Shown here: positions 1 to 64,000 of the stretch, in pieces
Position numbering within the stretch: position 1 is the stretch's first letter
How the letters are laid out: each line of letters opens with the position of its first letter
NCBI GenBank assembly: GCA_964535025.1
Contig: CAZHRW010000149.1
Span: forward strand, 11,932-75,931
Direction: 5' to 3'
DNA from: an uncultured Planctomycetales bacterium
GTDB lineage: Bacteria > Planctomycetota > Phycisphaerae > SM23-33 > FEN-1343
Length of the DNA stretch: 64,000 bases
The notes under the pieces: generated by a model
What the model saw: only the letters and a program-made list of their open reading frames with translations
Databases searched by the model: none
What the model was told of the DNA's origin: nothing
Program-made: the position numbers and the translations under genes

Positions 1-334
1 GGCGGCCGAATGCGCCGTTGGGCATCAGCCCCAGCAGCCCAACCAACGGCAGGATCATCCAGGCCATCACCCGCAGGTCCTCGCGCAGGGCCGTGGTGAC
101 CAGGTGGACCATCTGCCCCCACGCGACGGGGGGGAGGGCGGAGCGACTCAGAAAGATCAGCAGCCCCCGCTGGGCGGCAAACAGGACGATCAGCACCGCC
201 ACCAGCCCCGCGGCCGGACGCACCCGCGGATGGCCGATCCATCGGCCGAACGCCACGCGCCGGGCGGGTTCGTTGGTCCACGCCTTTTGATCGCCGGATT
301 CCCCGCGTAACCGCCGCACGCCGCGCCCGTCCAT
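1..334 (-). CDS. Hypothetical membrane protein, N-terminal part; the gene runs off the window start
   Basis: Minus-strand ATG at 334 reads MDGRGV...GLVAVLIVLFAAQRGLLIFL...MAWMILPLVGLLGL, with two or more hydrophobic helices. The plus-frame ORFs 18..290 and 104..310 are Arg/Pro-rich and look like shadow ORFs. Confidence 0.35.
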   Translation of the reverse strand, partial: MDGRGVRRLRGESGDQKAWTNEPARRVAFGRWIGHPRVRPAAGLVAVLIVLFAAQRGLLIFLSRSALPPVAWGQMVHLVTTALREDLRVMAWMILPLVGLLGLMPNGAFGR

Positions 335-422
335 GCCTGGTGGTAGTCAGCTCTGCCGTACGTTGTTCCGTTCGCGCATTGTCCGCGTTAACGGTTGTGT
401 CAGCAAGAGGTCAGGTGGGGCG

Positions 423-1238
423 TTACCAGCTTTCTTCGATGAGCTGCTGGAGCTTGGCGAGGGCCTGTTTTTCGAGTTGGCGGACGCGTTCGCGAGTCAG
501 GCCGATCTGCTTGCCGACCTCTTTGAGCGTGCGTTGTGGACCCTCGTAGCCGTCGAGGCCGTAGCGGAGGGTGACGATGGTTTGCTCGCGTTCGTCGAGG
601 TGGTGCAGGAGATTGCGGATCGCCTCGCGTGTGGCCTCGGCCATGGTGGCCGCGTCGGGGCCGGGGGTGTGCTCGTCGGTAAGCATCTCGCCGATGGCCG
701 CGGCTTCCTCCCCGGACATCTGCGTGGGCGAATTGACGGCCGTCAGGGCCTGCTGGATGATCCCGGCTTTCTTGAGCGAGATATCCAGCCGGTCGGCCAT
801 CTCCTCCAGCGTGGCCGGACGGCCCTGTTCGGTCTCGATCTCGCGGACCACGGCCCGCCAGCGGGTGATCTCCTCGACCATGTAGGCGGGGATGTGGATC
901 GACTGGCCGGCGTTGATCATGGCCCGCTTGACGGCCTGCTTGATCCACCAGGCGGCGTAGGTACTGAAGCGTACGCCGGCGTCCGGGTCGAACTCCTCGA
1001 CCGCCCGCATCAGGCCGATGTTGCCTTCGGCGACCAGGTCCGAGAGGGTCATGCCGCGGTTGGAGTACTGCTTGGCGATGTTGACCACGAGGCGAAGGTT
1101 GGCCTGGATCATCTCCTGGCGGGCGATCGGGTCGCCGTGCTCGCGGATCCGCCGTGACAACTGCTTCTCCTGCTCGGCGGTCAGCAGGGGGGTGTCATTG
1201 ATCTGCTTGAGATACCAACCGAGACCGGTGCCGGCCAT
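423..1238 (-). CDS. Sigma-70 family RNA polymerase sigma factor (RpoD/RpoS-like, regions 1.2 to 4)
   Basis: WYLKQI...PLLTAEQE matches region 1.2. LRLVVNIAKQY...DLVAEGNIGLMRAVEEFD matches region 2. The C-terminal HTH (region 4) is QIGLTRERVRQLEKQAL. Start placed at the ATG preceded by GAGGA; the track start at 1292 is a GTG. Confidence 0.85.
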   Translation of the reverse strand: MAGTGLGWYLKQINDTPLLTAEQEKQLSRRIREHGDPIARQEMIQANLRLVVNIAKQYSNRGMTLSDLVAEGNIGLMRAVEEFDPDAGVRFSTYAAWWIKQAVKRAMINAGQSIHIPAYMVEEITRWRAVVREIETEQGRPATLEEMADRLDISLKKAGIIQQALTAVNSPTQMSGEEAAAIGEMLTDEHTPGPDAATMAEATREAIRNLLHHLDEREQTIVTLRYGLDGYEGPQRTLKEVGKQIGLTRERVRQLEKQALAKLQQLIEESW

Positions 1239-1473
1239 GCCGCAATCCTCACTGAGCCATGTGGGTCCCCGCCGGGCGGGGAATTCCTCCACAAGCGATT
1301 GTCGGCATGGAAGTAGGGTCGCTTGAGTAAGGGTGAGGCCTTAGGGATCGGCAGTGCTGCCGGTGCGCGCGACGTACGCCGGGAGGCGCGGACTTCGGCG
1401 CGAGGGACCGGTCACGGGGCGATGAGGGGGGTTGTCCGGCAAGGAGCTCCGGCTGATCAGCCGCCCGCCGCGT

Positions 1474-1815
1474 CTACGCCTTGGTTGCGACGGGCTGCTT
1501 GAACTTGATCTCGGCGATTTTCACTTCGAGGTACTGCTGGCGGTGCCCGGCCTTACGGCGGTACCCCTTGCGGCGGCGGAACTTGACGACATCCACCTTA
1601 TCGCCGCGTACCTGGCGACGCTGGATGTCGGCCACCACGGTGGCGCCATCCACGAGCGGGGCGCCGATCTGGCCGTCTCCGTCGTCACTGATCAGCAGCA
1701 CTCGGTCGAAGGTGATCTGCGTGACGTCGTCGCCCACCTCGCGGACATCCACGCGGATGACATCGCCGGCCGCCACCTTGAACTGCTGGCCGCTGTCCTC
1801 AATGATCGCGTACAT
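1474..1815 (-). CDS. rplU: 50S ribosomal protein L21
   Basis: MYAIIEDSGQQFKV... is the L21 signature. An AAGGAA RBS precedes the ATG. No room downstream for rpmA. Confidence 0.9.
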   Translation of the reverse strand: MYAIIEDSGQQFKVAAGDVIRVDVREVGDDVTQITFDRVLLISDDGDGQIGAPLVDGATVVADIQRRQVRGDKVDVVKFRRRKGYRRKAGHRQQYLEVKIAEIKFKQPVATKA

Positions 1816-1940
1816 CGTTGTCGTTCCTTCGCTTCCTGCAGATTCACTTCGCGCCGGCGAGCTTCCGTAGCCGCCACCGGCAAAGTCGGGCCATTATGAC
1901 CCAATACGGCGCCGTGTCAAGGGCAGTTCTTCCGTGATTC

Positions 1941-3311
1941 TCACGATCGGTTCCCAAGGCGGCGCATCAGCGCCACGGAGGCATGGATTGCACGGCGGAA
2001 CTGGTCGAGGGCGAATCGCTCGTTGGGGCTGTGCACGCGGTCGCTCGGCAGGGACAAGCCCATGATCAGCGGGTCGACGCCGAGGTGCCGGTGGAAGTGG
2101 ATGGCCACGGGGATGCTCGCCCCGCAGCGGACCAGGACGCAAGGCGCCTCGAACGCCTCGCTGATCGCCCCGCGGGCCGCCTCGACGGCCGGCGCGTCCG
2201 GGTCGGCCAGCCAGGGGTCCTGCGCCGTCAGCAGGTCCACCGTCAGGCCGATCCCCGCCGGGCAGTGCTTGCGCAGATGGGCTTCGAGCTGCCGGGCGAC
2301 GCGCTCGGCCTGCTGGTCGCAGACCAACCGGCAGGACAATTTGGCCTTCGCCCAGGCGGGGATGACCGTCTTGCAGCCCTCGCCCATGTACCCGCCCCAC
2401 AGGCCGTGGCAATCCAGCGTGGGCAGCGCCCAGAGCCGTTCCAGCGGCGGCACGTCTTCGGGGCCGGCCAGGGTCGTCGCGCCGATCTCGGCCCGCCAGG
2501 CGTCGGCGTCGAAGGCCAGACCCTCCCACATGGACCGCTCGGCCTCGCCGGGGGGGCGGACGTCGTTGTAGAACTCTTCGACGGCCACTCGCCCGTCGTC
2601 GTCGTGCAGGGAGGCGACCAGGGCGGCCAGGGCGTTGAGCGGGTTGGGCGCCAGCCCGCCGCACAGGCCGCTGTGCAGATCGTGGTCGGGACCGGTCGCC
2701 GTCACCTCGATGTAGGTCAGTCCCCGCAGGGCGTAGGTCAGCGATGGGGTTTCGTCGTCGTAGAAGGCCCCGTCGGCGATGGCGATGGCGTCGCAGGCGA
2801 GTCGTTCGGTGTTGTCGGCGACGAACGGGCCGAGCGTGGGCGAGCCGACCTCCTCTTCGCCCTCGAAGAGGCACTTGATGTTGACCGGCAGGGCCTCCCC
2901 GGCCGCCCGAAAGGCCTCGATGGCCGCGATCCACGCGAACACCGGCCCCTTGTCGTCGCTGGCGCCGCGGGCGACCAGGTGGCCGTCGGCGACGGTCGGA
3001 TCGAACGGGTCGGTCTGCCACAACTCCAGCGGGTCGGGCGGCTGGACGTCGTAATGGCCGTATACCAGCAGCGTGGGCTTGTCAGGGTCCGCGGGTCCGG
3101 CAGCCACCACGGCCGGACGGCCGAGCGGTTCGATCGTCGCTTCCAGCCCCGCCGCCTCGAGGCGGGCGGCCAGCCATTCGGCGCAGGCACGGCTGTCAGG
3201 GGCGTGGTCGGTCTGGGCGGAGATGCTCGGGAACCGGCAGAAGGCCTTCAGCGACTCGACGGACGCGTCGAATCGCGTCTCGACCTGGGATCGGACGGCG
3301 TCGTTGGGCAT
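1941..3311 (-). CDS. M20 family metallopeptidase (dipeptidase / ArgE-DapE-CPG2 superfamily)
   Basis: LLVYGHYDVQP...GASDDKG...FEGEEEVGS are M20 metal-binding motifs. A GAGGAGAA RBS precedes the ATG. Confidence 0.85.
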   Translation of the reverse strand: MPNDAVRSQVETRFDASVESLKAFCRFPSISAQTDHAPDSRACAEWLAARLEAAGLEATIEPLGRPAVVAAGPADPDKPTLLVYGHYDVQPPDPLELWQTDPFDPTVADGHLVARGASDDKGPVFAWIAAIEAFRAAGEALPVNIKCLFEGEEEVGSPTLGPFVADNTERLACDAIAIADGAFYDDETPSLTYALRGLTYIEVTATGPDHDLHSGLCGGLAPNPLNALAALVASLHDDDGRVAVEEFYNDVRPPGEAERSMWEGLAFDADAWRAEIGATTLAGPEDVPPLERLWALPTLDCHGLWGGYMGEGCKTVIPAWAKAKLSCRLVCDQQAERVARQLEAHLRKHCPAGIGLTVDLLTAQDPWLADPDAPAVEAARGAISEAFEAPCVLVRCGASIPVAIHFHRHLGVDPLIMGLSLPSDRVHSPNERFALDQFRRAIHASVALMRRLGNRS

Positions 3312-3444
3312 GGCGTTCTCCTCAGTCGGCCTTTACCTTAGCCGCTCGGCCCGCTGATGCAAGCGGTTCCATCGCTGGCGGCGGAGATGGCGCTTTGTTA
3401 GAATCGTACGCGACGCGGACTTGCAGGGAGAGAGGTGGTCGGCC

Positions 3445-4536
3445 ATGGAGGTGATTGGAGCGTTTATCGGCGGTGTGGTGCTCGGCGCGGCGGTCGTGGC
3501 GGTCGTCACGCTGCTGTACGGGCGCACCGCCGGCAAGGCCGCCGAGGCGCGGTTCCGCGATGCGTTCGCGGCGCTGTCGGCCGACGCCCTGTCGGCCAAC
3601 AGCGAACGCTTCCTTACGCTGGCCCGCGAACGGCTGGCGGCCCAGACGGCGGCCGGGTCGGCCGAACTGGAGAAGCGCAAGGAGATGATCGACCGCTCCC
3701 TCCAGCAGGTGGGCGAGCGTCTCGAAGCGGTCCGCGACCTGTCGGCGAAGCTCGAAAGCGCCCGCAAGGAGGATCACGGTAAGCTCACCCAGCAGGTGGC
3801 CGAGTCGATCCGCCAGGTAGCCGAGCTGCGCGACACCACCGACCAGTTGCGCGCCGCCCTCGCCCATCCCCAGCAGCGGGGCAAGTGGGGCGAGCGGATG
3901 GCCGACGACATCCTCCAGCGGGCGGGGATGATCGAGGGGGTCAACTACACCAAGCAGGAAACCATGACCGACGGGCGCCGTCCGGACTTCACGTTCCTGC
4001 TGGGCAACGGCGTCAAGCTCAACATGGACGTCAAGTTCCCCCTGGACAACTACCTGCGACACCTGGAGGGCGACGACGACTCGGCGGCCCTGCAGGGGTT
4101 CCTCACCGATGTTCGCACACAGATCCGGGCGATCTCCACTCGCGAGTACATCAACCCCACCGACGGCACGGCGGATTTCGCGTTGATGTTCATCCCCAAC
4201 GAGCGGGTCTTTGCCTTCATTCAGGACCTCGATCATGCCCTGCTCAGCGAGGCCGCCCAGCGGCGGGTGCTGCTGGTGGGGCCGCTGAGTCTGCTGGCGG
4301 TGCTCCACGTCGTCCGCCAGGCCGCCGAGGTGGCCAACCTCTCCCGCCAGACCTCCGATGCGCTGCAACTGGTCGCCGAATTCACCCGCCAGTGGGGCAA
4401 GTTCACCGAAGAGCTCGACAAGCTCGGCGGTCGTCTCGACGCGGCCGTCAAGCAATACGAGACGATCCGCACCACGCGCGCCAACGTCCTGGAACGTCCG
4501 CTCCGGCGGCTGGAGGATCTGCGGGCGCAAGGGTAG
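3445..4536 (+). CDS. rmuC: DNA recombination protein RmuC
   Basis: N-terminal TM anchor followed by a long coiled-coil region and a C-terminal RmuC domain (FALMFIPNERVFAFI...LLVGPLSLLAVL). Start at the ATG after GGGAGAGAGG; the track start at 3421 is a TTG. Confidence 0.85.
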   Translation: MEVIGAFIGGVVLGAAVVAVVTLLYGRTAGKAAEARFRDAFAALSADALSANSERFLTLARERLAAQTAAGSAELEKRKEMIDRSLQQVGERLEAVRDLSAKLESARKEDHGKLTQQVAESIRQVAELRDTTDQLRAALAHPQQRGKWGERMADDILQRAGMIEGVNYTKQETMTDGRRPDFTFLLGNGVKLNMDVKFPLDNYLRHLEGDDDSAALQGFLTDVRTQIRAISTREYINPTDGTADFALMFIPNERVFAFIQDLDHALLSEAAQRRVLLVGPLSLLAVLHVVRQAAEVANLSRQTSDALQLVAEFTRQWGKFTEELDKLGGRLDAAVKQYETIRTTRANVLERPLRRLEDLRAQG

Positions 4537-4649
4537 GCTGTGTGCTGTCGGACCAGGGGACTGCCTTGAGAAATTCGGATCTCATGCATCTTCGTCGCCG
4601 TATGGCTTTCGTTGACAGAACGGTGAGTGCACCGGATACTTGACCTTTC

Positions 4650-5975
4650 ATGGTCGCCATTGCGCTGGACATTCTGTATGCATTGGGCCTGGTGGCTACC
4701 GGTCCGATGTGGCTGACGCGGATGATCCGCCACGGGCGCTATCGCACGGGCTGGGCCCAGCGGTTCGGACGGGCGCCAATCTGCGGCGACGGCGGGCCGG
4801 TGATCTGGATCCACGCGGTGAGCCTCGGCGAGGTGAACGGCATCCGCGCGCTGATCGACGAGTTGGCCGCCCGGGTGCCCAATCACCGGATCGTCATCTC
4901 CTCGACGACGGACACCGGTATGGCCCGGGCCGAAGCGCTGTTCGCGCCCGCTCGGGAGGTCTTCCGGTTTCCGCTGGACTTCTCCTGGGCGGTTCGCCGG
5001 GCGTTCGATCGCGTCGACCCGGCGCTGGTGGTCCTGATGGAGGGGGAGATCTGGCCGAACTTCCTCGCGCGCGCCAATCGTCGTCGCGTCCCGGTTGTGG
5101 TGGTCAACGGGCGGATCAGCGAGAACAAGGGCTACCCCCGCTACCGGAAAATCCGGCCGCTGGTCAAGCGGCTGTTCAACCGGGTGACGGTGCTGGCGGT
5201 GCAGGACGAGGTGTACGCCGAGCGGTTCATCGACCTGGGGGCCGATCCCGAGCGGGTGACGGTGACGGGCATGATGAAATTCGACACCGTCGACACCGCC
5301 GCCTCCGTCGCCGGGGCCGACGCCCTGGCCGCGGCGTTGGGGTTGGGCGCCGGCGATCGGCTCGTTGTCGCCGGCGGGACCGGGCCCGGCGAAGAGGCGC
5401 TCCTGCTGGAGGTGTTCGCCGCCCTCCGCGCCGGGGGACACGCGGATGAGCGGACGTTTCTGGCGATCGTGCCCCGCAAGCCCGAACGGTTCGACGAGGT
5501 CGCCCGCCTGATCGACAAGGCCGGCCTCGACCTCGTCCGCCGCACCGAACGGCCGGACGGCAGCACCGGCACGCTGGCCGATGGGGCCGTGATCCTCGGC
5601 GACACGATGGGGGAGCTGCGCAAGTTCTACAGCCTGGCCGACGCCGTCTTCGTCGGCCGTTCCCTGGTGCCGATGGGCGGTTCGGACATGCTCGAGGCGG
5701 CGGCGCTGGGCAAACCGGTGGCCTTCGGCCCGCACGTGTTCAACTTTCCCCAGGCGCCGGATCTGCTGGCCGCCGGCGGCGCCGTCCAGGTGGCCGACGG
5801 CGAGGAACTGGCCCGTACGCTTGCCCGGTGGTTGGCCGACGGGGATGTCGCGGCCGAACTGGGCCGGCGGGCGCGGGCGTATATCCGCAGCCGCCAGGGC
5901 GCCACGGTACGAAACGCGGCACTCATCCGCGACCTGCTCGACGGGCGCCAAACGAGCGCCGCGACGGGCGAGTGA
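4650..5975 (+). CDS. waaA: 3-deoxy-D-manno-octulosonic acid (Kdo) transferase
   Basis: WIHAVSLGEV...VISSTTDTG is the KdtA/WaaA N-terminal glycosyltransferase signature. C-terminal GT-B fold. Confidence 0.85.
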   Translation: MVAIALDILYALGLVATGPMWLTRMIRHGRYRTGWAQRFGRAPICGDGGPVIWIHAVSLGEVNGIRALIDELAARVPNHRIVISSTTDTGMARAEALFAPAREVFRFPLDFSWAVRRAFDRVDPALVVLMEGEIWPNFLARANRRRVPVVVVNGRISENKGYPRYRKIRPLVKRLFNRVTVLAVQDEVYAERFIDLGADPERVTVTGMMKFDTVDTAASVAGADALAAALGLGAGDRLVVAGGTGPGEEALLLEVFAALRAGGHADERTFLAIVPRKPERFDEVARLIDKAGLDLVRRTERPDGSTGTLADGAVILGDTMGELRKFYSLADAVFVGRSLVPMGGSDMLEAAALGKPVAFGPHVFNFPQAPDLLAAGGAVQVADGEELARTLARWLADGDVAAELGRRARAYIRSRQGATVRNAALIRDLLDGRQTSAATGE

Positions 5976-5988
5976 GAGAGGAAGTATC

Positions 5989-7104
5989 GTGCCCAGCACG
6001 CATTGGAGAAACGAGGTCGTCCGTCGAGCCCGCCGGATCGTCGTAAAGGTAGGCACCTCGGCGTTGACCGACGACCGCGGGCAACTGGACGTGCAGGTGG
6101 TGGCGGATCTGGCGGCCCAGTTGGCGACCGTCATGCGCGACGGGCTGGATGTCACGCTGGTCAGCAGCGGCGCCGTCGGCGCCGGCATGGGCGAGCTGGG
6201 ACTGACCCGCCGGCCGAAGACGCTGCCGCTGCTTCAGGCGACCGCGGCGGTGGGCCAGGGGCAGTTGATGCGGCAGTTCCACGACGCTTTCGTGCCGTTC
6301 GACGTGAAGGTGGCCCAGATTCTCGTCACCCGCGGCGACTTCGAGAACCGTGCGCGCTATCTCAACATCCGCAACACGATCGCCGCCCTCCAGGACCTCG
6401 GGGCCGTGCCGATCATCAACGAGAACGATTCGGTGGCGGTCGACGAGCTGCGCTTCGGCGACAACGACATGATCGCGGCCCACGTGACGAACATGGTCCA
6501 GGCGGAGGTGCTGGTCCTGCTGACGGTGGTCGACGGGGTGCTGTCGGGCTCGCAGGTGCTCGACGTGATCGAAGACGCCCGGGCCGACGCCGCCCGCCTG
6601 CCCACCGGCGCCATCAGCCGATTGGGCTCGGGGGGCATGGGCTCGAAGCTCCACGCGGCCCACATGGTGACGGCGGCCGGGGAGGTGGCGATCATCGCCA
6701 ACGCCCGCACGCCCAACGTCCTCGGCCGTCTGCTGGCGGGCGAGAAGCTCGGCACACTGTGCACGCCGGGCCCCAACAAGCTGTCGGCCCGCCGCCGGTG
6801 GATCGGCCAGGCCTCCCGGGCCGCCGGGCGAATCGTCATCGACGCCGGCGCCGTCGAGGCCCTCCGCCGCAAGGGCCGCAGCCTGCTGCCCACCGGCATT
6901 ACCGCTGTGTCCGGCTCGTTTACCAAGGGCGACACCGTCGCGATCGTCGACGGACGCGGCAAGATCGTCGCGCGGGGGCTGAGCAACTACGACGTCGACC
7001 AGGTCGACCGGATCAAGGGCCTCAAGACCGGCCAGGTCGCCAGGGCCCTTGGTGACAAACCCTACGACGAGGTGGTCCATCGCAACAACATGATGATTCT
7101 CTGA
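5989..7104 (+). CDS. proB: Glutamate 5-kinase with C-terminal PUA domain
   Basis: VVKVGTSALTD...VSSGAVGAG...ENDSVAVDELRFGDND kinase motifs, plus a C-terminal PUA domain. GTG start after GAGAGGAAG, one gene downstream of the waaA stop. Confidence 0.9.
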   Translation: MPSTHWRNEVVRRARRIVVKVGTSALTDDRGQLDVQVVADLAAQLATVMRDGLDVTLVSSGAVGAGMGELGLTRRPKTLPLLQATAAVGQGQLMRQFHDAFVPFDVKVAQILVTRGDFENRARYLNIRNTIAALQDLGAVPIINENDSVAVDELRFGDNDMIAAHVTNMVQAEVLVLLTVVDGVLSGSQVLDVIEDARADAARLPTGAISRLGSGGMGSKLHAAHMVTAAGEVAIIANARTPNVLGRLLAGEKLGTLCTPGPNKLSARRRWIGQASRAAGRIVIDAGAVEALRRKGRSLLPTGITAVSGSFTKGDTVAIVDGRGKIVARGLSNYDVDQVDRIKGLKTGQVARALGDKPYDEVVHRNNMMIL

Positions 7105-7206
7105 CCGGCAGGCTGTGGGCGGGGCCTGTCGTTCCCGGCCGGCTTTCATATCGTAAGCTACTTGACGACAGCCGGCTGCGCGGGCGATCGTGGCGAATGT
7201 CCGGAC

Positions 7207-7236
7207 TTGACCTCACGGCGGTTTCGGCGGTATGAT
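7207..7236 (+). promoter_or_regulatory. Candidate sigma-70 promoter: TTGACC, 18-bp spacer, TATGAT, upstream of the FHA-GAF-kinase gene
   Basis: Hexamers read directly in the 178-bp intergenic region. Confidence 0.3.
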
Positions 7237-7281
7237 GTAGCCCGGGTGATGACTTCTTAACACTGGCGCGTCGGAGCGGAC

Positions 7282-8943
7282 GTGGCAACGATTCACGTCA
7301 TCCAGGGCCCCGACAAGGGGCGCACGCATGATCTGCCGGCGCGGGAGACGCGCGTCGGCCGAGAGGCCGAGGATCTGCAGTTGAACGATCCGACCGTCTC
7401 GCGGGAACACGTGCGCCTGTTCCCGCAGAACGGCGAGTGGATCATCGAGGATCTCGGCTCGGCCAACGGCACGTACGTCAACGGCGTGCGGCTGCGACGG
7501 ACGCTGCCCCTGCGCCAGGGCGACCAGGTCCGCGTGGGCAGCACGCTGCTGGTCTTCGGCGGGTCGGGCCCGGCCCCCGTCACCGACGGGGCGCTCGACA
7601 TCGACGAAGACGGCCGCCTCGTCGATTCAGCCATCATCACCTCCGTACCGGGCAACGCCGATTCGGTGATCATGCCCACGCCCGAGGCCGGCGACCGCGC
7701 CATTGGCAACCTCCGCCACCTGTACAACCTGATCGGCACCATCAGCACCATCTTTGACGCCGAACTGCTGGCCAATCGCGTGCTCGACCACGTCTGTGAG
7801 CTGTTCCACCCCGATCGCGGCTTCGTGGTGCTCATCGCCCCGGACGGCAAACTCACCCCCATCGCCGTCCGCTACGAAGAGGGCGAGAAAACCGACGACA
7901 CCGTGCCCATCTCGCGCACCATCGTCAACCACGTGGTGGAACACCAGGTGGGCGTGCTGTGCTCGAACGCCATGGTCGACAAACGCTTTACCAAGGGTCA
8001 CTCCGTCCACGACTTCGGCATCCAGTCGGTGCTGTGCGTGCCCATCGTCGGGCGGGAGCGGATCCTCGGCGTGATCCACGTCGACTCGGCCGTCTCGAAT
8101 CTGACTTACTCCACCGAACAGCTCCGCCTGCTGACGGCGATCGGCTACCAGACGGGCCTGGCATTGGAGAACGTGCAACTGTACGAGGCGTCGGTCACCT
8201 CCGAGCGGCTCGCCGCCGTCGGCGAGGCCGTCGCGTCGCTGAGCCATTCGATCAAGAACATCCTCCAGGCCCTCCAGGCCGGCGCCGACGTCGTCGACAT
8301 GGCGGTCGATCACGGCCAACTCGACCAGGCCCGCGAAGCCTGGCCCATCGTCACCCGGAACCTCGAGCGGATCAATTCGCTGATCGTCAACATGCTCGCC
8401 TTCTCGAAGCAGCGCCAGCCGCTGCTGCAGTCGATCTCGATCAACCATGTGGTTACCGAGTGCGTCGATCTGCTCACCGCACGGGCCGACGAGCGGCGCG
8501 TGGCGCTTTTGGCCGACCTGGGCGACGTTCCGCCCATCCCCGCCGACGTCGAAGGCCTGCACCAGGCGCTGGTCAACCTGGTGACCAACGCCCTCGACGT
8601 CGTCCCCGACGGCACCGGCGCCGTGACCATCCGCACCACCTTCGACACCATGGAGCGCCTGGCCCGCATCGCCGTCGCCGACAACGGCCCGGGGATCGAC
8701 GCGGCCACGCGGGCGCGGATCTTCGAGCCGTTCTTCTCCACCAAGGGTCAGAAGGGCACCGGGCTGGGTCTGGCGGTCACCCGCAAGGTCGTCGAGGAGC
8801 ACGGTGGCCGCATCGAAGTCGACGCCGCTCCCGGTCGCGGCTCGATCTTCACCATCGTCCTGCCCAGTACGCCCCCCGAATTTGCCGGCGCTCAGGACAC
8901 CCAGGGCCCCGCCTGGCCCAAGCGTTACCACCCCAAGCGCTAG
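7282..8943 (+). CDS. Sensor histidine kinase with N-terminal FHA domain and central GAF domain (FHA-GAF-HisKA-HATPase_c); no receiver domain
   Basis: FHA: ...VGREAEDLQLNDPTVSREHVRL...GSANGTYVNG. GAF in the middle. H-box: SLSHSIKNILQAL. HATPase_c G-boxes: DNGPGID...GTGLGLAV. GTG start. Confidence 0.8.
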   Translation: MATIHVIQGPDKGRTHDLPARETRVGREAEDLQLNDPTVSREHVRLFPQNGEWIIEDLGSANGTYVNGVRLRRTLPLRQGDQVRVGSTLLVFGGSGPAPVTDGALDIDEDGRLVDSAIITSVPGNADSVIMPTPEAGDRAIGNLRHLYNLIGTISTIFDAELLANRVLDHVCELFHPDRGFVVLIAPDGKLTPIAVRYEEGEKTDDTVPISRTIVNHVVEHQVGVLCSNAMVDKRFTKGHSVHDFGIQSVLCVPIVGRERILGVIHVDSAVSNLTYSTEQLRLLTAIGYQTGLALENVQLYEASVTSERLAAVGEAVASLSHSIKNILQALQAGADVVDMAVDHGQLDQAREAWPIVTRNLERINSLIVNMLAFSKQRQPLLQSISINHVVTECVDLLTARADERRVALLADLGDVPPIPADVEGLHQALVNLVTNALDVVPDGTGAVTIRTTFDTMERLARIAVADNGPGIDAATRARIFEPFFSTKGQKGTGLGLAVTRKVVEEHGGRIEVDAAPGRGSIFTIVLPSTPPEFAGAQDTQGPAWPKRYHPKR

Positions 8944-8961
8944 GGCGGACGAGGTGCGGGC

Positions 8962-9576
8962 TTACCCGCCCGGCACCCAGTAGGCTTCGATGGTGTCGAT
9001 TTCCAGCGAGAACGGGCCCTCGTGGGGCTCGCTGATCATGAGGCCGATGCCGGTGATCTCCCCGGCGGGAACCCGTTGCCAGGCAAGCCGCTCGCCGCGC
9101 CGGTAGGGGGCGAACTCGACGAAGGGCGCCAGCACCTTACGCCATTGGTCCGTCCTGGTGTCGAAAGCCGCCTGGTAGCGGGGTCCTTCGTCATCCGGCC
9201 CGGTCGTGACATAGAGGATGTACCGCCGGCCGTCGCCCCGCACACGCAGAACAAGCCCTTCGCAGCCCGCCAGGGCGCCGTCGGGCAGGGGCGCGCGGAC
9301 GGAGGCGAAACCGCCCTGGTTGGCCAACGACACGGTCCCGGCAAACGCCGCGGTGCCGCCTTGGACATACACCAGGCGGCTCTGGGATTCGCCGCCCATG
9401 ACCGTATCGTCGGCCGATTGCCACGGCGCGACCTCCGCCGGGTCGTCGAAGTCGAACAATACCCTCCGCCGGACGCCGATCGTCTCGCTTTCAGCCGCCC
9501 GATCTGCACAGCCGATGATCGCCGTCAGGCCCAGGGCGAGCATCATCGCGACGGTCCTGCATGCACGTGGAGCCAT
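8962..9576 (-). CDS. CIA30 (complex I intermediate-associated protein 30) domain lipoprotein
   Basis: DDTVMGGES...ANQGGFASVR matches CIA30 family motifs. Signal peptide plus lipobox (LTAIIGC). GGAGGGA RBS before the internal ATG. Confidence 0.7.
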   Translation of the reverse strand: MAPRACRTVAMMLALGLTAIIGCADRAAESETIGVRRRVLFDFDDPAEVAPWQSADDTVMGGESQSRLVYVQGGTAAFAGTVSLANQGGFASVRAPLPDGALAGCEGLVLRVRGDGRRYILYVTTGPDDEGPRYQAAFDTRTDQWRKVLAPFVEFAPYRRGERLAWQRVPAGEITGIGLMISEPHEGPFSLEIDTIEAYWVPGG

Positions 9577-9623
9577 GATCTTATCCCTCCACTGCATTTT
9601 AGCGCGATTGCCGGACGACGGCC

Positions 9624-10577
9624 TCAACGGCCCAGCGCGCCGCAGGCCGCGTCAAGGTACGCCGCGTCGTCGGCATCGGGCGCCACGGCGACATCAGGTA
9701 CGAGGCCGTCCGTGCCGGTGCGGCCGAGGGCGGGGAAATGGTAGTCGCCGACCTTCCGGACGACCATCCGCCCGGCGGTGTCGGGGGCCGGGCGGAGGAT
9801 CTCCAGCGCCCCGGGCGTCGGCCGGCCGACCAGCGTCGCGCGCCCGGCGTTCCGCAGGGCGCCGGCCAGCAGTTCCGAGCCATCCCGCGTGCCACCATCG
9901 ATCAGGACCGCCAGGGGCAGCGACGTCATCTCCGGACGCGACGCTCGCACGACGGCCGCCCGGCCATGCATCCGCGAGCCCCACAGCGTCGCCGGCGGCG
10001 CCGTGAACAGCTCGGCCACCTCGCGGACGGTGGGGACCGGCCCGCCGACACTGTTGCGCAGGTCCAGGCACAGGCCCGCCGCCCCCGCGCCGGTCAACTG
10101 CGCCACGGCGTCACGCACGGCCGTGGGGGTGTGGCGGCTGAAGCTCCTGATGCGGATCACGCCGATCCCGTCTGTCAGACGGCTGGACACGCCGCCGATG
10201 ACCACGATCTCCCGCCGCAGCTTGAGCGTCCGTCGCGACCCGTCGGCCGCGATCGCCTCGACGGTCACTTCGCTGCCGGCCGGCCCGGCCAGCCGCCGGG
10301 CGATCTGCTCGGGCGGTTCGTCGGCCACGGAGGTCGCGTCCACGGCGGCGACGATCTCGCCGATCGCCAGGTCGGCCGCTTCGGCGGGGCTGCCACCGAC
10401 GACCCAGTCGATCCGCCCACCCCGCGGATCGCGGCTCAGCACAAGGCCGACACCGGCAATCGGCGTATCGTCCGCCGAGGGTTTGACAAGGTCGGCCGTC
10501 CGGGATGTGCACGCCGACAGCAGGCCGGCGATCAACAGGCACGCGAGGACGAACGGGATTGGATGGGGTTCACGCAT
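9624..10577 (-). CDS. S41 family C-terminal processing peptidase (PDZ plus tail-specific protease domain), lipoprotein
   Basis: Lipobox LLSAC. PDZ-like segment. S41 catalytic region: VLIDGGTRDGSELLAGALRNAGRATLVG. Confidence 0.8.
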   Translation of the reverse strand: MREPHPIPFVLACLLIAGLLSACTSRTADLVKPSADDTPIAGVGLVLSRDPRGGRIDWVVGGSPAEAADLAIGEIVAAVDATSVADEPPEQIARRLAGPAGSEVTVEAIAADGSRRTLKLRREIVVIGGVSSRLTDGIGVIRIRSFSRHTPTAVRDAVAQLTGAGAAGLCLDLRNSVGGPVPTVREVAELFTAPPATLWGSRMHGRAAVVRASRPEMTSLPLAVLIDGGTRDGSELLAGALRNAGRATLVGRPTPGALEILRPAPDTAGRMVVRKVGDYHFPALGRTGTDGLVPDVAVAPDADDAAYLDAACGALGR

Positions 10578-10621
10578 GATCGTTCCTGCCTCTCTGGAGC
10601 AATCTCAGCATCGGTTCGATG

Positions 10622-11692
10622 TCATGGCCCACTGGCCTGGTCTCGTGCGGGCGAGAGCGTGGCCGCGTAGGCGCATCGCGGCTCGGCGGCGAGGTAGTCA
10701 CCTGTGGCGGCGTAGGCCCGTGCGCGGCAGCCGCCGCAGACGGTTTTGTATTTGCAGGCGCCGCAGGCGCCTTTGAGGCGTCCAACGTCGCGGAGGTCGG
10801 CCAACAGGGGGCTGTCGCGCCAGATTCGCTCGATGCCGGCGCCGTCGGTGTCGAGGTGGCCGGCGGCGACCGGCAGATAGCCGCAGGGGAAGATCTCGCC
10901 GGCGTGGCTGACGAAGATCACCGAGATCCCCGCCAGGCAGCCGCGCGTCTCGGTGTGCATGGCGCCCGGGCGGCCGTGCGCGGGCAGTGTCTCGCCGCGC
11001 TGGGCGAGGATGCGGAAGAAATGGGGGGCGCAGGTGGCCTTGAGTTGGAGGGGCCCGCCGCGACGGTCGCAGACCCAGTGGAGCATCGTTTCGTACTGGT
11101 CGGGGCTGATCTGGTGGCTGTCGGCGATCTCGACGCCGCACCCGACCGGGACGAGGGCGAACAGGTGCAGTGCGGTGGCGCCCAGGGATTGAGCGAGGGC
11201 GTACAGGGCGTCGAGCTGGTCGATGTTGTGAGCGGCGACGGTGCAGTTGATCTGCAGGTCGACGCCGGCGGCCCGGACCTGCTCACAGCCGTTCAGGGCC
11301 GCGCGAAAGCTGCCGGGCAGGCCCCGGAAGGCGTCGTGGGTGGCGGGGTCGGCGCCGTCAAGGCTGACGGCGGTGCGGCGGAAGCCGGCGTCGGCGATTC
11401 GCCGGGCGGTGGCGGCGTCGATAAGCGTGCCGTTGGTCGCCAGGGCGGTTGGCAGACCGAGCCGGCGGGCATGGGCGGCCATCGCCTCCCAGTCCGGACG
11501 GAGCAGCGGCTCGCCGCCGGAGAAGATGACGATTGGACGACCCATTCCCGCCAACTCGGCCAGGAGGGTCTTGACCTGCTCGCCGCTCAGGTCGTTCTCG
11601 TCGCGGCGGCCGGCGCGGCAGTGGCGGCAGTGGAGGTTACACCGTTGGGTGGTTTCCCAGAAGACCAGTCGCAGGGCGGGCGGGTCGGTCAT
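10622..11692 (-). CDS. Radical SAM/SPASM-domain protein, NirJ/AhbC/AhbD-like
   Basis: N-terminal CNLHCRHC (CxxxCxxC) cluster. The surrounding sequence VFWETTQRCNLHCRHC resembles NirJ/Ahb. C-terminal SPASM cysteines: ACGACKYKTVCGGCRARAY. Confidence 0.8.
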   Translation of the reverse strand: MTDPPALRLVFWETTQRCNLHCRHCRAGRRDENDLSGEQVKTLLAELAGMGRPIVIFSGGEPLLRPDWEAMAAHARRLGLPTALATNGTLIDAATARRIADAGFRRTAVSLDGADPATHDAFRGLPGSFRAALNGCEQVRAAGVDLQINCTVAAHNIDQLDALYALAQSLGATALHLFALVPVGCGVEIADSHQISPDQYETMLHWVCDRRGGPLQLKATCAPHFFRILAQRGETLPAHGRPGAMHTETRGCLAGISVIFVSHAGEIFPCGYLPVAAGHLDTDGAGIERIWRDSPLLADLRDVGRLKGACGACKYKTVCGGCRARAYAATGDYLAAEPRCAYAATLSPARDQASGP

Positions 11693-11699
11693 GGCTCAC

Positions 11700-12863
11700 T
11701 CACTCGGCCGCCGTGTCGGGGCGGATCTCGTCGTCGGTCAGGTAGCAGGCGGGGTCGTCGGCCCAGCGATCGCCGGTGGCGGCCTCGGCGCGGGCGCGGA
11801 AGTTGCCGTTGCACACCTCCAGCCAGCGGCACCGTCGACAGCGGCCGGTGAGGCGCGTTTTGCGGTTGCGCAGCTCCGCCAGCAGGGGGATCGACTCGTC
11901 GGTCCAGATGGCGCTGAAGGGGCGTTGGCGGATGTTGCCGAGCGTCTGCGTCCGCCAGAACGGGTCGGGATGGACCGCCCCGTCCCAGCTCACGCAGGCG
12001 ATCCGCTCGCCGGAGGCGTTGCCGCGGTTGAGTTGCAGCAGATGCATGGCGTGGCGGGCCTGGTCGGGATCCTCCCGCGCGAGGCGCTGGACGAGATACG
12101 GGCCGTCGGCGTGGTTGTCGACGGTGAGCACCTCGATCCGCCGCCCGCGGGCGTGGAGGTCGCGGGTGCGGTCGATGATCGTATCGACGGCGCGGCGTGT
12201 GGCGGCGGCGTCGAGGGCGTCGTCCCTCAGGGCGGCGCCGCGGCCGGCGGCGACGAGGTGGTAGAAGCAGATTCGGGGCACTCCCTCGCGTTCGATGAGA
12301 TCGAAGATGGCGGGCAGTTCGTCGACGTTGTGGCGCGTCATCGTCAGGCGGACGCCCACCTTGACGCCGGCGGCGCGGCAGTGGCGGATGCCTTCCAGGG
12401 CCGCGGCGAACGCGCCGCTCTGGCCGCGGAAGCGATCGTGCGTGTCTTCCAGGCCGTCCAGGCTCACGCCGACGTACCCGAGGGCGAGTCGGCGGAAGCG
12501 TTCGGCGAGGGTGGCCGTGATGAACGTTCCGTTCGTGGAGACCACCGCGCGGAGGCCGACGTGGCGTGCGTGGTCGATCAGGTCGAGCAGGTCGGCCCGC
12601 AGCAGCGGTTCGCCGCCGGAGAAGAGGACCACCGGCGCGCCCATGGCGGCCAGGTCGTCCAGGAGGGCCTTGGCCTCGTCGGTGGTCAACTCGTCGGGGG
12701 CGGCCGCGTCGGTCGATCCGCTGTAGCAGTGGGCGCATCGCAGGTTGCACCGGCGCGTGCAGTTGAACACCACCACCGGCCGCGGCGGGCCGTCGAACCG
12801 CCGATAGCGCAGGCGGTCCGATGCCTCGGCGGTTCCGCAGCACAACCTGGATATCCCGACCAT
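11700..12863 (-). CDS. Radical SAM/SPASM-domain protein, paralog of the adjacent gene (NirJ/AhbC/AhbD-like)
   Basis: CNLRCAHC cluster. C-terminal CRRCRWLEVCNGNFRARA SPASM-type cysteines. AGGAGAAG RBS. Start lies 8 bp from the downstream paralog. Confidence 0.8.
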   Translation of the reverse strand: MVGISRLCCGTAEASDRLRYRRFDGPPRPVVVFNCTRRCNLRCAHCYSGSTDAAAPDELTTDEAKALLDDLAAMGAPVVLFSGGEPLLRADLLDLIDHARHVGLRAVVSTNGTFITATLAERFRRLALGYVGVSLDGLEDTHDRFRGQSGAFAAALEGIRHCRAAGVKVGVRLTMTRHNVDELPAIFDLIEREGVPRICFYHLVAAGRGAALRDDALDAAATRRAVDTIIDRTRDLHARGRRIEVLTVDNHADGPYLVQRLAREDPDQARHAMHLLQLNRGNASGERIACVSWDGAVHPDPFWRTQTLGNIRQRPFSAIWTDESIPLLAELRNRKTRLTGRCRRCRWLEVCNGNFRARAEAATGDRWADDPACYLTDDEIRPDTAAE

Positions 12864-13087
12864 TGCTTCTCCTGTGGAGTGTCCGGCCCATCATACGAGG
12901 CCGGGGGCCCTCCGGGCAAGCGGGGGCGAAGGGCGCGGGTTCCTTCGACAATCGTTACTCTTGTTCGGTATTCACTGGTCGCCGTGCTTTCTCCCCTTCT
13001 CAGAATCTGCAACTCGCCCTAGAATGGACAGTAGGAGCATGAGTTGGCCGATTTCGGCCCGGCGTCACGGATGCCGCCGCCGTGGGT

Positions 13088-13501
13088 ATGTGCGGCGTGA
13101 AGATCCGTTTGTGGTACATCTTCTGGGTAATCGCTTCATTTCTGCTGAGCGGCTGCGCCGGCGAACCGCGTGTGCTGCTCGTGTACAACCCCGACACGCT
13201 GCTGCACTTCGATGCCGAGCGCGAGCCGGCGGCGCTGTTCGGTCCCGAGGACCTGGCCGCCGCGAACATCTACGGCCGCGACGAGATCGCCGGCGTGAGC
13301 CTCAATCGCCGCGCCGTCGTCGAAACCTCCGTCGGCTACCTGGATTACGGCCGTCTCATCCACACCCACCTGTTCTACGTCGACCGCCAGGCCGGCCACT
13401 ACCACCCCCGCACCTTCGGGCGCTTCGGCGGCGGGCCGAACATCCACCGCCACGTCCGCCGGACGTTCATCTACAGCAGTCACGGGGCGGGCGTGCAGTA
13501 G
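13088..13501 (+). CDS. Hypothetical lipoprotein
   Basis: Signal peptide with lipobox (FLLSGC). No recognisable domain. Start is ambiguous between GTG 13082 and ATG 13088. Confidence 0.5.
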   Translation: MCGVKIRLWYIFWVIASFLLSGCAGEPRVLLVYNPDTLLHFDAEREPAALFGPEDLAAANIYGRDEIAGVSLNRRAVVETSVGYLDYGRLIHTHLFYVDRQAGHYHPRTFGRFGGGPNIHRHVRRTFIYSSHGAGVQ

Positions 13502-14433
13502 ACCCCGTCCACTCCTGGGAGGTGGAGGTGTTTGTCGACGACGCGCGCGCCGGCCGTCCAGGTGGCCTGGGCGAGCATGGCGCTGTCGCGGAGGCGGCGG
13601 CGGGTGCGGAGCATCACGGAGATGCAGCCGAGGCTGAAGACCAGGGGCCACAGATTGACCACGATCCGGATGATATCGAAGACGATACCCGGGCGGTAGG
13701 GCCCATGCCATGTGATGGTCCAAGCAGCCGCAAGGATGAACGGCGCCGCGAGGATGCCTCCGAAGACGATGGCGATATCGCGTGCCAGGCGGCGGTCGGG
13801 GATGCGGACCATCAGCCCGCGGAGGAATAGCAGGAGGGCCAGCAGACCGACCCAGGTCATGAACAGGAGAGCCCATGCATACCAGACGGTGTCGTAAGAG
13901 GCTCTCCGGTGCGTCATGCCCAGCGTGTCGATCAGCAGGTGCAGGAAGCCCAGTGTCAGGACAACCAGGAGGGCCACGCGGGCGATCCGCCTGGCCGCGA
14001 GCGGGTGTTCGCGGCGAACAGGGCGTGGCTCGCGCGTGGTGAGCAGCCAGGTGCCGAGGATCGCCGTGAGGTTCGTCGCCACGAGGCCGCCCAGGAATGC
14101 GGCAAAGGGCTCGCCGCCGAGGAAGGCAATGACGATGCCGAGGGTCATCATGGCGATCACGCAGAGCGCCCCGAAGCCGAAGATCACCGTCAGGCCCATC
14201 GTCAGCGTGCGGAGATACGTCGGCGGCGCGAACCGAAGCAGCCGCGGGTCGAGGCTCCTGGCGACGGACGTGCCGCACTCCGGGCAGCGGCCGTCGGGCA
14301 TCAGGCCGCGAAGGTTGTAATCGCATTCGACGCAGGGCAGGTCGAGGGGCAGTTCGTCGCTCTCGCCCGGCGCAGAGCCGGCGGCGCCCTGCGGCGCAGA
14401 CAACGGCGCGGTGGATGGGGCGTTCTCGCTCAT
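13480..14433 (-). CDS. Hypothetical membrane protein with N-terminal zinc-ribbon (CVEC...CPEC) and about six TM helices
   Basis: CxxC(x15)CxxC motif followed by multiple hydrophobic helices. Its 3' end overlaps the convergent lipoprotein gene by 22 bp. Confidence 0.5.
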   Translation of the reverse strand: MSENAPSTAPLSAPQGAAGSAPGESDELPLDLPCVECDYNLRGLMPDGRCPECGTSVARSLDPRLLRFAPPTYLRTLTMGLTVIFGFGALCVIAMMTLGIVIAFLGGEPFAAFLGGLVATNLTAILGTWLLTTREPRPVRREHPLAARRIARVALLVVLTLGFLHLLIDTLGMTHRRASYDTVWYAWALLFMTWVGLLALLLFLRGLMVRIPDRRLARDIAIVFGGILAAPFILAAAWTITWHGPYRPGIVFDIIRIVVNLWPLVFSLGCISVMLRTRRRLRDSAMLAQATWTAGARVVDKHLHLPGVDGVYCTPAP

Positions 14434-14615
14434 GCGGTACCTGCGAGCATAGCCGATCGCCCCCGGCGTTCAAGGGGAAGCGTCGCCGGCCGCGGGATGG
14501 TCTTCGACCGTTGGCGTATCTTCAGCCCCCAGCCCGCCGTTACCTTGCCTTGTGACGATGCCGGCGGCATAATCGGTCTCACAGCGGATGGCGTGAACCG
14601 AGAAGGAGTACACGG

Positions 14616-15827
14616 ATGGTGCAGTTGCGTTGGTGGGCGGCGTTGGGGGTGATCGGTGCGGCGTGGGCGGGCGGGTGTGTGCGGCCGGGACCGGTGCCGG
14701 TGGGGCCGGGGCCGGACTACGACCGGCCGCTGCCGCCGGGACGGCTGGCGCTGCAGCGGGTGACCGACTCGGCGGCCATCCCCGATTTCTCCCAGGCGGC
14801 CCAGTCGGAGGGACTCCGCGATGCGATCGCCCACAGCCTCAACTACCTGGCCAAGCCGTCGTCGAGGGCGCATTTCCCCTACGGGACGATCAGCCATGCC
14901 CGGACGGTCGCGTCGCTGGAGGCGATGGACGACCTGCTGGCGGCGGGACTGACGTGCGAGCAGCTCAACGTCGAGCTGCGGCGGCGGTTCGAGGTTTACA
15001 CCTCCGTCGGGTGGAACGGACGGGGGACGGTGCTGTTCACCGGCTATTACACGCCCATCTTCGCCGCGTCGCCCGAACGAACCGACCGGTTCCGCTATCC
15101 CCTGTATCGTCCCCCCGAGGGGCTGGCCAAGGGCCCCGACGGCGAGATCCTCGGCGTCCGCCTGATCAACGGGCAGATCGTCGACCTGCCCTCGCGGGCG
15201 GATCTGCCCGGCTCGGGGCTGCTGGTCGGGCGCGAACTGGTATGGCTGGCCGACCCGTTCGAGGCCTACATCGCCCACGTCCAGGGCTCGGCCTGCCTGC
15301 GGCTCACCGGTGGGTCGATGATGACCGTCGGCTATGCCGCGTCGAACGGACACCCCTACCGCAGCGTCGCCAAGGCGCTCGTCGACGACGGGCGAATCCC
15401 CGCCGAGCAAATGTCGCTGGCGGCGATGATCGACTACTTCGATCGGCATCCCGGGCAGGTGGACGCCTACATCGACCGCAACCCGCGTTTCATCTTCTTC
15501 GAACCGTCGCAAGGAGCCCCACGCGGCAGCCTGAACGAGCCGGTGACGCCGATGCGGACGATTGCGACCGACAAGTCGGTCTATCCCCGGGCCGCCCTGG
15601 CGTTTGTCCAGGCGGCGCTGCCGACGCCCGTCGGCGGGCGGATCGTCCAGTTGCCCTACAGCGGCTTCGCCCTCGACCAGGACACCGGCGGGGCGATCCG
15701 GGCGGCGGGCCGCTGCGACATCTACATGGGGATCGGCGACGACGCCGGTCGTCGAGCCGGCCGGACGCAGACGGAAGGACGGCTGTATTACCTCTTCCTC
15801 AAGCCCCAGTACATGCCGAGTCGCTAG
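14616..15827 (+). CDS. mltA: Membrane-bound lytic murein transglycosylase A (MltA family, 3D domain)
   Basis: MltA-specific insertion domain and C-terminal 3D domain (YMGIGDDAGRRAGR...). GAAGGAG RBS. Confidence 0.85.
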   Translation: MVQLRWWAALGVIGAAWAGGCVRPGPVPVGPGPDYDRPLPPGRLALQRVTDSAAIPDFSQAAQSEGLRDAIAHSLNYLAKPSSRAHFPYGTISHARTVASLEAMDDLLAAGLTCEQLNVELRRRFEVYTSVGWNGRGTVLFTGYYTPIFAASPERTDRFRYPLYRPPEGLAKGPDGEILGVRLINGQIVDLPSRADLPGSGLLVGRELVWLADPFEAYIAHVQGSACLRLTGGSMMTVGYAASNGHPYRSVAKALVDDGRIPAEQMSLAAMIDYFDRHPGQVDAYIDRNPRFIFFEPSQGAPRGSLNEPVTPMRTIATDKSVYPRAALAFVQAALPTPVGGRIVQLPYSGFALDQDTGGAIRAAGRCDIYMGIGDDAGRRAGRTQTEGRLYYLFLKPQYMPSR

Positions 15828-15845
15828 GCGGCGGGAGTCCCGCGG

Positions 15846-16751
15846 ATGAGCCGCTCGAATACCGGGGCATCGCTGGCGGGGCTGGGCGCGTGCGTGTTGT
15901 GGGCGTCGACGATCGGGGTATCGCGCCTGCTGACCGAGCCGCTGGGGCCGATGACCACCGGGGGGGTGCTGTTCGTCCTGGCCGGGTTGGTGTGCGGCGC
16001 GTGGACGTACCGGACGGCCGAGGGGCGAAGGCAACTGCGGGGGTTGCCGCTGCGCTACCTGCTGGGCTGCGGAGCGATCTTCATTGCGTACGAGGCGAGC
16101 CTGTACGGCGCCGTGGGCCTGGCCGCCGGCCGTCAGCAGGTGGTGGAGGTGGGCGTGATCAACTACGCCTGGCCGGGGCTGACGCTCCTGCTGTCGATCC
16201 CCCTGCTGGGGCGCCGGCCCCGCTGGACCTTCCCGCTGGGGATCCTCATCGCCACGGCCGGGGTGGTCGTGGTCATGGCGCCGCGGGGGGGCTGGAGCCT
16301 CGAGGGTTTCATCGCCAACCTTCAGGCCAATGCCGTCCCGTACGCCCTGGCGGTCAGCGCGGCGGTGACGTGGGCGCTGTACTCGAACCTCATCCGCCGC
16401 TGGACCCCGGACGTTCGGGGCGGGGCGCTGCCGTTGTTCCTGCTGGTCGGCGGGGTGATCATGCTCGCCGCGCGCGGCCTGGTCGATGACGGACCGCCGC
16501 GGTGGAGTTGGGGCATCCTGCCGCCCCTGGCGTTCATGGTCGTCGGCCCGACGATGCTCTCGTATATCCTCTGGGACGTCGCCATGCGCCGCGGGAATCC
16601 CACCCTCGTCGCTTCGGCCGCCTACATCACGCCGATTCTATCCACGCTCACCAGCGCCATCGTCCTTCAGATCCTTCCGGCCCCGGCCGTCTGGCTCGGC
16701 TGCGTGCTGGTGGTCGGCGGCGCGGTCGTCTGTCGCGTGTCGCTGCGGTGA
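15846..16751 (+). CDS. EamA/DMT superfamily transporter (YddG-like exporter)
   Basis: Ten predicted TM helices arranged as a duplicated EamA domain. Confidence 0.8.
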   Translation: MSRSNTGASLAGLGACVLWASTIGVSRLLTEPLGPMTTGGVLFVLAGLVCGAWTYRTAEGRRQLRGLPLRYLLGCGAIFIAYEASLYGAVGLAAGRQQVVEVGVINYAWPGLTLLLSIPLLGRRPRWTFPLGILIATAGVVVVMAPRGGWSLEGFIANLQANAVPYALAVSAAVTWALYSNLIRRWTPDVRGGALPLFLLVGGVIMLAARGLVDDGPPRWSWGILPPLAFMVVGPTMLSYILWDVAMRRGNPTLVASAAYITPILSTLTSAIVLQILPAPAVWLGCVLVVGGAVVCRVSLR

Positions 16752-16758
16752 GGCGGCG

Positions 16759-17304
16759 TCAGGGAAGCATGCCGGCGGTCAACTCGATGTCCACGTTCAA
16801 CCGCTCGGCCATGTCGGCCAGGGCGGCGCGGAAGGCGGCGATGTTGGCGGCGCTGGGCACGTCGATGGTGGCCAGGAGGTGGAAGAAGGCGGTCCCGGTG
16901 TGCGGGGCCGATTCCACGTAGGTGTCCAGGGCGCGGATGTTGACGTCGTGGCGGGCCAGCTCGTGGGTGACCGCCTGGACGATGCCCGGGTGATCCATGG
17001 CGTAGACCGCCAACTCGTAGGGCAGGGACCCCGGCGGTGCGGTGTGCTCGGCGGGGGCGGCGGTGGGCTTGACGACCACGGCCAGGCCGGCGTCGCGCTC
17101 CAGCTCGCGGGTCTGCAGGCGGATCGCCTCGGTGGCGGCCTCCTCGCCGCTGATCAGCAGGATCATCGCGAACTCGCCCCCGAGCGTCGCCGCCCGCGTC
17201 GATTCCACGTTACCCCCGCGCTGGTAAACGTACCCGCTGACGGCGTCGACCAACCCCGGCCGGTCCGCCCCGATGGCGGTCATCACGACGTAGTGCTTTT
17301 CCAT
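16759..17304 (-). CDS. Glycine cleavage system regulatory protein GcvR-like (tandem ACT domains)
   Basis: Two ACT-type repeats (VMTAIGADRPGLV... and LAVYAMDHPGIV...). Confidence 0.7.
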   Translation of the reverse strand: MEKHYVVMTAIGADRPGLVDAVSGYVYQRGGNVESTRAATLGGEFAMILLISGEEAATEAIRLQTRELERDAGLAVVVKPTAAPAEHTAPPGSLPYELAVYAMDHPGIVQAVTHELARHDVNIRALDTYVESAPHTGTAFFHLLATIDVPSAANIAAFRAALADMAERLNVDIELTAGMLP

Positions 17305-17364
17305 GTGTCGTTATCCTTTTCCTCTTCCGCGCTGTTTGCCTGCTGGTTCTCCAGGCCCATGCCG

Positions 17365-17515
17365 TAAACCCGAAATCCCAAACTCGAAACACGAAACAAA
17401 CTCGAAACGGCCAAACGGAAAAGCACCAAACGACAGGGCCTGGTCGTTTTGAAGTTTGGCGTCCTGATCCGTTTGGGATTTGTTTCGGATTTCGTGCTTC
17501 GGATTTCGGATTTCT
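17365..17515. repeat. AT-rich imperfect dyad-symmetric element built from CGAAA/GAAAC pentamer repeats around a central hairpin (AACGACAGGGCCTGGTCGTT)
   Basis: Left arm ...CCGAAATCCCAAACTCGAAACACGAAACAAACTCGAAACGG...; right arm ...CCGTTTGGGATTTGTTTCGGATTTCGTGCTTCGGATTTCGGATTTC. Lies between the sulfatase stop and the gcvR-like start. Confidence 0.5.
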
Positions 17516-17560
17516 TCTCTGCCGCGGGCGGCGCGATCGGAGGGGCGACTGCCAAGTGGT

Positions 17561-19657
17561 CTACTCCCCCATCAGGGCGGCTATCGTGTCGTCGCCGGCG
17601 TCGCGGCGGTGAATGCGGACCGAGTCGATGAGCCCGTGAAAGCCCGTCGCCGAGACCGCCGGATCCACCGGCGAGCCGCTATCGGCCCCGAGGCTCAGCG
17701 GGTCGGTCGGGTGCGCGCGGAGCAGGTGCATCAGGCGGATCGATCCGGTCCGCCGCCCGTCGACGTAGAGGTGCGCGTGCGTTTCGTCGATGACCCCGGC
17801 CAGGTGCGTCCAGCGGCCCAGGCACGACGCGCGGCCGTCGGCGACGTAGACGGCGTGCCCGTCCCGCACGGAGAAGCCGGGGACGCCCCCGTCGACGAAC
17901 AGGGCGTAGCCCAGCCGCTCGCCGCCGTGGGCGCAGAGGACCCCGTCGCCGTCGGCCTTGACCCACGCCTCGACGATCCACGGCGCGAAGGCCGGATTGA
18001 GGCTGTCGGAGCGGCCGACCATCACGCGCTCGGCGCCCGTGAACCGCAGGGCCGTGCCGCGCCGGCCCTCCACGGCGGCGGCGGCGCCGTAGAGCCGCCC
18101 GTGGTTGGAGTTGCCGGAGACGTCCTCCACTCGCCCGTCGGCGATCGCGTCGAACGTCCACGCCGCCACCAGGCCGCGGGGAGCGGTGCTGGTGGCATGG
18201 ACCGGCTGGGCGCGGTAGCCCGTCTCGCGCATGAGGCGTTCGAGTTCGGCCCGCAGCTCGGCGACGCGCGCGGCGTGGTCGGGGCGGTCGGCCAGGTTGG
18301 TCATTTCGTGAGGGTCGCGTTTCAGGTCGTACAGCTCGTGCTGGTCGAGGTCCGGGTAGCGGGTGTACTTCCACCGGTCGGTCCGCACGCAGACCATCCG
18401 CGGGACCAGGGGCGTCAGGTCCCGCCAGTATTCGTAAAGGAAGCTCTCGCGCCACGCGGTCGGCCGTCCGGCCAGCAGGGGCGCCGCGGAGAGCCCCTGC
18501 ATGACCGGCGCAGGGTCCACGCCGGCCAGGTCCAGCAGCGTGGGGCCGAGGTCGATGTTGAGCATCATCTCGTCGATCGTCCCGCCCGCCTTGACCCGGC
18601 GCGGGTAGCGCAGGAGCAGGGGGATCCGCATCGACGCTTCATAGCTGAGCCGCTTGTCGCCGCGGCCGCCGTTGTCGCCGAGGAAGTAGCCGTTGTCGCT
18701 GGTGAACACGACCACGGTGTCGTCGGCGATGCCCAGCTCGTCCAGCGTGTCGAGCAGCCTGCCGACGCCTTCGTCGACGGCGAGGATCGCCTCCATGTAG
18801 CCGCGATGGTAGGGCCGGGGCTTCCACGCCTGCGGGGGCAGCTCGTCGAGCACTTCCGGTTCGACCGAGCTGCGCAGCCGCAGGGGCGAGGGGAATCGCG
18901 TTCGCTTCCAGGCGGGTTTGCCCCGGCGCGGGTCGCGGAAGCTGGGCGGCGGGTCGAGGGCGACGTCGGCGTAGGTTCCCTTGTGCCGCGGGGCCGGCTG
19001 GAAGGGGGCGTGGACCGCCTTGTGGGCGAGGTACAGGCAGAAGGGCCGCTCGCCGCCGGCCTGCCGGCGGATCCAGCGGTCGGCGTGGTCGGTGAGGATG
19101 TCGGTGATGTAACCGGTCTGGGTCGACCGCTCGCCGTTGACGTTGATCTCGGGGTCGAAATAAACGCCCTGGCCCTTGAAGCTCACCCAGTGGTCGAACC
19201 CCTCGCGCGGCTCGTCGCGGTCGCTGTCGAGGTGCCACTTGCCCACGAAGGCGGTGCGGTAGCCGCCGCGGTCGCGGAGGCACTGGCAGAACGAGGGGGT
19301 CCTGGCGGGATCGTAATCGTTGGTGGCGTTGAGCATGACCCCGTGCGTGTGGGCGTAGGTGCCCGTCAGGAAGCTCGCCCGGCTGGGCGAGCAGAGGGAG
19401 GTCGTGACGAACGCGTTGGCGAACAGGACCCCCTCGCGGCGGAGGCGGTCGAGGTGGGGCGTCCGGAGGAACGGGTGGCCCATGCAGCTCATCGCGTCGA
19501 ACCGCTGGTCGTCGGTGATCACCACCACGATGTTGGGTCGCCGTCCGTTCCGCTCGCCGGCCAGGACCTGTTCCAGTGCACCCGTGCCCAGGGCGGCCGC
19601 GGCCAGGGCGCCGGTGCCGGCCCGCATGAACTCACGCCGGTTGATCGGTTTCATCAT
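17561..19657 (-). CDS. Cys-type sulfatase (formylglycine motif CSPSR) with Tat signal peptide and C-terminal LamG/concanavalin-like domain
   Basis: RREFMR twin-arginine motif followed by an A-rich h-region. SLCSPSRASFLTG sulfatase signature. C-terminal roughly 230 aa jellyroll (LamG_3-like). Confidence 0.9.
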   Translation of the reverse strand: MMKPINRREFMRAGTGALAAAALGTGALEQVLAGERNGRRPNIVVVITDDQRFDAMSCMGHPFLRTPHLDRLRREGVLFANAFVTTSLCSPSRASFLTGTYAHTHGVMLNATNDYDPARTPSFCQCLRDRGGYRTAFVGKWHLDSDRDEPREGFDHWVSFKGQGVYFDPEINVNGERSTQTGYITDILTDHADRWIRRQAGGERPFCLYLAHKAVHAPFQPAPRHKGTYADVALDPPPSFRDPRRGKPAWKRTRFPSPLRLRSSVEPEVLDELPPQAWKPRPYHRGYMEAILAVDEGVGRLLDTLDELGIADDTVVVFTSDNGYFLGDNGGRGDKRLSYEASMRIPLLLRYPRRVKAGGTIDEMMLNIDLGPTLLDLAGVDPAPVMQGLSAAPLLAGRPTAWRESFLYEYWRDLTPLVPRMVCVRTDRWKYTRYPDLDQHELYDLKRDPHEMTNLADRPDHAARVAELRAELERLMRETGYRAQPVHATSTAPRGLVAAWTFDAIADGRVEDVSGNSNHGRLYGAAAAVEGRRGTALRFTGAERVMVGRSDSLNPAFAPWIVEAWVKADGDGVLCAHGGERLGYALFVDGGVPGFSVRDGHAVYVADGRASCLGRWTHLAGVIDETHAHLYVDGRRTGSIRLMHLLRAHPTDPLSLGADSGSPVDPAVSATGFHGLIDSVRIHRRDAGDDTIAALMGE

Positions 19658-19875
19658 CGCACGCTCCGACTTGTCTCATAGCAGCCCCTGCCGGTTTACC
19701 GTCTCCGACGGCGGTAGTGTACCCGATGGCACGCCCGTTGGGCAACGCCTGAGGCGGTACAGTTCCCAGCCGTTGCATCTTGGGATCGGCCATAGTCTCT
19801 CCTAGGGAATTCTCCGATGTCCCGCATTAGAATACATGAAGTATAAAACCGGATTAGCCCCGATTGCGGTGCGGC

Positions 19876-19905
19876 GGAATGTGCTCATAATGGGGGTCGT
19901 TTTGG
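19876..19905 (+). promoter_or_regulatory. Candidate promoter TTGCGG, 17-bp spacer, CATAAT, upstream of the HicB-like gene
   Basis: Read directly from the AT-richer intergenic region 19.80-19.93 kb. Confidence 0.3.
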
Positions 19906-19936
19906 GAGTCGTGAACGTTTGGAAAGGAGGCTTAAC

Positions 19937-20179
19937 GTGCAGTTATCCGTACGCATCGCGAAGCACGCGGAGACGGGGTACACCGCCTGGTGTCCGGCCC
20001 TGCCGGGGTGTGTGGTGTGGGGCTCGACGAAACGCGAGGCCCTGCGGAAGGCCAGGAGGGCCGCCCGGGGCTATCTGGAGCACCTGGATACCACGCTGCC
20101 CCGCGAGCTGGGGCGGCACTTCGCCGCCGAGACGGCCGCGGCAACCCGTCGCCCGGAGACCGCCCTCTGCGCGCATTGA
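19937..20179 (+). CDS. HicB-like antitoxin (UPF0150 / HicB family); no cognate HicA detected
   Basis: GYTAWCPALPGCVVWGSTKREALRKARRAARGYLEHL matches the HicB N-terminal domain pattern (Y-A-CP-LPGC...G-T-EEAL...YLE). GTG start 7 nt after GGAGG. Confidence 0.6.
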   Translation: MQLSVRIAKHAETGYTAWCPALPGCVVWGSTKREALRKARRAARGYLEHLDTTLPRELGRHFAAETAAATRRPETALCAH

Positions 20180-20598
20180 CGCCGAGCAGGGGGCACCTCA
20201 TCGGGCGCCGCCTGAGGTCCATCAGGGCGTGACGGTCAGCGTGCCGATCACGCCGCCGGCCTCGTGGGGGATGCCCCAACACGGCGAGGGTCACGCCGGC
20301 GATCCCATGCGCCGGCAGGCGCGCGTGGCGACCGATCACGCGCGGCCGAGGGGTTCGGTGCGCCCCGGGGGGATCGACGCGGCCGGACAGTGCCTGACTC
20401 GGTCATGGACGGCGCACGCCGCGTGTTGTACCATTCCTGCCGCTGTTGTGGCCGGGTTCCAACGGCCCGAGGTAGGAAACACCGGGCTGGGACTTTGTTG
20501 GCCGGCGGTCCGCGGGCCATCTCCGGGGCTCCGAAGTTCTTTCGGGACAAACCGTCGCGTGCGCACGCCGTGTCGTATGCTTGGGGTGTAGGAAAGCT

Positions 20599-22158
20599 GT
20601 GAAGCAGGAACTCGAGACAGAACGACTGGCCCTGCAGCGGCGGCTGGACGGGTCCAAGACCCAGGTCGAGCGGAACCGCCTGGGGCAGTTTGCCACGCCG
20701 ACCCGCCTGGCGCTGGACATCATGCGGCTCGCCCACCGGTTGGTCGGCGGGCGGTCCGCCATCCGGTTCCTCGATCCGGCGATCGGGACGGGGAGCTTCT
20801 ACTCGGCCCTGCTGGATGTCTTCGGCCTCGGGCGCATCGGCTGGGCCCGCGGCGTCGAGATCGACCCCCACTACGGACGACCGGCCCGGGCGCTGTGGGC
20901 CGGGCGGGGGCTGGAGATCGAGCTGGCGGATTTCACCGCCCTGCCCCCGCCGGGCGACGACACCCAGCGGGCCGACCTGATCGTCTGCAATCCGCCCTAT
21001 GTCCGCCACCATCACCTCAGCCGCGACCACAAGTTGAGGTTGACCCGCGCCAGCGCCCGCGCCTGCGGCGTGTCGCTGACGGGGCGGTCGGGGCTGTATT
21101 GCCACTTCGTGGGCCTCAGCCATGCCTGGCTGGCCGAGGGGGGCGTGGCGCTGTGGCTGGTGCCGGGGCAGTTCATGGACATGAACTACGGCGTCCGGTT
21201 GAAGCACTACCTGCTCGAACGGGTGACGCTGGAGCGGATCCACCGGTTCGATCCGTCCGACGCGCAGTTCGTCGACGCGCTGGTCTCCTCGGCGGTCATC
21301 GCCTACCGCAAGGCGCCGCCGCCGCCCGGCCACATGGTGCATCTGACCTACGGCGGCACGCTCGACGAGCCGCGGCTGCGCCGGGATGTGACGGCCGACA
21401 TGCTGGCGCCGAAACGGAAGTGGTCGACCCTCGCGACGGCGAGCGAGGAGCCCGACGAGCCGATCAGCCGCTTGGCGGACCTGTTCCGCATCCGCCGGGG
21501 CGTGGCGACGGGCGCCAACGGTTTTTTCATTCTGCCGGCGGAAAAAGCCGACGCCCTGAGCCTGCCGCGCGAGATGCTGCGACCCATTCTGCCCAGCCCG
21601 CGGCTGCTGAACACCGACGAGGTCGAAAGCGACGGCGACGGGTGGCCGCGAATCGACCGGTCGTTCGTCCTGATCGACTGTCCTCTTCCCGAACAGGAGG
21701 TCCGTCGGCTCTATCCGCGGCTGTGGGACTACCTGGCCGAGGGTGCCGCCCGCGGCGTGCCGGACCGGTACCTCTGCAGGCACCGCGACCCCTGGTACGC
21801 CCAGGAACGTTATCTGCCGGCGCCGCTGCTGTGCACGTACATGGGGCGGCGCAAGGGGGATCGGCCGACCTTTCGGTTCATTCTGAACCACTCGCGGGCC
21901 GTCGCCGCCAACGGCTACCTGATGCTCTACCCCAAGCCGACCCTGGCCGCGGTGGTCGCCGGCGACGGGGCGAGGCTTCGCGCCGTCTGGCGGGCCCTGG
22001 CTTCCATCGACCCCGAGAGCCTCATCGACATCGGGCGGGAGTACGGCGGGGGGCTGCACAAGGTCGAGCCCCGCGAACTGGCCGCGGCCTCGGCCGCCGG
22101 CGTCCTCGAGGTCGTCCCGGAGGCCGCGCCGATGCGGACGCTGCTGTTCCCGACGTAG
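20599..22158 (+). CDS. N6-adenine DNA methyltransferase, TaqI/Eco57I-like gamma-class (solo methyltransferase)
   Basis: Motif I DPAIGTGSF; motif IV LIVCNPPYV (NPPY); C-terminal target-recognition-like domain. No nuclease domain and no adjacent restriction endonuclease gene. Start is uncertain: the track start is TTG 20581, with an in-frame GTG at 20599. Confidence 0.75.
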   Translation: MKQELETERLALQRRLDGSKTQVERNRLGQFATPTRLALDIMRLAHRLVGGRSAIRFLDPAIGTGSFYSALLDVFGLGRIGWARGVEIDPHYGRPARALWAGRGLEIELADFTALPPPGDDTQRADLIVCNPPYVRHHHLSRDHKLRLTRASARACGVSLTGRSGLYCHFVGLSHAWLAEGGVALWLVPGQFMDMNYGVRLKHYLLERVTLERIHRFDPSDAQFVDALVSSAVIAYRKAPPPPGHMVHLTYGGTLDEPRLRRDVTADMLAPKRKWSTLATASEEPDEPISRLADLFRIRRGVATGANGFFILPAEKADALSLPREMLRPILPSPRLLNTDEVESDGDGWPRIDRSFVLIDCPLPEQEVRRLYPRLWDYLAEGAARGVPDRYLCRHRDPWYAQERYLPAPLLCTYMGRRKGDRPTFRFILNHSRAVAANGYLMLYPKPTLAAVVAGDGARLRAVWRALASIDPESLIDIGREYGGGLHKVEPRELAAASAAGVLEVVPEAAPMRTLLFPT

Positions 22159-22160
22159 CG

Positions 22161-22192
22161 CCTGCACGTGGCGAGCCCTGCACGTGGCGAGC
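22161..22192. repeat. Perfect 16-bp tandem direct repeat (CCTGCACGTGGCGAGC x2), each unit containing a CACGTG palindrome; a third CACGTG lies at about 22247
   Basis: Immediately after the methyltransferase stop and upstream of the deacetylase gene. Confidence 0.6.
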
Positions 22193-22268
22193 CCTTCCCC
22201 CAGTCCCGGTTCTGTGGTAAACTGGCGTGTGTTATCCGTTTAATGGCCAGGCACACGTGGAGGAGACC

Positions 22269-23552
22269 ATGGACAAGACACTCGCATCGCTGATCTTCGT
22301 GGCTGTCGGTTGTGCCCTGTGTGTCGCGCCCGGCGACGCGCTCGGCGCCGGCGAGCAACTGCTGAACCTGCCCCTCGACCGCCCGACCTTCCCGGTGCCG
22401 GCGGACATCGTCTGGCCCGAGGCCGTCGGCGAGCCGCACATCTGCCTGTGGTATGGCGACAAGTTCGCCGCGGTGAGCATCACCATCGACGACAACTGGA
22501 AGCCCGACCAGGCGTGGTGGATCGAGATGGCCGAGACCTATGAGTTCACGCCGACCTGGTTCATCATCGTTGGCGGCGTGGAAAACCAGAGCAACCCGAG
22601 CTTCTCGGGCGTCTGGTCCGATTACGTCGCCCTTCACGCCGCAGGCGGGAGCATCCAGTCGCACACGATGACGCACAACTGCTCCGACGACACCCGTCCG
22701 GACGCCGACGTGCGCTGGGAGTACGGCCAGTCGCAGGCACTCATCGACGCCAACGTCACCGACGGGCGGTGCCTGGCGATCGCCTACCCGTGCGGCGTGG
22801 GGCGGACCGACCTGGCCGCGGAGTACTTCATCGCCGGCCGCGGCGTGCACGGCACGCCCAACAAGCCCGGACGGATCAACTGGATGATGACCGACAGCTC
22901 CAGCGGGCGGATCGGGCCCGATTACGTCAACCCGATCCTCTACGGGACCTCGGGCATCGCCTGGCTGAACTCCGCCCAGTGGAAGCGCTCGTGGCTGTGC
23001 ACGCACTTCCACGGCGTCAACGACAAGGTCGCCGAGGAGGTCAATCTCGCCGCCATCGACGCGGCGAGGGACCTGATCTGGTGGGGCAGCTTCGTCGAGG
23101 TCGCCAAGTTCGGCCAGGAGCGCGACTCGGCGGAGATCGCCATGGTCGCCAACAACCAGACCCGCATTGCCTTCCAGATCACCGACCGGATGAATGACGG
23201 GATCTTCGACCACCCCCTGACGATCAAGCTCCGCCTGCCCGACGGGTGGGACGGCGCCGCCGCCGCCACGCAGGACGGCCAGGCCATCGGCTTCACGCTG
23301 ACGAGCCGGGGCGACTACGACTACATCCTCCTGGACGCCGTTCCCGATCGCGGCCTCGTCGAGATCACGCCCGTCGCGGCCTACCCCGGCGACGCCGACC
23401 GGGACGGCGACGTCGACCTCGACGACTTTGCTGCGCTCAAGACGAACTTCGGCACCGCCGCCGGCGCTGCGTGGGACCAGGGCGACTTCGACGGCGACGG
23501 CGACGTCGACCTCGACGACTTCGCCATCCTCAAGACGAACTTCGGCGGTTGA
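22269..23552 (+). CDS. Secreted polysaccharide deacetylase-family protein with C-terminal dockerin-like (DxDxDGxVDxxD) repeats
   Basis: Signal peptide MDKTLASLIFVAVGCALCVAPGDALGA. AVSITIDDNW NodB-like start. Two C-terminal DRDGDVDLDDFAALKTNFG and DGDGDVDLDDFAILKTNFG dockerin-type repeats. GGAGGAGA RBS. Confidence 0.75.
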   Translation: MDKTLASLIFVAVGCALCVAPGDALGAGEQLLNLPLDRPTFPVPADIVWPEAVGEPHICLWYGDKFAAVSITIDDNWKPDQAWWIEMAETYEFTPTWFIIVGGVENQSNPSFSGVWSDYVALHAAGGSIQSHTMTHNCSDDTRPDADVRWEYGQSQALIDANVTDGRCLAIAYPCGVGRTDLAAEYFIAGRGVHGTPNKPGRINWMMTDSSSGRIGPDYVNPILYGTSGIAWLNSAQWKRSWLCTHFHGVNDKVAEEVNLAAIDAARDLIWWGSFVEVAKFGQERDSAEIAMVANNQTRIAFQITDRMNDGIFDHPLTIKLRLPDGWDGAAAATQDGQAIGFTLTSRGDYDYILLDAVPDRGLVEITPVAAYPGDADRDGDVDLDDFAALKTNFGTAAGAAWDQGDFDGDGDVDLDDFAILKTNFGG

Positions 23553-23599
23553 TTGATCCGATCATCCCGCCGCCGCTGTTCATCGGCGGCGGGGGTCCG

Positions 23600-24193
23600 C
23601 TACCGCCGTCGCACGATCGCCGCGCCCCCCAGCGCCAGAAGCGTGAACGTCACCGGTTCGGGGACGATGCTGACGAAGGCGTCGTCGAGGTAGCCGTCGT
23701 TATTGTAGCCGTCGTAGCGCTGTGCGGTGAAGGTATAGCGCAGCGCCGTGGTGCCGGCGGGCAGGGGCAACTCGCCGTCGCGGAAGACCCAGGTGTGGTT
23801 GCTGTAGAACCAGCCGAGATCGTCCGAGGCGAGGACGTCGCCGGCAGCGTCGAGGGCGGCCAGCTCGATCAGGCCGCTGTCGCGCTGCGTTTGCCAGCCG
23901 GCCTGCCAGCCGCCGAACGTGGCGGTGAGGTCGTCGGCAAGCGGCTCGTCGAACTCGATGAGCTGGAACGTCGTGGTCAACGCGAAGCCGTCGAAGCTGC
24001 CGATGAGGTAGTACTGGCCGCCGTGGGGCGGGGGATTCGTCTGGCGGACCGCGGCGCCGTCGGTCGTCCAGCCGTTCAGGCCGTCCTCGAAGCCGGCGTT
24101 GGTCAGCAGGTTCGTGTTGAAGACGATGTCGGCCGATGCCGGGACGGCCAGGGCCGCCAGGAGACCCAGACACAAGACATTGCGGATCATCAT
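23600..24193 (-). CDS. PEP-CTERM sorting-domain protein (secreted; putative carbohydrate-binding N-terminal domain)
   Basis: Signal peptide. C-terminus VPEPVTFTLLALGGAAIVRRR is a PEP motif, TM helix, then basic tail. AAGGAGGAA RBS. Confidence 0.75.
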   Translation of the reverse strand: MMIRNVLCLGLLAALAVPASADIVFNTNLLTNAGFEDGLNGWTTDGAAVRQTNPPPHGGQYYLIGSFDGFALTTTFQLIEFDEPLADDLTATFGGWQAGWQTQRDSGLIELAALDAAGDVLASDDLGWFYSNHTWVFRDGELPLPAGTTALRYTFTAQRYDGYNNDGYLDDAFVSIVPEPVTFTLLALGGAAIVRRR

Positions 24194-24263
24194 GATTCCT
24201 CCTTTGCCGCAATCCACTTAAGACACAAGCCTACACGAGGTTGTTCGAACTGTCAATCCGGCA

Positions 24264-25151
24264 TCACTTCTTCGCCGCCTCGAAGCCGGCCATCACGTCG
24301 AGCAGTTCGGCGGTGATCTGGCTCTGCCGCTGGCGGTGGTAGGTGGTGCGGAGGGCTTCGAGGCGGTCGTCGATGTTGCGTTCGGCGGCCTGCATGGAGG
24401 CCAGGCGGCTGGCGTTCTCGGCGGCGAGCGAGCCGGCGAAGGCGCGGAAGAGCGAGACGAACAGGTACTGGCCGACCAGGTGGCCCAGCATCGCCCCGGG
24501 CTCGTGGCGGAACATCGGCCGCGACGGCCCCGGCCACGGGCGGTCGCGAAGCTCGGCCAGCCATTGAAGGGAGAGGGGGAACACGTGGCGGGTCACCGAG
24601 CGGTACGACGCGCCGCCGGTCGGCAGGTGGTGCAGGACGACCACACGCCCGGCGCCGCGGTCGCGAAGCCGCTGGACCGCCGGCAGCAGCCGCCGCGTGT
24701 AGCCGGCGATCGCCTCGGCCGAGCGGGGCAGGTCGAACGTCTCGACGACGTCCTCCCCCTCGGCGGCCAGCCGCCCGGCCAGGCGACGGCCGATCGCCAG
24801 GACCCGCCGGCGGTCGCGGCCGGCGCCCATCGAGTCGAGCCCCTCGAGGGCATGGCGGACGATGCGGCTGTTGAACTGCCCGACGAGGCCCTGGTCGGAG
24901 CCGAAGACCACCGCCAGGACCGCCTCGCCGCCGCGGGCGCCGCCGTCGGCGCGAAGGCTGATGGCCCCGTCGGCGGTCGACAGGAGGATCTGCAGGCCCT
25001 GCTCGACGGCCGTGGCGTACTCGGCCAGGGACGCGTCGGCCCGCTGGTACTGGCGGATGTTGACCGCCGCCATGCCCTTCATCGTTTTGACGACCTGCGA
25101 GAGTCCTTCGGCGGACTCAATCTTGTCCCGGAGTTCCTCAACGTTGGGCAT
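24264..25151 (-). CDS. atpG: ATP synthase gamma subunit (N-ATPase operon)
   Basis: Gamma N-terminal helix [30 protein letters not shown] and C-terminal helix ...[14 protein letters not shown]. Confidence 0.9.
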
Positions 25152-26688
25152 GGGATGGCTGCTCGCTTTCGACGGCCTCGGCGGCCTGGCGGCCGGCGTC
25201 GCGGAGGCGGTCGCGGTCTTCGTCGCGGAGGTCCTCGCCGCTGTCGATCCGCTCGGCGAGGTCGCCCAGCTGCTCGTTCAACGTCGCCCGCAGCCGTGCG
25301 GCGGCGTCGGCGACCCGCTCGACGGGCAGCTCGTCGAACAGCCCCTCCTTGACGGCGAACAGGACGGCGACCTGCTCGGCGGCGCCCATCGGGGCGCCCT
25401 GGGGCTGCTTGAGGATCTCCCGCACCCGCCGGCCGTGCTCGAGCCTGAGCCGCTGACGCTCCTCCAGCCGCGTGCCGTACCGGCTGAAACGCTCGAGCTC
25501 CTCGAACTGCGCGAACGACAGCCGCAGGTCCCCGGCCGTCTCGCGGAAGGCCGGCAACTGGGCCTTGCCGCCGACGCGGGAGACCGACCGCCCGACGTGG
25601 ACCGCCGGCAGTTGGCCCTGGCGGAACAGGTCGGGCGAGAGGTAGAGCTGCCCGTCGGTGATCGAGATGAGGTTGGTGGCGATGTAGGCGCTGATGTTCT
25701 GGGCCTCGGTCTCGATGATCGGCAGGGCGGTGATCGACCCGCCGCCGCGGTCGCCGGTGAGGTGCGTGGCGCGTTCGAGCAGGCGGGAGTGGACGTAGAA
25801 GATGTCGCCGGGGAACGCCTCGCGGCCGGGCGGACGGCGGAGCAGCAGCGACAGCTCGCGGTAGGCCCGGGCGTGGTGGGTGAGGTCGTCGAAGACCACC
25901 AGGACATCCCGCCCGCGGTCCATGTAGTATTCCGCCAGCGTCATCGCCGCGTACGGCGCGACGTACCGCTGGCCGGCCGGGTCGTCGCCGGCGGCGACGA
26001 TCGCGGCGGTGTAGGCCATCGCCCCCCGCTGGTCGAGCTGGTCGAGCACCTTGGCGACCGCCGAGCTGCGCTGGCCGATCGCGCAGTAGATGCACAGCAC
26101 GTTGAAGCCCGCCTGGTTGAGGATCGCGTCGATGGCGACGGCGGTCTTGCCGGTCTGGCGGTCGCCGAGGATCAGTTCGCGCTGCCCGCGGCCGATGGGG
26201 ATGAGGGCGTCGACGACCTTCAACCCCGTCTGCAGGGGCGTGGCGACCGGGTCGCGGTCGAGCAGGCCCGGCGCGGAGCGCTCAACGGGGCGCCGTTCGA
26301 CGGCGTGCAGCGGCCCCTTGCCGTCGCGCGGACGGCCGGAGGCGTCGACGACGCGCCCGATCGTGGCATCGCCGACGGGGAAGTCCAGCACCCGCCCGGT
26401 CAGGCGGACCTCGTCGCCGGCGTGGGTCTCTTCCGCCTCGTCCAGCAGGATCACCCCCAGCACGTCGGGGTCGAGGTTGAACGCCATGCCCAGCCGTCCG
26501 CCCGGGAATCGCACCAGCTCCTCCGACCGCGCGCCCGGCAGGCCGTGCACCGTGGCGACGCCCGAGCCGATGCTCGCGACCCGTCCGATCTCGCGCGGCC
26601 GCAGCGACGGGCCGCGCTGACCGGCCGCGTCGGCCGCGCGACCGACGTCGTCGGCGATGGCGGCGAGTGTGAACGCCTTATCCGTCAT
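25138..26688 (-). CDS. atpA: ATP synthase alpha subunit (N-ATPase operon)
   Basis: P-loop [13 protein letters not shown] plus conserved alpha motifs. Start placed at MTDKAFT...; the track start at 26826 is an Arg/Pro-rich upstream extension. Confidence 0.9.
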
Positions 26689-27502
26689 GGCCGGCGTCCT
26701 CCGTTTCCGTCCGCCCTGGGTTGGTATCCTCCGCCTGGCGGATCTCGCGGACCTGCTGGTCGATGGCTTCGTTGATGGCGTCGGCGAGGTCCTCGGCGTA
26801 TTCGGCGATGTTCCATCCGACCGCACGGCCGCCCGCGCGGAGCTGCAGGCCGCACACGAGCGTCGCGTCGGTCGCGAAGCGGACCTCCGTCTTGCCGCCG
26901 GCCAGGGCGCCGACGGCGTCGCGGACCCGTCTGGCCTGCTTGTCGGGCAGGTCGAACGCGGCGGCGACCTCGACGACGCCCCGGCCGTCGAGGGCCTCGC
27001 GCAACTCGCGGCGGGCGTCGTCGTCGAGGCCCTCCAGCCGTCGCAGGAAGACCTCCACCGCCTGCTGCTGCAGGTCGGCGCCGGCCAGGTCGGCCAGGAC
27101 CTTCGCCGCCAGGGCCCCCAGCCGCTCGGCCGCCTCGCGGCGGAGGTCGGCGACGAAGCTCACCCGCTGGTCGTCCAGGGCCGCCAGCCACTGCCGCTTG
27201 CGCTCGCTGACGTCCTGCTCGGCGCGGTCGGTCCGCTCCTGGCGGAGCTGGGCGGCCTCGTCGCGGGCCTGCCGGAGGAACTCGTCGCGCTTGTCATCGA
27301 GCTGGCGGCGCTTGTCGCGGTAATCGGCGGCCTGCCGGTCGGCCTCGTCGGCCTTGCGCTGGGCCTGGTCGAACTGCTCCCGGATGGTCGCCTTGCGCTT
27401 GTCGAGCGCCGTCAGGATGCGGTCGTAGAGGAAGACCTTCAACAGGACCGCCAGGATGGCGAAGTTGATGATCTGCGCGATGACGGTGACCCAGTCGATC
27501 AT
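26678..27502 (-). CDS. atpF: ATP synthase b subunit with delta(OSCP)-like C-terminal extension (274 aa)
   Basis: N-terminal TM followed by a long charged coiled coil. The C-terminus ([29 protein letters not shown]) resembles the delta-subunit C-terminal domain. No separate atpH in the operon. Confidence 0.75.
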
Positions 27503-27715
27503 GGTGCGCTCCGAAGTGTCAGGCGTCCTTGCATGCCTGATCCTGTCGGCGAGCAGGAGAGCAGTTGAGCAGGAGACCGCAGGTGAGCCGTTTGTGGCTT
27601 CCGTGTCATAACGTGCCTTCCATAGAGGGCGTGTCGTTCCTACTGTTCACCTGATCTCCTGTTCACCTGCTCTGTAGCGTTTTGGCTTTTGATTCTTGGA
27701 ATCAAAGCCAAAACG

Positions 27716-27976
27716 CTACGTGCCGGTCCAGAAGGGGTTGGCGAACAGCAGGATCATCGAGACGACGAAGCAGTAGATGGCCGTCGACTCGACCATCGCC
27801 AGGCCGACGAACAGCGTCCGCGTGATCCGCCCGGCTTCGTCGGGCTGCTGGGCGATGGCCCGCAGCGCCTCGGCCAGGCCCCGCCCCTCGCCGAGGGCCG
27901 GGCCGATCGAGCCGATGCCGATCGTGATCCCGGCGGTGAAGATCGATACCATGGCGATCAGTGATTGTGGATCCAT
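27716..27976 (-). CDS. atpE: ATP synthase c subunit carrying the Na+-binding ligand set
   Basis: SIGPALGEG...AQQPDE...VESTAIY...ANPF aligns to the I. tartaricus c subunit. Gln in helix 1 and Glu-Ser-Thr / Tyr in helix 2 are all present. Confidence 0.9.
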   Translation of the reverse strand: MDPQSLIAMVSIFTAGITIGIGSIGPALGEGRGLAEALRAIAQQPDEAGRITRTLFVGLAMVESTAIYCFVVSMILLFANPFWTGT

Positions 27977-27989
27977 CGGCGTCTCCTTG

Positions 27990-28727
27990 TCAGGGGCCCG
28001 TTTGCTCGCTTGACGGCCCCGCGGCGGTTTGGGGTTTTTCGTGCGTTTTCTTCTGCACCTGGATGCCCGAGGCGATGTACACGGCGGCGAGGACGGCGAA
28101 GATGTACGCCTGCACCAGCCCGGTCAGCAGGCCCAGCAGCTGCATGAAGATCGGGAAGATGAACGGGGCGATCGCCACGAGGATGGCGACGACCTTCACC
28201 CCGCTCATGGCGTTGCCGAACAAGCGCACCGCCAGCGCCAGCGTGCGGGACAGCTCGCCCATGAGGTTGAACGGCAGCATCAGGGGCGTGGGGCTGATGT
28301 AGTGGCGGAAGTAGGTCTTGGGCCCCTCGGCGAGGATCCCGTAGATCGGCACCGCCAGGAACACGCAGATCGCCAGGCCCGCCGTCGTGGACAGCGACGC
28401 CGTCGGCGGCAGGTAGCCGGGGATGAGCGTCAGCGTGTTGGCCACGGCGATGAACAGGAACAGCGTCCCGACGAACGGGATGTAGGGCCCGGCCGGCTGG
28501 CGGGTGATCTCGCGGACCTGGTCGCGGATCGTCTCGACGATCATCTCCAGCAAGGCCTGCCGGCGGGGCGCCGTCGCGTCGGTGCGCAGACGGCGGGTCA
28601 GCAGATACGAGCCGATCACCATCACCGCCATCAGCGCCCACGTGTAGACGATGGTGGCGTTGAGTTTGAACGCGCCCCACGTCCAGAACACGATCTCGTC
28701 CGGCGAGATGGTTTCCAGGTCGCCCAC
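27990..28727 (-). CDS. atpB: ATP synthase a subunit
   Basis: Five-helix F0-a protein with the conserved Arg (LAVRLFGNAMSG). Confidence 0.85.
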   Translation of the reverse strand: MGDLETISPDEIVFWTWGAFKLNATIVYTWALMAVMVIGSYLLTRRLRTDATAPRRQALLEMIVETIRDQVREITRQPAGPYIPFVGTLFLFIAVANTLTLIPGYLPPTASLSTTAGLAICVFLAVPIYGILAEGPKTYFRHYISPTPLMLPFNLMGELSRTLALAVRLFGNAMSGVKVVAILVAIAPFIFPIFMQLLGLLTGLVQAYIFAVLAAVYIASGIQVQKKTHEKPQTAAGPSSEQTGP

Positions 28728-28728
28728 G

Positions 28729-29019
28729 TCAGCGTGTCTCCTTGTCCGGTTCGGTCCTCGCCCGCCGCAGGGCCGCGATCCGCACCAGCGTGAACCCCAC
28801 CAGCCCCGCCGCCGGCGGCTCCCACCGCCCGGGCCGTGCCAGCAGGTAGAAGATCGCCAGCAGCGCGCCCATTCGCACGACGAAGCTCGTCAGGAACAGC
28901 AGGGCCGGACGGCTCGTGACGGCCAGCCGTCGCGTCGTCCACCACAGCCCGCCGAGGAACACCGCCCCGGCGGTGGCCCCGGCGAACAGCCCCGTCACCA
29001 GCAGCGTCCAGCGGTCCAT
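28729..29019 (-). CDS. atpR: N-ATPase AtpR subunit (small membrane protein)
   Basis: 96 aa with two TM helices; LGGLWWTTRRLAVTSRPALLF carries the conserved Arg. Its position between atpQ and atpB is diagnostic. Confidence 0.7.
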   Translation of the reverse strand: MDRWTLLVTGLFAGATAGAVFLGGLWWTTRRLAVTSRPALLFLTSFVVRMGALLAIFYLLARPGRWEPPAAGLVGFTLVRIAALRRARTEPDKETR

Positions 29020-29031
29020 CCGTGCTCCTTG

Positions 29032-29343
29032 CTAGCGTCCTTCCGACTCGCGTTTGACCCAGTACCACGCCGTCAGGCAGCCGACGATCACGCCCATCCC
29101 CAGCCCCGTGAGCGTCCAGGAGATCCGTCCGCCCAGTTGCCGGTCGAGCCAGGCGCCGATCAGGGCGCCGACGACCGTGGGGATCGCCACCGACCAGCCG
29201 GCGACGCCCATCATGCCCAGCCAGAACCAGACGGAGCGATCGTCCTCCCGCCGGGCGCGGACCTTGCGCTGCTCCTTGTGCGTGACCGCGTCGCCGAAGC
29301 GGTTGTCGTCGCGTCCGTCGGTTGGCGACTGTCTGTCATCCAC
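29032..29343 (-). CDS. atpQ: N-ATPase AtpQ (AtpI/AtpZ-like small membrane protein)
   Basis: 103 aa, two or three TM helices; sits between atpC and atpR. Confidence 0.6.
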   Translation of the reverse strand: MDDRQSPTDGRDDNRFGDAVTHKEQRKVRARREDDRSVWFWLGMMGVAGWSVAIPTVVGALIGAWLDRQLGGRISWTLTGLGMGVIVGCLTAWYWVKRESEGR

Positions 29344-29722
29344 GGTGTTCCAGCTCGATAAAGCGTCGGATGAAGTCGGCCTGCATCTTCTCCGACGCGG
29401 CGATCGCCTGCTGCTGATGCTCGCTGAGGCGTCGGAAGTCCTCCTCGGCCGCCTCCCGCAGCCTGCCCAGGGCCCCGCGGACCGCCCGCGGGGTCGACAC
29501 CCGCACGTCGCCGCCGCACTTGACCAGCACGCCGCCGTCGATCGCCAGGAACGTCTCGTCCCCGTCGGCCGTGCGGAAGCTCAACAGCCCCGGCCCCAGC
29601 GCCGACACCAGGTCCACGTGCCGCTCCAGCAGGGTGAACGACCCCTCGGCGCCGTCGGCCGTCACGGCGGCGACGTCCTGGTCGACCTCGACACGCGTCG
29701 GCAGCAGGACCTGAAGATGCAT
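29336..29722 (-). CDS. atpC: ATP synthase epsilon subunit
   Basis: MHLQVLLPTRVEVDQDVAAVTA... is the epsilon beta-sandwich N-terminus, followed by a C-terminal helical hairpin. Confidence 0.85.
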   Translation of the reverse strand: MHLQVLLPTRVEVDQDVAAVTADGAEGSFTLLERHVDLVSALGPGLLSFRTADGDETFLAIDGGVLVKCGGDVRVSTPRAVRGALGRLREAAEEDFRRLSEHQQQAIAASEKMQADFIRRFIELEHRG

Positions 29723-29748
29723 GGCTTCTCGCTTGCCGGGCTTCGGGG

Positions 29749-29925
29749 CCCGGCTAAATTCTGTCGCCCCTTTGGGGCTTTGTGCGTAAACGGCGCTCCT
29801 GTCCGGGGACTGGCGCCCCCGGCTAAACTCTGTTGCCCCTTTCGGGGCTTTGTGCGTAAACGGCGCTCCTGTCCGGGGGCTGGCGCCCCCGGCTAAACTC
29901 TGTCGCCCCTTTGGGGCTTTGTCCC
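29749..29925. repeat. 70-bp tandem repeat (about 2.5 copies) inside the 388-bp atpD-atpC spacer; each unit contains CCGGGG(G/A)CTGGCGCCCCCGG
   Basis: Units begin at 29749, 29819 and 29889 (period 70, over 90% identical). Followed at 29956-29975 by the inverted partner CCGGGGGCGCCAGCCCCCGG. Extra direct repeats CAGCCCCGGAGGGGCGG lie at about 29930 and about 29998. Confidence 0.85.
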
Positions 29926-30109
29926 CGTCAGCCCCGGAGGGGCGGCGGAATTTTGCCGGGGGCGCCAGCCCCCGGAAAACGGCTTACGAACACGAGCCAG
30001 CCCCGGAGGGGCGGCATACGTTCCAAGGGGGCGTCAGCCCCCGCCCATCGTCTCCTTTCGTCGCCGCACGCTTGCGTCAAGGGCGGCCCGGGCGCGCGCG
30101 CCGGCTGAA

Positions 30110-31600
<1,491 letters not shown>

Positions 31601-31996
31601 TCAGGCTGGCCGCCGGGGCGGCTTGGCGCCCGGGGCGTGCTCGCGGCAGAACCGCGACCAGGGCTGGGCGGTCAGCCGCTGGAGGTCGATCGCCTTGCCG
31701 CACGTCTCGCAGCGGCCGTACGTCCCGTCTTCCATCCGCCGCAGGGCCTCGTCGATCTCGTAGACCAGGTCCCGCTCGATCTGGGCGAGCTGCTTGGCGG
31801 TGGCCCGCCCGTGCTCGTCGGTGCCCTCGTCGGCCGGGTGGGTCGGCAGGCGGGTGTGCATGTCGCCGCCGCCGGCGCTCCAGCCGGGCTGGTCGTCGTC
31901 GACCTGGCGAAAATCGCCGGTGATCTCGCGGCGGTGTTGCAGCAGCGCCTCGCGCAGCGTCCCGAGCTGCTTGCGATTCAATGGCGTCCGACGCAT
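31601..31996 (-). CDS. DksA/TraR family C4-type zinc-finger protein
   Basis: C-terminal CETCGKAIDLQRLTAQPWSRFC four-Cys finger. GAGGAG RBS before the chosen ATG. Confidence 0.7.
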   Translation of the reverse strand: MRRTPLNRKQLGTLREALLQHRREITGDFRQVDDDQPGWSAGGGDMHTRLPTHPADEGTDEHGRATAKQLAQIERDLVYEIDEALRRMEDGTYGRCETCGKAIDLQRLTAQPWSRFCREHAPGAKPPRRPA

Positions 31997-32287
31997 GGGT
32001 CGCTCCTCGCGCGGCCGGCGGCGCCCCGAGGGCATCCCCGCCGCCGCGTCACAGGGAAGGGTATGCTACTTGCCACCTGAATGCTTTTCAAACGTCTCTT
32101 TCGCTTAGGACCACGGCACCTTTCCCGCCATGATCCACGCGCCTTCCTCGCCGGCCGCCGCCGCTAACCCATCGTTCGGGTTCGATCCGGTCGCGGGCCA
32201 TAGAATTCAAAGGACGGCATGGGCACAAGGCGCGTCGGCTGCCGCCCGGCGGCAGCGGCGGCCGCGACCAGCGACAGGGAGCGAACG

Positions 32288-32722
32288 ATGAGCCAGTTAC
32301 GCACATTGGGCTTCTTCGAAGCGGTGATCCAGACGACCCAGGAATGGATGGTCGAGCTGACCGAGCTGACCGGCCGCGCCGACGAACACAAGGCCTGGCA
32401 GATGCTCCGGGCCGTGCTGCACGTCCTGCGGGACCGGATGACCGTCGCCCACAGCGCCCACCTCAGCGCGCAACTGCCGACGATCATCCGGGGCCTGTAC
32501 TTCGAGGGCTGGCGGCCGGCCGAGCAGCCGCTCCGCCTGCGCACCCGCGCCGAGTTCATCACGGCGGTCAGCGACGAGTTGTCCGGCCACCCGGAGATCG
32601 ACCCCAACCAGGCCGTCGCCTGCGTCTTCCGGCTCCTGGCCCACCGCATCACCGGCGGCGAGCTGGACAAGATCAAGCAGTCGCTCCAGCCGGAGCTGCG
32701 GGCGATGTGGCCGACGGCGTGA
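32288..32722 (+). CDS. DUF2267 domain protein
   Basis: C-terminal GELDKIKQSLQPELRAMWP pattern typical of DUF2267. GGGAG RBS. Confidence 0.6.
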   Translation: MSQLRTLGFFEAVIQTTQEWMVELTELTGRADEHKAWQMLRAVLHVLRDRMTVAHSAHLSAQLPTIIRGLYFEGWRPAEQPLRLRTRAEFITAVSDELSGHPEIDPNQAVACVFRLLAHRITGGELDKIKQSLQPELRAMWPTA

Positions 32723-32855
32723 ACGGCGAATATCGAATATCGAACAAGGAATATCGAATATCGAAGTAGGCTGTCGCCCCAGGGCGCGTCAGCGGTCGTT
32801 GGCCGTTTGACTTCGACATTCGATATTCCTTGTTCAGTATTCGATATTCGCCGTT
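32722..32855. repeat. Long AT-rich imperfect inverted repeat (45-bp arms, about 42/45 complementary, 44-nt loop) built from GAATATCGAA units; candidate bidirectional terminator or processing hairpin
   Basis: Left arm AACGGCGAATATCGAATATCGAACAAGGAATATCGAATATCGAAG; right arm CTTCGACATTCGATATTCCTTGTTCAGTATTCGATATTCGCCGTT. Lies between the convergent DUF2267 and MarC genes. Confidence 0.6.
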
Positions 32856-32860
32856 TGACA

Positions 32861-33463
32861 TCACCCGAACGCGAGCTTCGCCCCCGTAATAAGCATCTCG
32901 ACGGCGACGGCGACGAGGATCATGCCCATGAGCCGTTCGACGGCGACGAGGACGCGTTCACCGAGCAGCCGCCGCAGCAGGGGGGCGCTGAGGAAGCTGA
33001 CCAGCGCGACGGCCCACGCCGCCAGCAGGGCCGCGGCCCAGACGGCCAGGCGGTCGGGCCAGCGGGCGGCCATGAGCATCAGCGTGGCCATCGTGCTGGG
33101 CCCGGCGATCAGCGGCAGGGCGATCGGCACGATCATTGCTTCGCCCTCCTCGCCGCCGCAGGTCATGTCGCCCGCGCCGCCGGGGCGGCCGGGGAAGATC
33201 ATCCGGATCGCCACGATGAACAACACCACGCCCCCGGCGGCGCTGAGCGACGCCTGGCTGATGTGCATCGCCCGCATGATCTGATCGCCGGCCACCAGGA
33301 ACACCCCCAGCACGGCCAGGGCGATCAGCCCCTCCCGCAGGATCACCCACCGATACCGCCACCGCTGACCCTCCCCGTGCGGGACCAGCGCGAGGATCAC
33401 CGGAATCGACCCGAACGGGTCGATCACCAGGCACAACGTGATGAACGCCGAGACGAAGGACAT
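32861..33463 (-). CDS. MarC family (UPF0056) integral membrane protein
   Basis: Six TM helices; N-terminal FVSAFITLCLVIDPFGSIPV motif of the MarC/NAAT family. Confidence 0.8.
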   Translation of the reverse strand: MSFVSAFITLCLVIDPFGSIPVILALVPHGEGQRWRYRWVILREGLIALAVLGVFLVAGDQIMRAMHISQASLSAAGGVVLFIVAIRMIFPGRPGGAGDMTCGGEEGEAMIVPIALPLIAGPSTMATLMLMAARWPDRLAVWAAALLAAWAVALVSFLSAPLLRRLLGERVLVAVERLMGMILVAVAVEMLITGAKLAFG

Positions 33464-33548
33464 CGTTCTTTTGAGACCTGAGACGTGAGACCTGAGGCCT
33501 GAGGTACGGCGAGGGCACCCCAAGCTTCACGTCTCAGGCCTGTCTTCC

Positions 33549-34685
33549 TCAGTGATTCTTCGCCCACTTCGCCTTCATTCGCTTCATTTCGTTATTCAGC
33601 GGGACGGGCTTGCCGGGGCACTGTTTGCGTTTTTCGACGCGCCAGCGGCCGTCGTCGTCCTTGCGGACGGGCAGGCGCTTGGCGACGGGGGGGACGCGGC
33701 AGGCGGCGGCGGGCTCGCGGGCGTACCAGTAGGCGACCGAGGCCATCTCGTTGGCCAGGTGGTTGCCGTGCCCGTGCTCGAGGGTGACCTTGATCTCGCG
33801 GGTGAACCGCACCGGGTTCTCCAGGTGGTGGACGTAGGAGGTCTGGTAGCCGCCGGTGTCGGCTTCGTGGAGGCTCGAGCCGTTGCGGGCGAAGGCGTTG
33901 GGCTGCATGCCCCAGGCCTGGTTGAAATAGTCTTCGCTGCCGGTGCCGTGCAGGTCGGGCGGCCACTTGTAGCCGTCCACCCAGATCATGTCGTCGCCCT
34001 CACCCCACCAGGTGCCCTGGAAGTTGGTCACCGAGAGGTTGCAGCCGATGTAATGGCCGGCCCCGCGGGTGTCGAGGATGACGTAGTTGTTCTCCCAGGC
34101 GAGCCGTCCGGCGTTGACGATGTCGGCTTGGGGGGTGTTGACGCGGATCTCGTGGCCCCAGCCGCCGAAGGGGTTGGCGCGGCGGAACTCGGCGTGGAAA
34201 TAGCCCGCGTCGTCGCCGAGCGCCTCGAGGGTCTCGTAATCGATGTAAAAGTACTGTCCCTGATCGGTGTCGCCCTCGTTGATCAGCTCGATCACGGCCC
34301 GCTCGCGGAAGGGCATCGGCGCGTAGCAGTTGAGGGCGCAGCCGGTGTTGAACTGGTTGTTGCGGCTGGTGGAGGCGGTGAACAGCAGCGACTGGTAGGA
34401 GTTGACCAGCCCGTGGCCGAGGCCGAAGAAGTCGCCCAGGGGCACCAGGACGCTGGGGCGTTTGGCGTTGTCCCAGGTGAACTTCAGCAGGCACTGGCGG
34501 TAGCCGGCCCGCTGGGTCATCCACAGGTGCGTGATCCGCCCCGGTCCGGCCAGGTCCGCCAGCACGCGGGATTCGCCGGCCGGGATGATCCAGCGGTCGG
34601 CGTTCCGCCCGGTGGTGTCCCACGACGAAACCCGCCGCGTGCGACGCGAGGGGTCGATGCGTGTCAGTGCGTTCAGGTCGACCAT
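33549..34685 (-). CDS. DUF2961 / glycoside hydrolase family 172-like protein
   Basis: About 380-aa beta-rich protein of this family. Start at the ATG after GAGGAAAGG. Family assignment is by overall pattern only. Confidence 0.55.
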   Translation of the reverse strand: MVDLNALTRIDPSRRTRRVSSWDTTGRNADRWIIPAGESRVLADLAGPGRITHLWMTQRAGYRQCLLKFTWDNAKRPSVLVPLGDFFGLGHGLVNSYQSLLFTASTSRNNQFNTGCALNCYAPMPFRERAVIELINEGDTDQGQYFYIDYETLEALGDDAGYFHAEFRRANPFGGWGHEIRVNTPQADIVNAGRLAWENNYVILDTRGAGHYIGCNLSVTNFQGTWWGEGDDMIWVDGYKWPPDLHGTGSEDYFNQAWGMQPNAFARNGSSLHEADTGGYQTSYVHHLENPVRFTREIKVTLEHGHGNHLANEMASVAYWYAREPAAACRVPPVAKRLPVRKDDDGRWRVEKRKQCPGKPVPLNNEMKRMKAKWAKNH

Positions 34686-34789
34686 GATCGCCTTTCCTCG
34701 AAAGCCCGCCATTGTCCGCGGGCGCCCCGGCGTTTGCGCGCACGGCGATTCTACAAGGTGGGCCGCCGGCCGCAAGGGGGCGCCGGACC

Positions 34790-35626
34790 TTACCGGGCCG
34801 TCCGTCGTCCGACGCTGTCCGACCGGTCCGACCGGTCCGACTTGTCCGACGCGTCCGACTTGTCCGACTTGTCCGACGCGTCTGGTGGGTCCGACGCCTC
34901 CCGGATCCCCTTACACTGGGGATACCCCGAGCAGCCCCAGAATGCCTTGCCGGCGTGAGGGCCCTGCTTGGCGGTGCGCCGGCGCATCGGCTTGCCGCAC
35001 AGCGGGCAGGCGGGCGCATCCGCGGCGGCGTGGCGCGCTTCGGTCCGGGCGGCATGGAGGCGCTCGGTGAAGCCGCCCTGGTCGAGGAACTGGCGGCTCT
35101 GGGCTTCGATCTGCCGCCGCAGGAGATAGGCGGCCTGGTTCACGGCGCACAGCATGGCGTTCGCGGCCAGTTCCGCCTCGGCCTCGGCGACGAACGCCGC
35201 CAGGCCCGCCAGGCCCGTCAGGCGGATCGTCCCCGGCGTCGCCGGCGGGAGGTCGGGCGCGGCATCGTGTTTGAGCCGTTCCCGCATGGCGAGGGCCTGG
35301 GGCGACTCCTTGGGCCAGACCCGCAGGCCGTGCTGGAGGAGAAAAGTCCGATAGTCCTTGAGCAGTTCATCGGAGAGGCTGGCTCGCGCGACATTCGTGA
35401 GCTTCATCTCGGCCTTGCGGCTCGTGGCCGCGGCGCCGATGGCCTCGCTGATATTCCGCACCCCGCTCCGCGCCGCCTGAACCATCTGATCGTGCGTCCG
35501 CGACCGCTTCTCGATGAAACGATCGCAGAACACGACCGTCGCATCGTAAACGGCCTCGGCCACCTTGTAACTGCGAAGCCGCTCATAGCCCCCGTGCGGC
35601 AAGAGGACGGACTCATCGCTGGCCAT
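34790..35626 (-). CDS. Four-helix-bundle protein (Avd / 23S rRNA IVS family) fused to a helical suffix domain, a topoisomerase-type C4 zinc ribbon and a C-terminal Ser-Asp repeat tail
   Basis: N-terminus YKVAEAVYDATVVFCDRFIEKRSRTHDQMVQAARSGVRNISEAIG matches the four-helix-bundle family. CPLCGKPMRRRTAKQGPHAGKAFWGCSGYPQC is a Topo-I-type Zn ribbon. The tail SDPPDASDKSDKSDASDKSDRSDRSD is encoded by the GTCCGAC array. ATG start follows AGGGGAGCA; the track start is a TTG. Confidence 0.7.
   Translation of the reverse strand: MASDESVLLPHGGYERLRSYKVAEAVYDATVVFCDRFIEKRSRTHDQMVQAARSGVRNISEAIGAAATSRKAEMKLTNVARASLSDELLKDYRTFLLQHGLRVWPKESPQALAMRERLKHDAAPDLPPATPGTIRLTGLAGLAAFVAEAEAELAANAMLCAVNQAAYLLRRQIEAQSRQFLDQGGFTERLHAARTEARHAAADAPACPLCGKPMRRRTAKQGPHAGKAFWGCSGYPQCKGIREASDPPDASDKSDKSDASDKSDRSDRSDSVGRRTAR
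34807..34895. repeat. Array C: nine GTCCGAC heptamers at 9-10 bp phasing (inside the 3' end of the CDS; encodes the SD-x repeats)
   Basis: Counted directly: GTCCGAC gct GTCCGAC cg GTCCGAC cg GTCCGAC tt ... . Confidence 0.9.
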
Positions 35627-35671
35627 GGTAGTGCTCCCCTGCGTTTCCAAAGGTCAAGGACGGATCGACCT

Positions 35672-35753
35672 GTCGGACGGCGTCAGACGGGTCGGACAGG
35701 TCAGATGGGTCTGACGGTGTCGGACAGGTCAGACAGGTCCGACAATGTCGGAC
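35672..35753. repeat. Array A: nine GTC(N)GAC palindromic heptamers (mostly GTCGGAC/GTCAGAC) at 9-10 bp phasing, upstream of the four-helix-bundle gene
   Basis: Counted directly; opposite orientation bias to arrays B and C. Confidence 0.9.
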
Positions 35754-35861
35754 GATTTGGGCTCACGCGGCCCATCGGATATTGGACCCCTGCGGGGGAC
35801 ACCTGTCAAGCCGCGCCATAGCGGAAAAACCGCCCCCGAATCGTCCACGCGAGTCTCTGCT

Positions 35862-36016
35862 GTCCGACGCTGTCTGACCGGTCGGACGAGTCCGACCTGT
35901 CCGACGCCGTCTGACGCGTCAGACGAGTCCGACCCGTCCGACGCCGTCTGAGCCGTCAGACGAGTCCGACCCGTCCGACGCTGTCTGACCTGTCTGACGA
36001 GTCCGACCTGTCCGAC
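35862..36016. repeat. Array B: seventeen GTC(N)GAC heptamers with a regular 3-2-2-2 nt spacer pattern (37-bp supra-unit; one 36-bp block duplicated)
   Basis: Counted directly. The central base N is A, C, G or T. Not frame-preserving (supra-period 37). Confidence 0.9.
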
Positions 36017-36099
36017 GCCGTCCGTGCGGCGCGGCCGCCACCAATGGCTATAATAGCCAAATAAGGCCGCGCGTTCACGCTCGCGAGGGCGCGATGAAC

Positions 36100-36470
36100 A
36101 AAATGAAAGCAAACCACAACAAAATACGGCCGGCGCTCAATAAAATGAAGGCAGCGTTAAACAATGTGCACGACCGGCCCAATAAACTGACATATTCCCC
36201 CAATAAAAGAAAGCCCCGAGTCGCCCCGTGCGCGCCCCGGGGGTCTGGGTAAGCTGGGTAAAATATCCGAGAATTCGGGTTTTATGCCGGATGCAAGGCG
36301 CGCGCATCTATGTGGGGACAGGATATGAGAAAAAACCCCTCGGACGCACCCTCCGGCGTTAAGCTGGGCAAGCTGGGGGCTCTGCGGCGTCGCGGCGCCC
36401 GGAGAATTCGGGTTTTATGCCGTTAAACTGGGTAAGATACCGGAGAATTCCGGTTTTATGCCGTCTCGAT
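36100..36470. repeat. AT-rich noncoding island with several direct-repeat families: CAATAAA-type repeats, AAGCTGGGTAA-type repeats, and three copies of a 23-bp element CCG(R)GAATTC(S)GGTTTTATGCCG (short hairpin plus T-tract)
   Basis: Copies at about 36267-36289, 36398-36422 and 36439-36463. Local GC is far below the 70% background. No ORF with protein-like composition. Confidence 0.7.
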
Positions 36471-36727
36471 GCCGTCAAAACGGCCGAAAACGAGGAGCAT
36501 TTTCGAGTATCCTGTCACTGAATGCGGGGGAGCTGGACGGGGCCGACCGGGGCGGCGGGGCCGTCCGGGTCTCGGCGCCGCTCGAAGGCCCCGGCACGGC
36601 CGGCCGGGCAGAAGGGCCGCCGCGGGCGGGCCCTTGCATTGGACGGGCGTTGAGGGTACGAGGGGCCTTCACCCAACGAAGGGCCGCGACGGCGGCCGGG
36701 GCGGACCCCGGGCGCGGCGCGGCTAAC

Positions 36728-37660
36728 ATGAGAAAAACCATGGACTTCCCCGCCCTCGACGACGCCACGCGCCTCGCCCGGCTCACACCGCCGGCCGGGG
36801 CGGTCGAGATGGTGCTCGACACCGACACGTACAATGAGATCGACGATCAGTTCGCCGTGGCCTACGCGCTCCTGTCGCCCGAGCGGCTCAACGTGCGGGC
36901 CCTGTATGCCGCCCCGTTCCACAACAACCGCTCCAGCGGTCCAGGTGACGGTATGATCAAGAGTTACGAGGAGATCGGCCGCCTGCTCGAGCGGATGGGA
37001 CGCTCGGGCGACGGCCTGGTTTTCCGCGGCTCCGAGCGGTACCTGGGCGGCGCCGACGAGCCCGTCGACAGCGACGCGGCGAGGGACCTGGTGGCTCGGG
37101 GGATGGCCGATCGGGACGGACCGCTGTATGTGGTTGCGATCGGGGCGATTACGAACGTCGCCTCGGCGCTGCTGATCGAGCCGCGCCTCGTCGAGCGGGT
37201 CGTCGTCGTCTGGCTGGGCGGTCAGCCGCACTACTGGCACACGGCCCGCGAGTTCAACCTCAGCCAGGACCTCCACGCCGCACGCGTTATCCTTGGATCC
37301 GGCGTACCTTTCGGTCACATCCCCTGCACGCACGTGGCCCAGTTGCTCCGCACGACGGCCGGCGAGTTGAGGACGGACATGGGCGATGCCGGGCCGGTCG
37401 GTAAGTTCCTTCTGCAGCGTTTCTTGGAATATCGCGAGGACCTCTTCGCGTGGGCGAAGGAGATCTGGGACCTCGCGCCGATCGCGTGGCTGGTCAATCC
37501 GTCGTGGCTGCCATCGACGGTGGTTCACACCCCGCGGCTGACCGACCAGCACACCTGGTCGCCCGACCCGTTCGCCCCGCTGATGCGCGTGGCGATCGAC
37601 TGCAACCGCAACGCGATCTTCGCCGACGTGTTCGGCAAGCTCAACGCGGCGGAAACCTAA
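36728..37660 (+). CDS. Nucleoside hydrolase (IUNH family)
   Basis: VLDTDTYNEIDDQFA is the DxDxxxDD aspartate cluster of inosine-uridine nucleoside hydrolases. Unusually long upstream noncoding region, about 600 bp. Confidence 0.75.
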   Translation: MRKTMDFPALDDATRLARLTPPAGAVEMVLDTDTYNEIDDQFAVAYALLSPERLNVRALYAAPFHNNRSSGPGDGMIKSYEEIGRLLERMGRSGDGLVFRGSERYLGGADEPVDSDAARDLVARGMADRDGPLYVVAIGAITNVASALLIEPRLVERVVVVWLGGQPHYWHTAREFNLSQDLHAARVILGSGVPFGHIPCTHVAQLLRTTAGELRTDMGDAGPVGKFLLQRFLEYREDLFAWAKEIWDLAPIAWLVNPSWLPSTVVHTPRLTDQHTWSPDPFAPLMRVAIDCNRNAIFADVFGKLNAAET

Positions 37661-37685
37661 CAACCGTGGAAGTAAGGTAATAGAA

Positions 37686-37722
37686 GCGGGATGGACGAGG
37701 CGTTTGGGCCCGTCCATCCCGC
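37686..37722. terminator. Candidate bidirectional intrinsic terminator (12-bp stem GCGGGATGGACG/CGTCCATCCCGC, 13-nt loop) between convergent genes
   Basis: Perfect stem read from the sequence; pyrimidine/T-rich flanks on both sides. Confidence 0.5.
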
Positions 37723-37753
37723 CCGTTTCCCTCCGATCCGGCGATAAGACGGC

Positions 37754-38113
37754 CTAGCCTTCCGTCTCTTCGAGCTTGTCCCGCAGGATCTCGTTGATCC
37801 GCCGCATCAGGTCGACGTACTCCATCTGGGCCTCGTTGAACTTCTTGAAGGCCGGGTCCGCCACGAGCTTGTCGTGCAGGTCCTTCAGACGCCGCTTGTC
37901 GTCCAGCTCCACGGTCTCACCCATACGTTCCTGCTGGGAAAGTTTATCCATGTGCTGCTGGTACTCGGTCATCAGTTCGATCAGCTCGGGGTTGTCTTCG
38001 ACCGAATCCTTAGCGTCGCGAAGGGCTTGCGCCTGGTCGGATTGGCTGAGCGCCTCCCCGAGCTTCTCGGCGAGGTCCATCGACGAACCGGTGGTCTTCT
38101 CTGATGAATCCAT
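37754..38113 (-). CDS. YlbF/YmcA family protein (UPF0342)
   Basis: About 119-aa helical protein with the family pattern (LAEKLGEALSQSDQAQALRDAKD...FKKFNEAQMEYVDLMRRINEIL). AGGAGAGAG RBS. Confidence 0.6.
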   Translation of the reverse strand: MDSSEKTTGSSMDLAEKLGEALSQSDQAQALRDAKDSVEDNPELIELMTEYQQHMDKLSQQERMGETVELDDKRRLKDLHDKLVADPAFKKFNEAQMEYVDLMRRINEILRDKLEETEG

Positions 38114-38161
38114 AGTCTCTCTCCTGGCAAAGGACGTCCCCTCTACGTATCATAGGGCGCC

Positions 38162-40459
38162 ATGGCGGAAAAATACCTCGAAGCGATTATTGAAACGCTG
38201 GCCGACAAGCATTATCAGCCGCTGAAGATGCGACAACTCGCCCGTCGGATGGGCGTGGCGGACAGCGATTACGCGGCGTTCCGGGACGCGGTCAAGCAGC
38301 TCAAGGACGCCGGTCGCGTCGTCTACGGGCCGAAGAACGACCTGAGCCTGCCGCCGATGCCCGAGCGGGTGGTGGGCGTCTATCGTGCCAATGCGCGGGG
38401 GTTTGGGTTCATCACCCCCGAGGAGCCCAACGCGCACGGCGACCTGTTCGTCCCCGCCGGCGACAGCCTGGACGCGATGACCGGCGACACCGTCGCCGCC
38501 CGCGTGGTCCGCGGCGGAAAGCGTGACGGCAAGCGGGTTTACCGCGGCGTGATCGTCGAGATCCTCGTCCGCGGGAACAACCGGTTCGTCGGCGAGCTGA
38601 ACCGCTCCAGCGACGGGAAGGTCTGGTTCGTCATGCCCCAGGGCCGCGGGTTTTCCGATCCGATCCTCATCGACGACGCCGGCCCGGCCGCCCGCGAGGG
38701 TGTCAAGGTCGTCGTCGAGATTATCCATTACCCCAGCGGGGCCGATCTCGCCCGCGGTGTGATCGTCGAGCAGCTCGGGATGGGCGGGCCGGTGGACGTT
38801 GAGACACTTGGCATCATCCGCGAGCACGGCCTGCCGGAGGTCTTCAGCGACGGCGCGATGGCCGACGCCCGCCGGGCCCTGGAGAGCTTCGACGCCGCGA
38901 GCGATCCAAGTCGCGAGGATTTAAGGGATTGGACGATCGTCACGATCGACCCCCCCGACGCCCGCGACTACGACGACGCGGTGTCGATCCACCGGCTGGA
39001 TAACGGCGGCCGCCGGTTGGGCGTGCACATCGCCGATGTGTCGCACTTCGTCCGCGAGGGTGCCGCCCTCGACGACGACGCCCGCGAGCGGGGCAACAGC
39101 GCCTATTTCCCCCGCAAGGTCGTGCCGATGCTGCCGGAGATCCTCTCCAACGGCGTCTGCTCGCTCCAGGAGGGCCAGGACCGCTTCGTCAAGACCGCAC
39201 TGATCGACTATGACCGCGACGGCCACGTCAGCGGCGCGCGGCTGACCAACGCGGTGATCCGCTCGTCCAAGCGGCTGACCTACCGCCAGGCGCAGGAAAT
39301 AATCGACGGTAAAATCGGCGGTTACGACAAGGCCGTCGTCGAGCTCGTCCGCGAGATGGCCTCGTTGGCGCGGAGGATCGAAGCCCGTCGTCGTGAGCAG
39401 GGGATGCTCCACCTGGACCTGCCGGAGGTGGAACTGGTCCTCTCGGACGAAGGGGGCGTCGTCGACGTCGAGGCCGCCGACGAGAGCTACACGCACACGA
39501 TCATCGAGATGTTCATGGTCGAGGCCAACGAGGCCGCCGCCCGCCTGCTGGAGGGGCTGAATGTGCCGTTCCTGCGCCGCATCCACCCTGACCGGGACGC
39601 CGCGTCCGGCAAGCACCTGGCCGAGTTCGTCCGCGCGTGCGGCTACCGCATCGGCCGCGACCTCAGCCGGCGGGACATCCAGGACCTGATCCGCCGCGTC
39701 CGCGGGCGACCGGAGAGCTACGCGGTTAACCTCGCTCTGCTCAAGACCTTCGAGCAGGCGGAGTACTCGCCGATGCGGATCGGCCACTACGCCCTGGCGT
39801 CGGAGTGCTACTGCCATTTCACCAGCCCGATCCGCCGCTACCCCGACCTGACGGTCCACCGGCTCATCGACGCCCACCTGCGCGGCCACCTCGATGTCGA
39901 AGCGGTCGACGTGGGCGAGACGACGGCGCTCGGCCGCCATTGCAGCTTCACCGAACGGCGTGCCGAGCGGGCCGAGCGGGAGCTGCGCAACCTGCTGGTG
40001 CTGATCATGCTGTCCGAGCGGATCGGGGAGGTCTTCGACGGGGTGGTCACGGGCGTGACCTCGTTCGGCCTGTTCGTCCAGTCCAGTAAGTACCTTGTCG
40101 AAGGTCTCTTGCGCCTGGAGGACCTCGGCGACGACTGGTGGGAACCCGACCCGCCCCGCGGGCAGGTGGTTGCCCAGCGGACGGGCAGGCGGGTCCGCCT
40201 GGGCGACCTGCTGACCGTGCGGATCGTCCAGGTTGACCTGGCCCGCCGTGAGATGGACCTCGCCGTCGTCGGCGAGATCGGCCGCCCGCCCGGCGCGCGC
40301 AAGGCCAAGGCGGACAAGGCCAAGGGGACCGGCAAGGCCAAGGCCAAGGGGGCCGACAAGCCCAAAGGGACCGGCAAGGGCAAGGGCCCAAAGCGTCCGG
40401 CGTCGGCCGTTGGTACGAAACGCCCCAAGGGGGGCGGTAAGCGCCGTCGGGGCGGTTGA
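38162..40459 (+). CDS. rnr: Ribonuclease R
   Basis: N-terminal HTH/cold-shock domains, RNB catalytic domain, S1 domain and a Lys-rich C-terminal tail. Confidence 0.9.
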   Translation: MAEKYLEAIIETLADKHYQPLKMRQLARRMGVADSDYAAFRDAVKQLKDAGRVVYGPKNDLSLPPMPERVVGVYRANARGFGFITPEEPNAHGDLFVPAGDSLDAMTGDTVAARVVRGGKRDGKRVYRGVIVEILVRGNNRFVGELNRSSDGKVWFVMPQGRGFSDPILIDDAGPAAREGVKVVVEIIHYPSGADLARGVIVEQLGMGGPVDVETLGIIREHGLPEVFSDGAMADARRALESFDAASDPSREDLRDWTIVTIDPPDARDYDDAVSIHRLDNGGRRLGVHIADVSHFVREGAALDDDARERGNSAYFPRKVVPMLPEILSNGVCSLQEGQDRFVKTALIDYDRDGHVSGARLTNAVIRSSKRLTYRQAQEIIDGKIGGYDKAVVELVREMASLARRIEARRREQGMLHLDLPEVELVLSDEGGVVDVEAADESYTHTIIEMFMVEANEAAARLLEGLNVPFLRRIHPDRDAASGKHLAEFVRACGYRIGRDLSRRDIQDLIRRVRGRPESYAVNLALLKTFEQAEYSPMRIGHYALASECYCHFTSPIRRYPDLTVHRLIDAHLRGHLDVEAVDVGETTALGRHCSFTERRAERAERELRNLLVLIMLSERIGEVFDGVVTGVTSFGLFVQSSKYLVEGLLRLEDLGDDWWEPDPPRGQVVAQRTGRRVRLGDLLTVRIVQVDLARREMDLAVVGEIGRPPGARKAKADKAKGTGKAKAKGADKPKGTGKGKGPKRPASAVGTKRPKGGGKRRRGG

Positions 40460-40669
40460 GATCCTAACCCGTTGCGGCGGCGAAGATTCCCGGAAGTTTC
40501 CCTTGCCACGGGGCCGATAGATAGCCTAGACTTGCAGGTGCCGGTGCCGGTCGACCAGGCTGGCCAGGCGTGATGCACGCCACGTCTATGTTACAATAAT
40601 GGTAGCTACGACGACGGCTTGTGGCTCCCGGTGGCGTTCACCCTGCGTTCGTCGAGGAGTGACCGACCG

Positions 40670-41365
40670 ATGGAAGACGGCGGGGTCAAGACAAACCTGG
40701 CGACGTTCATGCGGGACAAACGCGAGGATGACGGCCAACAGGCCGCCGGCCCGTTCCTGACGATCTCGCGCCAGTACGGCTGCCACGGGTATTTCCTCGG
40801 GCTGCTGCTGGTCGACATGATCAACAACGAGCCGGGCCAGATGGCCAAGTGGAAGGTCTACCAGCGGGAGATCCTCGAACGGCTCAGCGAGGAAACCGAC
40901 CTCGGCGCCGACGAGATCAACCGCCTCCGTCGCGAAAAACCCCGCGTGCTGGTGAATTTCTTCCGCAACCTCTCGCCCAAGCGCCAGCAGCAGCCCGGCG
41001 CCTTCGAGATCCGCAACCGCATCGCCAACATGATCCGAACCCTCTCTCTCGAGGGGCATTGCATCCTTATCGGCATGGGCGGGGCGGGGGCCACCGCCGA
41101 TCTGGACAACGGCTTGCGGATCCGCCTGGAAGGGCCCAAGGAGTGGCGGGTCAAGCGGATCGTCGAGGCCGAGGGCATCACCCCCGTCGAGGCGCGCCTG
41201 CTCATCCAGCAGCGGGACGAGGAACGCGAACACCTCCAGAAGATCTACGATCTCAAGTTCCGGCGCGAGCCGCCCTTCGACATCGTCTACGACTGCGCCA
41301 GCTTCTCCCTGGCGAACCTCACGCAGCACATCATCCAGGCGATGAAGATGAAGGGCCTGCTGTAA
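40670..41365 (+). CDS. Cytidylate kinase-like family protein
   Basis: FLTISRQYGCHGY P-loop-like N-terminus typical of the cytidylate-kinase-like (PF13189) family. Confidence 0.65.
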   Translation: MEDGGVKTNLATFMRDKREDDGQQAAGPFLTISRQYGCHGYFLGLLLVDMINNEPGQMAKWKVYQREILERLSEETDLGADEINRLRREKPRVLVNFFRNLSPKRQQQPGAFEIRNRIANMIRTLSLEGHCILIGMGGAGATADLDNGLRIRLEGPKEWRVKRIVEAEGITPVEARLLIQQRDEEREHLQKIYDLKFRREPPFDIVYDCASFSLANLTQHIIQAMKMKGLL

Positions 41366-41567
41366 CCGCCCGCCGGCCTTGGGCGGGCGGGTTGATCCAG
41401 CCCGGCCGCCAACGCCTTCTTGCACGCCGTCCCTGGTTCGCGCGTGGTCCATCCCGCTGTGCGTATGAATGCGCCGCGCCCTAGAATCCAATAAGGCCCG
41501 CGACGGCGCGGGCGATGGGGGCCGCCGGTGGGGCACCTCGGATCCATATCGTCAGGAGGGCAGTCGT

Positions 41568-42032
41568 ATGAACACGTTCAAGAAGATCGTGGCGCTGGGG
41601 TTCTTCATCGGCGTCCTGGCGGTCGCCGTCGCGGCGGTGACCGTGGCTCAGCAACGCGGGGGACGGGACCGGATGCCCGGCCGGATGCCACAGGACAATC
41701 AGCAGCCCGACGACCAGATGCAGCCGCGCTGCCGCGAGTTCATGCAGCGCCGCCGGCAGATGCTCGACGAGATCGCGGCCATGGAGCAGCGGTTGATGGA
41801 AATGGTCGAAACGCTGAACACCGCCGCCGACGAGCAGGCCCGGATGGATGCGCTGGTGGCGCTGGTCAACGAGCTGGCCGACCAGCACATCGAGATGTTT
41901 AGGAAGATCCAGCGGATGCACGAAGACGGCATGCGGCACACGGGCATGCACATGCGGTACGGGCCGAGGTCCATGATGGGCTGCCCGATGATGTCCGATG
42001 ACATGGACGGCGCCGGCGACACGTCGCCGTGA
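41568..42032 (+). CDS. Hypothetical periplasmic Met/His-rich helical protein (possible metal-binding or Spy/CpxP-like chaperone)
   Basis: Signal anchor. Methionine-rich helices (MQRRRQMLDEIAAMEQRLMEMVE). C-terminal MHMRYGPRSMMGCPMM. GGAGGG RBS. Confidence 0.5.
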   Translation: MNTFKKIVALGFFIGVLAVAVAAVTVAQQRGGRDRMPGRMPQDNQQPDDQMQPRCREFMQRRRQMLDEIAAMEQRLMEMVETLNTAADEQARMDALVALVNELADQHIEMFRKIQRMHEDGMRHTGMHMRYGPRSMMGCPMMSDDMDGAGDTSP

Positions 42033-42113
42033 CCGGGCGGCCGTGGCCGCCGGGCGCACACAAACGCCCGCACGGATCCCGCGCGGGCGTCGCAGACGGT
42101 CGGTCCGGACGTC

Positions 42114-42305
42114 TCAGGCCTGCTGCGCCTGGCCCGGCTTGGGCGGCGGGCTGGCCGGATCGTGGGCGCGGAGGTAGAGTTTGGTCTTGCGCCGGAAGTC
42201 ACGGCGGAGCTTGCCCTTCTCGAAGCCGACCCCGCCCTTGCGGCCGTGGTTGGCCCGCTTGCTCCGCCAGCGCCGCAGTTTCCCGTTGCGTTGTCGATGC
42301 GACAT
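42114..42305 (-). CDS. Small highly basic protein (63 aa), unknown function
   Basis: GCAGGAGCA RBS 8 nt before the ATG. Lys/Arg-rich (ribosomal-protein-like composition), but no confident family match. Confidence 0.35.
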   Translation of the reverse strand: MSHRQRNGKLRRWRSKRANHGRKGGVGFEKGKLRRDFRRKTKLYLRAHDPASPPPKPGQAQQA

Positions 42306-42528
42306 GCTAATGCTCCTGCAAATCGTTGCTGCCTGCCTGCGAAAGACGAGAATTCTACCACGACGGCAGCGGGGAGCAATGGACTTTTTGGCCCGGCGTC
42401 GAATTCGCCGCCGCCGCCGCCGCGGGTTTTTCGCCGAACGCCGACCCCCGGGCGGCGCGGCCGCGTGTGCAGTAGGGGGCGATCACGGGCTTGTAGGAAG
42501 GATCTGTCCTTCGGTAAGATAGGGTATC

Positions 42529-43071
42529 ATGAACGCACTAGCCGTCGTGGACATTCCGTCGCTGACCATCGTGAAATACCCCGATCCCCGTCTGCGCGAC
42601 CAAGGCGAGACGGTCACGGTGTTCGACGAGCACCTCCGCGCCCTGATCGAGAAGATGTTCGAGTTGATGTACCGCTACAACGGCGTCGGCCTGGCCGCCC
42701 AGCAGGTGGGCCTGCCGCTGCGGCTGTTCGTGGCCAACCCGACGCTCAGCGAGGGCGACGAGCGGATCTACATCAATTCGGAATTGATCGACCTGTCCGG
42801 CAGCGCCGAGGCCGAGGAAGGGTGCCTGAGCTTCCCGAACCTCTACGTCGCCATCAAACGGGCCGCGACCGCCACGATCCGCGCGACCGACGCCGAGGGC
42901 AACACCTTCGAGCAGACCGGGGGGGACCTGCTCGCGCGGATCTACCAGCACGAGCACGACCACACCGAAGGACGGCTGCTGGTCGACCGGATGTCCCCGG
43001 TCGCGAAGATCGCCAATCGCCGACTGCTCAAGGCGATGGAAGACGAGTACGCCTCGCGGCAGGGGCGGTAA
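42529..43071 (+). CDS. def: Peptide deformylase
   Basis: GLAAQQVG, EGCLSFP and QHEHDH motifs. Confidence 0.9.
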   Translation: MNALAVVDIPSLTIVKYPDPRLRDQGETVTVFDEHLRALIEKMFELMYRYNGVGLAAQQVGLPLRLFVANPTLSEGDERIYINSELIDLSGSAEAEEGCLSFPNLYVAIKRAATATIRATDAEGNTFEQTGGDLLARIYQHEHDHTEGRLLVDRMSPVAKIANRRLLKAMEDEYASRQGR

Positions 43072-43110
43072 CGGCGAGAGGCGCCGCCTGTCGGCGGGCG
43101 ACGATCCCTG

Positions 43111-43605
43111 ATGGCCAAGAAGCACAAGACAGCCACCGGCCAGGCCCCGTCGGGCCCGCACGCCCCGCGGTTCCGCAACCGCCGCGCGTTCCACGAGTAT
43201 CACATCGACGAGCGGGTCGAGGCGGGGCTGGTGCTCACCGGCACGGAGGTCAAGAGCCTCCGGGCGGGCAAGTGCAACCTCGAGGAGGCCTACGCGCGTG
43301 TGAGCGGCGAGGAGGTCTTCCTCGTCGGCGCCGAGATCGCCACCTACCCCCAGGCCGTCGGCGTTCTCCAGCACGAGCCGAAACGCACGCGCAAGTGCCT
43401 GCTGCACAAGCGGCAGATCGACGAACTGGCCAAGCTCACCGCCCAGAAGGGCATGACGATCATCCCCCTGGCCGTCTACTTCCATCACGGCTACGCCAAG
43501 GTCGAGCTCGGCGTCGGTCGCGGCAAGCAGTTGCGCGACAAGCGGCGCGACCTCAAGGACCGCCAGGTCAAGCGCGACATCCAGCGGGCCATGCGGGGCC
43601 GCTAG
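43111..43605 (+). CDS. smpB: SsrA-binding protein
   Basis: Canonical SmpB sequence (FHEYHIDERVEAGLVLTGTEVKSLR...). Confidence 0.9.
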   Translation: MAKKHKTATGQAPSGPHAPRFRNRRAFHEYHIDERVEAGLVLTGTEVKSLRAGKCNLEEAYARVSGEEVFLVGAEIATYPQAVGVLQHEPKRTRKCLLHKRQIDELAKLTAQKGMTIIPLAVYFHHGYAKVELGVGRGKQLRDKRRDLKDRQVKRDIQRAMRGR

Positions 43606-43767
43606 AGGCACCATAACACACCAGCGATACCCACACGACCCGCGGCCGGTACCGCAGGCGCGCTTCGCCGGGATCATCACCCGCATCGACTTGTGTTTCG
43701 CCGTTGGCGCACGCCCCTCAATCGACACCGTCGCCCCCTTATGATCATTGTACCGCCACGCAGCAAG

Positions 43768-45099
43768 TTACGGCAACCAGGCCCCGTAGCCCCGCAGGCG
43801 GTCGCGCAGGTCATCGGTGTCCACCGCGTGGACGTTGGCGTCGGCGGTCGTCGCGGCCATCGCCGCGGCCAGGCCCGCCGCTTCGCCCATGGCCAGGCAG
43901 GGCGGCATCACGCGAATCGAGCCGTGCACGGCCCGGTCGGCCGAGACATCCCGCCCGGCCGTCAGGACGTTCCGCAGGTCCCGGGGCGTCAGGCAGCGGT
44001 AGGGGATGCCGTGCGATTCGCCGGGGCCGTAGCGGTGCGTGCCCTCTTTCATCGACTTGGGGGTGCCGTTGGCATCTTTGCGGGAGCCGTGGATGTCCAC
44101 GTAATAGTTGTTGCGGCAGATCTCGTCGGGGAAGCTCTTGCGGGCGAGGTAGTCGTCGAGGGTGAGGCGGTAGTCGCCGACGATCCGCCGGCTCTCGCGG
44201 ATGCCCATCAGCGCGCCGGTGTTGACCACGTAACTGGAGGCGAAGGCAGCCGGGTGGTAGGCGGCCAGTGCGTCGCGGAGCTGTTTCGCCATCCGGCGGC
44301 CGAGCATCATCGCGTCCGACAGCGAGGCCGGGTCGGTCGAGTCGACACCATACAGGTGGGCGGCGTTGAAGCCGACGGTGCCGGGTCCCAGCGTGTTGTT
44401 GCACAGGTGGGCGTCGAGGATGTCGGGGAAGTCCGGGTCGTCCTTGATCAGGTGGGCGGGACTGTGGGGGTTGCCGGGGTGCAGCCAGGGCCCGTGCCTG
44501 TAGTGGTAGTCGTTCACGCCGGCCAGGTCGAAGCAGTGCGTGGCGGCCTGGAGGTTGCCCTCCTCGTCGCCCATCTCAAAGTCGGCCCCGGCCCACGCGG
44601 CCAGGTCGCCGTCGCCGGTGCAGTCGACGAAGACCTTCGCCCGCAGGGCCCTCAGGCCGGCCTTGGAGGCGGTGATGATCGCATTGACGCCGCCGTGCTC
44701 ATCGCGTTGGACGGCCGCCAGCGTCGTAAACAGCCGTACCGTCGCCCCGGCGTCGGTGACCAGGTCGTCGTAGATCCGCTTGAGACCTTCCGGGTCGATG
44801 GGGACCCAGTCCATCGCGTCGTCGGCGACGTGGGGCTGTTGAGCCTTGCTCAGCGTGAACACCCGCTCGGCCAGGCCGCGATAGATGAGCTTTTCCTTGT
44901 CGGAGAACGGGCACCACGCCGGCACGAGTCCGGCGGTGCCCATTCCGCCCAGGCAGCCGGTCGATTCGATCAGCAGCGTCCTGGCGCCCTCGCGAGCGGC
45001 GGCGGTCGCGGCGGTGCAGCCGGCGGGCCCGCCGCCGGCGACGATGACGTCCCAGGTGTCGTCCAGGTCGAGCGATCGGGTGAAGGAGACGGTTGGCAT
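43768..45099 (-). CDS. FAD-dependent oxidoreductase (FAD_oxidored family)
   Basis: DVIVAGGGPAGCTAA Rossmann dinucleotide-binding motif. Confidence 0.75.
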   Translation of the reverse strand: MPTVSFTRSLDLDDTWDVIVAGGGPAGCTAATAAAREGARTLLIESTGCLGGMGTAGLVPAWCPFSDKEKLIYRGLAERVFTLSKAQQPHVADDAMDWVPIDPEGLKRIYDDLVTDAGATVRLFTTLAAVQRDEHGGVNAIITASKAGLRALRAKVFVDCTGDGDLAAWAGADFEMGDEEGNLQAATHCFDLAGVNDYHYRHGPWLHPGNPHSPAHLIKDDPDFPDILDAHLCNNTLGPGTVGFNAAHLYGVDSTDPASLSDAMMLGRRMAKQLRDALAAYHPAAFASSYVVNTGALMGIRESRRIVGDYRLTLDDYLARKSFPDEICRNNYYVDIHGSRKDANGTPKSMKEGTHRYGPGESHGIPYRCLTPRDLRNVLTAGRDVSADRAVHGSIRVMPPCLAMGEAAGLAAAMAATTADANVHAVDTDDLRDRLRGYGAWLP

Positions 45100-45107
45100 C
45101 GGGCCTC

Positions 45108-47351
45108 TCAATCCTTGGTGTTGTTATCGAACCCCTCGGAGACCTGGGCGGCTTCGGCGCCCCCGGCGGCCTTGAGGGCCAGGTAGAAGCATAGCAGCAG
45201 CCCGCCGACCACCAGCAGGAGCATCACGGCCAGGGTCGCCAGCGACCAGCCGGAGAGTGTCGGGTGTTCCACCGCCGGCCGGGTCGCCGGTTGCGTTGTC
45301 GCCACCTGGGATGCGGCCTGTTGCGTGGCGGCGGGTTGGGGGGTTGGCGCGACGGCCGCTTGGCCCGGCCGGGTCGCCGGCTGCGTGGCGGCCGGTTGGG
45401 TTGCCGCCGCGACGGCGTCGGCGTCCGGCCGATCGAACTGCCCGGCCATCACCAGCAGGGCCAGCAGCAGGCCGGCGCAGGCGCCGGTGGAAAGGACCGA
45501 CAGGCTGGCGGCCCCGCGGGCCCAGCGGCTGGGGCGCCGGCGGTCGGTCTCGGCGACGACGACGCCGGCGGCGCCCAGCACCAGGGCCAGCAGGCTGAGG
45601 CCCAGGCCGGTCAGCAGGACCGTCCGACCGGCGGTGAGGGCGGCTTTGCCGGCGTCCTGCAGGCCGGCGTCGGTGTAGTCGGCCTTGGCATGGAGGGCAT
45701 GGGCGAAGCCGAGGCACACGAGCACCACGGCGACGACGGCCAACGCCAGGCCCAGGAGGCCGCCCGTCCGCGGCCCGGTGGGGTGGCCGACGTGGGCGGC
45801 GTGGGTATCGGCGCCGCCCGAGCGGATCAGGCTCAGCGCCACCGCCAGCAGGGGAGCCACGGCGCCGACGATCAGGGCGACCAGGTGGGGCCAGTGGGTG
45901 AACCCCTTGTCGGTCTTGAGAAACCCGGGTGTTGTCGCCTGATCGAAGAGGCTCCAGATGAACAGCGCCGAGAGCATCACCGGGACGACGACACGGATCA
46001 GCCAGTCCCACCACGCGCCCAGCCGCCAGTCGCTTCGCTCGTTGGCGTGGTGGCGCAGGCGGGCGATGCGGTACGTCCAGCCCAGTACGACGCACTGCAG
46101 CAGTCCCAGCAGGGCGATCCCCCACGGCCCCATGATCAGCCCGTCCATCGCGTCCAGCCACAGCAGGCCGCCCCGTGTGCAGTAGAGAAGGCCGATGCCC
46201 AGGGCAACCAGGACCATGATCACCAGGGCGACGTGGCGATTGCACCGCAGCTTGTCGACGATGGAGGCCAGGACGCTCTCGGCGATGGAGAACGCCGAGT
46301 CGATGCCCAGCGTGATCAGGGCGAAGAAGAAGATCGTCGAGAACAGCGCCGAATAGGGCAGTTGGGCCAGGGCGTAGGGAAACGCTACGAACGCCAGGCC
46401 GGGCCCTTCCTTGGCGACGGTGTCGACCGCCCCGCCGGTGGTCACCGCCATGCCCCCCAGCGTGGCGAACACGGCGATGCCCGCGACAAAGCTGGTGCCC
46501 ATGTCGCCCAGGCCGATGATGGCGGCGTTGTTGTTCAGATCGCTCTTGCGATGAAGGAAGCTGGCGTAGGTGACCATCACGCCGAACGCCAGGCTCATCG
46601 AGAAGAACACCTGCCCGAAGGCGTAACGCCAGGTCGTCGGCTTGGCCAGTTCCGACCAGACGGGCCGGAGGTAGTATTCCAGCCCCGTCTCGGCGCCCTC
46701 AAGGGTGAGGCCGCGGACGGTGAGGATCAGCAGCATCAGCCATGGCAGCGGGACGGTCCACAGGACGATCCTGCTGACCAGCCGGACGCCGCGGAAGATG
46801 CACAGGTAGATCATCACCCACACGACGATCAGGCTCCAGACGATATTCGGCACCAGCCCGCCCAGCGTGCCCGGCGGGGCGTTCTCGGGCATCTGGAGAT
46901 AGGTCCCGTAGAAGTACCCTTCGGCCTGCGTGACGCCCTCGGCGCCCTTGGCGGCCCAGGGCAGCTCGCCGCCGTTGAACAGCCCCTGCACGCTGACGAG
47001 AAAGAAGCTCAGGCAGTAGGCCAGGATGACGGCGTAGTAGGTAACGATGACGAACCCCAGCAGGATCCCCCACCAGCCGACCGGCTCGCTGCGGCGGTTG
47101 ACGCCCCGGAAGGCGTCGGGGGCCGCCCGCTGTGTCATGTGGCCGAGGCTGAACTCCAGGATCAGCACCGGAATGCCGATCAGGAGCATCCCGACGATGT
47201 AGGGGATCAGGAACGCACCGCCGCCGTAGCTGTAGAGCTTGTAGGGGAAGCCCCACAGGTTGCCCAGCCCGACGGCCGAGCCGATGGCGGCCAGGACGAA
47301 GCCGGATCGCGTTCCCCAGTTCTCACGCTGTTCTTCCAGGAGTTGGGCCAT
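45108..47351 (-). CDS. Neurotransmitter:sodium symporter (NSS/SNF) family transporter with a roughly 230-aa C-terminal extension
   Basis: WGTRSGFVLAAIGSAVGLGNLWGFPY signature. Core of 11-12 TM helices. The extension carries extra TM segments, a Gln/Pro/Ala/Thr-rich linker and a terminal TM. Confidence 0.85.
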   Translation of the reverse strand: MAQLLEEQRENWGTRSGFVLAAIGSAVGLGNLWGFPYKLYSYGGGAFLIPYIVGMLLIGIPVLILEFSLGHMTQRAAPDAFRGVNRRSEPVGWWGILLGFVIVTYYAVILAYCLSFFLVSVQGLFNGGELPWAAKGAEGVTQAEGYFYGTYLQMPENAPPGTLGGLVPNIVWSLIVVWVMIYLCIFRGVRLVSRIVLWTVPLPWLMLLILTVRGLTLEGAETGLEYYLRPVWSELAKPTTWRYAFGQVFFSMSLAFGVMVTYASFLHRKSDLNNNAAIIGLGDMGTSFVAGIAVFATLGGMAVTTGGAVDTVAKEGPGLAFVAFPYALAQLPYSALFSTIFFFALITLGIDSAFSIAESVLASIVDKLRCNRHVALVIMVLVALGIGLLYCTRGGLLWLDAMDGLIMGPWGIALLGLLQCVVLGWTYRIARLRHHANERSDWRLGAWWDWLIRVVVPVMLSALFIWSLFDQATTPGFLKTDKGFTHWPHLVALIVGAVAPLLAVALSLIRSGGADTHAAHVGHPTGPRTGGLLGLALAVVAVVLVCLGFAHALHAKADYTDAGLQDAGKAALTAGRTVLLTGLGLSLLALVLGAAGVVVAETDRRRPSRWARGAASLSVLSTGACAGLLLALLVMAGQFDRPDADAVAAATQPAATQPATRPGQAAVAPTPQPAATQQAASQVATTQPATRPAVEHPTLSGWSLATLAVMLLLVVGGLLLCFYLALKAAGGAEAAQVSEGFDNNTKD

Positions 47352-47600
47352 GGGTCGCCTCGCTGTCACCCAGTGCGATCGATATGTGCTCGCCGATGCC
47401 TGTTAGTGTTGCAAAATCGCCGCCCAACGCAAGCGCAAAGCGGGTGGCCCCAATCGGCAGGGCGATCGGGCGCCACCCCCCTCAACATATTGAGCATTTC
47501 TTGCATAGAATAAGTAACGGCTGAAGTGGGCAAGGCGAAAAATGTTTCATGTAACATATGGACAAGTATAGTCTTATGATACACTTACGAGCCTGACTGC

Positions 47601-47628
47601 TTGACTTGCCGGCCGGATCTGGTATAGT
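47601..47628 (+). promoter_or_regulatory. Near-consensus sigma-70 promoter TTGACT, 16-bp spacer, TATAGT, giving a very short leader to folC
   Basis: Read directly. Lies in a 270-bp AT-rich divergent region that also contains small palindromes (CATGTAACATATG). Confidence 0.5.
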
Positions 47629-47638
47629 TGCACTCACT

Positions 47639-49045
47639 ATGGCCATCGCAACCTCCGACAAGAAAACGAGTCGCGGCAAATCGGCCTCCGGGACCTTCCG
47701 CAGGTACGATGCCGCGCTCAAGTATCTGTTCTCCATGACCGACTATGAGCAGATGCTTCGGGTGCGCTACAACCGCGACACCTTCAGTCTCGACCGTATG
47801 TATAAGCTCCTGGAGGGGTTAGGTAATCCCCAGGACCGGATCCGCAGCGTCCACATCGCCGGGACCAAGGGCAAGGGCTCCACGGTCGAGATGCTCAGTC
47901 AGATGCTGATCACCTGCGGGTACAAGGTCGGGGTGTACACCAGCCCGCACATCACCGACATCCGCGAGCGGATCCGCATCAACCACACGATGATCACCCA
48001 GGCGGCGATGACCCGCCTGATCTCGGCGGTCGAGCCGATCATCACCCGGATGGGCGACGAGAAGCCCACGTTCTTCGAGATCCTCACGGCCATCGCGTTC
48101 CTGCACTTCGCCAACGAGGAGGTGGACGTCGCCGTCATCGAGACGGGTCTGGGCGGACGACTGGACTCGACGAACGTGCTCATGCCGGACGTGTGCGGCC
48201 TGACGAGCATCTCGCTGGACCACATGCACCAGCTCGGTCGGACGGTCGACCAGATCGCCAAGGAGAAGGCGGGGATCTTCAAGCGGGACATCCCGGCCGT
48301 CAGCGTGCCGCAGCGGCCGGAGGTCGAGGTGGTCCTGCGCCGCGCCGCCAAGGAAGCCAAGACCCCGCTGATGTTCGCCGGCAAGGACATCGACTTCAGC
48401 TACCGCTTCGAGTCCAGCCGCGACAGCGGTCCGCAGACCCGCGTGTGCATGACCACCGACACCAGCCGCTTCGAGCACCTGCCCGTGCCGCTGCTCGGCG
48501 AGCACCAGGCCGTCAACTGCGGGCTGGCGCTGGCGCTGCTGGATGAGCTGAAGAAGAAGGGCTTCGACAAGATCGACGACGCCACCGCCATCGAAGGGCT
48601 CCGCCAGACCTATCTGCCCGGGCGCATGGAGATGGTCTGCCCCGACCCGCGGATCATCGCCGACGGCGCCCACAATGCCGCGTCCGTCGCGGCGTTGATG
48701 CGGGCGATCGGGCAGAACATCCCGTACGACTCGATGGTCGTCGTCTTCGGCTGTGCCGTCGACAAGGACATCCCCGGCATGATGCGGGAACTGGCGCTGG
48801 GCGCCGACAAGATCGTCTTCGCCTCGGTCGGCGGGACCCGCGCCGCCAAGACGCGCGACCTGGCCGACGCCTTCGAGGAGTGCACCGGCAAGACCGCCCA
48901 ACTGGCCGACAGCGTCGAAGAGGCCCTCAACATCGCCGCCTCGGCCGTCAGCCGCGAGGACATCATCTGCGTGACCGGCAGTTTCTACCTCGTCGGCGCC
49001 GTCAAGGCGATCCTCGCCGCCCGTCAGCAGCCGCAGGTGTCCTAG
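47639..49045 (+). CDS. folC: Bifunctional folylpolyglutamate synthase / dihydrofolate synthase
   Basis: HIAGTKGKGST P-loop and Mur-ligase family motifs. Confidence 0.85.
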   Translation: MAIATSDKKTSRGKSASGTFRRYDAALKYLFSMTDYEQMLRVRYNRDTFSLDRMYKLLEGLGNPQDRIRSVHIAGTKGKGSTVEMLSQMLITCGYKVGVYTSPHITDIRERIRINHTMITQAAMTRLISAVEPIITRMGDEKPTFFEILTAIAFLHFANEEVDVAVIETGLGGRLDSTNVLMPDVCGLTSISLDHMHQLGRTVDQIAKEKAGIFKRDIPAVSVPQRPEVEVVLRRAAKEAKTPLMFAGKDIDFSYRFESSRDSGPQTRVCMTTDTSRFEHLPVPLLGEHQAVNCGLALALLDELKKKGFDKIDDATAIEGLRQTYLPGRMEMVCPDPRIIADGAHNAASVAALMRAIGQNIPYDSMVVVFGCAVDKDIPGMMRELALGADKIVFASVGGTRAAKTRDLADAFEECTGKTAQLADSVEEALNIAASAVSREDIICVTGSFYLVGAVKAILAARQQPQVS

Positions 49046-49906
49046 CTAGTCCCGCGGCGCGAAGGCGTCGGCGAACTCACGGGTGTCGATATTGGACGGC
49101 AGCGTTCGTCCGGTGGCGTAGCTGAACAGGACGGCCTTGAAGACGACGTCGGCGGCGCTGCTGAAGGCGATGGCCAGCGCGACCACGATGACGGCGACGG
49201 CGACGCACGCCGCCGCGACCACCGCCGAGCCGCTCATCATCCCCAGGTAGATCAGCACGCCCGCGCCCAGCAGCACCGGGAGCATCACCAGGAAACTCAG
49301 CAGCCCCAGCGAGAAGTTCCCCACCAGCGCCGTGCCCCACGTCTTGCGGAGGACCGCCAGCGACCGCTTGAACGCCTTGGCGGGGCCGACGCCCTCGACG
49401 GCGATCACGGGCACCACCAGGTACGTCATGGCCGTCCAGGCCATCCCGAGGACCGCGGAGATGAACTGGGCCGCCCGCTTGTTGGAGTTCTCGATGATCC
49501 GCAGCACCACCCCGATGACCGCCGAGACGACGGCCCAGCCGAAGATCGGCCCGAATCGCCGCCACGCCAGAGCCAGCCCGTAGCCCAACGTGGGTCGCCC
49601 GCCGTTGAGGGCCTGCATCGCGCAGGCGACCAGGGCGGTGTTGAAGAAGACGATGACGAAGTAGTTGCAGAAGTAGAACGCGAACAGCGTCAGGTACATC
49701 ACCACGTCGCCGTCACCCTCGCCGTTCTCCGCCGCGGCCCATTGCTCGATCGTGCCCGCCTGCCACAGCGGCAGGACGAAACTGGCCGAGACGACCATCG
49801 CCGCGATCCCCGCCAGCAGGGGCAGGACGATGAGGTGCTTGTGGTCCCACAGCAGGGCGTAACTCGTCTTGGCGTACTCCCAGCTTCGTGAAAGCGAATC
49901 GAACAT
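49046..49906 (-). CDS. Hypothetical polytopic membrane protein
   Basis: Five to six TM helices; no recognisable catalytic motif. Confidence 0.5.
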   Translation of the reverse strand: MFDSLSRSWEYAKTSYALLWDHKHLIVLPLLAGIAAMVVSASFVLPLWQAGTIEQWAAAENGEGDGDVVMYLTLFAFYFCNYFVIVFFNTALVACAMQALNGGRPTLGYGLALAWRRFGPIFGWAVVSAVIGVVLRIIENSNKRAAQFISAVLGMAWTAMTYLVVPVIAVEGVGPAKAFKRSLAVLRKTWGTALVGNFSLGLLSFLVMLPVLLGAGVLIYLGMMSGSAVVAAACVAVAVIVVALAIAFSSAADVVFKAVLFSYATGRTLPSNIDTREFADAFAPRD

Positions 49907-50193
49907 GGTCGTTCCCTTTCAAAGATAGGACGGCGGCGTCTCCCATGCGCCGACAGCCGCCAGGATAGGCGAACGCAACCCCAAAAACAAGGCGCTGTTG
50001 CGTTTGGACGGCCGGGGAGCGGTGCGGCTCAAGAAAAAGCGCGGCGGCGAACGATAAGCAGAGAGGACGGGCCAGCTTTGGCATCTCATCGTGTGCGCCC
50101 GGCGGGACGAATCCACACCGGCCCCGCCGAGCACGCGGAGGGCGGGTCGTCGCGGGTGTGGGACCTTTGCATTGGTTCACGGAAGGAGTTAGG

Positions 50194-51675
50194 ATGAGGC
50201 ATACCCTGTTGCTTTCACGCCAGGCGCACCGGAGAGCCCCGCAGGTGGAGCAGACCTACGCCGGACAGACCATTCACCTGATCGGCATCGGCGGCACCGG
50301 CATGCGCGCCCTGGCCGACATGCTCATCCAGCGCGGGGCGGTCGTCTCCGGCAGCGACCTGGCCGGCGGGGCCGCGGTCGAACGGCTCCGCGACGCCGGG
50401 GCGACGATCCACCTGGGCCACCAGGGCGAGTATGTTCCCGACGGCTGCGACCGGGTGGTCTACTCGGCCGCCGTCCACGAGGCCAATCCCGAGCTGCTCG
50501 CCGCCCGGGCCGCGGGCGTGCGGTGCGTCAAGTACAGCCGGATGCTCGGCGAGCTGATGGCCGCCCAGTGCGGCGTGGCGGTCGCGGGCACGCACGGCAA
50601 GAGCACCACGACGGCGATGGTCGCCCACGCCCTCGTCGCCGCCGGGCTCGACCCGAGCTTCATCGTCGGCGCCACGGTGCCCCAGCTCGGCGGGCCGTGC
50701 CGCGTCGGACAGGGGCGGTTCTTCGTCGCCGAGGCCTGCGAGTACGACCGCAGCTTCCTGAACCTGCGGCCCACGCTGGCGGCGGTGCTGAACATCGAGG
50801 AGGACCACCTGGACTGCTACGGGGACCTCGACGCGATCATCGAGGCCTTCCGCAGCTTCCTGGCCGCCGTGAGCGTCGACGGGATCGCCGTGGTCAACGG
50901 CGAGGACCGCAACGTCGCCGCCGCCGCCCGGTCGGCCGTCTGCGAGGTGCAGACGTTCGGCCTGCGGGACGGGTGCATGTGGCGGGCGGTGAACGTCGAA
51001 GCCGAAACGGGGCTCTACCGCTTCGACGTGAGCTTCACCGGGCGGGAGTTCACCCGCATCGAGCTCCGCCAGCCGGGGCTGCACAACGTCTACAACGCCC
51101 TGGCCGCCTGCGCCATCGGCCACCACGCCGGGCTGGCGCCGCGGCAGATCGCCGACGCGCTGGGCAGTTTCGCCGGCACCTACCGGCGGATGACCGTCAA
51201 GGGCCGCGCCGGCGGCGTGACGGTGGTCGACGACTACGCCCACCATCCCACCGAGATCCAGGTGACCCTGCGGGCCCTGCGCGACCGCTACGGGCCGCGG
51301 CGGCTGGTGTGCGTCTTCCAGCCGCACCAGCACTCGCGAACGCGGTTCCTGCTGAACGATTTCGCCCGCAGCTTCTCGGCCGCCGACGAGGTGGTCGTGC
51401 CGGATATCTATTTCGTTCGCGACAGCGTCCGGGAGAAAGACTATATTTGCTCGGAGGACCTGGCCTCGCAGATCCGCCTGCAGGGCGGACGGGCCGGGTA
51501 CCTCAAGACATTCGCGCAGATCGCCGACCACCTGGTCGCCACGTTGACCGCCGGCGACCTGCTGGTGACGATGGGCGCGGGCAACGTGTGGGAAATCGCC
51601 GATACGGTCCTCGATCGTCTCGGCGACCGGCAGGCTGAAAGGCCGTCGGACGAGCGGCGGAGCCCCATCGCATGA
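50194..51675 (+). CDS. murC: UDP-N-acetylmuramate--L-alanine ligase
   Basis: HLIGIGGTGM and GTHGKSTTT motifs. GAAGGAG RBS. Confidence 0.9.
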   Translation: MRHTLLLSRQAHRRAPQVEQTYAGQTIHLIGIGGTGMRALADMLIQRGAVVSGSDLAGGAAVERLRDAGATIHLGHQGEYVPDGCDRVVYSAAVHEANPELLAARAAGVRCVKYSRMLGELMAAQCGVAVAGTHGKSTTTAMVAHALVAAGLDPSFIVGATVPQLGGPCRVGQGRFFVAEACEYDRSFLNLRPTLAAVLNIEEDHLDCYGDLDAIIEAFRSFLAAVSVDGIAVVNGEDRNVAAAARSAVCEVQTFGLRDGCMWRAVNVEAETGLYRFDVSFTGREFTRIELRQPGLHNVYNALAACAIGHHAGLAPRQIADALGSFAGTYRRMTVKGRAGGVTVVDDYAHHPTEIQVTLRALRDRYGPRRLVCVFQPHQHSRTRFLLNDFARSFSAADEVVVPDIYFVRDSVREKDYICSEDLASQIRLQGGRAGYLKTFAQIADHLVATLTAGDLLVTMGAGNVWEIADTVLDRLGDRQAERPSDERRSPIA

Positions 51676-52568
51676 CGGACACCCGATCCAGGCAGTTGTT
51701 CGCAGGGCTGGACTCGATCGTCAGGACCGGCGTGTCGCTGGCCGAGCGCACGTGGTTTCACATCGGCGGGCCGGCCGAGTATTTCATCGAGCCGACCGAC
51801 GCGGATCAGCTCCGCGAGGTCCTGCGCCGCTGCCGTGACAGCGAGGTGCCCCTCCATGTGCTGGGCGGGGGGGCCAACCTGCTGATCGACGACGGCGGCG
51901 TGAAGGGCGCCGTCGTGCACCTGTCGGCGGAGGCGTTCTCCGGCGTGCGGTTCGCCGACGGGGTGCTGACCGTCGGCGCCGGGCGGGACCTGCCCAAGCT
52001 CGTGCTGCACTGCGTCCGCCAGGGCTGGGCGGGGCTGGAGTGCCTGACGGGCATCCCCGGCACGATCGGCGGGTGCGTGAGGATGAACGCCGGCGGCGAC
52101 TTCGGCGACGTCGGGTCGATCATCGATTCGGTCGAGGTCATGGCCGCCGACGGGGTCGCCTTCACCCGCACCCACGACGACCTGGCCTTCAGCTACCGCT
52201 CCACGAACATCACCTCGCCGGTCATCCTCGGCGCGTCGTTCCGCCTGAGCGAGGACGATCCGCACCGGATCCTCCGGCAGGTGAAGGAAATCTGGATCTA
52301 CAAGAAGAACAGCCAGCCCCTGGGCCACCCCAACGCCGGCTGCGTCTTCAAGAACCCCCGGGGCATGTCCGCCGGCGCCCTGATCGACCAGGCGGGTCTC
52401 AAGGGACGACGGGTCGGCGGCGCGCACGTCAGCGAGAAGCACGCCAACTTCATCCTCGCCGACCCCGACACGCGGGCCTCCGACGTGCTCAAGCTGATCA
52501 ACATCATCCGCGAGGCGGTCTACAAGCGGTTCGAGGTGTACCTGGAACTGGAACTGGAAATCTGGTGA
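51672..52568 (+). CDS. murB: UDP-N-acetylenolpyruvoylglucosamine reductase
   Basis: FAD-binding domain and MurB C-terminal domain. ATGA overlap with murC. Confidence 0.9.
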   Translation: MTDTRSRQLFAGLDSIVRTGVSLAERTWFHIGGPAEYFIEPTDADQLREVLRRCRDSEVPLHVLGGGANLLIDDGGVKGAVVHLSAEAFSGVRFADGVLTVGAGRDLPKLVLHCVRQGWAGLECLTGIPGTIGGCVRMNAGGDFGDVGSIIDSVEVMAADGVAFTRTHDDLAFSYRSTNITSPVILGASFRLSEDDPHRILRQVKEIWIYKKNSQPLGHPNAGCVFKNPRGMSAGALIDQAGLKGRRVGGAHVSEKHANFILADPDTRASDVLKLINIIREAVYKRFEVYLELELEIW

Positions 52569-52619
52569 GCCCCGCGGCGCCGGAGGCGCCGCCGACGGCC
52601 ACGGCAGGGGAAAACGATC

Positions 52620-53615
52620 ATGGATGAGACAGGCCAGCACGGAACCGACGGGCCCCTGACAATCCTCGTGGCCACCGGCGGCATCTCCGCCGAGCGGGAG
52701 GTCTCGCTGATGTCCGGCCGGGCCGTCGCCGAGGCGCTGGAAAGCCGCGGCCACCGCGTCCGCCTGGCCGATATCCACCCGCTGCACATCGAGCCGCTGG
52801 ACGATCCGGCCATCGACGTGGTGTTCATCGCGATGCACGGCGCCTTCGGCGAGGACGGCCAGATGCAGCAGTGCTGCGAGGATCGCGCCCTCGCTTACGT
52901 CGGGGCCGATCCGCACGCCAGCGAACTGGCGATGGACAAGGCCGCCAGCAAGCAGCTCTTTCGCAAGGCTGGCCTCGACACACCCGATTGGGTCGTCGTC
53001 GAGGAGTTCAACGACGACGCCCGCCGGACGCAACTGCTCCGCACGCCGGGGCTGCCCTGCGTGCTCAAGCCGGTCGACGGCGGGTCCAGCGTGGATATCG
53101 TCATCGCCCCGACCGCCGCCCGCCGCGCCGACGCCCTGGCCGGGTTGCTGGACAAGTATTCCCGCGCCCTGGTCGAGCGGTTCGTCGCGGGGCGGGAGTT
53201 CACCGTCGGCGTGCTGGGCGAGGAGGCACTGCCGGTGATGGAGATCCGCGTCGGGCGGGACTTCTACGACTACGCCGCCAAGTACGACGACGATGCGACC
53301 GAATTCATCCTCGATCACGGCCTGGACGACCGGGCCGTCAAGGGGCTGACGTCGGCGGCCCTGACGGCCCACCACGTCCTGGGCTGCCGCGACATGTCTC
53401 GGACCGACTTCCGCGTGGATGCCACCGGCCGCGTGTGGGCGCTGGAGACCAACACGATCCCCGGCTTCACGGCCCACTCGCTGCTGCCGAAGGCCGCCGC
53501 GGCGGCCGGGGTCGACTTCGCCGAGTTGTGCGACCGCCTGGTGGCCATGGCGCTGCGGCGGCGGGCCCTCGCCGACGAGGTCCTTTCCTCGGGGCGCTCG
53601 AGAAACTGCGGGTGA
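52620..53615 (+). CDS. ddl: D-alanine--D-alanine ligase
   Basis: ATP-grasp fold with Ddl N-terminal motif VLVATGGISAEREVSL. Confidence 0.9.
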   Translation: MDETGQHGTDGPLTILVATGGISAEREVSLMSGRAVAEALESRGHRVRLADIHPLHIEPLDDPAIDVVFIAMHGAFGEDGQMQQCCEDRALAYVGADPHASELAMDKAASKQLFRKAGLDTPDWVVVEEFNDDARRTQLLRTPGLPCVLKPVDGGSSVDIVIAPTAARRADALAGLLDKYSRALVERFVAGREFTVGVLGEEALPVMEIRVGRDFYDYAAKYDDDATEFILDHGLDDRAVKGLTSAALTAHHVLGCRDMSRTDFRVDATGRVWALETNTIPGFTAHSLLPKAAAAAGVDFAELCDRLVAMALRRRALADEVLSSGRSRNCG

Positions 53616-53620
53616 GACGT

Positions 53621-54604
53621 ATGGCCGGCAAACGCAGGCAACGCAAGATCAAGCCGTCGCCCAAGCCCGCCGAACCGGGTCCGGTGCGGCGATGGTGGGC
53701 GGGGCTGCCGGCCGACGAGAAGCGTGCGGCGGCGGGCCGCATGGCCGCTGTGGCGCTGGTGATCGGCGCGGCGGTCGGTGCGGTGGTGGGGCTGGGGGAG
53801 CTTCGCGGATACGTGATGGCCCAGCCGTCGTACGCCGACAGCACGGCCGTGGTGGTGCTGGCCGATCGCCCGGACTGGATGGTCGAGGCCGTGGCGGCGG
53901 AGCTCCGCGCCCGGTTGTCCCGGGCGGCCGGGCCGCGGGCCGAGACGTTCGAGCCTCACCTGGCCGAGCGGGTGTACGCCGAGGCGCGGCGGTGTCCGTG
54001 GATTCGTCGTGTGCACGAGGTGCGGATCGAACGCGCGGCCGCAGGGGCGGAGGATCAGGCGATGTCGGCCGGGCGGATCGTCGTGGACGCCGAGTACCGC
54101 CGCCCCGTCGCCCGGGCGGTTCGCGGCCCGATCGAGCGGTACATCGACGACCAGGGCGTCGTCCTGCCGACCGACAGCGCCCGCCTGCAGGCGATGCGCT
54201 GGCCGATGGTGCGTATCACCGGCCTGCGGGAACCGGCGCCCGACTGCGGGCGGGTGTGGCCCGGGGAGGACCTGACGGCGGGATTGAAGATCCTCGGTCT
54301 GCTGGCCGGCAAGCCGTACTTCAACCAGATCACCACCATCGACGTCGGCAACTTCCGCGGCCGCTACAGCCGCGCGGAGGCCTCCATCCTCCTGGAGGCC
54401 AGCGACGGCCTGGCGGTGACCGAGATCCGCTTCGGCGACCTGCCGTCCGACGGCCTGCCGCCGGTGGGCGTCCCCTCGATCGAACGGCGGCTCGGCTACC
54501 TCGACAGTTGGCACCGTCGCAACGGCGGCCGCCTCGCCGGCCCGACCTATCTCGACCTGCGCCAGTCCGACGCGATCAACGTGCCGGAGGGATACGTTCC
54601 GTAG
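53621..54604 (+). CDS. FtsQ/DivIB-like protein (basic N-terminus, one TM, POTRA-like segment)
   Basis: Sits where ftsQ normally follows ddl. MAGKRRQRKIKP..., then a TM helix, then a POTRA-like ...CPWIRRVHEVRIERAA...IVVDAEYRRPVA segment. Not followed by ftsA/ftsZ. Confidence 0.5.
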   Translation: MAGKRRQRKIKPSPKPAEPGPVRRWWAGLPADEKRAAAGRMAAVALVIGAAVGAVVGLGELRGYVMAQPSYADSTAVVVLADRPDWMVEAVAAELRARLSRAAGPRAETFEPHLAERVYAEARRCPWIRRVHEVRIERAAAGAEDQAMSAGRIVVDAEYRRPVARAVRGPIERYIDDQGVVLPTDSARLQAMRWPMVRITGLREPAPDCGRVWPGEDLTAGLKILGLLAGKPYFNQITTIDVGNFRGRYSRAEASILLEASDGLAVTEIRFGDLPSDGLPPVGVPSIERRLGYLDSWHRRNGGRLAGPTYLDLRQSDAINVPEGYVP

Positions 54605-54607
54605 GGG

Positions 54608-55162
54608 CTAGACCTCCGTCGCCAGCATCCCCCACGCCTCGCGATCCTCGAACACCCCGTGCTTGAGCACGTGCTGCCGCAGCGTGCCTTCGTGCGTCAT
54701 GCCGACCTTGGCCAGGACCCGCCCCGAGGCCGGGTTCCGCGTGAAATGGTGGGCGACGACGCGGTGGAGCCCCACTTCTTCGAAGGCGAAGCGGACCAGC
54801 CGCCGCGCCGCCTCGGTGGCATAACCACGTCCCCAATAAGGAACACCGATCCAGTAGCCCAGCTCCGCGCGGCGGTGGGGGTTGTCCAGGCCCGACAGGC
54901 CCACCGCGCCGACCAGCTCGCCCGTCGCGGCGGCCGTGATCGCCAGGTGCAGTTCCCGCCGGGCGACCCAATGCGCGGCCAGCGAGGCGATCCATCGCTC
55001 GGCCAGACCGTCCTCATAGGGGTGCGGCATGTACAGCATGGTCGCGGCGACCTCCTTGGCGCCGGCCAGGCGGCCGACGTCGTCGGCGTCGGCGGGCGTG
55101 AGCGGGCGCAGGATGAGCCGTTCGGTTCTCAGCGTCGGCAGCGACGTGTGAGGCTCCACCAT
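54608..55162 (-). CDS. GNAT family N-acetyltransferase (RimJ/RimL-like)
   Basis: LILRPLTPADADDV...GYWIGVPYWGRGYATEAARRLVRFAFEEVGLHRV acetyl-CoA binding motifs. The real gene is the C-terminal third of track ORF 54608..55960. Confidence 0.8.
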   Translation of the reverse strand: MVEPHTSLPTLRTERLILRPLTPADADDVGRLAGAKEVAATMLYMPHPYEDGLAERWIASLAAHWVARRELHLAITAAATGELVGAVGLSGLDNPHRRAELGYWIGVPYWGRGYATEAARRLVRFAFEEVGLHRVVAHHFTRNPASGRVLAKVGMTHEGTLRQHVLKHGVFEDREAWGMLATEV

Positions 55163-55167
55163 CGTTG

Positions 55168-56331
55168 TCACTCCAGCACGGCGGCGGCCGCGTCGTTGAT
55201 CGTTCGGATCCTCCGCTGGAGGTCGGCGGCCGTCGCGCGCGGGTTCAGGCCGATCATGACAGTGCGGGCGAGGATATCCAGGGACCTCTTGCAGACGTCC
55301 CGGCCATACTGCTTGCGGCAGGCGCGGTTGGCCTTGAGGTTGAAGGGGTCCAGCGCCGGGTGGTGCGAGCCGCGCTTGGCGCGGATGGCGTCCCACTCGG
55401 TGTACGTGTGCCGGCCGGTCTTGCCGGTGACAGTCCCGCCGGCCAGGTCGGCGAAGCGGTCGGCCTGGGCGGCCGTGTCGAAGAGATAGCTGATCTGCGT
55501 GGCGCACTCGCCGTCGGGATTGTGCACCGGCGTCGGCGCCAGACCCGCCTTGGTCGTCGCGGCGGCGATCCGCCGCTTCTGCCGGCGCAGACGGCCGACC
55601 AGCCCGTCGATGCGGTCGAGCTGGACGTTCAGCAGGGCGCCCTGGATCTCCGACGCCCGCGAGCCGTTCGAAACGAACGGCTGCACGTCGGCCTTGCGCC
55701 CCGTCCAGTAGGCGTTGCAGCAGTCGATCATCGTCCGCACGCGGTTCATCACCGCCTTGCGGTTGGCGACCACCGCGCCGCCCTCGCCGCAGGTCATGTT
55801 CTTGAAGTAGTTGAAGCTGAACGCCCCCGCGTCGCCCAGTGTGCCCAGCGGCTTGCCGCGGTAGCTGCCGCCGACGGCCTGGCAGGCGTCCTCGACGATC
55901 AGCAGGTTGTACTTCTTGGCGATGCGCCGGATCGCCCGCATGTCGCACGCCACGCCCCACATGTGGACCGGCACGACCGCGCGGGTGCGGGGGCCGATCG
56001 CCGCCTCCAGCGCGGCCGGGTCGAGCGTGATCGACTCATCGATGTCGCACAGCACCGGGATCGCCCCGGCCGCCAGGACCGCCACCGCCGTGGCCATGTA
56101 CGTGTGGGCCGGCACGATCACCTCGTCGCCGGGGCCGATCTCCAGGCCGACCATCGCCGCCGTCAGCGCCGTCGTGCCCGAACTGGTCAGGCACACGTAC
56201 CGGGCGCCGAGCTTCGCGGCGTAACGCCGCTCGAACCGCTCGCACTGCCCGCCGGCGTGATAGCGGAATATCTTGCCGCTGCGGATGACCTTCGCGACGG
56301 CATCGATCTCTTTCGGGCCGACTTCCAGCAT
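55168..56331 (-). CDS. DegT/DnrJ/EryC1/StrS family PLP-dependent aminotransferase
   Basis: Fold-type I sugar aminotransferase pattern with an active-site Lys region (AFSFNYFKNMTCGEGG). Confidence 0.85.
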   Translation of the reverse strand: MLEVGPKEIDAVAKVIRSGKIFRYHAGGQCERFERRYAAKLGARYVCLTSSGTTALTAAMVGLEIGPGDEVIVPAHTYMATAVAVLAAGAIPVLCDIDESITLDPAALEAAIGPRTRAVVPVHMWGVACDMRAIRRIAKKYNLLIVEDACQAVGGSYRGKPLGTLGDAGAFSFNYFKNMTCGEGGAVVANRKAVMNRVRTMIDCCNAYWTGRKADVQPFVSNGSRASEIQGALLNVQLDRIDGLVGRLRRQKRRIAAATTKAGLAPTPVHNPDGECATQISYLFDTAAQADRFADLAGGTVTGKTGRHTYTEWDAIRAKRGSHHPALDPFNLKANRACRKQYGRDVCKRSLDILARTVMIGLNPRATAADLQRRIRTINDAAAAVLE

Positions 56332-56404
56332 GGAGAACTCCTCGTGGGACAGAACAGTAGGGGGCCGGTTTGCCCTTCGCTCTTAGCGAGGACGCCGCGG
56401 CGTG

Positions 56405-57679
56405 TCAAGGTTGCAGCACCGCGGTCGCGCCGGGCGGGAGGGGGGCCTGGGTGGCCTGGCGGACCCGCGGGTCGCTGTCGGCGGCGGCCTCGCGCAGGAG
56501 GGCGGCGACCTCGGTGTCGAACGTCCCCAGCATCCGCAGGGCCATCACCGCCCGCGGGCGGTGGGGGTGCCGGCGGTTTCGCAGGATCGCCGCCAGGCGG
56601 GGCACGGCCGGCGTGCCGATCCGCCGCAGCGCCAGCGGGGCGGCGATGTCGCGGATCCGCTCGACCGGGTCGTCCAGCGCCGCGGTCAGCGCCTCGGTCG
56701 CCGCCGCCGCGCCGCCGCGGAGCATCGACAGCGAGAGGACCGATTCGAAGCGGGTCTTCTCGTCATCGGCGCCGAGACCTTCGATCAGCGCCGGCACGGC
56801 GACGGCCGGATCGGGGTCGATCCGCCCCAGCGTCAACGCCGCGTGCTTGCGGACGCGCGGGTTCGTCTCGCCGGTCAGCACCGCCGCGATGGCCGGCGCG
56901 GCCGAGCGGGCCGCCGGGCCGAGTGTCTTGATCGCGAGGACCGCCTCGTTGCGCACGCCGGCGTCGCCGTGGCGGGTGGCGGCTACCAGCACCGGCAGCA
57001 CCGCCGACGGATCGGTCGTCCCCATCGCCCCCAGCGCTGTGGCCGCTCGCCGACGGACGTCAACGACGTCGGTTTGCAGCAGCGTGATCAGCCTGTCGAT
57101 CGCCGGTGCGGCCGCTTGAGGGTCCAGACGCCCCAGGGCGAACGCCGCCCGCACGCGGACCTCGACGACCGGGTCGTCCAGCAGCCGCATCAGCGGTTCG
57201 GCCGCCGGCGAGGACGGCTCGCCGATCCACCCCAGCGCCCGCGCTGCCGCCGCCCGCACCGAGGGGTCCGCGTCGCTCAACAGCCCCGACAGTGCCTCCA
57301 CGGCCGGCGCGGCCTGCTCCTTCATCGCCGCCAGCGCCTCGGTCGCCCCGATGCGCTCGGCGGGCGCCGCCGCCCCCAGCCGCTCGATCAGCGCTGCGAT
57401 CGCCGGATCGACGGCGCTCGGGGCCTCCGCTTCCGTGGCGGGGGCGGTGGCGACCGTTTCCACGGCGGGGGCGGTGGCGATCGTTTCCACAGGCGGCGCA
57501 GGGACCTCGGCGGCACGCTCGGCCGGTTGTGTCCGGGCCGCGGTTGGGGCGGTCGGGTCGGCGTCGCCGCGGTTGCCGCTGTCGCAGCCCGGCCTCACCA
57601 GTGTCGCAAGGCACACCGTCGCCAGGACCGACGCAGCGCTGACGGTGGCGGCGGCACGAGCTCGTGGGGTTGTATGCAT
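56405..57679 (-). CDS. HEAT-repeat (PBS-lyase-like) lipoprotein
   Basis: Lipobox (LVRPGCDSG). About eight repeats of the ...VRxxAAxALGxIG... type. Confidence 0.7.
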   Translation of the reverse strand: MHTTPRARAAATVSAASVLATVCLATLVRPGCDSGNRGDADPTAPTAARTQPAERAAEVPAPPVETIATAPAVETVATAPATEAEAPSAVDPAIAALIERLGAAAPAERIGATEALAAMKEQAAPAVEALSGLLSDADPSVRAAAARALGWIGEPSSPAAEPLMRLLDDPVVEVRVRAAFALGRLDPQAAAPAIDRLITLLQTDVVDVRRRAATALGAMGTTDPSAVLPVLVAATRHGDAGVRNEAVLAIKTLGPAARSAAPAIAAVLTGETNPRVRKHAALTLGRIDPDPAVAVPALIEGLGADDEKTRFESVLSLSMLRGGAAAATEALTAALDDPVERIRDIAAPLALRRIGTPAVPRLAAILRNRRHPHRPRAVMALRMLGTFDTEVAALLREAAADSDPRVRQATQAPLPPGATAVLQP

Positions 57680-57840
57680 GCCAGTCTCCGGATCCCGCGG
57701 GTCCGTTGTCCGCGTGGCGCACGTCGTCAGTCCACCAGAGCGTCACGCGGCTGTCAAGTCTTCGCTTGCCCATTGGACGCGGCAGCCGGCTTGGCCGGGA
57801 TCGTCTGGTGATGCCGCACGCGGGCGCGTATAATCCGCCC

Positions 57841-58542
57841 ATGATTTCGTCATCGGGGCGAACGCAGGCGACGCACGGTGCGGAGCCGTTGCACGTGTGG
57901 ACGGCGGGCGGGCTGCTATGGCTGGCGGCGAATTTGGCGGCGCTGGCCGTGGGGCTGTTCCCGCGGGCGGTTCACCCGGCGGGGGCGCCGACGGTGCCGC
58001 CGGCGCTGCAGGCGCTGGCGGTCGGACAGGTGGCGTTCGCGCTGATCGCCTATCCGCTGATGATCCACGCGCGCGGCCGGCGGCCGCGCTGGCGGGATGC
58101 GGCCGAATGGGTCGTGTGGGCGCTGCTGGCGGCGCCGTTCGTCGGCGCCGCGGCGTGGCTGGCCGACGCGGACGCCCCCGACGTGGCGCGGGCCGCGACG
58201 ATCGTCGTGGTCGCCTTCGCGGCCGGCTCGCTGCTGGGTCGCGTCGCCCTGGTCGGTCGGGCCGCGGCGTCCGTCGCCCTGCTGGCCGGCCTGGTGGCCG
58301 TCGCCGGCGGGCCGGCGGCGGTCCATCTCGCGTGGACATACCTGGCGCCCGGGCCTGGGCCGCCGGAGACGCTGTGGCGGCTCTGCCCGACCACCTTCGC
58401 CTGGTCGGCGGCCGCCTCCGGCGGCGGCGCCTGGTTGCCGTCGCCCCTCTGGCCGCCGGCGATCTGGGTGGCCGTCGCGGGCCTGCTGTGGACCCTCGGG
58501 CGGCCAGTGGGGAAAGCCAAAGGGCGACGAGCGGCAGGCTGA
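57841..58542 (+). CDS. Hypothetical membrane protein
   Basis: Several hydrophobic helices. TATAAT 11 nt upstream of the ATG. Composition is borderline for high-GC DNA. Confidence 0.4.
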   Translation: MISSSGRTQATHGAEPLHVWTAGGLLWLAANLAALAVGLFPRAVHPAGAPTVPPALQALAVGQVAFALIAYPLMIHARGRRPRWRDAAEWVVWALLAAPFVGAAAWLADADAPDVARAATIVVVAFAAGSLLGRVALVGRAAASVALLAGLVAVAGGPAAVHLAWTYLAPGPGPPETLWRLCPTTFAWSAAASGGGAWLPSPLWPPAIWVAVAGLLWTLGRPVGKAKGRRAAG

Positions 58543-58618
58543 AGGGCAGGTGTCGCGGTTGGGACGTCGCGTGTCCCACCGGGTGCCGGCCCTGATCCGC
58601 GAACGCCTGGGGCGGTGC

Positions 58619-59224
58619 TCACGCCGACGTCGGATCCGACGCGGCCTGGCGGGTGGAGGAGCGGAAATCGAGGACCTCTTCGTCGGTGGCGAGCTGATCG
58701 ATGGGGTGGTCGTGGTCGTCGCAGGGCAGTTCGTCGACGACCTGCTCGCGGAAGGCCAGGCCGAAGGTGGTTGCGACGCGTTCACCGTGGGCCAGGAAGC
58801 GGTCGTAGAAGCCCCCGCCGCGCCCCAGCCGCCGGCCGTGACGGTCGAAGGCCAGGCCCGGGACGATGATCAGGTCGATCATCTCAACCGGCACCGGGGA
58901 GGCGTGTTCCGGCGGTTCGGGCACGCCGTGACGGCCGGGGACGACGCCGGCGGCCAGCGAGGTGATCTGCAGGGGAGTCAGCCGGCGATGCTCCCACGAG
59001 ATCCGCGGCGCGGCGATAATCTTGCCGGCCTGCCAGCCGGCCAGGGCGATGGCGCCGGTGTCGACTTCGTCGTCCATCGACAGGTAGATCATCACCACCT
59101 GCGCCTGCCGGAAGGTGTCGGTGCAGGTGAGGTGCTTGCAAGCGGCGAGGGACCGCGCGTACCGGGTCATGGGGTCCATGGCCGCCAGTGTCTCACGGAT
59201 CTGTTGACGGAGCTGCGTTTTCAT
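58619..59224 (-). CDS. 5-formyltetrahydrofolate cyclo-ligase
   Basis: MTHFS family: ...IVPGLAFDRHGRRLGRGGGFYDRFL. Confidence 0.8.
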   Translation of the reverse strand: MKTQLRQQIRETLAAMDPMTRYARSLAACKHLTCTDTFRQAQVVMIYLSMDDEVDTGAIALAGWQAGKIIAAPRISWEHRRLTPLQITSLAAGVVPGRHGVPEPPEHASPVPVEMIDLIIVPGLAFDRHGRRLGRGGGFYDRFLAHGERVATTFGLAFREQVVDELPCDDHDHPIDQLATDEEVLDFRSSTRQAASDPTSA

Positions 59225-59345
59225 ACGGATGCACCCTCGTTCAGTCCGGATGCCCGAGGTCGTGGACAGTCCTGTTCGGTCGGCAGGCGTTCCCGTCGGA
59301 ACACGTGCCCCTTACCGTTTACTGTCGCCCGTCGTGTCGTCGAAA

Positions 59346-60716
59346 TCAACCCCCTGGCGCGCTTTTCCCCCGCAGCGACCGGGCGTAGCGAAGGTAGGCG
59401 GCGATGTGCTTTTCGTAGCCGCGATCGGTGGGCTCATAATAGGTGCGGTCGACGCCGAGGTAGTCCTGGTCGGGGCTGACGCCGCCGGGGTAGTCGTGGC
59501 TGTACTGGTAGCCCTCGGCGGCGCCCTCGCGGCGCATGGCGGGGTGGGGGGCGTTGCGCAGGTGCATGGGGACCGGCAGCGTGCGGTTGGCCTTGATGTC
59601 GTCGGTGGCGCCATAGATGGCCCGGGTGGCCGCATTGCTCTTGGGGGCACAGGCCATGTAAATGACGGCCTGGGCCAGCGTAAGCTGACATTCGGGCATG
59701 CCGATCTTCTCGGTGATATCGAACGCCGCCGCCGCGACGGTGATGGCCCGCGGGTCGGCGTTGCCGACGTCCTCGCTGGCGAGGATGGCGATCCGCCGGG
59801 CGATGAAGCGGGGGTCCTCGCCGGCGACGAGCATCTTGGCCAACCAGTAGACCGCCGCGTCGGGGTCGCTGCCCCGCATTGACTTGATCAGGGCGCTGGC
59901 GGCGTCGTAGTGCTGGTCGCCGTGCGTGTCGTAGACGATGGCCTTGGCCTGGATCGACTCGACGGCGGTGTCGAGGTCGACGTGGACCGGCGCGGTCTCG
60001 TCGCCGGCGGCCCGGAGCTGGCTGAGCACGGCGACCTCCAGGGCCGTCAGGGCCCGCCGCGCGTCACCGTCGGAGATCCTCGCCAGGTGAGCCAGCGCGT
60101 CGGCGTCGGCTGTGACGGCGTAGCGCCCCAGGCCGCGCTCGGCGTCGGCCAGGGCTCGCTTGAGCAGGGTGATGATGTGCTCGTCGGTGAGCGGCTCGAA
60201 GCGAAAGACGCTCGAACGGCTCAACAGGGGCGAATTGATCGCGAAGTAGGGGTTCTCCGTCGTCGCGCCGATCAGCAGGATCGTCCCGTTCTCGACGTCG
60301 GCCAGAAGCACGTCCTGCTGGGCGCGGTTGAAGCGGTGCAGCTCGTCGATGAACAGGACCGTCCGCGTCTCCCGCGTCGCCAGCTCCGCGCGCGCCGCGT
60401 CGATGATCTCCCGCACATCCTTCACCGACGCCGACGCCGCGTGCAGCGTGCGAAAGGTGCACGCACAGGTGTTGGCGATCACCCCGGCCAGCGTCGTCTT
60501 GCCCACGCCGGGCGGGCCGTGAAAGATCAGGCTGGTCAGCCGGTTCGCCTCGATCATCCGCCGCAGCAGCTTGCCGGGGCCGAGGAAGGCCTCCTGCCCG
60601 AGCACCTCGTCGAGCGTCGGCGGGCGCATCCGCACCGCCAGAGGGGCGCGCCGGGCGACGGCATCCCGCTCGGCGGGGGTGAACAAATCCGACCTGTCAG
60701 GGCGCGACGGAGCCAT
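59346..60716 (-). CDS. rarA: Replication-associated recombination protein A (AAA+ ATPase)
   Basis: GPPGVGKTTLA Walker A, LFIDELHRFN Walker B, MgsA C-terminal domain. Confidence 0.9.
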   Translation of the reverse strand: MAPSRPDRSDLFTPAERDAVARRAPLAVRMRPPTLDEVLGQEAFLGPGKLLRRMIEANRLTSLIFHGPPGVGKTTLAGVIANTCACTFRTLHAASASVKDVREIIDAARAELATRETRTVLFIDELHRFNRAQQDVLLADVENGTILLIGATTENPYFAINSPLLSRSSVFRFEPLTDEHIITLLKRALADAERGLGRYAVTADADALAHLARISDGDARRALTALEVAVLSQLRAAGDETAPVHVDLDTAVESIQAKAIVYDTHGDQHYDAASALIKSMRGSDPDAAVYWLAKMLVAGEDPRFIARRIAILASEDVGNADPRAITVAAAAFDITEKIGMPECQLTLAQAVIYMACAPKSNAATRAIYGATDDIKANRTLPVPMHLRNAPHPAMRREGAAEGYQYSHDYPGGVSPDQDYLGVDRTYYEPTDRGYEKHIAAYLRYARSLRGKSAPGG

Positions 60717-60836
60717 AACTCGCTACAAAATCGTAACCTGGGTTACGCATTTCATCGGCGGACCAACGTTGGGGTCCGCACGGGCCGATAGAGTATAGTA
60801 TACGTCACGGTCCTGGAAGTCCTAGGAGAGTTCAGC

Positions 60837-62675
60837 ATGTGCGGTATCGTCGGATACATCGGACGCAGGAAGGCGCAAGACATTCTAGTAGAGGGACTTA
60901 AGCGCCTGGAGTACCGCGGCTACGACTCGGCCGGTCTCTGCGCCGTCGCCGACGGCGCCCTGACGACCGCCAAGTGCCCCGGGCGGATCGCCAATCTCGA
61001 ACAGCGCCTCGCCGAGACGCCTGCGCTCGCCGACGCCACCATCGGTATCGCCCACACCCGCTGGGCTACGCACGGCTCGCCGACCGAGGCGAACGCCCAC
61101 CCGCACCTCAGCGACGACGGATGCATCTCGCTGGTTCATAACGGTATCATCGAAAACTACTTGGCGCTCAAGCAGTGGCTTCAGTCCAAGGGCCGCACCT
61201 TCGCCAGCGAGACCGATTCGGAGGTGCTGTCGAACCTGATCGCCGAGTTCTACGCCTCGACGGGCGACTTCGTCGAGGCCGTCCGGACGGCCCTGCACGA
61301 GGTGACCGGCACGTACGGGATCGCGGTGCTCTGTCGCGACGAGCCGGATACGATGGTCACGGCCCGGCGGGGCAGCCCGCTGATCGTGGGGATCGGCCAG
61401 GATGAATACATCGTCGCCTCCGACGCCGCGGCGATCGTCGCCCACACCGCCAACGTGGTGTATCTCCACGACAACGAGATGGCGGTCATCACCGGCGACC
61501 GGATGCGGACGATCACGATCGACAACGTCCCGACCACCAAGGACGTCGAGCTGATCGAGTACAGCCTCGAGGAGATCGCCCTGGGCGGGTTCGAGCACTT
61601 CATGCTCAAGGAGATCTTCGAGCAGCCCCAGTCGATTCGCGACTGCCTGCGCGGGCGACTGGACATGCGGGAATCGCGGGTGCAGTTGGGCGGCATCGAG
61701 TCGGTCGCCCGCGAGTTGATCCGGACCCGACGGTTCATCTTCACCGCCTGCGGCACCGCCTGGCACGCCGGACTGATCGGGGAGTTTCTCTTCGAGGATC
61801 TCGCCCGGATCCCGGCCGAGACGGAGTACGCCTCGGAGTTTCGCTACCGCAACCCGATCATCGACGGCGGGACGGCCGTGGTGGCGATCAGCCAGTCGGG
61901 GGAGACCGCCGACACGCTGGCGGCCCTGCGGGAGGCGCGGGACAAGGGCGCCCTGGCGCTGGGGATCGTCAACGCCGTCGGTTCGACCATCGCCCGCGAG
62001 ACCGACGCCGGCGTCTACCTTCACGCCGGGCCCGAGATCGGCGTGGCCTCGACCAAGGCTTTCACCTGCCAGGTCGCCGTCGAGACGATGCTCGCGCTGT
62101 ATCTCGGCCGGCGGAAGTTCATGTCGCAGGAGGTTACCACCCGCTACATGGAAGCCCTGGCCGAGATCCCCGACAAGATCGAGCGAGTCCTCGCCCAGAG
62201 CGACCGGATCCGCGACGTGGTCTCCCGCGTGGCCGGCCGGGAGAACTGGCTGTTCCTCGGGCGGGGCTACAACTACCCCGTCGCCCTGGAAGGGGCGCTG
62301 AAGCTCAAGGAGATCAGCTACATCCATGCCGAGGGGCTGCCCGCCGCCGAGATGAAGCACGGGCCGATCGCCCTGATCCACGAGGGCATGCCGGTGGTGT
62401 TCATCGCCCCGCGGTGCGGGGTGTATGACAAGATCATCTCGAACATCGAGGAGGTCCGCGCCCGCGGCGGGTACGTCATCGCCGTGGCGACCGAGGGCAA
62501 CGACGAGATCCGCCACTATGCCGACGCGGTGTTCTACATCCCCGATTGTCCCCAGGCCCTCCAGCCGCTCCTGACGGTCATCCCGCTGCAACTGCTGGCC
62601 TACCAGGCCGCGGTCCTGCGCGGGTGCAACGTCGATAAGCCGCGGAATCTGGCCAAGAGCGTGACCGTGGAGTGA
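60837..62675 (+). CDS. glmS: Glutamine--fructose-6-phosphate aminotransferase (isomerising)
   Basis: MCGIVGY N-terminal nucleophile and two SIS domains. AGGAGAG RBS. Confidence 0.95.
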   Translation: MCGIVGYIGRRKAQDILVEGLKRLEYRGYDSAGLCAVADGALTTAKCPGRIANLEQRLAETPALADATIGIAHTRWATHGSPTEANAHPHLSDDGCISLVHNGIIENYLALKQWLQSKGRTFASETDSEVLSNLIAEFYASTGDFVEAVRTALHEVTGTYGIAVLCRDEPDTMVTARRGSPLIVGIGQDEYIVASDAAAIVAHTANVVYLHDNEMAVITGDRMRTITIDNVPTTKDVELIEYSLEEIALGGFEHFMLKEIFEQPQSIRDCLRGRLDMRESRVQLGGIESVARELIRTRRFIFTACGTAWHAGLIGEFLFEDLARIPAETEYASEFRYRNPIIDGGTAVVAISQSGETADTLAALREARDKGALALGIVNAVGSTIARETDAGVYLHAGPEIGVASTKAFTCQVAVETMLALYLGRRKFMSQEVTTRYMEALAEIPDKIERVLAQSDRIRDVVSRVAGRENWLFLGRGYNYPVALEGALKLKEISYIHAEGLPAAEMKHGPIALIHEGMPVVFIAPRCGVYDKIISNIEEVRARGGYVIAVATEGNDEIRHYADAVFYIPDCPQALQPLLTVIPLQLLAYQAAVLRGCNVDKPRNLAKSVTVE

Positions 62676-62696
62676 GGTTCGTTTTTTGTCTGTTTC

Positions 62697-62723
62697 ATCC
62701 GACGGATCAGTCTGATCCGACGG
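62697..62723. terminator. Hairpin (13-bp stem with one mismatch, TCCGACGGATCAG / CTGATCCGACGGA) between convergent glmS and GatB/YqeY genes; candidate transcription stop
   Basis: Read from the sequence. A T-tract lies 5' of the stem on the plus strand, so not a canonical intrinsic terminator for either direction. Confidence 0.35.
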
Positions 62724-62740
62724 ATCCGACCGATTACTCC

Positions 62741-63181
62741 TCAGCCCCGCAACTGCTTGACCGCCTGCGCGACGATCTTCCCATCCACGGGCGCCTGTCG
62801 GCTTTTGAACGCCTTCATCGCCGCGCCGGTGGCGGCGCCGTCGTTGGGGGCGGCCTGGACGGCGGCGAGGGCGTCGTCGTCGGCCTGGAGGGCCGCCTTC
62901 GTCTCGTCGAGGTCCCACAGTTGCGGCAGCAGGGACTCAAGGATCGCGTTTTCCTGATCGAGGCGGGCGTGATCGGCGTCGGGTTTGGCGGCGATCGTCT
63001 CGTTGTTGCCGGCGATGATCTTCCGCAGCAGCTTCTGCGCCTCGTCCTCGCTGAGCTTGCCCGCGCGAGCCTTCTGGGCCTGCAACTCGCTCAGTGCCAG
63101 CCGCAGAATGCTCTTTTCGACCTCGCGGTGTTGGCGCATCGCGTCGGTCAGCCGCTCGCGGATCGTCGCTTCCAGTGTCAT
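62741..63181 (-). CDS. GatB/YqeY domain protein
   Basis: About 146-aa helical protein with the YqeY pattern. Confidence 0.75.
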   Translation of the reverse strand: MTLEATIRERLTDAMRQHREVEKSILRLALSELQAQKARAGKLSEDEAQKLLRKIIAGNNETIAAKPDADHARLDQENAILESLLPQLWDLDETKAALQADDDALAAVQAAPNDGAATGAAMKAFKSRQAPVDGKIVAQAVKQLRG

Positions 63182-63204
63182 CGTGCTCTCCCTGTAACGG
63201 CAGG

Positions 63205-64000
63205 CTATAGCCTCGGCGTCTGCAGGACCCCGCCGGTATCCGCCGACGTCGCCATCGCCGCGTAGCGAGCCAGCCAGCCGGTGGTGAATCGGGGCTTGCG
63301 GCGCTTGGCGGTCTTGCGGCGGCGGTTGAATTCGGCCTTGGAGACCTTGGCGTTGAGGGTCTGCTTAAGGATGTCGATTTCGATGATGTCGCCGTTTTTC
63401 AGCAGGCCGATCTCGCCGCCGGCGGCGGCTTCGGGCGAGACGTGCCCGATGCACGCCCCGGCCGTGCCGCCGCTGAAGCGCCCGTCGGTGATCAAGGCGC
63501 ACCGCTCGCCGAGGCCGGCGCCCTTGATGTAGCTGGTCGGCGCGAGCATCTCCTGCATGCCGGGCCCGCCCTTGGGGCCCTCGTTGCGGATCACGACGAC
63601 ATCCCCGGGCTTGACCTGGCCGGCGAGGATGCCTTCGCAGGCATCTTCCTGGCTTTCGTAGATCCGCGCCGGGCCGCTGTGGGTGTACATGGCCGGGTCG
63701 ACGCCGGCCAGCTTCACCACGCTCCCGTTGGCGGCGATGTTGCCGTACAGGACGACCAGTCCGCCCCGCTTGGTGTAGGCGGTCGCCGCGGTGCGGATGA
63801 CGTCGTCGGCATTGAACGTCCTGCCGCCGGCCTTGGCGGCCTTGGGCGTCTTGACCTGTGGCCCGGCCGCGAGGTCCGCCACGACCTCGGCCACCGATCG
63901 CCCCGTCGGCCTGCAGCCGATGTCGATCAACTCGCCGACCGCGGCGCTGGGGCGCCCGTGGCGGAGGCTGTAGGCGCGGATGTTCTGCCCGAGCGTCTTG
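63205..64000 (-). CDS. ilvD: Dihydroxy-acid dehydratase, C-terminal part (gene continues beyond the window end)
   Basis: ILVD_EDD C-terminal motifs (...[11 protein letters not shown]..., ...[12 protein letters not shown]...). Confidence 0.85.

Follow-up and report, generated by a model that had tools for sequence, protein, structure and literature searches.

A candidate small-ORF and RNA cassette in an AT-rich repeat island of a Planctomycetota genome

Introduction

What is an AT-rich, repeat-laden patch doing in front of a nucleoside hydrolase gene in the GC-rich genome of an uncultured Planctomycetales bacterium? The island lies in the middle of the window analyzed here, a 64,000-nucleotide stretch of contig CAZHRW010000149.1. 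An earlier note on the same DNA described it as a noncoding leader with promoter-like boxes and mini terminators and offered tiny transcription units, an attenuator, or the relic of a mobile or phage attachment region as explanations. Very little has been charted of small proteins or regulatory RNAs in Planctomycetota, and the island is placed here into the context of its neighbors and of homologous modules. Our best reading, which on the sequence comparisons has about an even chance of being correct, is that of an autonomous cassette combining a small ORF with an RNA.

Results

Authenticity, neighbors, and extent of the island

The GC content is 0.51 to 0.62 over positions 36000 to 36500, against 0.69 for the whole window, and the patch once called strongly AT-rich is thus lower in GC to a moderate rather than an extreme degree. 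All three repeat families listed in the earlier note are present. The 23-mer CSGAGAATTCSGGTTTTATGCCG occurs three times (36267-36289, 36400-36422, and 36441-36463) and has no other match in the window at up to 3 mismatches (0 expected from 100 shuffles); the CAATAAAATGAA family (repeats D6/D7 and a search with the pattern AAYAAARTGAAR) has copies within 36093-36213, with start-to-start distances of 42, 42, and 21 nt; and the AAGCTGGGTAA family has copies at 36245-36264, 36360-36377, and 36424-36438. The motif TGGGTAA(A/G)AT, said to stand before each 23-mer, directly precedes copies 1 and 3, and a 22-nt GC-rich insertion separates it from copy 2. An assembly artifact is ruled out, as two independent assemblies reproduce the island: a JGI assembly (L002) is 99.9% identical to the window across it without gaps, and a Logan contig (L003) matches the window at 100% identity from position 36434 onward.

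Two neighboring features lie outside the module:

35672-36016, minus strand: GTCNGAC arrays on either side of the promoter of the four-helix-bundle-suffix gene
36634-36662, plus strand: hydrolase promoter, TTGCAT (36634-36639), 17-nt spacer, TACGAG (36657-36662)

The hydrolase starts at the MDFP ATG at 36740, and its promoter and 5'UTR (36634-36739) are conserved in L004, L005, L006, and L008, with or without the island. As this segment is located 3' of the island and is retained in the island-free L004 and L005, the island is not the hydrolase leader, and the proposal of an attenuator-type leader falls for the same reason. Nor is the island probably wholly noncoding, given the 52-aa ORF at 36094-36252 described below. 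On its other side, the four-helix-bundle gene has a minus-strand promoter consisting of TTGACA (35809-35804), a 17-nt spacer, and TCCAAT (35786-35781). The layout of array, promoter, array, and gene is repeated at the unrelated locus L009, and arrays flank the gene in L010 as well; judged by these sequences, the GTCNGAC arrays belong to the neighboring four-helix-bundle gene cassette. That the island travels with this gene was considered and rejected, because L009 and L010 carry gene and arrays without the island.

The features of the module itself, all on the plus strand, are as follows:

36046-36058, plus strand: 5' box GGCTATAATAGCC, with the -10 hexamer TATAAT at 36049-36054
36085-36089, plus strand: GAGGG, Shine-Dalgarno-like, 4 nt upstream of the ATG at 36094, read from the sequence
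36094-36252, plus strand: 52-aa ORF MNKMKANHNKIRPALNKMKAALNNVHDRPNKLTYSPNKRKPRVAPCAPRGSG, with six 21-nt (7-codon) units at 36094-36219
36244-36289, plus strand: tail unit 1, a CTGGGTAAGCTGGGTAAAAT box and then 23-mer copy 1 (36267-36289)
36290-36308, plus strand: small hairpin GATGC-N9-GCATC (GACGC...GCGTC in homologues)
36314-36326, plus strand: 5' arm of a long-range pairing, GGGGACAGGATAT (inverted repeat I24; homologues share a TCTATAnGGGGACGG box)
36358-36422, plus strand: tail unit 2, a GTTAAGCTGGGCAAG box, the 22-nt GC-rich insertion (36378-36399), and 23-mer copy 2 (36400-36422)
36423-36463, plus strand: tail unit 3, a TTAAACTGGGTAAGATAC box and then 23-mer copy 3 (36441-36463)
36485-36505, plus strand: AU-rich hairpin CGAAAA-N9-TTTTCG (helix 11), conserved in position (CCAAA...TTTGG in L016)
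36507-36519, plus strand: 3' arm of the long-range pairing, GTATCCTGTCACT, also given as GTATCCTGTCAC (I24)

The arm at 36507-36519, on the CTGTC(A/C)C side, is the last block conserved among modules and therefore marks the 3' boundary. We hold with middling confidence that the island, from about 36046 to 36519 on the plus strand, is a single self-contained cassette of about 475 nt. It looks like an independent, probably transcribed unit.

Distribution of the module

A metagenome scan together with ORF look-ups found about a dozen further modules on short metagenomic contigs whose flanks are unrelated (L006, L011, L013, L015-L019, L021, L022, L024, L063, and L064). These homologues all come from a few metagenomes, and copies were counted over contigs, not within one genome. 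The island is a member of a small, undescribed family of modules of about 475 nt that occupy unrelated intergenic sites in related Planctomycetota. All copies share a layout, in which an extended -10-like box is followed by repeats phased at exactly 21 nt and then by 40-nt units ending in the 23-mer; the seven aligned type-A modules span from a TGCTATAAWAGC box to CTGTC(A/C)C. Sub-repeats differ in number and order among type A, type B, and the L024 variant, and copies are 65-75% identical.

Only one copy lies within the 64-kb window. Among close relatives the island is patchy: L004 and L005 have a PEBP gene in its place, of which no remnant was found in the window. This distribution looks mobile-like. 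Neither terminal inverted repeats nor target site duplications were seen when the module ends were read by eye. Copies other than that of the window are not adjacent to hydrolase genes, and the downstream gene is convergent in most homologues. An apparent tRNA beside the L017 module, suspected by eye, was not confirmed by ARAGORN.

The earlier note had proposed comparing the 23-bp element with the rest of the genome and with relatives. The element occurs nowhere else in the window, and its relatives are the homologous modules on metagenome contigs. A scan of genome contigs with the ATG variant of the 23-mer, which misses GTG-type copies, gave a single chance match in a Bacteroidales MAG, and viral collections searched with the 23-mer core and two phased 21-mers gave isolated chance matches or coiled-coil genes of AT-rich viruses. 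The covariance search likewise proposed matched no family: Rfam had no hit inside the modules, whether the window was run at the gathering threshold, the region itself with E up to 10, or 11 homologous loci with E up to 1. The small ORFs had no match in Pfam, NCBIfam, PHROGs, or PADLOC, and a literature search yielded nothing relevant to the cassette.

Small heptad-repeat ORF

The 5' part of the module behaves as a coding sequence built of heptads. In 12 of the 12 modules examined the repeats are spaced by exactly 21 or 42 nt, and indels in the repeat region are only of 21 nt. Across 76 units the information content follows the order codon position 2 > 1 > 3 (1.33, 0.85, and 0.56 bits; label permutation, P = 0.0007), with conservation highest at the second positions (T, A, T, A) in codons a, b, d, and e. 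Positions a and d carry L, F, I, V, or M through varied NTN codons, with TTG/CTT synonymous swaps between L017 and L064, and the heptad pattern reads [L/F/I/V/M]-N-K-[M/V/I/L]-K-x-x. Given the 21-nt phase and this coding-type conservation, the CAATAAA-type repeats of the earlier note (CAATAAAATGAA) are best understood as codons of the heptad ORF, a reading absent from that note. An open frame, a start codon, indels phased by 3 nt, and the 2 > 1 > 3 order all argue for coding, and translation is presumed on that basis. Homologous small ORFs are P0241-P0245, P0248, and P0257, in some of which the start (MNIMKP) and the position of the stop are conserved; most copies retain an open frame with a start codon, that of the window being intact, and in L002 the small ORF was called by JGI. 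The peptide, basic and amphipathic, has no hydrophobic stretch of the transmembrane kind, and the AF2 model shows a low-confidence helix (pLDDT 64) at residues 3-26.

Several observations are less typical of a plain coding sequence. Two homologous copies (L019 and L064 ORF1) have in-frame stops within the heptads, the tails of several type-B copies are frameshifted with the DNA motif AACTGTCCC retained, and Shine-Dalgarno spacing is poor in several homologues. The heptads of the window are themselves degenerate, with M, H, L, L, P, and P at the a positions. In codon 3, AAA is never swapped for AAG (G in 0 of 76 units, A in 52); AAT is as frequent as AAC in codon 2; and AAT, AAA, ATT, and TTT dominate, a codon usage unlike that of the host, whose ORFs mostly have a GC3 of about 0.9. 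These biases point to an additional constraint at the nucleotide level or to a foreign origin.

Promoter-like box and terminators

The 5' box reads TGCTATAAT or TGCTATAAA in homologues, is of the extended -10 type, and is unique within the window; the 5' ends of the type-A modules (7/7) have no other conserved block. No -35 element is conserved in the modules, and a generic promoter scan requiring both hexamers found nothing; inspection of the type-A alignment made no conserved minus-strand promoter evident. The transcription signals proposed in the earlier note fare poorly. The TAAAAT/TAAGAT hexamers of its TGGGTAA boxes are not conserved, homologues having GCAGAC, GCAAGC, GCAAAG, GTAAGC, or GAAGAC instead. 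Its terminator-like hairpins followed by TTTTAT have stems of only 4-5 bp, and a terminator scan of 35500-36900 found 0 against 1.6 expected in shuffles. As the T-tract runs into RTGCC within a nearly invariant GGTTTTRTGCC, it is better taken as part of the motif or of a lower stem than as a terminator. Tandem mini transcription units consequently have neither conserved boxes nor detectable terminators.

Noncoding tail

In the tail, 1-nt indels interrupt the conserved blocks and the frame differs among copies, with all three in use, which argues that the tail is noncoding. Its most regular element is the nearly invariant 23-mer, with the consensus cGGAGwATTCsGGTTTTrTGCCG and the invariant positions GA..ATTC.G..TTT.TG.C. 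In the place of the unit-2 insertion, homologues have extra GAGWATTC sub-repeats. Reading frames starting in the 23-mers were considered and set aside: a 400-codon frame that opens at 36458 and continues into the hydrolase has no conserved counterpart in L006, and ORFs initiated at copy 1 are broken by 1-nt indels.

As RNA, tail unit 1 could form an imperfect 33-nt hairpin (-11.8 kcal/mol, z -3.3) and unit 3 a hairpin of -14.8 kcal/mol (z -3.8). A single hairpin with the TGGGTAAGATA box and the GGTTTTATGCC tract as its arms was rejected as a general feature, since it is found only for window copies 1 and 3 (z -3.3 and -3.8). Over 33 units the extended hairpin of the 40-nt unit has no covariation, with 70.7% paired against 71.6% in shuffles; conservation of the 23-mer appears to be that of a sequence motif and not of a hairpin.

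The 3' halves of modules fold better than dinucleotide shuffles (z about -2.3). For seven related sequences, and for a structure derived from that same alignment, 88% of cells are paired against 84.6% in shuffles, the covariation score is 0.185 against 0.132 (0/500 shuffles), and double changes occur at seven pairs (17/500 shuffles); the RNAalifold covariation term is slightly unfavorable (+2.35). The long-range helix (helix 4) comprises 11 pairs; 87% of its cells are paired and one position alternates among A-U, G-U, and G-C. The GATGC hairpin of the window has one compensatory change from C-G to U-A (pair 68-82). Together these give the predicted long-range pairing modest support. An attempt to call the transcribed strand by fold energy failed, as dinucleotide-shuffle z-scores are alike on both strands; the plus strand is always the more stable owing to its G+U composition.

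Discussion

When these observations are combined, a possible mode of action can be outlined. The extended -10 box, with TATAAT at 36049-36054, would drive one rightward transcript of about 450-470 nt. Its 5' third would be translated from GAGGG-N4-ATG (36094) into the 52-aa basic heptad peptide. The 3' two-thirds would remain noncoding, with three units of about 40 nt, each ending in a 23-mer, and with units 2 and 3 placed between the complementary segments GGGGACAGGATAT (36314-36326) and GTATCCTGTCAC (36507-36519). In the last and weakest step, the 23-mers may serve as sequence-specific recognition sites in RNA, possibly in DNA; they could be bound by the peptide that the cassette encodes or by a factor of the host, and the outcome could be control of transcript stability or translation, or a riboregulator role. 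It could further be speculated that the cassette is a peptide-plus-RNA system specific to a Planctomycetota lineage, in which a cationic heptad peptide and an array of the 23-nt motif that it would recognize share one transcript, acting as a selfish, toxin-antitoxin-like addiction module or as an autoregulatory peptide-RNA switch that spreads and decays at intergenic sites. We offer this more specific idea tentatively and consider it somewhat unlikely.

The cassette would offer a bounded candidate, with a dozen homologues, in a largely unmapped field, and it illustrates how an AT-rich "noncoding" island in a 69% GC genome can hide a codon-phased repeat. The annotation of the locus is corrected as well: the hydrolase has its own promoter, and the GTCNGAC arrays go with the four-helix-bundle cassette. 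Should the cassette be only a decaying mosaic repeat, the finding would be an ordinary one.

Such a repeat, noncoding, dispersed, and similar to BOX, MITE, or REP elements, would be selfish or structural DNA composed of three families of sub-repeats, in which the heptads are a coding relic and from which no protein is made today. The variable number and order of sub-repeats, the premature stops or frameshifts of some copies, the occurrence at unrelated loci where short-read assemblies break, and the patchiness among close relatives are all consistent with it. We nevertheless regard it as unlikely, since divergent copies still show the 2 > 1 > 3 conservation with the hydrophobic a/d pattern, most copies keep an open frame and start codon, one end of the module has a conserved promoter-like box, terminal inverted repeats and target site duplications were not seen at the module ends, and identities of 65-75% are not the near-identity expected after recent transposition. 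Distinctly unlikely, in our view, is an array of protein-binding sites acting at the DNA level, be they iterons or the operator, centromere, or transposase sites of an origin, partition, or regulatory region. The period-3 pattern centered on second codon positions would be unexpected for a binding site, all motifs share one orientation relative to the promoter box, and the island is missing from the same locus in equally close relatives (L004 and L005); moreover, no rep, par, transposase, or integrase gene is adjacent in the window or the homologous contigs, and the island has no DnaA box and no turn in GC skew. These points are set against direct repeats of 21 and 23 bp in AT-rich DNA, with spacings near whole helical turns (21/42 for the 21-mers; 23, 31-33, and 41 for the 23-mers), a 23-mer conserved as sequence and not as structure, and fold z-scores that do not distinguish the strands.

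The comparative data largely refute the model of the earlier note, in which three mini units, each with a TGGGTAAAAT -10 box and a GAATTC hairpin with T-tract as terminator, or else a hydrolase attenuator, make up the island. It could draw on the TAAAAT/TAAGAT hexamers 4-5 nt upstream of 23-mer copies 1 and 3, on the GGAG in each 23-mer with an ATG or GTG 12 nt later, and on the type-B modules, where a second small ORF (P0241 and P0243) was called from that ATG or GTG. With boxes that are not conserved in homologues, stems of 4-5 bp that pass no terminator scan, a T-run continued by invariant RTGCC as part of the motif, type-A ORFs from the 23-mers lost to 1-nt indels and early stops, a hydrolase promoter 3' of the island that is conserved without it, and a downstream gene that is convergent in most homologues, we consider the model very unlikely. 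A chromosomal replication origin, or the attachment-site relic of a prophage or integrative element also raised in the earlier note, is improbable in the extreme. AT-rich repeats do lie between divergent gene blocks (minus strand at 23.6-35.6 kb, plus strand at 36.7-43.6 kb), yet GC skew shows no inflection at 36 kb, matches to the DnaA box occur at chance frequency and outside the island, and neither rep nor dnaA is found nearby. The attachment-site relic is likewise contradicted by the lack of any tRNA in the window or related contigs and of integrase or phage genes nearby and by viral matches at chance level only. Both readings are further opposed by the absence of the island from the syntenic locus of relatives.

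The candidate cassette can be compared with several known classes of repeats and RNAs. Like the BOX elements of Streptococcus pneumoniae, it has modular sub-repeat families of variable copy number, intergenic positions at many loci, and hairpin potential. BOX elements are shorter, lack a promoter box or ORF, and are present in more than 100 near-identical copies per genome, whereas copies of the cassette are 65-75% identical and were counted across metagenome contigs. With iteron-type plasmid origins it shares tandem direct repeats of about 21-23 bp and an AT-rich stretch; it differs in having no rep gene or DnaA boxes, in its codon-like 21-mers, and in its many chromosomal sites. As an RNA, it would bear multiple short Shine-Dalgarno-like motifs (here GGAG) in or near hairpin tops, as the Csr/Rsm sponge RNAs CsrB and RsmZ do. 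In contrast to these, the core of the cassette motif is GAGWATTC...GGTTTTRTGCC, and since several copies (CGAGTATTC and AGAGAATTC) lack GGA and the others have it in the stem, the motif departs from the A(N)GGA loop that defines the Csr/Rsm RNAs.

Type I toxin-antitoxin loci such as hok/sok, ldr/rdl, and fst/RNAII of par-pAD1 are, like the cassette, self-contained units of 400-600 nt with a peptide of about 50 aa, multiple and patchy copies of which some are inactivated by stops, and long-range pairing in the mRNA, which for the cassette is predicted. In the par locus of pAD1, direct repeats serve as sites of RNA-RNA interaction. The cassette differs from these loci in its basic, amphipathic peptide without a transmembrane stretch, in that no antisense promoter was identified, and in having no homology to known toxins. 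From dual-function RNAs and small-ORF mRNAs (SgrS/SgrT, RNAIII/hld, and SR1/SR1P) the cassette is set apart by the absence of any sequence or Rfam relationship, by an ORF that is 5' and itself a tandem repeat, and by a noncoding part that is an array of a 23-nt motif. What it would have in common with them is the form of an intergenic, stand-alone unit, a few hundred nucleotides long and under a promoter of its own, in which a peptide ORF of at most about 60 codons is joined to a longer conserved noncoding part with the potential to pair.

Repeat module upstream of the nucleoside hydrolase

The island lies in an intergenic region of 1.1 kb on a Planctomycetota-like contig of 69% GC, and the nearest homologues of the adjoining hydrolase carry Planctomycetota MAG annotation. 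The features reported from the sequence in the earlier note, an AT-rich patch with three repeat families and three copies of a 23-mer, are all found: GC is 0.51 to 0.62 over 36000-36500 versus 0.69 for the whole window; the 23-mer CSGAGAATTCSGGTTTTATGCCG starts at 36267, 36400, and 36441, with no further copy in the 64 kb even at three mismatches and none expected by chance; CAATAAAATGAA-type repeats occur at spacings of 42, 42, and 21 nt; and the AAGCTGGGTAA family is present as well. The suspicion of an assembly artefact can be set aside, because the island sequence is reproduced in L002, which JGI assembled from the same organism (99.9% identity, gapless across the island), and in a Logan contig (L003) identical from 36434 on.

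Features of the region in the window
Left of the intergenic region, (-): MarC; a protein with DUF2961; a protein of the "four helix bundle suffix" type that carries a zinc ribbon as in topoisomerases
35809-35781, (-): promoter of the four-helix-bundle gene
~36046-36519: the module, single copy in the window
36094-36252: intact 52-codon ORF, GAGGG 4 bases upstream of the ATG, called as a gene by JGI
36634-36739: CTTGCAT-N17-TGTACGA block and 5'UTR, downstream of the island
Right of the intergenic region: nucleoside hydrolase, true start the MDFP ATG at 36740

Scanning metagenomes with the 23-mer returned 10 more contigs with recognizably homologous modules, besides four other isolated, chance-like matches, and small-ORF look-ups added two copies; L006, a further relative whose hydrolase is 82% identical, carries a homologous island at the corresponding place. 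The flanks are otherwise unrelated (enolase, a lipoprotein, and others; by eye, in one case, a gene for a membrane protein and, after it, a RecA-like N-terminus), the downstream gene is convergent in most cases, and the module is so far confined to a few saline-sediment-type metagenomes. The seven type-A copies align end to end over ~475 nt. A TGCTATAAWAGC box comes first and leads into the 21-nt repeats, four to six in number; next are 40-nt units, each finishing with the 23-mer, among which lie a TCTATAnGGGGACGG box and a TTCGCGATTGCG hairpin, and at the far end stand a GAAAAC..GTTTTC hairpin and the closing GTAnnCTGTCCC. Type-B copies reshuffle the same building blocks, running from 21-mers through two 23-mers to 21-mers; upstream of one of them, L013 458-554 (-) weakly matches a domain of group II introns (RF00029, 26 bits, E 0.17). 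Three hydrolase-upstream modules from one study (L006, L021, and L063) have near-identical 3' parts and differ in their 5' heptad regions and upstream genes, either because module copies have recombined or because the assembly is chimeric at the repeats.

Hydrolase promoter

Two MAGs (L004 and L005) with hydrolases 82 to 83% identical to that of the window keep the gene order ATP synthase, DksA, MarC, then hydrolase, YlbF, RNase R, and have a PEBP gene in place of the DUF2961 gene, four-helix-bundle cassette, and island; the window itself has no PEBP remnant. Both retain the CTTGCAT-N17-TGTACGA block and ensuing 5'UTR ~100 nt upstream of the hydrolase start codon. As this block is kept without the island and lies downstream of it in the window, the hydrolase is served by a conserved promoter of its own, and the island is an insert ahead of it that not every relative carries, which contradicts the proposal of an attenuator-type leader. 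Gene content varies in the segment from MarC to this promoter, an islet at 33530-36625 in the window that corresponds to L005 4957-5860 and L004 1-790. A 400-codon frame at 36458-37660 (+), opening at an ATG in the third 23-mer and running in phase into the hydrolase, was rejected as a chance product of high GC because the phase is lost in L006.

Small heptad ORF

In all 12 modules examined the 21-nt repeats are spaced by exactly 21 or 42 nt, and one of their frames translates as [L/F/I/V/M]-[N/H/K]-[K/I/F]-[M/V/I/L]-[K/N/H]-x-x. Over 76 units, conservation peaks at the middle base of codons a, b, d, and e (T, A, T, A), and codon position 2 carries the most information (1.33 bits), followed by position 1 (0.85 bits) and position 3 (0.56 bits), a pattern reached in 0.07% of trials with random position labels. 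Hydrophobic positions are maintained through varied NTN codons, including TTG/CTT swaps between L017 and L064, and a common start (MNIMKP) and stop position are seen in some of the type-B ORFs. The repeats thus look like codons. Against a purely protein-level constraint count in-frame stops in two copies (L019 and L064), several type-B tails that are frameshifted yet conserved as DNA, an AAA at the third codon of the unit that is never replaced by AAG, and the degenerate heptads of the window.

Profile searches among billions of proteins recovered only a handful of small-ORF relatives, all from one kind of sample, and comparison with Pfam, NCBIfam, PHROGs, and PADLOC gave nothing significant (best E-values 0.004 to 5); AF2 predicts an N-terminal helix with low confidence. 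Type-B modules (L013, L015, L017, L022, and L064; proteins P0241, P0243, and P0246) have a second heptad ORF (MPGVAASP..LNKVK..). Gene calls start it at an ATG or GTG in the last 23-mer, for which GGAG lies 12 nt upstream; in P0246, both ORFs are joined in one frame.

Conserved tail

The tail is predicted to be non-coding; 1-nt indels fall inside its conserved blocks and all three reading frames are used among copies. Tandem mini transcription units had been proposed here, each with a TGGGTAA(A/G)AT box and a terminator-like hairpin with T-tract. The box stands directly ahead of 23-mers 1 and 3 only, its -10-like TAAAAT is not conserved in homologous modules, and a terminator scan detects no terminator. 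Window units 1 and 3 can form an imperfect 33-nt hairpin pairing the TGGGTAAGATA box with GGTTTTATGCC (z -3.3 and -3.8). With a 3' arm that hardly varies, this hairpin lacks covariation over 33 units, and the 23-mer therefore behaves as a sequence motif, a putative recognition sequence.

At the level of the module, RNA structure has modest support. Tails fold better than dinucleotide shuffles, on both strands alike; one position of the long-range pairing of GGGGACAGGATAT (36314-36326) with GTATCCTGTCAC (36507-36519) varies among A-U, G-U, and G-C; and a GACGC/GCGTC hairpin of homologues is GATGC/GCATC in the window. Consensus-structure covariation is 0.185, versus 0.132 in shuffled controls, for seven related sequences and a structure drawn from the same alignment. 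Rfam has no match in the island region or in 11 homologous loci.

Neighboring GTCNGAC arrays

Judged from sequence, the GTCNGAC arrays are not part of the island and go with the four-helix-bundle gene. L009, from a related MAG, has the same gene at a locus unrelated to this one, preceded by an array, a TTGACA-N17-TyCAAT promoter, and another array, and ending in the same SD-tripeptide tail as in the window, encoded by GTCGGACNN. The 9- to 10-nt unit occurs at both ends of the gene (window 34790-36016 (-), L009 3730-4795, L010 3948-4795), as non-coding arrays on both sides of the TTGACA-N17-TCCAAT promoter and as in-frame copies forming the C-terminal SDK/SDR tail, and this layout is found again at unrelated loci. 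With a protein that keeps 70 to 78% identity across PVC phyla and Armatimonadota, the gene may belong to a cassette that is mobile or recombines. Array 2 (35862-36016) is one 37-bp super-repeat shorter in L002 (1434-1559), through either copy-number polymorphism or assembly collapse. Elsewhere, two RF01687 (Acido-Lenti-1 RNA) matches above gathering score lie inverted and 12 nt apart at 29873-29918 (+) and 29930-29975 (-), with a near-threshold match at L013 700-744.

Interpretation

The most economical reading, to which we give about an even chance, is one autonomous cassette. Transcription would start from a promoter box, TATAAT at 36049-36054, which is the sole good -10 in the region and is kept as TGnTATAAT in homologues; a short mRNA leader would precede the small basic heptad-repeat ORF, followed by the conserved non-coding tail of ~270 nt with three copies of the putative recognition motif. 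It could be speculated that the tail binds the peptide or a host factor, controls mRNA stability or translation, or acts as a riboregulator.

The heaviest rival, itself unlikely, is a decaying mosaic repeat without a product. An array of double-stranded-DNA binding sites ranks second and is rather doubtful, as the codon-like conservation counts against it and no partner gene was found. The mini-units or attenuator of the earlier note are highly improbable. Least credible of all is an origin or a relic of a mobile or phage attachment region: both are contradicted by a flat GC skew, DnaA-box matches at chance level with none in the island, and the absence of a tRNA, an integrase, and viral relatives.

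No description of the module was found in Rfam, Pfam, NCBIfam, PHROGs, PADLOC, or the literature searched. The module is nevertheless not wholly new in kind, because it resembles small-ORF or dual-function RNAs, type I toxin-antitoxin loci, and BOX-like mosaics.
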